This document shows positions 1 through 15,544 of a DNA stretch of 15,544 nucleotides, piece by piece; positions within the stretch are counted from its first letter, which is position 1; the number at the start of each line of letters is the position of its first letter. Both the position numbers and the translations under genes were made by a program. The stretch lies in IMG/VR virus record IMGVR_UViG_2660238008_000002, one strand, 5' to 3'. Below the pieces are notes generated by a model. The model was not told the DNA's origin. It worked only from the letters and a program-made list of their open reading frames with translations, and did no database searches. This DNA is from a virus (Duplodnaviria > Heunggongvirae > Uroviricota > Caudoviricetes).

Positions 1-1
1 G

Positions 2-73
2 GCAGTGAGAGCAGAGATAGCGCTGATGTCCGGCGGTGCTTTTGCCGTTACGCACCACCCCGTCAGTAGCTGA
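2..73 (+). CDS. Possible 3' end of ynfC-like gene (partial, start lies outside window)
   Basis: Open frame from window edge to TGA at 71-73, convergent with speG as in the K-12 layout recalled from memory. Only 23 codons visible and no recognisable motif. Confidence 0.3.
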
Positions 74-161
74 ACAGGAGGGACAGCTGATAGAAACAGA
101 AGCCACTGGAGCACCTCAAAAACACCATCATACACTAAATCAGTAAGTTGGCAGCATCACC

Positions 162-722
162 CTATTGTGCGGTCGGCTTCAGGAGAGTCTGACCCGGTGT
201 TTTGTGCTCTGCCAGATACTGATGCTGGAATATACACATGCGAATGGCATTACGATATTGACCATTAATAAAGAACTCGTGCATCAATTCACCTTCAACC
301 GAAAAGCCAAGCTTGCGGTAAATGTGAATCGCTTTTTCATTCTCTTTATCAACGATCAGATACAGCTTATAGAGATTGAGAACGGTAAAGCCATAGTCCA
401 TTGCTAATTTGGCGGCACGGGTTGCCAGACCTTTCCCCTGATACTCCGGGGAGATAATTATCTGAAATTCTGCGCGGCGATGAACATGGTTAATTTCCAC
501 CAGCTCCACCAGACCGGCTTTTTCGCCGTCACATTCCACCACAAAGCGCCGTTCGCTCTGATCGTGAATATGCTTATCATACAGATCAGAGAGTTCAACA
601 AAGGCTTCGTAGGGTTCCTCAAACCAGTAACGCATCACACTGGCGTTATTGTCGAGTTGATGTACATAGCGTAAATCTTCACGCTCCAGCGGGCGTAGCT
701 TAACACTGTGGGCGCTTGGCAT
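162..722 (-). CDS. speG: Spermidine N1-acetyltransferase
   Basis: 186-aa ORF whose full sequence ([16 protein letters not shown]...) I recognise as E. coli SpeG, a GNAT-family acetyltransferase. SD-like AAGGA lies upstream of the ATG at 722 on the minus strand. Confidence 0.95.
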
Positions 723-756
723 AACGTGTCCTTACATTCCTTAAATCAATAACAGG

Positions 757-1098
757 TTAGGGGGTAATAACGCGGCCAGTTCGACGGTCCAGGCAGCGCA
801 AAGTATTGGGCTCCCAGTAGGCATTGATGTTGGCGCTTTGCTCACATTTATCGCGGTTATCAAAAGCGGCGTCGGCTTTATCCCACTCTTTTTCAGTGCG
901 TTTATTCACTTTCTGGCGCAGATTGCGCGTGTCATTCCATTGCTCTTTTTCCATAGCGGCGTGCTGGCGGCTTTGTGCACTGTCGCCAGACTCAATCACC
1001 AGTTTGTTAGTTTCGGCATGAACAGTTGTGCTCAATGCCAGTGCGCAAGGCAGCAGAATAGCGAGCAGGCCGATTCGTTTGCTGAGAGTGATTTTCAT
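757..1098 (-). CDS. ynfB: UPF0482 family secreted protein YnfB
   Basis: 113-aa ORF with N-terminal signal peptide ([28 protein letters not shown]), recognised as YnfB. Sits immediately upstream of speG on the same strand, matching the ynfB-speG operon. Confidence 0.9.
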
Positions 1099-1232
1099 AA
1101 TTCATTCCCTGTATGAATGATTAAAGGTGATTCTACACCATCCACTGCGGACGCAAAACGTACCAGGAGGGTGTTTATATTGATGATATTATGTCGCCCT
1201 ATAACTATACATGATGTCAATAAGAGACAAAG

Positions 1233-1559
1233 ATGATTAAAACAACGTTACTATTTTTTGCTACTGCGCTGTGTGAAATTATTGGATGCTTTCTGCCCTG
1301 GTTGTGGTTAAAACGAAACGCCAGTATCTGGCTGTTGCTTCCGGCGGGGATTTCACTGGCGCTGTTTGTCTGGTTGTTAACGTTGCATCCAGCGGCGAGT
1401 GGGCGTGTTTACGCGGCTTATGGTGGCGTTTATGTCTGCACGGCGTTGATGTGGCTGCGCGTTGTGGATGGCGTGAAACTGACTCTTTATGACTGGACGG
1501 GTGCGTTGATTGCGCTTTGCGGCATGTTGATCATTGTTGCGGGCTGGGGGCGCACGTAG
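1233..1559 (+). CDS. ynfA: UPF0060 small inner-membrane protein YnfA
   Basis: 108-aa highly hydrophobic ORF ([26 protein letters not shown]...), recognised as YnfA. Divergent from ynfB. Confidence 0.9.
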
Positions 1560-1764
1560 GAACATAAATCCATTTTATCAATAAGATAAGAGGAAGTGTC
1601 AGCTGACAAAAGGTATTCTATTTCATCTTTTGTCAACCATTCACAGCGCAAATATACGCCTTTTTTTGTGATCACTCCGGCTTTTTTCGATCTTTATACT
1701 TGTATGGTAGTAGCTCAGTTGCGTAGATTTCATGCATCACGACAAGCGATGTAAGGAATCGAAC

Positions 1765-2979
1765 ATGAAGATCGTAAAGGCTGAAGTTTTTGTTACCTGT
1801 CCGGGGCGTAATTTCGTCACATTAAAAATCACCACTGAGGACGGTATTACGGGCCTTGGGGATGCCACCCTCAATGGACGTGAGCTTTCCGTGGCCTCTT
1901 ATTTGCAGGATCACCTTTGTCCGCAGCTTATTGGTCGCGATGCGCACCGTATCGAAGATATCTGGCAGTTTTTCTATAAAGGTGCTTACTGGCGTCGCGG
2001 TCCGGTTACGATGTCGGCCATTTCAGCGGTTGATATGGCGCTGTGGGATATTAAAGCCAAAGCTGCCAACATGCCGCTTTACCAGTTACTCGGCGGCGCG
2101 TCTCGTGAAGGGGTGATGGTTTATTGCCATACCACCGGTCACAGTATTGATGAAGCTCTGGATGATTATGCCCGTCATCAAGAGCTTGGATTCAAAGCCA
2201 TCCGCGTGCAGTGCGGAATCCCTGGTATGAAAACCACCTACGGCATGTCGAAAGGTAAAGGTCTGGCTTATGAACCCGCAACCAAAGGACAGTGGCCGGA
2301 AGAGCAGCTGTGGTCGACGGAGAAATACCTCGATTTCATGCCGAAATTGTTTGACGCGGTACGTAACAAGTTTGGTTTTAATGAACATTTGCTGCATGAC
2401 ATGCACCATCGCTTAACGCCTATTGAAGCGGCGCGCTTTGGTAAAAGCATTGAAGATTATCGCATGTTCTGGATGGAAGACCCGACGCCTGCGGAAAACC
2501 AGGAATGCTTCCGTCTCATTCGCCAACATACCGTCACACCCATCGCAGTGGGTGAAGTCTTCAACAGCATCTGGGACTGCAAACAACTGATTGAAGAGCA
2601 ACTCATCGATTATATCCGCACCACGCTGACCCATGCAGGCGGAATTACCGGTATGCGCCGGATTGCCGATTTTGCTTCGCTGTATCAGGTACGTACTGGC
2701 TCACACGGTCCTTCCGATTTGTCACCAGTCTGCATGGCTGCGGCGCTGCACTTTGATCTGTGGGTCCCCAATTTCGGTGTCCAGGAATACATGGGTTATT
2801 CCGAACAAATGCTCGAAGTCTTCCCGCACAACTGGACTTTCGATAACGGCTATATGCATCCGGGAGACAAACCGGGTCTTGGTATCGAATTCGATGAAAA
2901 GCTGGCGGCGAAATATCCCTATGAACCTGCTTATCTACCAGTCGCACGTCTGGAAGATGGCACGCTGTGGAACTGGTAA
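1765..2979 (+). CDS. rspA: Starvation-sensing protein RspA (enolase superfamily, mannonate dehydratase-like)
   Basis: ORF recognised as RspA. I chose the ATG at 1765 ([10 protein letters not shown]...) because AAGGAA at 1753-1758 sits 6 nt upstream and it gives the expected 404 aa; the track ORF starts earlier at 1732 with no SD. Confidence 0.95.
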
Positions 2980-2990
2980 GGAGTAAGATA

Positions 2991-4010
2991 ATGAAAAGCA
3001 TATTAATTGAAAAACCGAATCAACTGGCGATTGTCGAACGTGAAATACCCACCCCGTCAGCGGGTGAAGTACGAGTAAAAGTGAAACTTGCCGGAATTTG
3101 TGGTTCAGATAGCCATATTTATCGTGGGCATAATCCTTTTGCGAAATATCCGCGCGTCATTGGTCATGAATTCTTTGGCGTCATTGATGCAGTGGGTGAA
3201 GGCGTGGAAAGCGCCAGAGTCGGTGAACGTGTTGCTGTCGATCCGGTGGTCAGCTGTGGGCATTGCTATCCGTGCTCTATAGGTAAACCGAACGTTTGTA
3301 CGACACTGGCTGTATTAGGTGTGCACGCTGACGGTGGTTTCAGTGAATATGCCGTGGTTCCGGCAAAAAATGCGTGGAAAATTCCTGAAGCAGTGGCCGA
3401 TCAATATGCGGTAATGATCGAACCTTTTACCATTGCGGCTAACGTAACCGGACATGGTCAACCGACTGAAAATGATACCGTTCTGGTTTATGGTGCCGGT
3501 CCAATCGGCCTGACGATCGTTCAGGTATTAAAAGGCGTCTATAACGTTAAAAATGTGATTGTTGCCGATCGCATTGATGAACGACTGGAAAAAGCGAAAG
3601 AGAGCGGGGCTGACTGGGCGATTAATAACAGCCAGACACCGCTTGGCGAGATTTTCACTGAAAAAGGCATCAAGCCGACATTAATTATCGATGCGGCTTG
3701 TCATCCTTCTATCCTGAAAGAGGCCGTAACGCTGGCTTCTCCAGCGGCACGTATTGTATTGATGGGGTTCTCCAGTGAACCGTCTGAAGTGATTCAGCAA
3801 GGAATTACCGGAAAAGAACTCTCTATTTTCTCTTCACGCTTAAATGCAAATAAATTCCCGATCGTTATCGACTGGTTAAGTAAAGGGTTAATTAAACCAG
3901 AAAAATTAATTACCCATACGTTTGATTTCCAGCATGTTGCTGATGCCATTAGTTTATTTGAACAGGATCAAAAACATTGCTGCAAAGTCTTACTCACTTT
4001 TTCTGAATAA
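2991..4010 (+). CDS. rspB: Zn-dependent alcohol dehydrogenase-family protein RspB
   Basis: ORF recognised as RspB, with the MDR motif GICGSDSHIYRGHNPF and a GAGPIGL Rossmann motif. Start chosen at ATG 2991 (MKSILIEK...) with AAGGAG at 2977-2982, giving 339 aa; tightly linked to rspA. Confidence 0.95.
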   Translation: MKSILIEKPNQLAIVEREIPTPSAGEVRVKVKLAGICGSDSHIYRGHNPFAKYPRVIGHEFFGVIDAVGEGVESARVGERVAVDPVVSCGHCYPCSIGKPNVCTTLAVLGVHADGGFSEYAVVPAKNAWKIPEAVADQYAVMIEPFTIAANVTGHGQPTENDTVLVYGAGPIGLTIVQVLKGVYNVKNVIVADRIDERLEKAKESGADWAINNSQTPLGEIFTEKGIKPTLIIDAACHPSILKEAVTLASPAARIVLMGFSSEPSEVIQQGITGKELSIFSSRLNANKFPIVIDWLSKGLIKPEKLITHTFDFQHVADAISLFEQDQKHCCKVLLTFSE

Positions 4011-4025
4011 TACCAATAACGGCGA

Positions 4026-4054
4026 GTAAGTAGTACGCATCTTACCTCTTTTTT
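4026..4054 (+). terminator. Weak candidate intrinsic terminator after rspB
   Basis: Short hairpin gtaag(4026-4030) / cttac(4041-4045) with a 10-nt loop, followed by ctctttttt. The stem is only 5 bp and AT-rich, so this is tentative. Confidence 0.3.
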
Positions 4055-4067
4055 AGAGATAACCATT

Positions 4068-4178
4068 ATGACAATAGAAAAACACGAAAGAAGCACTAAG
4101 GATTTGGTGAAAGCAGCAGTATCGGGATGGCTGGGCACTGCGCTTGAATTTATGGATTTCAAGAGTCATACGTGTTAA
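4068..4178 (+). pseudogene. ydfJ: N-terminal fragment of MFS (MHS-family) transporter gene ydfJ, truncated by prophage insertion
   Basis: Short ORF MTIEKHERSTKDLVKAAVSGWLGTALEFMDF... carries the N-terminal G-x3-E-x-x-DF signature of ProP/ShiA-type symporters and then runs into a stop within about 8 codons. In K-12, ydfJ is known to be split by Qin with its first ~28 codons next to rspB. Confidence 0.6.
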
Positions 4179-4200
4179 CTATTTGATAAATATTAAATTA
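4150..4200. other. Approximate chromosome/prophage junction (att core expected here)
   Basis: ydfJ-like coding potential ends about 4160 and the integrase stop codon is at 4198-4200, so the att core must lie in this AT-rich interval. The exact core cannot be defined without the other prophage end. Confidence 0.5.
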
Positions 4201-5493
4201 ATTTTTCATTGCTTCGTTATGGGGCATGGTTGGGGCAAACTCGCTTAACTGTGTATTTAACAAAGCTACCTGTGCATTATTGTTTTCAGACATCCATTTT
4301 CCGTATACCTGAAATACCATTTGCGCATCTGCATGGCCCATCTGGTTTGCTATAAATGCCGGGTTAGCACCAGCTGTCAGCGACCAGCAGGCATAAGTAT
4401 GTCTCGACTGATATGATTTTCGATGGCGGAGTCCGGCACGTTTTATCGCTGCGTCCCACATCTGCCTTATTGAGTCAACGGTAAAATGGTCACCATAATT
4501 TTTTACTCTCGCTGACACTTCAGGTTGAAAAACAAAGGTGCATTTTTGTTTTTCTGTTCTGCCATACTCTCTGAGGTGAACATCAATGATATGCTCTTTG
4601 CTCAGTCTCGTTAATGTCATCTGACTCCGGAGAGCGTCGATTGCTGGCTTAATAAGATGAATGACCCGATTGGTTCCCGCCTGTGTTTTTGGTACCGTGA
4701 AACGGTCTTTTGCTAAATTTCTCCTGATCATCATTGTTCCATTTTTCAGATCTATGTCCTCCCATCCAAGTGCACACAGCTCACCAGGGCGAACGCCAGT
4801 ATAAACAGAAACACACCATAAATTTTTGGCTTGCTGATTTCTGCACGCATCGATAAGACGGATGAATTCCTCCCGCGAAAGAGGATCCGGAATGGTTCTT
4901 GATTCCTTTAATGGCGAGATCCCCTTAAACGGGTTATCTGCCAAGTAACCGTTATCAACACCAAACTGGAACACGGCGTTAAGATTTGTCATGTAATTAT
5001 TTACAGTTACAGCCGATCTCCCTGGTTGTGTAACAATATAGTTACTTTTGGGGATCTGGTATCCAGTCAGTAGCTCTTTACGAACCTCCAGTAATTTTTC
5101 TTTATTAATCGATGAGGCAAGATTTTTTTCACCGATTATGCTCAGGATATTTTTGATGACGGCACGGTATGTGTTGAGTGATGTTTTTGCGACTTCAGTT
5201 TCTTTCAGTGCCAGAAATTTTTCAGCCAGTTCTTTTATGGTTAAATCTTGTCGGGCCTCACCAAATTTTTCCAGATTGCGTGAGGAGGGAAACTGTTTTG
5301 CATAGTCGAAAACACCAGTTTTTATTGCGTAACAAACAGAGGCGCGTAGTTCACCTGCAACGCGCCTGTTTTTTGCTGTGTCAGGAACCCCCAGATTTTC
5401 CCTGACTCTTACGCCTTTATAAACAAACCAGATACGTAATTTCCCTCCATGGTTTTCCACGCCTGTCGGATATTTCATTTCAACTTCTCTCAT
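4198..5493 (-). CDS. Phage tyrosine integrase (lambdoid Int family), apparently intact
   Basis: 431-aa ORF ending next to the att junction. C-terminal catalytic region has the expected R...H-x-x-R...Y pattern (RHTYACWSL ... HADAQMVFQVYGKW). The start may instead be the ATG at 5478 (MKYPTG...), which has a purine-rich GAGAGAAG upstream. Confidence 0.9.
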   Translation of the reverse strand: MREVEMKYPTGVENHGGKLRIWFVYKGVRVRENLGVPDTAKNRRVAGELRASVCYAIKTGVFDYAKQFPSSRNLEKFGEARQDLTIKELAEKFLALKETEVAKTSLNTYRAVIKNILSIIGEKNLASSINKEKLLEVRKELLTGYQIPKSNYIVTQPGRSAVTVNNYMTNLNAVFQFGVDNGYLADNPFKGISPLKESRTIPDPLSREEFIRLIDACRNQQAKNLWCVSVYTGVRPGELCALGWEDIDLKNGTMMIRRNLAKDRFTVPKTQAGTNRVIHLIKPAIDALRSQMTLTRLSKEHIIDVHLREYGRTEKQKCTFVFQPEVSARVKNYGDHFTVDSIRQMWDAAIKRAGLRHRKSYQSRHTYACWSLTAGANPAFIANQMGHADAQMVFQVYGKWMSENNNAQVALLNTQLSEFAPTMPHNEAMKN

Positions 5494-5512
5494 TAGTTAG
5501 TGTGGCTTTTAG

Positions 5513-5764
5513 TCAAGTAAGATGACGTCTTGGTCTCGCTGATGCCTGGCGCTCAATCCAGCGATCAATTTCTTCCAGGTTGTAAAAGCATGGGCTGTTA
5601 TCCCATGGCATACCGTCATGAGCGACATGCTTATATTCCCTTCCTTCCATAAACGATTTTTCCCAGGCCTTTTTTAACGTACCTTTTTTTATTCCTTTCA
5701 GCGCAATTAACTGCTCTTCGGATACCCATTTGCCGGGAGAGACAATCATGATTACTTCGCTCAT
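5513..5764 (-). CDS. Putative excisionase / Xis-like small DNA-binding protein
   Basis: 83-aa ORF immediately upstream of int on the same strand with a 19-nt gap, which is the canonical xis position. Small and basic at the C-terminus; family not confirmed by homology. Confidence 0.55.
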   Translation of the reverse strand: MSEVIMIVSPGKWVSEEQLIALKGIKKGTLKKAWEKSFMEGREYKHVAHDGMPWDNSPCFYNLEEIDRWIERQASARPRRHLT

Positions 5765-5836
5765 CGATTTCTTTATCTCTTACATTAGACGAGCGCCGGT
5801 TGCAGAATACCAGTCACAACCGGCGACAGTTGAACA

Positions 5837-8308
5837 TTAAGAATCAGCCTGACTCGGGATCAGTTTTTGCCAGATAACTGAAACGTATTTTGCCTGGTAA
5901 CGGGCGTCATCAAGTGCATTATGGCGCTCACCTTCGAATGGAATAGCCGTTCTGGCATCGAAGTCTATGGCTTTCCCCAGCTCAACGATTGTGCGTACAT
6001 CGCGATCGTTGTAGTAACGCCACGGGCAGGGGATCCCCTGCCGTTCGTATGAACGGCGCAAAATCGTGTTGTCGAAGTTGGCTCCATTTCCCCAAACCTG
6101 AACAAAAAATTCACCGGAGTTTTCGTCGATAAATTCCCGCAATTGTAACAGTGCATCATCTAACGGGATTTCATCGGTCATAATGGCAGATTGCGCTTCG
6201 CGTGATTGCTTAAGCCACCATTTAATGGTGTCCCGATCAATGACTCCGCCAGCAGTTTCCAGATCGATAGTCTTACTAAATTCCGGTCCCATATCTCCGG
6301 TTTGCGGATCGAAAAATATTGCACCTATTGAGATGATCGGGGCATCAGGATTTTTTCCCATGGTTTCAAGGTCGATCATTAGATGGTCACACGTCCTGCT
6401 GGTGGATGTGATTTCGTGATGACCGTTCACCTTAATTGAGTGATCTGCCGTCTCGCCAGTTTCATTATCGCTATTGTGATGCTGATTGCCGCCAGTGTTC
6501 TCCTTGTGTGGATGTTCAGCGCCTTCCATTTCCTCCAGATCATCTTCCTGAACTTCAACCTGATACTCTTCATCGAATGTTTCCTGGTATGTTGCGTCGC
6601 CCATCACCGCGCCACAATCAGGGCAGTTGCCGCCGCCGGTCTGACCGCAGGCGGTGCAGACTTTTTCCACTTCCAGTTGCGCCACTGGTTCAGGCTGTTT
6701 CGTTTCTGGCTCGTTTTGTAACGCATTTGTGCTGTTTTGTTCCGCTTTTTGGTAGTTCCGTTCCGATTCATGCTGGTTCTGGTTCACAGAATCGCGGGTC
6801 TGGATCCCCTTAACCCATTTCGGATCATTCGGGTCACTAATCCCTTCAACAAATTCACCACGTGATGCAGCAAGCAACTTATCGGCGTCAGGCTGGCTGA
6901 TATTGGCTGCCTGCATAATTTTGTTTACTTCGTCAGCGGTAACTTTTATCGGCTCTGGTTGTTCTGAATCTTCAGCGGTATCTACATTTTGCGGTAAGCC
7001 CGTGTATGTGCCATTTTTTCGGGCAAAATATTCTTCTTTTGTGATTTCAGTGGCGCCAGCAGCCAGTGCCTTATCCAGACCAGAAAGTTTGTTTGCGCGA
7101 CCGTATTTTTCTCCGTCCTTATCTGCGAAGAGGAAATAGAACGGCCCCTCACGCTCTACAGATGGTTCAGCTTCCGGCGCGGTTTCATTTTTTGGGATAT
7201 CAGATACCTCAGTTTCCACTGCATCAGTTTGTGTTTCTGATGACTGGAGAACATCAACAGTGCCCAGGTCTGTTTCTTCATTCTCAAACACGCCCTTTGT
7301 CGTCAGGTATTCGCAGATATATTTGTTCAGTGCTATGGGATCTTTGTGAATGTCGATCGGACGCTCACGGACAAGGCCAAAAATAGTCTGGCGGTCGTAG
7401 CGAAGGGCATCAGGCTGTTTGCGCATTGATGCCGAGATACGCTTCCAGTCTTCGCGGTCGTTGTCGATAACTTCTTTTTTTGCCCAGCGATGGATGCTGC
7501 CGTCAATGTTTCCGGCATCCACATCACCAGGCCAGAGAGCGTAGGCCAGTTCGTCATCCAGTGTTTTCCATGTCTGCTTGTATTCGCGATGAATGGCAGC
7601 AATGACCGGGCTGATTTTTCCTGTTGAATTTTCAGTGTACTGTTGATTGGTTCTGGCGCGGGCGAGATCAACAACAGACGTGTATTTTCCGGTTTCCTTG
7701 CGTTCACCTTCGCGACGTTTTTTCCAGATGCGCATCTCTGCCTGAATTTCGGGCCATTTAGCACCAGGAATACATTTATGCTTAACCCACCCAATGGCGT
7801 GCAACTTAAGCTCCGGATACATGGCGTTAACTTCTGGCATTTTCATCAACGCTTCAACGATATGTCCGTCGAATGTTGCCATGTCTTCCTGCAACAATTC
7901 CTGTGCGCTAATAACCATATCAACGGTGATGTTTTCACATGTGTCGAACTTAACCATGACAGCGTTCTGTACTTCAGGGGCCAGCTTGTCAAAAGTGACG
8001 TTCATCGGATCGGATTCAGTCTCAACCGGGACAAAAGAAGCAGACTCCTCATCCCAGCGGTTTTCCTGCATATATTCAGCATCCCATGAATCGAGGGCAG
8101 GGCGGGGTATGCCAGGTTTATCCTCGCAGACAATAAATTTATAAGCGCAGTCCTGAGCAGCCGGATAATGTTCCAGGAACTGCCAGTGAAATTTTGCTCG
8201 AGCACGGCGTTCGTCGCCAGCTTCAATGGCTGTGGCTACAGCCACAGCGCCTTCTTCCCTTGTTGCCAGTTCGTCAGGAATAGCGGCGCAAATAAAGACT
8301 TTACTCAT
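5837..8308 (-). CDS. Large prophage exonuclease (YdfE-like, often annotated exodeoxyribonuclease VIII) with C-terminal DnaQ-like DEDDh 3'-5' exonuclease domain
   Basis: 823-aa ORF. C-terminal region shows the three DEDDh motifs: Exo I in LMIDLETMG, Exo II in WGNGANFDNTIL, Exo III H-x4-D in HNALDDARYQ. A Cys4 zinc-ribbon-like motif (CTACGQTGGGNCPDCG) and an acidic low-complexity linker lie in the middle. N-terminus (MSKVFICAAIPDELATREEG...) resembles K-12 YdfE as I recall it. Confidence 0.8.
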   Translation of the reverse strand: MSKVFICAAIPDELATREEGAVAVATAIEAGDERRARAKFHWQFLEHYPAAQDCAYKFIVCEDKPGIPRPALDSWDAEYMQENRWDEESASFVPVETESDPMNVTFDKLAPEVQNAVMVKFDTCENITVDMVISAQELLQEDMATFDGHIVEALMKMPEVNAMYPELKLHAIGWVKHKCIPGAKWPEIQAEMRIWKKRREGERKETGKYTSVVDLARARTNQQYTENSTGKISPVIAAIHREYKQTWKTLDDELAYALWPGDVDAGNIDGSIHRWAKKEVIDNDREDWKRISASMRKQPDALRYDRQTIFGLVRERPIDIHKDPIALNKYICEYLTTKGVFENEETDLGTVDVLQSSETQTDAVETEVSDIPKNETAPEAEPSVEREGPFYFLFADKDGEKYGRANKLSGLDKALAAGATEITKEEYFARKNGTYTGLPQNVDTAEDSEQPEPIKVTADEVNKIMQAANISQPDADKLLAASRGEFVEGISDPNDPKWVKGIQTRDSVNQNQHESERNYQKAEQNSTNALQNEPETKQPEPVAQLEVEKVCTACGQTGGGNCPDCGAVMGDATYQETFDEEYQVEVQEDDLEEMEGAEHPHKENTGGNQHHNSDNETGETADHSIKVNGHHEITSTSRTCDHLMIDLETMGKNPDAPIISIGAIFFDPQTGDMGPEFSKTIDLETAGGVIDRDTIKWWLKQSREAQSAIMTDEIPLDDALLQLREFIDENSGEFFVQVWGNGANFDNTILRRSYERQGIPCPWRYYNDRDVRTIVELGKAIDFDARTAIPFEGERHNALDDARYQAKYVSVIWQKLIPSQADS

Positions 8309-8401
8309 TTTGTTTTAACCTCATGACAGATTTAAGGATGAACAAATCCCTGCCATTGCTGGCATATAAGAATGAAACCGGATATTTATTACGGAACTGT
8401 T

Positions 8402-8593
8402 TTAAAGACCTGCCGGGATTTCGATATTATCCTGGTGAATAACTTTATCGACCGGGTAACAGTTACCGGGAATTTTCTGTTCGGTTGCTGCAGTCATACA
8501 CTCCTGCATTGTCCTGTGCACACTGACTGCAATATCAACTGGCTCTCCGGAAACAAGAAAAACTGTCAGAACAAGCACAAATGCTGAATTCAT
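8402..8593 (-). CDS. ydfD: Small membrane lysis protein YdfD
   Basis: 63-aa protein (MNSAFVLVLTVFLVSGEPVDIAVSV...) with an N-terminal hydrophobic segment, recognised as Qin YdfD. Its ATG overlaps the dicB stop (ATGA at 8590-8593). Confidence 0.8.
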   Translation of the reverse strand: MNSAFVLVLTVFLVSGEPVDIAVSVHRTMQECMTAATEQKIPGNCYPVDKVIHQDNIEIPAGL

Positions 8594-8778
8594 TGTGCAC
8601 ATCCTTTTGGCATCAGACGTAAACGAGCCAGCATTGAAACAATGCATATTTTATTTAATAGCTCCCGTTCTTGTTTTCTCTTGTTAATGGCATCTTCAGT
8701 AAATACTGGGTTACTGATAGTGACACCAATTTCAAAACAACCTTCAGACGTATTAACGTTTGGTAATAACGTTTTCAT
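8590..8778 (-). CDS. dicB: Cell-division inhibitor DicB (MinC activator)
   Basis: 62-aa protein MKTLLPNVNTSEGCFEIGVTISNPVFTEDAINKRKQERELLNKICIVSMLARLRLMPKGCAQ recognised as DicB. GAGGA SD upstream on the minus strand. The track ORF (97 aa) extends upstream of this start. Confidence 0.85.
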   Translation of the reverse strand: MKTLLPNVNTSEGCFEIGVTISNPVFTEDAINKRKQERELLNKICIVSMLARLRLMPKGCAQ

Positions 8779-8952
8779 TATCGCGTCCTCAACAATGAAT
8801 TTTGTGATGCAGTGCCTGGTGCCTCCAGGTGACGTTAACCAGTTAACAATTAACGCCGGATACAGAGAATCCACCCATAACACTGTTTTTGGTTTTAACT
8901 GTTCCGCGTGCGCTCAGCCGCATTCACCACATCACAAAATTCACTTTAAAAA

Positions 8953-9005
8953 GGGCGGCAGAGCAGTCACGGAGTAAAACTGATACCGCCAAACGTCACC
9001 AGAAA
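8953..9005 (-). ncRNA. dicF: DicF small regulatory RNA (antisense regulator of ftsZ and other mRNAs)
   Basis: Reverse complement of 8953-9005 reads TTTCTGGTGACGTTTGGCGGTATCAGTTTTACTCCGTGACTGCTCTGCCGCCC, matching DicF as I recall it, followed by a T-run. Lies upstream of dicB as in Qin. Confidence 0.8.
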
Positions 9006-9383
9006 ATTGATAACAGAGGGCGTTGCAGCGGGGTTGTCACTTAAGCGTATGGTCAACCTGACAACCCGGTGTCCTCAACGGGGAAGGAATAACCCCGCCA
9101 TACTTACCGCCGCGCCATTTCGCGGGTTGCCACAACCGGAAGCGCACGGTCGACGAAAATTTAACGACAGGCTATCTATGAACCAGCTACCTCGCCGTGC
9201 GCTTTCGCGTTATGGTCTGACTTTTCAGGGCAATATCCTTTCAGTAAACTGTCAGTGCCGGATGCTCACCCGTGTCCGGCGCACGCACTCCACCTCACCC
9301 GTGGAGAACTCCTTAATTACTAACCTTAGCTTTGTTGATTAGCTACTAACGCGGGTAGCCGCGTGTCCACTATTGCTGGGTAA

Positions 9384-10313
9384 GATCAACCATCTTACGG
9401 TGAACTGATCCAGATTGATGGCTCACCTCATGACTGGTTTGAAAATCGAGGCCCCAGATGTACACTGATCGTTTTCATTGATGATGCCACCAGTGCGTTG
9501 ATGGCGTTGCGTTTTGTGCCTGCTGAAACAACCCGGGCTTACATGGAAACCCTCCGGGGTTACCTTAATGATCATGGCGTACCGCTCGCTCTCTACTCTG
9601 ATAGACACAGTATATTCAGGGTAAATAACCCAGAGCGGGAAGGTGAGCTGACCCAGTTCACTCGTGCGATAAAGACACTGGGCATCGAGCCAATCCATGC
9701 CAACAGCCCGCAGGCAAAAGGGCGGGTAGAGCGCGCCAATCAGACACTACAGGACAGGCTGGTCAAAGAAATGCGGCTTCAGAATATCAGTGATATTGAA
9801 ACAGCAAATGCATGGTTGCCGACTTTTATTGAAGCCTATAACAACCGGTTCGCTACGTCGCCTCGTACTACTGATAATGCTCATCTTGATGTGCACCATT
9901 CTGAAGAGGAACTGGGTTATATCTTCAGCCTACAGGCGAAGCGCGTTCTGTCTAAAAATCTCACTTTCCAGTACAAAAGCAGTGCGTTTCAGGTACGCAG
10001 TGAGAGCCGGGGATATCGACTTAGGCATTCGGTTGTTACTGTATGCGAGAACTTTGACGGTGAAATTAACGTTCTGTATGACGGGAAAGCGCTGGGCTGG
10101 GAAAAGTATGTTGATGGCCCGGAGCCTATACCACTGGATGATGAAAAGAGTGTCCATGAACGAGTGGATAATGCCCGTATTGATTTACGCTCAAAATACT
10201 ATGTTAAACCTAAAGCTGACCATCCCTGGCTTACGCGCCGAACGCAAAGTCATCAGCAAGTTAAGCCCCCGAAGTTACCTAAAAAGAAGCCTGATCCCGA
10301 TAAAAAAGATTGA
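9384..10313 (+). pseudogene. 5'-truncated DDE integrase/transposase (rve-type catalytic core; IS481/ISNCY-like, family uncertain)
   Basis: Reading frame is open from 9384 just after an in-frame TAA. Candidate catalytic residues: first D in IQIDGSPHDWFE, second D in LYSDRHSIF, E in KGRVERANQTLQDRL. No ATG or GTG precedes the first catalytic motif (first standard start is TTG 9498 / ATG 9501) and no N-terminal DNA-binding domain is present. May correspond to the K-12 intK region. Confidence 0.6.
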
Positions 10314-10367
10314 AACCAAGATCGATTCGGTTGAGTGCATATCCATTCATAGGGTAGATTCTTAAGT

Positions 10368-10433
10368 CGCGTTTCTGGTGTTCATTTTCGGGTGGTTTGT
10401 TACTTGTTTTACCGGGGATATGCCAGAAACGCG
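10368..10433. repeat. Perfect 11-bp inverted repeat (cgcgtttctgg / ccagaaacgcg) with 44-bp spacer
   Basis: 10368-10378 is the exact reverse complement of 10423-10433. Located about 55 bp downstream of the integrase-fragment stop. No T-run follows, so it is not a classic intrinsic terminator. Confidence 0.7.
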
Positions 10434-10710
10434 CTGAGTCAGTCTGGGCGGTGCGCGTAATGAGGCGTTATGGTAAATAGCCTATGCTAATGTCCGCTAA
10501 GAGCAAGAAGCGGAAGTTGGCAGTTTTGTGGACTGTCCCCACAAAAGTGACTACAGAAATAGTTGCAATTCATAATTGATCATGGGTTGTCAGTTAAACT
10601 CGTGGCGATTTAAATAGACTAATTGGGAGTGCGTCCATTACTTATATCTTGTAATGTTAACTATCAGAAATGATACAAAGATAATATGTCTTTAAAGAAA
10701 AGGCTGATGG

Positions 10711-10735
10711 CGAAAAGTGGCCCGATGAGGGCCAC
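10711..10735 (-). terminator. Intrinsic terminator downstream of flxA
   Basis: On the minus strand: GTGGCCC-tcatc-GGGCCAC followed by CTTTTCG, 15 nt after the flxA stop. Confidence 0.5.
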
Positions 10736-10749
10736 AATACGGCTGTCAC

Positions 10750-11082
10750 TTAGACGTAAATATCAATGGTGCCAGCGGTATTTGTATCGTCTTTTTTCTC
10801 TTCTTTTTTATCAGGCTGAACTGTCGCGTCTTCATTCTTTTTCTCTGCCTGCTGCCTTAACAACTGCTCCAGTTGAGCCCAGAGGCTTTCAATTTGCTTC
10901 TGTACCAATGCAGCCATTTCTTTTTTCTGCTGTGTCGTCATCCCCTCTTCCGATGAGATTTTCCCAAGCTTTTCAGTCAGCACCTGAATTTGTCTTGTGA
11001 TTTTGGCTATTTCTGATGTTCCTTCCGGGGCGGAGTTGTTTGAAATAACGGTTGAGGTATTTCCCTGAATTGTGACAGACAT
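10750..11082 (-). CDS. flxA: FlxA (FliA-regulated prophage protein, coiled-coil rich)
   Basis: 110-aa ORF (MSVTIQGNTSTVISNNSAPEGTSEIAKITRQIQVLTEKLGK...) recognised as FlxA. AAGGAG SD upstream and a sigma-28 promoter (next feature). Confidence 0.85.
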   Translation of the reverse strand: MSVTIQGNTSTVISNNSAPEGTSEIAKITRQIQVLTEKLGKISSEEGMTTQQKKEMAALVQKQIESLWAQLEQLLRQQAEKKNEDATVQPDKKEEKKDDTNTAGTIDIYV

Positions 11083-11105
11083 AGATTTCTCCTTTTAAAA
11101 AAGCA

Positions 11106-11132
11106 CTATCGGCATGAACAAAAAAATCTTTA
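11106..11132 (-). promoter_or_regulatory. Sigma-28 (FliA) promoter of flxA
   Basis: Minus strand reads TAAAGATT-N11-GCCGATAG, against the consensus TAAAGTTT-N11-GCCGATAA, positioned about 25-50 nt upstream of the flxA ATG. Confidence 0.6.
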
Positions 11133-11284
11133 ATCGTATTTCTTGTGTCATTAATTGTTTGATGTTCAGATTGTTTTCCTCGCGGGCTGGCGCGCCTCAG
11201 AAAGTAAAGCTTGTTGACAGGGGTAAACGTTCGGCAATAATTTTCTGCCGCATGCGGGTGTTGCATAAAACGTGTTACGTTCCT

Positions 11285-11590
11285 TTATCGACAGGTCAGG
11301 TCACCGCTCACCCGCCGACGAGAAAGCAACACTGACATGCTAAAGCAAAAAATAGATGAATAAGTTGAGTTGTGCATATGTAGCCTGACCGTCACAAAGT
11401 ATATGGTGTCTGTACCAGTAAGATGATGGCCGGACTCTTTAAAAACGAGCTGACCTGCACAATACAGGATGGACTTAGCAATGGCTGCTCCTGGCAGAAA
11501 GCGGACAGTGATCACCGTTCTTACGACTACTTTCTGACTTCCTTCGTGACTTGCCCTAAGCATGTTGTAGTGCGATACTTGTAATGACAT
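11285..11590 (-). CDS. Hypothetical ORF (possibly the annotated ydfV equivalent); doubtful
   Basis: 101-aa ORF filling the flxA-relB gap. No convincing SD, its 5' end overlaps the relBE promoter/operator, and the composition is not protein-like. Listed only because a 101-aa ydfV is annotated in this position in K-12. Confidence 0.2.
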   Translation of the reverse strand: MSLQVSHYNMLRASHEGSQKVVVRTVITVRFLPGAAIAKSILYCAGQLVFKESGHHLTGTDTIYFVTVRLHMHNSTYSSIFCFSMSVLLSRRRVSGDLTCR

Positions 11591-11610
11591 TTGTAATTAC
11601 AAGAGGTGTA
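11552..11610 (+). promoter_or_regulatory. relBE promoter and relO operator
   Basis: -35 TTGCCC (11552-11557), 17-bp spacer, -10 GATACT (11575-11580). Operator repeats cTTGTAATgacatTTGTAATTACAAg span 11579-11603, overlapping the start site region, then SD AGAGGTG before the ATG at 11615. Confidence 0.7.
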
Positions 11611-11614
11611 AGAC

Positions 11615-11854
11615 ATGGGTAGCATTAACCTGCGTATTGACGATGAACTTAAAGCGCGTTCTTACGCCGCGCTTGAAAAAATGGGTGTAACTCCTTCTGA
11701 AGCGCTTCGTCTCATGCTCGAGTATATCGCTGACAATGAACGCTTGCCGTTCAAACAGACACTCCTGAGTGATGAAGATGCTGAACTTGTGGAGATAGTG
11801 AAAGAACGGCTTCGTAATCCTAAGCCAGTACGTGTGACGCTGGATGAACTCTGA
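11615..11854 (+). CDS. relB: RelB antitoxin
   Basis: 79-aa ORF MGSINLRIDDELKARSYA...PKPVRVTLDEL recognised as RelB. Stop overlaps the relE start (TGATG). Confidence 0.95.
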   Translation: MGSINLRIDDELKARSYAALEKMGVTPSEALRLMLEYIADNERLPFKQTLLSDEDAELVEIVKERLRNPKPVRVTLDEL

Positions 11855-12141
11855 TGGCGTATTTTCTGGATTTTGACGAGCGGGCACTAAAGGAATGGCG
11901 AAAGCTGGGCTCGACGGTACGTGAACAGTTGAAAAAGAAGCTGGTTGAAGTACTTGAGTCACCCCGGATTGAAGCAAACAAGCTCCGTGGTATGCCTGAT
12001 TGTTACAAGATTAAGCTCCGGTCTTCAGGCTATCGCCTTGTATACCAGGTTATAGACGAGAAAGTTGTCGTTTTCGTGATTTCTGTTGGGAAAAGAGAAC
12101 GCTCGGAAGTATATAGCGAGGCGGTCAAACGCATTCTCTGA
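11854..12141 (+). CDS. relE: RelE mRNA interferase toxin
   Basis: 95-aa ORF MAYFLDFDERALKEWRKLGSTVREQLKKKL... recognised as RelE, translationally coupled to relB. Confidence 0.95.
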   Translation: MAYFLDFDERALKEWRKLGSTVREQLKKKLVEVLESPRIEANKLRGMPDCYKIKLRSSGYRLVYQVIDEKVVVFVISVGKRERSEVYSEAVKRIL

Positions 12142-12212
12142 ACCAAAGCATGACATCTCTGTTTCGCACCGAAGGTGACACTTCTGCTTTGCGTTGACAG
12201 GAGAAGCAGGCT

Positions 12213-12368
12213 ATGAAGCAGCAAAAGGCGATGTTAATCGCCCTGATCGTCATCTGTTTAACCGTCATAGTGACGGCACTGGTAACGAGGAAAGACCTCT
12301 GCGAGGTACGAATCCGAACCGGCCAGACGGAGGTCGCTGTCTTCACAGCTTACGAACCTGAGGAGTAA
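12213..12368 (+). CDS. hokD: Hok-family small membrane toxin HokD (RelF)
   Basis: 51-aa ORF MKQQKAMLIALIVICLTVIVTALVTRKDLCEVRIRTGQTEVAVFTAYEPEE found by manual translation; it is below the size cutoff of the ORF track. Third gene of the relBEF operon; SD GGAG upstream. Confidence 0.85.
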   Translation: MKQQKAMLIALIVICLTVIVTALVTRKDLCEVRIRTGQTEVAVFTAYEPEE

Positions 12369-12438
12369 GAGACTCGGCGAGTGAGAAATCCCTCGCCACC
12401 TCTGATGTGGCAGGCATCCTCAACGCACCCGCACTTAA

Positions 12439-12463
12439 CCCGCTTCGGCGGGTTTTTGTTTTT
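12439..12463 (+). terminator. Intrinsic terminator after hokD
   Basis: cccgc-ttcg-gcggg hairpin followed by tttttgttttt. Confidence 0.6.
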
Positions 12464-12584
12464 ATTTTCAACGCATTTGAAGTTCTGGATGGTGCCGGAA
12501 TAGAATCAAAAATACTTAAGTAGCGCGCAGGGATAAGAGGGATGGTCCCTTAAAGGGGAGAGCTAATTATCCGGAAGGATTCTG

Positions 12585-12836
12585 ATGATGAACATCGAAG
12601 AACTGCGTAAAATTTTTTGTGAAGATGGCCTCTATGCTGTGTGCGTTGAAAATGGAAATATTGCTAGTCATTACCGCATTGTGTGTTTGCAAAAAAATGG
12701 GGCTGCGTTAATTAATTATGTGGATGCCCGAGTGACGGACGGATTTATCTTGCGCGACGGTGAGTTTGTCACTTCATTACAGGCATTGAAAGAGATCGGA
12801 ATAAAAGCTGGCTTTTCTGCTTTTTCAGAAGAATAA
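12585..12836 (+). CDS. rem: Rem-like small prophage protein, function unknown
   Basis: 83-aa ORF with AAGGA SD, in the position of rem (between hokD and ydfU) in K-12 Qin, with matching length. Confidence 0.65.
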   Translation: MMNIEELRKIFCEDGLYAVCVENGNIASHYRIVCLQKNGAALINYVDARVTDGFILRDGEFVTSLQALKEIGIKAGFSAFSEE

Positions 12837-12902
12837 ACTCATCTACAATCTTGCGCGGGGCTGAACTCCCGCTGAGTAACACCGTGCCACCGGAGAAAAC
12901 CG

Positions 12903-13181
12903 ATGGCACGCAACGCAAAATATTACAATCATGATAATTCGACCGTTCTTGCCCACACGCACGAGCGGTATTCTCACGCATTTAAGTCAGACTGGTACCA
13001 GCATCCCCCATGCACTGAAGAACAGGCCGAATGGCTCATTCAGTGTTACCGCAGGCGCGGATGCGAGGTTAAAAAAGCCCTTAGCCTCGACTACCGTCAC
13101 TGGATAATCTCCGTCAGGCTTCCTTACTCCGAACGCCCACCGCGTCCGTCCCGCACATTCCAGCAACGCATCTGGAGGTAA
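12903..13181 (+). CDS. Hypothetical 92-aa protein, translationally coupled to ydfU
   Basis: ATG at 12903 preceded by GGAGAAAA. Its stop at 13179-13181 sits within the ydfU ribosome-binding region. No recognisable domain; His/Cys/Arg-rich. Confidence 0.4.
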   Translation: MARNAKYYNHDNSTVLAHTHERYSHAFKSDWYQHPPCTEEQAEWLIQCYRRRGCEVKKALSLDYRHWIISVRLPYSERPPRPSRTFQQRIWR

Positions 13182-13182
13182 C

Positions 13183-14232
13183 GTGCGGGTATTACTTCGA
13201 CCTGTTCTGGTACCGGAACTCGGGCTGGTGATCGTTAAGCCGGGCCGTGAACCCATGCCGGTATTCCACAATACCCGGTTACTGGTGGAGCCGGAACCGA
13301 AAAGCATGCGTAATCTGCCGTCCGGGGTCGTTCCTGCCGCTCGCCAGCCGCTGGTGGAAGACAAAACATTGCTGCCGTTTTTCAGTAACGCACGGGTGAT
13401 TCGTGCTGCTGGTGGTGCTGGTGCATTGTCTGACTGGCTGTTGCGCCATATTAAATCCTGCCAGTGGCCACACGGCGATTATCATCACAGCGAAACCGTC
13501 ATTCACCGTTATGGTACCGGCGCAATGGTGTTGTGCTGGCACTGCGACAACCAGCTGCGTGACCAGACATCCGAATCACTCGAGCAACTAGCTCATCAAA
13601 ACCTGTCAGCATGGATGATTGACGTCATCGGTCACGCAATAAGCGGTACGCAGGAGCGTGAATTATCTCTGGCTGAATTATCCTGGTGGGCGGTCCGCAA
13701 TCAGGTGGCGGACGCGCTACCGGAAGCGGTATTACGTCGTTCGCTGGGGTTGCGTGCGGAAAAAATCCGCTCAATGTACCGTGAAAGCGACATCGTACCG
13801 GGAGAGCAGACCGCCACCAGCATACTGAAACAGCGCACAAAAAATCTTGCACCGTTGCCTCACGCCCACCAGCAACAAAACCCATCACAAGAAAAGACGG
13901 TGGTAAGCATCACCGTTGATCCAGAGTCTCCGGAATCTTTCATGAAGCTGCCTAAACGTCACCGTTGGGTTAAGGAGAAATACACACGCTGGGTTAAGAC
14001 ACAGCCGTGTGCTTGCTGCGGTATGCCAGCCGACGATCCGCATCATCTGATTGGTCACGGGCAGGGCGGAATGGGAACCAAAGCACATGATCTCTTTGTG
14101 TTGCCTTTGTGCAGAAAGCATCACGACGAGTTGCATACGGATACCGTGGCATTTGAAGAGAAGTATGGCTCCCAACTGGAGCTGATTTTTCGATTTATCG
14201 ATCGCGCGCTGGCAATTGGTGTGCTGGCCTAA
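13183..14232 (+). CDS. ydfU: YdfU-like prophage protein with C-terminal HNH-like zinc-finger motif (NinG/Rap-like position)
   Basis: 349-aa ORF starting at GTG 13183 with GGAGG 4 nt upstream. C-terminus carries CACCG...[10 protein letters not shown]...[12 protein letters not shown], a CxxC...HH...C..HH pattern typical of HNH-type nucleases. Located just upstream of Q, as ninG is in lambda. Confidence 0.75.
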
Positions 14233-14249
14233 TTTTGTGGAGTAAGTTG

Positions 14250-14627
14250 ATGCGTGATATTCAGATGGTTCTTGAGCGTTGGGGGGCATGGGCGGCTAAT
14301 AATCATGAAGATGTGACCTGGTCGTCCATTGCCGCCGGTTTTAAGGGATTAATTCCTTCAAAAGTAAGATCTCGTCCGCAATGCTGTGACGATGACGCGA
14401 TGATCATTTGTGAATGTATGGCTCGCCTGAAAAAAAACAACAGCGATTTACATGATTTATTGGTGGACTATTATGTCGGCGGCATGACTTTTATGGCGCT
14501 TGCACGTAAGCATGGGCGATCTGATTGTTGGGTTGGCAGGATGCTCCAGAAAGCTGAGGGCGTAGTGGAGGGCATGCTGATGGTGTTGGATCTCCGATTG
14601 GAGATGGATGCTGATTGTTCGAAATAA
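14250..14627 (+). CDS. Late-gene antiterminator Q (short QuuD / YbcQ-like type)
   Basis: 125-aa protein from ATG 14250 ([38 protein letters not shown]...), closely resembling DLP12 QuuD as I recall it. GGAG sits 7 nt upstream. The track ORF begins at an upstream TTG. Confidence 0.8.
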
Positions 14628-14639
14628 TTAAAGGAAAAG

Positions 14640-14668
14640 TTGCTGTCTGATTTTCATTAGTCTAACAT
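14640..14668 (+). promoter_or_regulatory. Candidate late promoter (pR'-like) downstream of Q
   Basis: TTGCTG (14640-14645), 17-bp spacer, TAACAT (14663-14668), in the expected position between Q and the downstream terminator. Sequence-based guess only. Confidence 0.3.
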
Positions 14669-14727
14669 TTTAAATGTTGGAATCGCAACGTAGTTATTAT
14701 CATATAACAGCTTGTTTCCTGATTTAG

Positions 14728-14754
14728 CCAGCCTCCCCAAAGGCTGGTTTTTTT
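14728..14754 (+). terminator. Intrinsic terminator (tR'-like) downstream of Q
   Basis: ccagcc-tccccaaa-ggctgg hairpin followed by seven T residues. Confidence 0.6.
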
Positions 14755-14782
14755 CTAATAAGTATCATTTCGGGTGGGGATT

Positions 14783-15307
14783 TTATTGTTTAACCCATAA
14801 TAGTTCATTGACATTGAATCCCAACTTTTGAGCGGTACGCACATAGTCTGCTTTTACATTATCTGGAATAGTTTGGGTCCTTGCCAGAATCCATAGGTAT
14901 TCTCTGTTCGGACCACTGACAAGAGCATACTTATACTCATCATCCAGTTTGATTACATTATAGCCACCATAGAAGGGGCCAAAAAACGAAACTTTCAACG
15001 CTGCAGTTTTAGTATCTCCAGTAAAGTATGCTTTACCTTCGCTCTCGCTCCATTTGTTTTTCGTTGGATCGTATCCACGGTTAAGTACGCGAATCCCTCC
15101 GTCGTTCCGTTTTTCATAAGTAGCGCTGACCTGTTCCAGACCACGTTCGAACCAGTTCTCGAGGCGAGCTATTTCATACCATTTTCCGAGGTAGCGGTTG
15201 GCGTCAAAATTTGTAATCGGCTGCACACCTTTAGGTGGTGTCGGGGCCTTACATGCTATAAGAGTGAAAGAGAGTGCAATGCCAGTCAACACAGGCCATA
15301 ACTTCAT
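14783..15307 (-). CDS. Blc-like bacterial lipocalin, outer-membrane lipoprotein
   Basis: 174-aa ORF with lipoprotein signal peptide and lipobox (LIAC). Lipocalin motifs NFDANRYLGKWYEIAR and FFGPFYGGYNVIKLD resemble chromosomal E. coli Blc; I estimate roughly 60-65% identity from memory. Confidence 0.85.
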   Translation of the reverse strand: MKLWPVLTGIALSFTLIACKAPTPPKGVQPITNFDANRYLGKWYEIARLENWFERGLEQVSATYEKRNDGGIRVLNRGYDPTKNKWSESEGKAYFTGDTKTAALKVSFFGPFYGGYNVIKLDDEYKYALVSGPNREYLWILARTQTIPDNVKADYVRTAQKLGFNVNELLWVKQ

Positions 15308-15385
15308 AATAAATCCTGTACTTTTGATAGTTGAGAGTAAGTATGAAAGATAGATGAGTACGACCGATCACTTAAAGAACTTTCC

Positions 15386-15544
15386 TGTAGATTCAATCTG
15401 TCAATGCAACACCCCTTTCAATTATCTCTTTCGGTGTTTTGAACTTCAGTGTCTTTCTCGGTCTGTTGTTTAGCTGAGCAGCAACCAGATCTAGTTCATG
15501 TTGAGTATATTGGGCAAGACATGTCTTTTTAGGAAAGTACTGCC
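15386..15544 (-). mobile_element. IS30 end (terminal inverted repeat plus 3' end of transposase gene), element continues beyond window
   Basis: TGTAGATTCAATCTGTCAATGCAACA at 15386-15411 matches the IS30 terminal repeat. Minus-strand translation of 15393-15544 ends ...QYTQHELDLVAAQLNNRPRKTLKFKTPKEIIERGVALTD*, which I recognise as the IS30 transposase C-terminus. Confidence 0.8.

Follow-up and report, generated by a model that had tools for sequence, protein, structure and literature searches.

A 5,755-bp deletion in a Qin-type cryptic prophage has left the small RNA gene dicF and the genes dicB and ydfD in place and has removed dicA, dicC and the intergenic region that carries the promoter dicBp and the DicA operators, with a 31-bp remnant of an IS3 end marking the junction. 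The module left behind is probably a promoterless, essentially silent remnant of ordinary prophage decay. An earlier reading of the sequence (the original prediction) had proposed that dicF-dicB-ydfD is present without the dicA/dicC region and its promoter, and this was borne out by the Rfam and Pfam matches, by the null results of tblastn and blastn, and by the absence of the corresponding segment of an intact Qin prophage; the cause, a single deletion with an IS3-end remnant at its junction, had been missed.

The dicF-dicB-ydfD module and the deletion beside it

The window, that is, the whole stretch of 15,544 nucleotides that was analysed, carries a Qin-type cryptic prophage with rspB on one side and a blc-like lipocalin gene on the other, and the prophage adjoins speG-ynfB-ynfA-rspA-rspB (Table 1). 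The exonuclease, xis, int, flxA, ydfV, relBE, hokD, rem, ydfU and Q genes of the K-12 Qin prophage are also found in the window, and, unlike in K-12, the integrase, the excisionase and the 823-aa exonuclease are intact. In K-12, intQ is presumably a pseudogene and ydfE truncated by an IS. With ends or remnants of four IS types (IS1, IS3, IS30 and ISEsa1) in 15.5 kb, the genome looks IS-rich.

Table 1. Features of the window and, in the last four rows, the EA7 segments absent from other deletion alleles (positions refer to the window unless EA7 is named).
Feature	Position	Strand	Basis or remark
IS1 end	1-161		directly after the speG stop codon, where other strains have ynfC
Tyrosine integrase, intact, 431-aa ORF	4198-5493	minus	
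Excisionase (xis), intact	5513-5764	minus	
823-aa exonuclease, intact	5837-8308	minus	
ydfD, lysis protein YdfD, 63 aa, intact	8402-8593	minus	PF07358 (DUF1482), 91.1 bits (cut-off 25), full length
dicB, cell-division inhibitor DicB, 62 aa, intact	8590-8778	minus	PF05358, 136.8 bits (cut-off 27), 62/62 positions
dicF, small RNA gene	8953-9004	minus	RF00039 model positions 1-52/52; own terminator hairpin and U-run
Native ydfC-dicF spacer, untranslated leader of the dicBF transcript	9005-9345	minus	alignment to intact Qin
Last 12 nt of ydfC, left deletion edge	9346-9357	minus	EA7 ydfC 9685-9903; homology ends at EA7 9696
IS3 left inverted repeat remnant, 31 bp	9358-9388	minus, pointing to dicF	identity to annotated IS3 end
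ISEsa1 (IS1202-like, ISNCY) transposase pseudogene fragment, without 5' part, right deletion edge	9389-10313	plus	
flxA hairpin terminator, GUGGCCC-UCAUC-GGGCCAC then UUUUCG	10735-10711	minus	between flxA and dicF
flxA, nearest gene co-oriented with dicF	10750-11082	minus	annotation in matching genomes
ydfV	beside flxA	minus	
relB, relE, hokD, rem, small ORF, ydfU, Q antiterminator	right part, in that order	plus	
rem, antirepressor of DicA, intact	12585-12836	plus	annotation; EA7 18648-18899 maps here
Lipocalin gene	right end of window	minus	
IS30 end	15387-15544		after the lipocalin gene
S3 deletion	EA7 9750-15450		whole IS3-family element at junction; keeps 66 nt of ydfC
YPE10 deletion	EA7 9202-14635		dicF lost
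2020CK-00188 deletion	EA7 9202-14918		dicF lost
MEI7BO1-21 deletion	EA7 9203-15310		dicF lost

DicF was the sole Rfam match in the whole window (RF00039; score 76.7 bits, gathering score 48; E = 8.8e-16), and both dicB and ydfD are annotated as such in matching genomes. The two genes overlap by ATGA at 8590-8593 (tcat on the plus strand), where the ATG of ydfD occupies 8593-8591 and the TGA of dicB 8592-8590, and one Shine-Dalgarno-like motif could be read from the sequence for each of them, that of ydfD being AAGGA. The original prediction had singled out this overlap and the antagonism between the two products; both are real, but they have been published for K-12, in which DicB antagonizes the lysis caused by YdfD (PMC8835842), and are not specific to the window. 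The sequences of dicF, dicB, ydfD, their spacing, the overlap and the leader are those of the K-12 system, with 99.9% identity to the Qin prophages of many strains. The intactness of dicF, dicB and ydfD is uninformative on function: with only 8 differences from an intact Qin prophage, there has been too little time since the deletion for decay to set in.

About 380 bp of non-coding DNA had been described upstream of dicF; what had not been seen is its composition, as it consists of 353 bp of native Qin leader (9005-9357, including the 12 nt of ydfC) with one mismatch to the intact prophage, followed by the 31 bp of IS3. The leader is predicted to fold extensively, and, judged from the published sizes of DicF species, should hold at about position 9141 the RNase III site that yields the 190-nt species (PMC10448788).

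The deletion was observed directly by alignment to the intact Qin prophage of strain EA7 (locus L004), which is among the best-matching complete genomes and served as the reference. The window aligned in two blocks, 162-9357 to EA7 501-9696 with 99.96% identity and 9389-15386 to EA7 15452-21449 with 99.93% identity, with 8 mismatches in total over 15.2 kb, and EA7 9697-15451 (5,755 bp) is missing from the window. Gone with this segment are ydfC (except its last 12 nt), ydfB, ydfA, dicA and dicC, the dicA-ydfA intergenic region holding dicBp and the DicA operators, a YdaT-like gene, an O-like gene, DUF977, methyltransferase pseudogenes and a sok-like RNA, and, at the right edge, the first 395 nt of the ISEsa1 transposase pseudogene. 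The EA7 proteins DicA, DicC, YdfA, YdfB, YdfC and YdaT-like gave no significant tblastn match within the window; the best E-values were 1.5 with DicA and 0.007 with DicC, and the DicC match is a chance one of 16 residues inside rspA. Blastn of the missing 5,755 bases likewise gave zero matches within the window.

The window differs from the K-12 dicBF operon by the loss of dicBp, the operators, dicA, dicC, ydfA, ydfB and, except for 12 nt, ydfC. No dicBp with DicA operators upstream of ydfA, no ydfA, ydfB or ydfC gene beyond those 12 nt, and no divergent dicA and dicC beside the operon were found within it; among the components of the Qin immunity switch (DicA/DicC, CI/Cro-like), the Rem antirepressor gene is there. 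In particular, the interval 9006-9383, in which a degenerate ydfC and the normal promoter might have been concealed, contains the last 12 nt of ydfC only and no such promoter. No Pfam family was matched by the rem product. The rem gene survives despite the loss of dicA, and encodes an orphan regulator if Rem has no targets besides DicA.

The junction itself consists of the filler gccgcgtgtccactattgctgggtaagatca at 9358-9388, which reads TGATCTTACCCAGCAATAGTGGACACGCGGC on the minus strand. Window positions 9356-9388 are identical at 33/33 nt to the IS3 end in locus L008, on the orfA side and 65 nt upstream of orfA, and the 31 bp are thus a remnant of IS3, not an element. The left junction sits 31 bp inside IS3, away from the IS terminus, and shares a TA microhomology with Qin at 9356-9357. 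On the right side, what had been described as an integrase fragment on the other strand most probably belongs to the ISEsa1 transposase pseudogene and not to a phage integrase: its nucleotide sequence is 99.9% identical to that of annotated ISEsa1 pseudogenes, its translation begins in the DDE region (…IQIDGSPHDWF…), its rve_3 match of 24.4 bits stays under the Pfam cut-off of 26.5, and the annotated ydfW (10164-10313) is the tail of the same pseudogene. The fragment is truncated at both ends and so is not a functional element.

Expression of the remaining module

In K-12, the dicBF transcript begins at dicBp, located upstream of ydfA, and DicF and dicB arise from it when RNase III and RNase E process it; dicBp is repressed 22-fold by DicA, Rem is the antirepressor of DicA, and no evidence was obtained for another promoter in the operon, though one had been suggested in an earlier publication (Ragunathan et al., J Bacteriol 2023, PMC10448788). 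Because DicF and DicB of K-12 are made only by processing of the dicBp transcript, the module in the window is expected to be silent. Promoter searches on the dicF strand point the same way. A consensus scan of 8300-11700 at a threshold of 9/12 found no sigma-70-like site on the minus strand and six on the plus strand, and relaxed minus-strand scans of 8740-11150 gave weak candidates with a maximum of 8.5/13 points, none of them at the IS3 junction, although such scans may miss weak or non-sigma-70 promoters. As a counterpoint to silence, Cam et al. reportedly suggested in 1988 a promoter upstream of dicB. Between the two alternatives of the original prediction, that the module has lost its promoter and is silent or that a new upstream signal drives it outside DicA control, the missing promoter-like sites and the dicBp-only expression in the literature favour the first, and the second finds no support in the sequence.

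The events that led to this arrangement can be proposed from the junction. In a first step, the ISEsa1 fragment would have received an IS3 insertion; a later illegitimate deletion, with a 2-bp TA microhomology, would have had one end 31 bp within IS3 and the other at the end of ydfC. Such a deletion would leave the leader, dicF, dicB, ydfD, the processing sites, the terminator and the ribosome-binding sites intact and take the promoter away, so that the module would be silent apart from stray read-through. This event would also account for the loss of the otherwise essential repressor gene dicA: with the promoter gone at the same time, the toxic genes were disarmed.

We regard it as unlikely that the module is still expressed free of DicA, either by read-through from the sigma-28 promoter of flxA or by the chance presence of a weak promoter in the DNA antisense to ISEsa1 or at the IS3 junction, with low and differently regulated amounts of DicF, DicB and YdfD. 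The gene flxA is co-oriented with dicF and is preceded by a sigma-28-type motif, TAAAGATT-N11-GCCGATAG (11132-11106, minus strand), which closely matches the consensus of sigma-28 (FliA) promoters and fits a FliA-dependent flxA. The U-tract of the flxA terminator is short, and with four U residues the terminator may leak; against this, its GC-rich 7-bp hairpin (a 61-nt segment with it folds at -18.1 kcal/mol, z = -2.5) stands between flxA and the module, and Rho termination would be promoted by the ~1.7 kb from flxA to dicF, an interval with zero annotated minus-strand genes that runs in part antisense to the IS pseudogene. The intact leader with its processing sites also speaks for expression. 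The IS3 remnant points to dicF and keeps a TGGACA hexamer, but a junction promoter built on this hexamer was rejected since no usable -10 element follows it, and no minus-strand site reaches 9/12. Moreover, induction of the dicBF operon cuts viability more than 100-fold (Balasubramanian et al., PMC5069750), and this toxicity of unrepressed, constitutive dicBF disfavours expression without DicA, yet the allele persists in two sources. That the deletion has actually rewired the module, so that leaky flxA sigma-28 read-through or a weak junction promoter provides low, DicA-independent DicF, DicB and YdfD, seems very improbable; if it were true, the flagellar regulon would replace the prophage switch as the system to which division control or phage exclusion is coupled.

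There is equally little probability that the immunity region has moved elsewhere in the genome, or that a DicA-like repressor of another prophage acts on the module. The IS-rich look of the genome would suit such a relocation, but collinearity with EA7 places all of the Qin remnant, from integrase to Q, within the window, and it holds no second immunity region. A repressor encoded elsewhere would also meet no operator upstream of dicF, since dicBp and its operators are deleted, and the junction is shaped like a simple deletion. Other dicBF copies or DicA-like repressors may lie outside the window, beyond the IS1 and IS30 ends that bound it.

If the module is silent, several consequences are expected: DicF would regulate neither ftsZ nor manXYZ, DicB would not mediate exclusion of ManYZ-dependent phages, and the Rem antirepressor would be orphaned. 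A carrier strain would be a natural dicBp/dicA null, which could be used to test dicBp-independent expression of DicF and DicB and to look for targets of Rem besides DicA.

Occurrence of the allele and other deletions of the Qin immunity region

The allele is marked by the 37-mer TAGCTACTAACGCGGGTAGCCGCGTGTCCACTATTGC. Its junction was covered in none of the 5,426 complete E. coli genomes, and the exact junction was absent from the scanned GTDB species representatives and IMG/VR. A metagenome scan did give a match, the human-gut contig L009 (ENA USZI01004858, 3x coverage), in which the Qin|IS3|ISEsa1 double junction is the same and 21 of the 5,068 positions aligned to the window are mismatched. 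Since the same double junction is found in this independent gut contig, the junction is a real allele. The alternative that it arose by faulty or chimeric assembly, and that in the real genome ydfC and ISEsa1 are separated by an intact immunity region or by a complete IS3, might appeal to the absence of the junction from complete E. coli genomes and to the window starting in IS1 and ending in IS30, as is common in short-read contigs, but it can be rejected as scarcely credible: an independent metagenome assembly with 21 mismatches has the identical double junction, the 31-bp filler is shorter than a read so that both junctions have to fall within individual reads, the left one sits 31 bp into IS3 and off the IS end, hence outside the reach of a repeat collapse, and the 2 bp shared there by Qin and IS3 are too little for a k-mer join.

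Positions 1-1119 of L009 match no complete E. coli genome and join Qin inside the integrase gene (at window position 4351); this first 1.1 kb could stem from a chimeric low-coverage contig or from a further rearrangement. A look-up with the exact Xis protein of the window returned no further carriers of the deletion. One draft contig with the exact Xis (L014 1-241, GCA_043607585.2) has its start only 241 nt upstream of dicB, slightly past where dicF is expected, and a further repeat or IS insertion may lie at this break. At large, the dicF-dicB-ydfD module was found in 3,779 E. coli genomes, 977 of which match the dicA allele that was used; the gap between these numbers is no measure of deletions because immunity regions are mosaic, and most of the alignments stop at ydfA.

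Four more deletion alleles were found among the complete genomes, in S3, YPE10, 2020CK-00188 and MEI7BO1-21, each of which loses dicA together with dicBp. As in the window, dicA, dicC and dicBp are gone as one block in all four, and DNA proximal to dicB is fused to the ISEsa1 region; the end points vary among the alleles, those of YPE10, 2020CK-00188 and MEI7BO1-21 lying 84 nt upstream of dicB on the dicB side, and the 31-bp IS3 remnant occurs only in the window and L009. The gene dicA is on the Keio list of essential genes and is variably present among strains (PMC5992433, PMC11481867). It belongs with racR of Rac and cohE of e14 to the conditionally essential repressors of cryptic prophages, the loss of which requires that the toxic genes be inactivated too; here the promoter went with the repressor, which, as judged from a natural allele, would fit this pattern. 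The allele would be a natural example of a known rule, by which a prophage repressor that checks toxic genes cannot be lost unless the signals for their expression go too. All parts that are present belong to known families (RF00039, PF05358, PF07358, the IS3 end and the ISEsa1 pseudogene), both the module and its regulation are already well described, and this is an ordinary IS-associated decay event that matters little beyond annotation.

Two further observations concern the end points of these deletions. In S3, a different IS3-family element, with the ends TGTAGTGG…CCACTACA, abuts the ISEsa1 pseudogene (L002 11369/11370) no more than 1 nt from the position at which the IS3 remnant of the window abuts it (9388/9389), and IS3-family elements may have a hot spot of insertion here. 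Three complete genomes (loci L006, L007 and L008) have a common left end point at EA7 9201/9202 (equivalent to window position 8862), …GTTAACCAGTTAACAATTAACGCCGGATA|, which lies 84 nt upstream of the dicB ATG and has no IS at it, and their right end points differ (EA7 14636, 14919 and 15311), with microhomologies of 2-5 bp; the common end point could mark a hot spot for deletions, or the three could form a nested series.

Follow-up and report, generated by a model that had tools for sequence, protein, structure and literature searches.

Why does a gene for a Blc-like lipocalin lie between the antiterminator gene Q and an IS30 element in a lambdoid prophage, and what might it do for the bacterium that carries it? 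The original prediction, made on the window (the whole 15,544-nucleotide stretch of viral DNA analyzed here), took the gene for prophage cargo, a moron in the interval between Q and the lysis genes, and left undecided whether it had arrived with the phage or with the adjacent IS30. On balance, we hold it to be rather probable that this is a lysogenic-conversion gene of lambda-like coliphages, encoding a lipid-handling lipocalin that derives from a RudS-linked paralog locus.

Setting of the lipocalin gene in a Qin-type prophage

The window represents the rspA-rspB side of a Qin-type prophage (at rspB). Its prophage genes include those for integrase, excisionase, and a RecE-like exonuclease as well as dicB/DicF, relBE, hokD, rem, ydfU, and Q, and an IS1 end adjoins speG at its left edge. 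Compared with the near-identical EA7 prophage, a 5.7-kb segment with the repressor, cro, and replication genes has been lost beside an ISEsa1 fragment. The element is a defective and IS-ridden remnant, and the window itself is ordinary, a decaying lambdoid prophage with a late IS30 insertion. A search of the whole window against Rfam returned DicF as its sole match and none near the lipocalin gene.

Q, a QuuD-like allele on the plus strand (14250-14627; PF06530, E value 8e-51), is annotated in identical prophages as an "antiterminator Q family protein." RefSeq places its start at the ATG at 14250, and the mechanical open reading frame starts with the TTG at 14235. Across its first 375 nt, it shares 85% nucleotide identity with quuD of DLP12. 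The following segment (14628-14725, plus strand), which accompanies Q in 1,077 genomes, is presumed from its position only to hold a pR'-like late promoter and Q-utilization region; a candidate site, TTGCTG-17-TAACAT at about 14641-14669, was spotted by eye. A terminator scan placed a tR'-like intrinsic terminator with a 9-bp stem, a 6-nt loop, and a T-run at 14726-14755 (plus strand). On the other strand, this hairpin lies 28 nt beyond the lipocalin stop codon and is there devoid of a T-run.

The lipocalin gene and its product

The lipocalin gene occupies positions 14783-15307 on the minus strand and comprises 174 intact codons plus the stop codon. As originally described, it runs against late transcription, Q being on the plus strand, and encodes a lipoprotein with its own signal peptide and lipobox, to which we can add a profile match above the Blc cutoff. 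Each feature named in the original prediction was recovered at the coordinates given there. Still on the minus strand, the signal peptide is encoded at 15254-15307, the lipobox cysteine (Cys19) at 15251-15253, and the mature protein at 14786-15253, followed by the stop codon at 14783-14785. The N terminus reads MKLWPVLTGIALSFTLIAC and contains the lipobox L16-I17-A18-C19 in a type II signal peptide of the form MKLWPVLTGIALSFT-LIAC-KA. The residue after the lipidated Cys19 is Lys20 and not Asp; absence of Asp at +2, read from the translation, was the criterion used for outer membrane sorting.

The Pfam domain Lipocalin_2 (PF08212; E value 7.5e-43) spans the whole protein, and the NCBIfam model NF007786, "outer membrane lipoprotein Blc," matches it with 312.6 bits at a curated cutoff of 267 bits, over residues 1-174 of 176 profile positions. 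E. coli Blc (b4149; PDB 1QWD, 2ACO, and 3MBT) belongs to the same HMM subfamily and agrees with the window protein in length, lipobox, and gap-free collinearity, with E values from 8e-67 (3MBT) to 2e-65 for the alignments to the solved structures, and the lipocalin motifs GKWYEIAR and YLWILAR are conserved. Given 59% identity, the fold is probably the same as that of the solved Blc, and the window lipocalin probably shares the general lipid-binding chemistry of this protein. The two differ in the residue after the lipidated cysteine, which is Lys in the window protein and Ser in Blc. Blc of E. coli is described as stationary phase and RpoS controlled. In PHROGs, the families of the lipocalin, of RudS, and of the neighboring AraC-like regulator are all listed as "unknown function."

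A two-gene phage cargo behind Q

In uninterrupted prophages, Q is followed by the lipocalin gene (reverse strand), RudS/YbgA, an AraC/YdeO-like regulator, holin, lysozyme, and Rz. Twelve isolated Escherichia phages, among them 1H12, the Lambda_ev series (e.g., Lambda_ev203), and IdasGreatGrand, share this order; their lipocalins show 96 to 97% amino acid identity, and none of these phages has IS30. Thus, the layout in intact prophages and in isolated phages confirms the placement of the gene as prophage cargo in the Q-to-lysis slot. Absence of the gene from all related prophages would have counted against this reading, and it was found in related prophages and phages alike. The moron interpretation holds, but not that of a lone moron: all 12 lipocalin-carrying isolated phages also have RudS, and the cargo consists of two genes, of which that for the lipocalin is one.

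Many E. coli chromosomes match the stretch between the end of Q and position 15386, lipocalin gene included, at 100% identity over its 787 bases. Among 5,426 complete E. coli genomes, this Q-end/lipocalin segment was detected in 1,012 (with coverage of 80% or more of the 787-base query), a longer segment extending into RudS in 1,039, and the Q allele of the window together with its downstream region in 1,077. Hence, the block is nearly always complete behind this particular Q allele (1,039 versus 1,077 genomes). It occurs in several different lambdoid backbones, and the lipocalin is carried by many lambda-like phages of the gut as well as by roughly one-fifth of the complete E. coli genomes. 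The evidence supports the view that the lipocalin is phage cargo in the Q-to-lysis slot. The slot can be filled differently, as in DLP12 the homologous Q gene (quuD) is followed by nmpC and not by a lipocalin gene. nmpC resembles the window gene in its position behind quuD, its location on the reverse strand, and its being hit by an IS element (IS5), but it encodes a porin. Phage PA-2 carries lc, likewise a gene for an outer membrane protein, in the Q-S interval, and lambda carries the outer membrane cargo genes bor and lom elsewhere in its genome.

IS30 as a late insertion

The right end of IS30 occupies positions 15386-15544 (minus strand), with IRR at 15386-15411 (TGTAGATTCAATCTGTCAATGCAACA), and is cut off by the end of the window. 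From 15386 onward, identity to an IS30 annotated in E. coli ECONIH5 is 100%, the matching part being its transposase-distal end, and the 3' part of the transposase gene begins at about 15393 on the minus strand. The adjacency of IS30 that had been pointed out originally is as close as 78 bp upstream of the lipocalin start codon. Alignment with the intact site of strain EA7 delimits these 78 bp (15308-15385, minus strand) as the remaining native upstream region of the lipocalin gene. IS30 removes the remainder of the 192-bp divergent lipocalin/RudS control region from the window, which ends within the element, and RudS is not inside the window. The intact copy is continuous across the site, aactttcc/tactatattagg (the slash marks the insertion point), and the target is a quasi-palindrome, TTCCTA-N6-TAGGAA, in the middle of the control region.

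The short distance between IS30 and the lipocalin start codon would fit a scenario in which IS30 brought the gene along by composite or one-ended transposition, and IS-driven mobility of such loci does occur, as IS26 moves a related lipocalin-MerR-RudS locus on plasmids. However, in more than 1,000 genomes and in the isolated phages, the same sequence up to 15385/15386 runs on into RudS without any IS element, and IS30 splits a continuous intergenic sequence at a junction that was found in 0 of 5,426 complete E. coli genomes. We see practically no room for such a transposition. A composite element was also dropped as a candidate on structural grounds, with only one IS30 end present, on one side, and more than 1,000 other copies without IS30. 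Because the block occurs without IS30 in about 1,040 genomes and the junction in none of the 5,426, the gene is phage borne, and IS30 is a late, secondary, and strain-specific insertion. The question whether the gene came with the phage or with IS30 is thus settled for the phage. The transposase gene points toward the lipocalin gene, which makes read-through transcription conceivable, and in the window strain, IS30 may have cut one of the two genes, or both, off from their signals.

Distinction from the chromosomal blc gene

A further alternative is that the window gene is the native chromosomal blc, moved by rearrangement. Its name invites this idea, since NCBIfam names the protein Blc and some RefSeq records label the gene blc. 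In K-12, blc sits between ampC and gdx/sugE (frd-ampC-blc-sugE), and the native gene was found in place at sugE in 5,424 of 5,426 E. coli genomes. Yet K-12 Blc and the window lipocalin are only 59% identical, the neighbors of the window gene are Q and, where the copy is intact, RudS and lysis genes, and phylogeny puts the two lipocalins in separate groups. No synteny with the ampC region was found, and a relocated blc is hardly credible. Orthology to blc was rejected accordingly, as the gene is without frd-(ampC)-blc-sugE/gdx synteny and falls outside the frd/gdx-linked group. Of the earlier assignment, membership in the Blc family stands (NF007786) and orthology does not, the gene being a second paralog with 59% identity to K-12 Blc. 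Since the native blc is separate and nearly universal, lysogens have two lipocalin paralogs.

The best homologs of the phage lipocalin outside E. coli are 72 to 80% identical. We determined homolog contexts for individual loci and for 80 species-representative loci classified by tblastn. By context, two lipocalin groups emerged, one MerR linked and 73 to 80% identical to the phage copy, the other linked to frd-(ampC)-blc-gdx and 56 to 61% identical to it; the frd-linked lipocalins are 59 to 79% identical to K-12 Blc. Both paralogs occur together in Buttiauxella izardii. In a neighbor-joining tree of the mature region, the phage and MerR-linked lipocalins formed a clade that excluded all frd-linked copies in 96 of 100 bootstraps, after removal of a 3-residue fragment and of truncated outgroups whose inclusion gave low support. 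This clade also includes four unlinked copies from Lelliottia, Kosakonia, Pantoea, and Symbiopectobacterium. The comparison with chromosomal blc that had been proposed at the outset therefore places the phage copy outside the frd-linked clade and, as far as sequences can tell, shows the phage lipocalin to be a second enterobacterial paralog and not a copy of blc.

Probable origin of the pair in a MerR-linked divergon

The MerR-linked lipocalin genes are transcribed divergently from a gene for an MlrA-like MerR regulator, which heads one of two kinds of operon. The short form, (uraH)-RudS, was found in Enterobacter spp., Leclercia, Buttiauxella izardii, Raoultella, and Serratia rubidaea, and the long form, SnoaL-SDR-FAD oxidase-DUF1365-CFA-synthase-like-DUF2878-x-DUF3833-RudS, in Cedecea, Scandinavium, and Klebsiella variicola. 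Among the 80 loci, 10 have a lipocalin of 73 to 79% identity and RudS within about 2.5 kb. Nine of these 10 also have MerR, and in the remaining one, from Huaxiibacter (L026), the MlrA-like MerR gene was not detected. The regulator is likewise present in loci L005-L013 and in the Serratia locus L103, and additional lipocalin relatives of 74 to 80% identity outside the 10 loci adjoin MerR as well. With 44% identity to K-12 MlrA, the enterobacterial regulator is no more than a paralog of MlrA and is below the MlrA equivalog cutoff. In E. coli, its ortholog is confined to 63 genomes and is for the most part plasmid borne, and the full lipocalin-MerR-RudS locus has been mobilized by IS26 onto resistance plasmids. 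This independent mobilization may suggest that the locus type is selected outside its native hosts.

The phage gene annotated as "YbgA family" encodes a 319-amino-acid fusion of TudS and DUF1722, i.e., RudS, an enzyme that acts as a tRNA 4-thiouridine (s4U) desulfidase. It is 69 to 75% identical to RudS of the MerR-linked loci and has the same orientation relative to the lipocalin gene; in intact copies, the two start codons are 192 bp apart on opposite strands. The chromosomal lipocalin/MlrA-like MerR/(uraH)/RudS divergon thus contains the closest relatives of both phage genes in the same divergent orientation, whereas the phage block is without MerR, uraH, and the lipid modification genes and is far more AT rich. 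None of the phage and prophage copies examined contained the MlrA-like MerR gene, and tblastn and short blastn searches for merR or uraH remnants in the 192-bp phage intergenic region gave noise only.

In the simplest reading of these sequences, one capture event would have brought in both phage genes from the two ends of the divergon, with loss of the regulator. Because no merR or uraH trace remains, the route of capture can only be deduced. Synonymous sites are saturated between the phage genes and their chromosomal relatives; either the donor would be missing from the sampled genomes, or the capture would date back far enough for such saturation.

Base composition and selection

The GC content of the lipocalin gene is 0.44 (GC3, 0.41), compared to 0.54 for ydfU and 0.50 to 0.57 for the flanking phage genes, a composition of the moron type that sets it apart from its neighbors. 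GC3 values of 0.41 for the lipocalin gene and 0.40 for RudS contrast with 0.52 to 0.82 in the chromosomal relatives.

All phage lipocalin and RudS alleles examined are intact. Among phage alleles, dN/dS amounts to 0.07 to 0.11 for the lipocalin gene, at a dS of about 0.17 to 0.18, and to 0.11 to 0.14 for RudS, with dS ranging from 0.17 to 0.29 across the comparisons of both genes. The two main lipocalin alleles differ by 18 to 19 synonymous versus 5 to 8 nonsynonymous changes. On account of the low dN/dS, both genes are under purifying selection while phage borne.

Control region and expression

A scan for sigma-70 consensus sequences upstream of the lipocalin gene, in the window and in the intact copy, yielded no promoter, and independent expression of the lipocalin from the prophage is thus an assumption. 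Being antisense to the late transcript, the gene could be silenced in lytic growth. RudS is sense to the Q-dependent late transcript and the first gene after tR'. Without the regulator, expression of the phage lipocalin gene is likely unregulated or under other signals.

In chromosomal loci, the lipocalin start is preceded at a distance of about 30 nt by a conserved motif pair, ATGAAG followed by (G)TGCACTACACTT. In the phages, a motif pair ATGAAG...GTGCACTACA is found on the opposite strand, facing RudS, and is kept in divergent phage alleles. The similarity is only suggestive, as shuffling gave a z value of about 3 to 4 and some shuffles equaled the observed score, and we place no weight on it. 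A conserved intergenic element on the lipocalin side, seen in a first alignment, was dropped when the motif pair proved to be on the RudS-facing strand. Simple deletion fails to explain how the chromosomal lipocalin-side motif came to face RudS in the phage.

By analogy, we infer that the MerR divergon is induced by near-UV, light, or oxidative conditions; this induction is suggested by class II LitR operons in Pseudomonas and by a remark on E. cloacae.

Proposed function and alternatives

In the mechanism that we propose, export of the lipocalin would be followed by lipidation at Cys19 and by Lol-dependent delivery to the inner side of the outer membrane. The protein's eight-stranded barrel would bind amphipathic lipids, such as lysophospholipids and free or modified fatty acids, and would sequester or shuttle them at the periplasmic face of this membrane, providing the host with a second lipid-handling lipocalin beside its own Blc. 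Of the divergon, the phage would have kept the two outer genes, lipocalin and RudS, now in back-to-back arrangement with the regulator gone, and IS30 entered their shared control region later, 78 bp upstream of the lipocalin start. We infer the outer membrane location, the ligand class, expression from the prophage, and any benefit to the lysogen. Fatty acids are among the ligands of E. coli Blc, which shows a preference for lysophospholipids (Campanacci 2004, 2006, cited in PMC8177097 and PMC9731836); as far as the citing accounts go, this binding and a functional dimer have been established for that protein alone (Campanacci 2006, as cited). Binding of heme and porphyrin by E. coli Blc has been described as well (PMC8177097). 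In the literature searched, no phenotype was found for the phage lipocalin. A proteomics paper lists a "Blc" of STEC (A0A7U9G1P7) at 4- to 6-fold higher levels in two strains than in EDL933; it was set aside here, as the accession may stand for either paralog.

By analogy with its relatives, the lipocalin was probably part of a photo-oxidative or near-UV stress response originally. RudS of phage 1H12, which neighbors this lipocalin there, lowers tRNA s4U, and RudS genes are often found within MerR/LitR light-responsive operons (PMC11417400). The long-form locus has lipid modification genes of the furan/cyclopropane fatty acid kind, of the UfaM/UfaD type (PMC7380195), and a Stenotrophomonas maltophilia lipocalin is 165-fold co-induced with a lipid modification cluster (PMC11832516). 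It is tempting to speculate that the cargo is a regulator-less remnant of a near-UV/photo-oxidative locus, combining a lipocalin for envelope lipids that are damaged or modified with RudS, which erases the photosensitive s4U, a tentative idea that we consider rather unlikely to hold in full. If it did, E. coli lysogens would gain two functions otherwise missing from the species. The phage itself may use the pair: RudS, at the head of the late transcript, could preserve tRNA function once UV has induced the prophage, and expression of the antisense lipocalin would be confined to the lysogen.

Two other accounts of the cargo have to be weighed against a lipid-handling role in the host. The lipocalin might serve the phage by receptor masking, by superinfection exclusion, or by guarding released virions against adsorption to cell debris, as would befit an outer membrane-type lipoprotein encoded by a temperate phage; phage adsorption was among the phenotypes named in the original prediction. 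Cor and T5 Llp are receptor-masking or exclusion lipoproteins; the folds of the known exclusion lipoproteins are, however, unrelated to that of lipocalins. Membrane proteins, including Sie and Bor, dominate the lambda morons (Mathieu et al. 2020, PMC6969025). Still, neither the lipocalin nor RudS nor the AraC-like gene matched any PADLOC defense model, and an identity of 73 to 80% to nonphage chromosomal lipocalins, with the motifs kept, favors a conserved ancestral biochemical role, which makes a phage-serving function decidedly improbable in our judgment.

Alternatively, selection might act on RudS or on the whole block, with the lipocalin kept as a passenger by tight linkage. The enzymatic activity of RudS has been demonstrated, the phage copy included, RudS lies on the late-transcript strand directly after tR', and the two genes are almost never apart. 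A neutral passenger, though, would gather frameshifts and replacements, whereas the lipocalin gene is intact in every allele examined, and its dN/dS of 0.07 to 0.11, with 18 to 19 synonymous versus 5 to 8 nonsynonymous changes, indicates strong purifying selection. We therefore regard the passenger role as improbable and prefer a lipid-handling lipocalin that is itself of use. Its status as a paralog and its pairing with RudS direct attention to near-UV, oxidative, and lipid damage phenotypes of the pair; generic envelope stress tests of the lipocalin alone are less apt than tests on the pair.

Relation to described systems

A lipocalin moron in the Q-to-lysis slot is already known. Mathieu et al. 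(2020, PMC6969025) examined 19 lambda-like phages from infant stool and named blc, "a bacterial lipocalin," among the morons that more than 50% of them carried, and these are the phages matched here. The infant gut coliphage moron is the same gene as that of the window (96% amino acid identity), in the same Q-to-lysis place and orientation; the window differs from those phages in being a defective Qin-type prophage without the immunity/replication region and with IS30 upstream. In that paper, the gene is called blc and is neither set apart from the chromosomal gene nor tied to RudS, and RefSeq annotates the phage gene as lipocalin family protein or Blc.

Within the literature searched, three points appear to be unreported: that the phage gene is a distinct paralog rather than blc, that it forms a fixed pair with RudS from one MerR-controlled locus, and that IS26 has mobilized the full locus onto resistance plasmids. 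The lipocalin Smlt2367 of S. maltophilia is coupled, both by gene linkage and in transcription, to lipid modification genes of the CFA-synthase and FAD-oxidoreductase types, as in the long-form locus (PMC11832516). This likeness is one of description only, and Smlt2367 differs in its sigmaEc-ChrR (ECF sigma/anti-sigma) regulator, where the long-form locus has MerR, and in its annotation as periplasmic. For genome annotation, the label "blc" on prophage genes is misleading.

Cargo genes downstream of Q

In intact copies of this prophage type, the gene adjoining the lipocalin (window 14783-15307 (-)) encodes RudS, a TudS+DUF1722 protein with tRNA 4-thiouridine desulfidase function, located at 29063-30022 (+) in the near-identical prophage of strain EA7 (L003) and at 3459-4418 in a second intact copy (L002), beyond the end of the window. 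RudS of phage 1H12 has been tested experimentally (PMC11417400). On the strand of the late transcript, RudS is the first gene past the tR'-like terminator (window 14726-14755 (+)). It is our own conjecture that a UV-induced phage might use RudS against s4U-C13 crosslinking in tRNA.

The interval between RudS and the holin gene holds a third cargo gene, encoding an AraC/YdeO/GadX-like regulator (30429-31142 (+) in the EA7 prophage, 8193-8924 in L097 and 8225-8956 in L098). This gene has a very low GC content of 0.33 and belongs to PHROG 1450, a family of unknown function. Its product may resemble the prophage-encoded regulators of acid resistance and LEE in EHEC.

Prophage DLP12 of E. coli MC1061 (L107 4516-8173) offers a close parallel to the lipocalin and IS30 of the window: there, the corresponding slot after the homologous Q gene (quuD) is occupied by nmpC, a porin gene in reverse orientation that bears an IS5 insertion. 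In chromosomal loci (L018-L025, ~9925-9970), two paired motifs, GATGAAGC...GTGCACTACA, stand ahead of the lipocalin gene. In the phage, the pair is found before RudS on the opposite strand (28985-29027 (+) in the EA7 prophage), with weak statistical support.

Occurrence on plasmids and in metagenome bins

The complete locus of lipocalin, MerR, uraH, RudS, and AAA ATPase genes is also carried by IS26-flanked segments of multiresistance plasmids, as in pZ1323HEC0108-3 (L106 6359-10532) and in L006, and was found in 63 complete E. coli genomes. Lipocalins 80-90% identical to the phage copy were detected on 91 PLSDB plasmids; this type differs from the familiar Citrobacter blc linked to CMY-2, which shows 60% identity and is present on approximately 700 plasmids. 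A 2,113-bp contig binned as 'Candidatus Nanosynbacter' (L017, JARKOR010000135.1) carries this lipocalin (97%) together with Q (98%); it almost certainly represents prophage DNA from E. coli that was wrongly binned into a metagenome-assembled genome.

State of the prophage and edges of the window

Compared with the EA7 prophage, 5.7 kb are missing here (window 9357-9389 versus L003 17197-22951), comprising ydfC/B/A, the repressor gene, cro, a ydaT-like gene, replication genes, and DUF977. The deletion junction adjoins a fragment of ISEsa1 (IS1202-like), and the prophage is therefore defective, lacking its immunity region. The antisense sRNA DicF (window 8953-9004 (-); Rfam RF00039, 76.7 bits) adjoins dicB, the layout expected for a Qin-type prophage.

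At the left edge, positions 1-161 are recognisable as an IS1 terminus and abut the speG stop codon at 162. An IS1 end on the left and IS30 on the right (window 15386-15544) suggest that the window is a short-read contig ending in repeats. IS30 prefers similar, partly palindromic target sequences. In BLAST searches, IS30 copies in glnP aligned about 20 nt into the IS30 flank of the window with a few mismatches (L104 ~1484-1521 versus window 15367-15385), a likeness consistent with this target preference.
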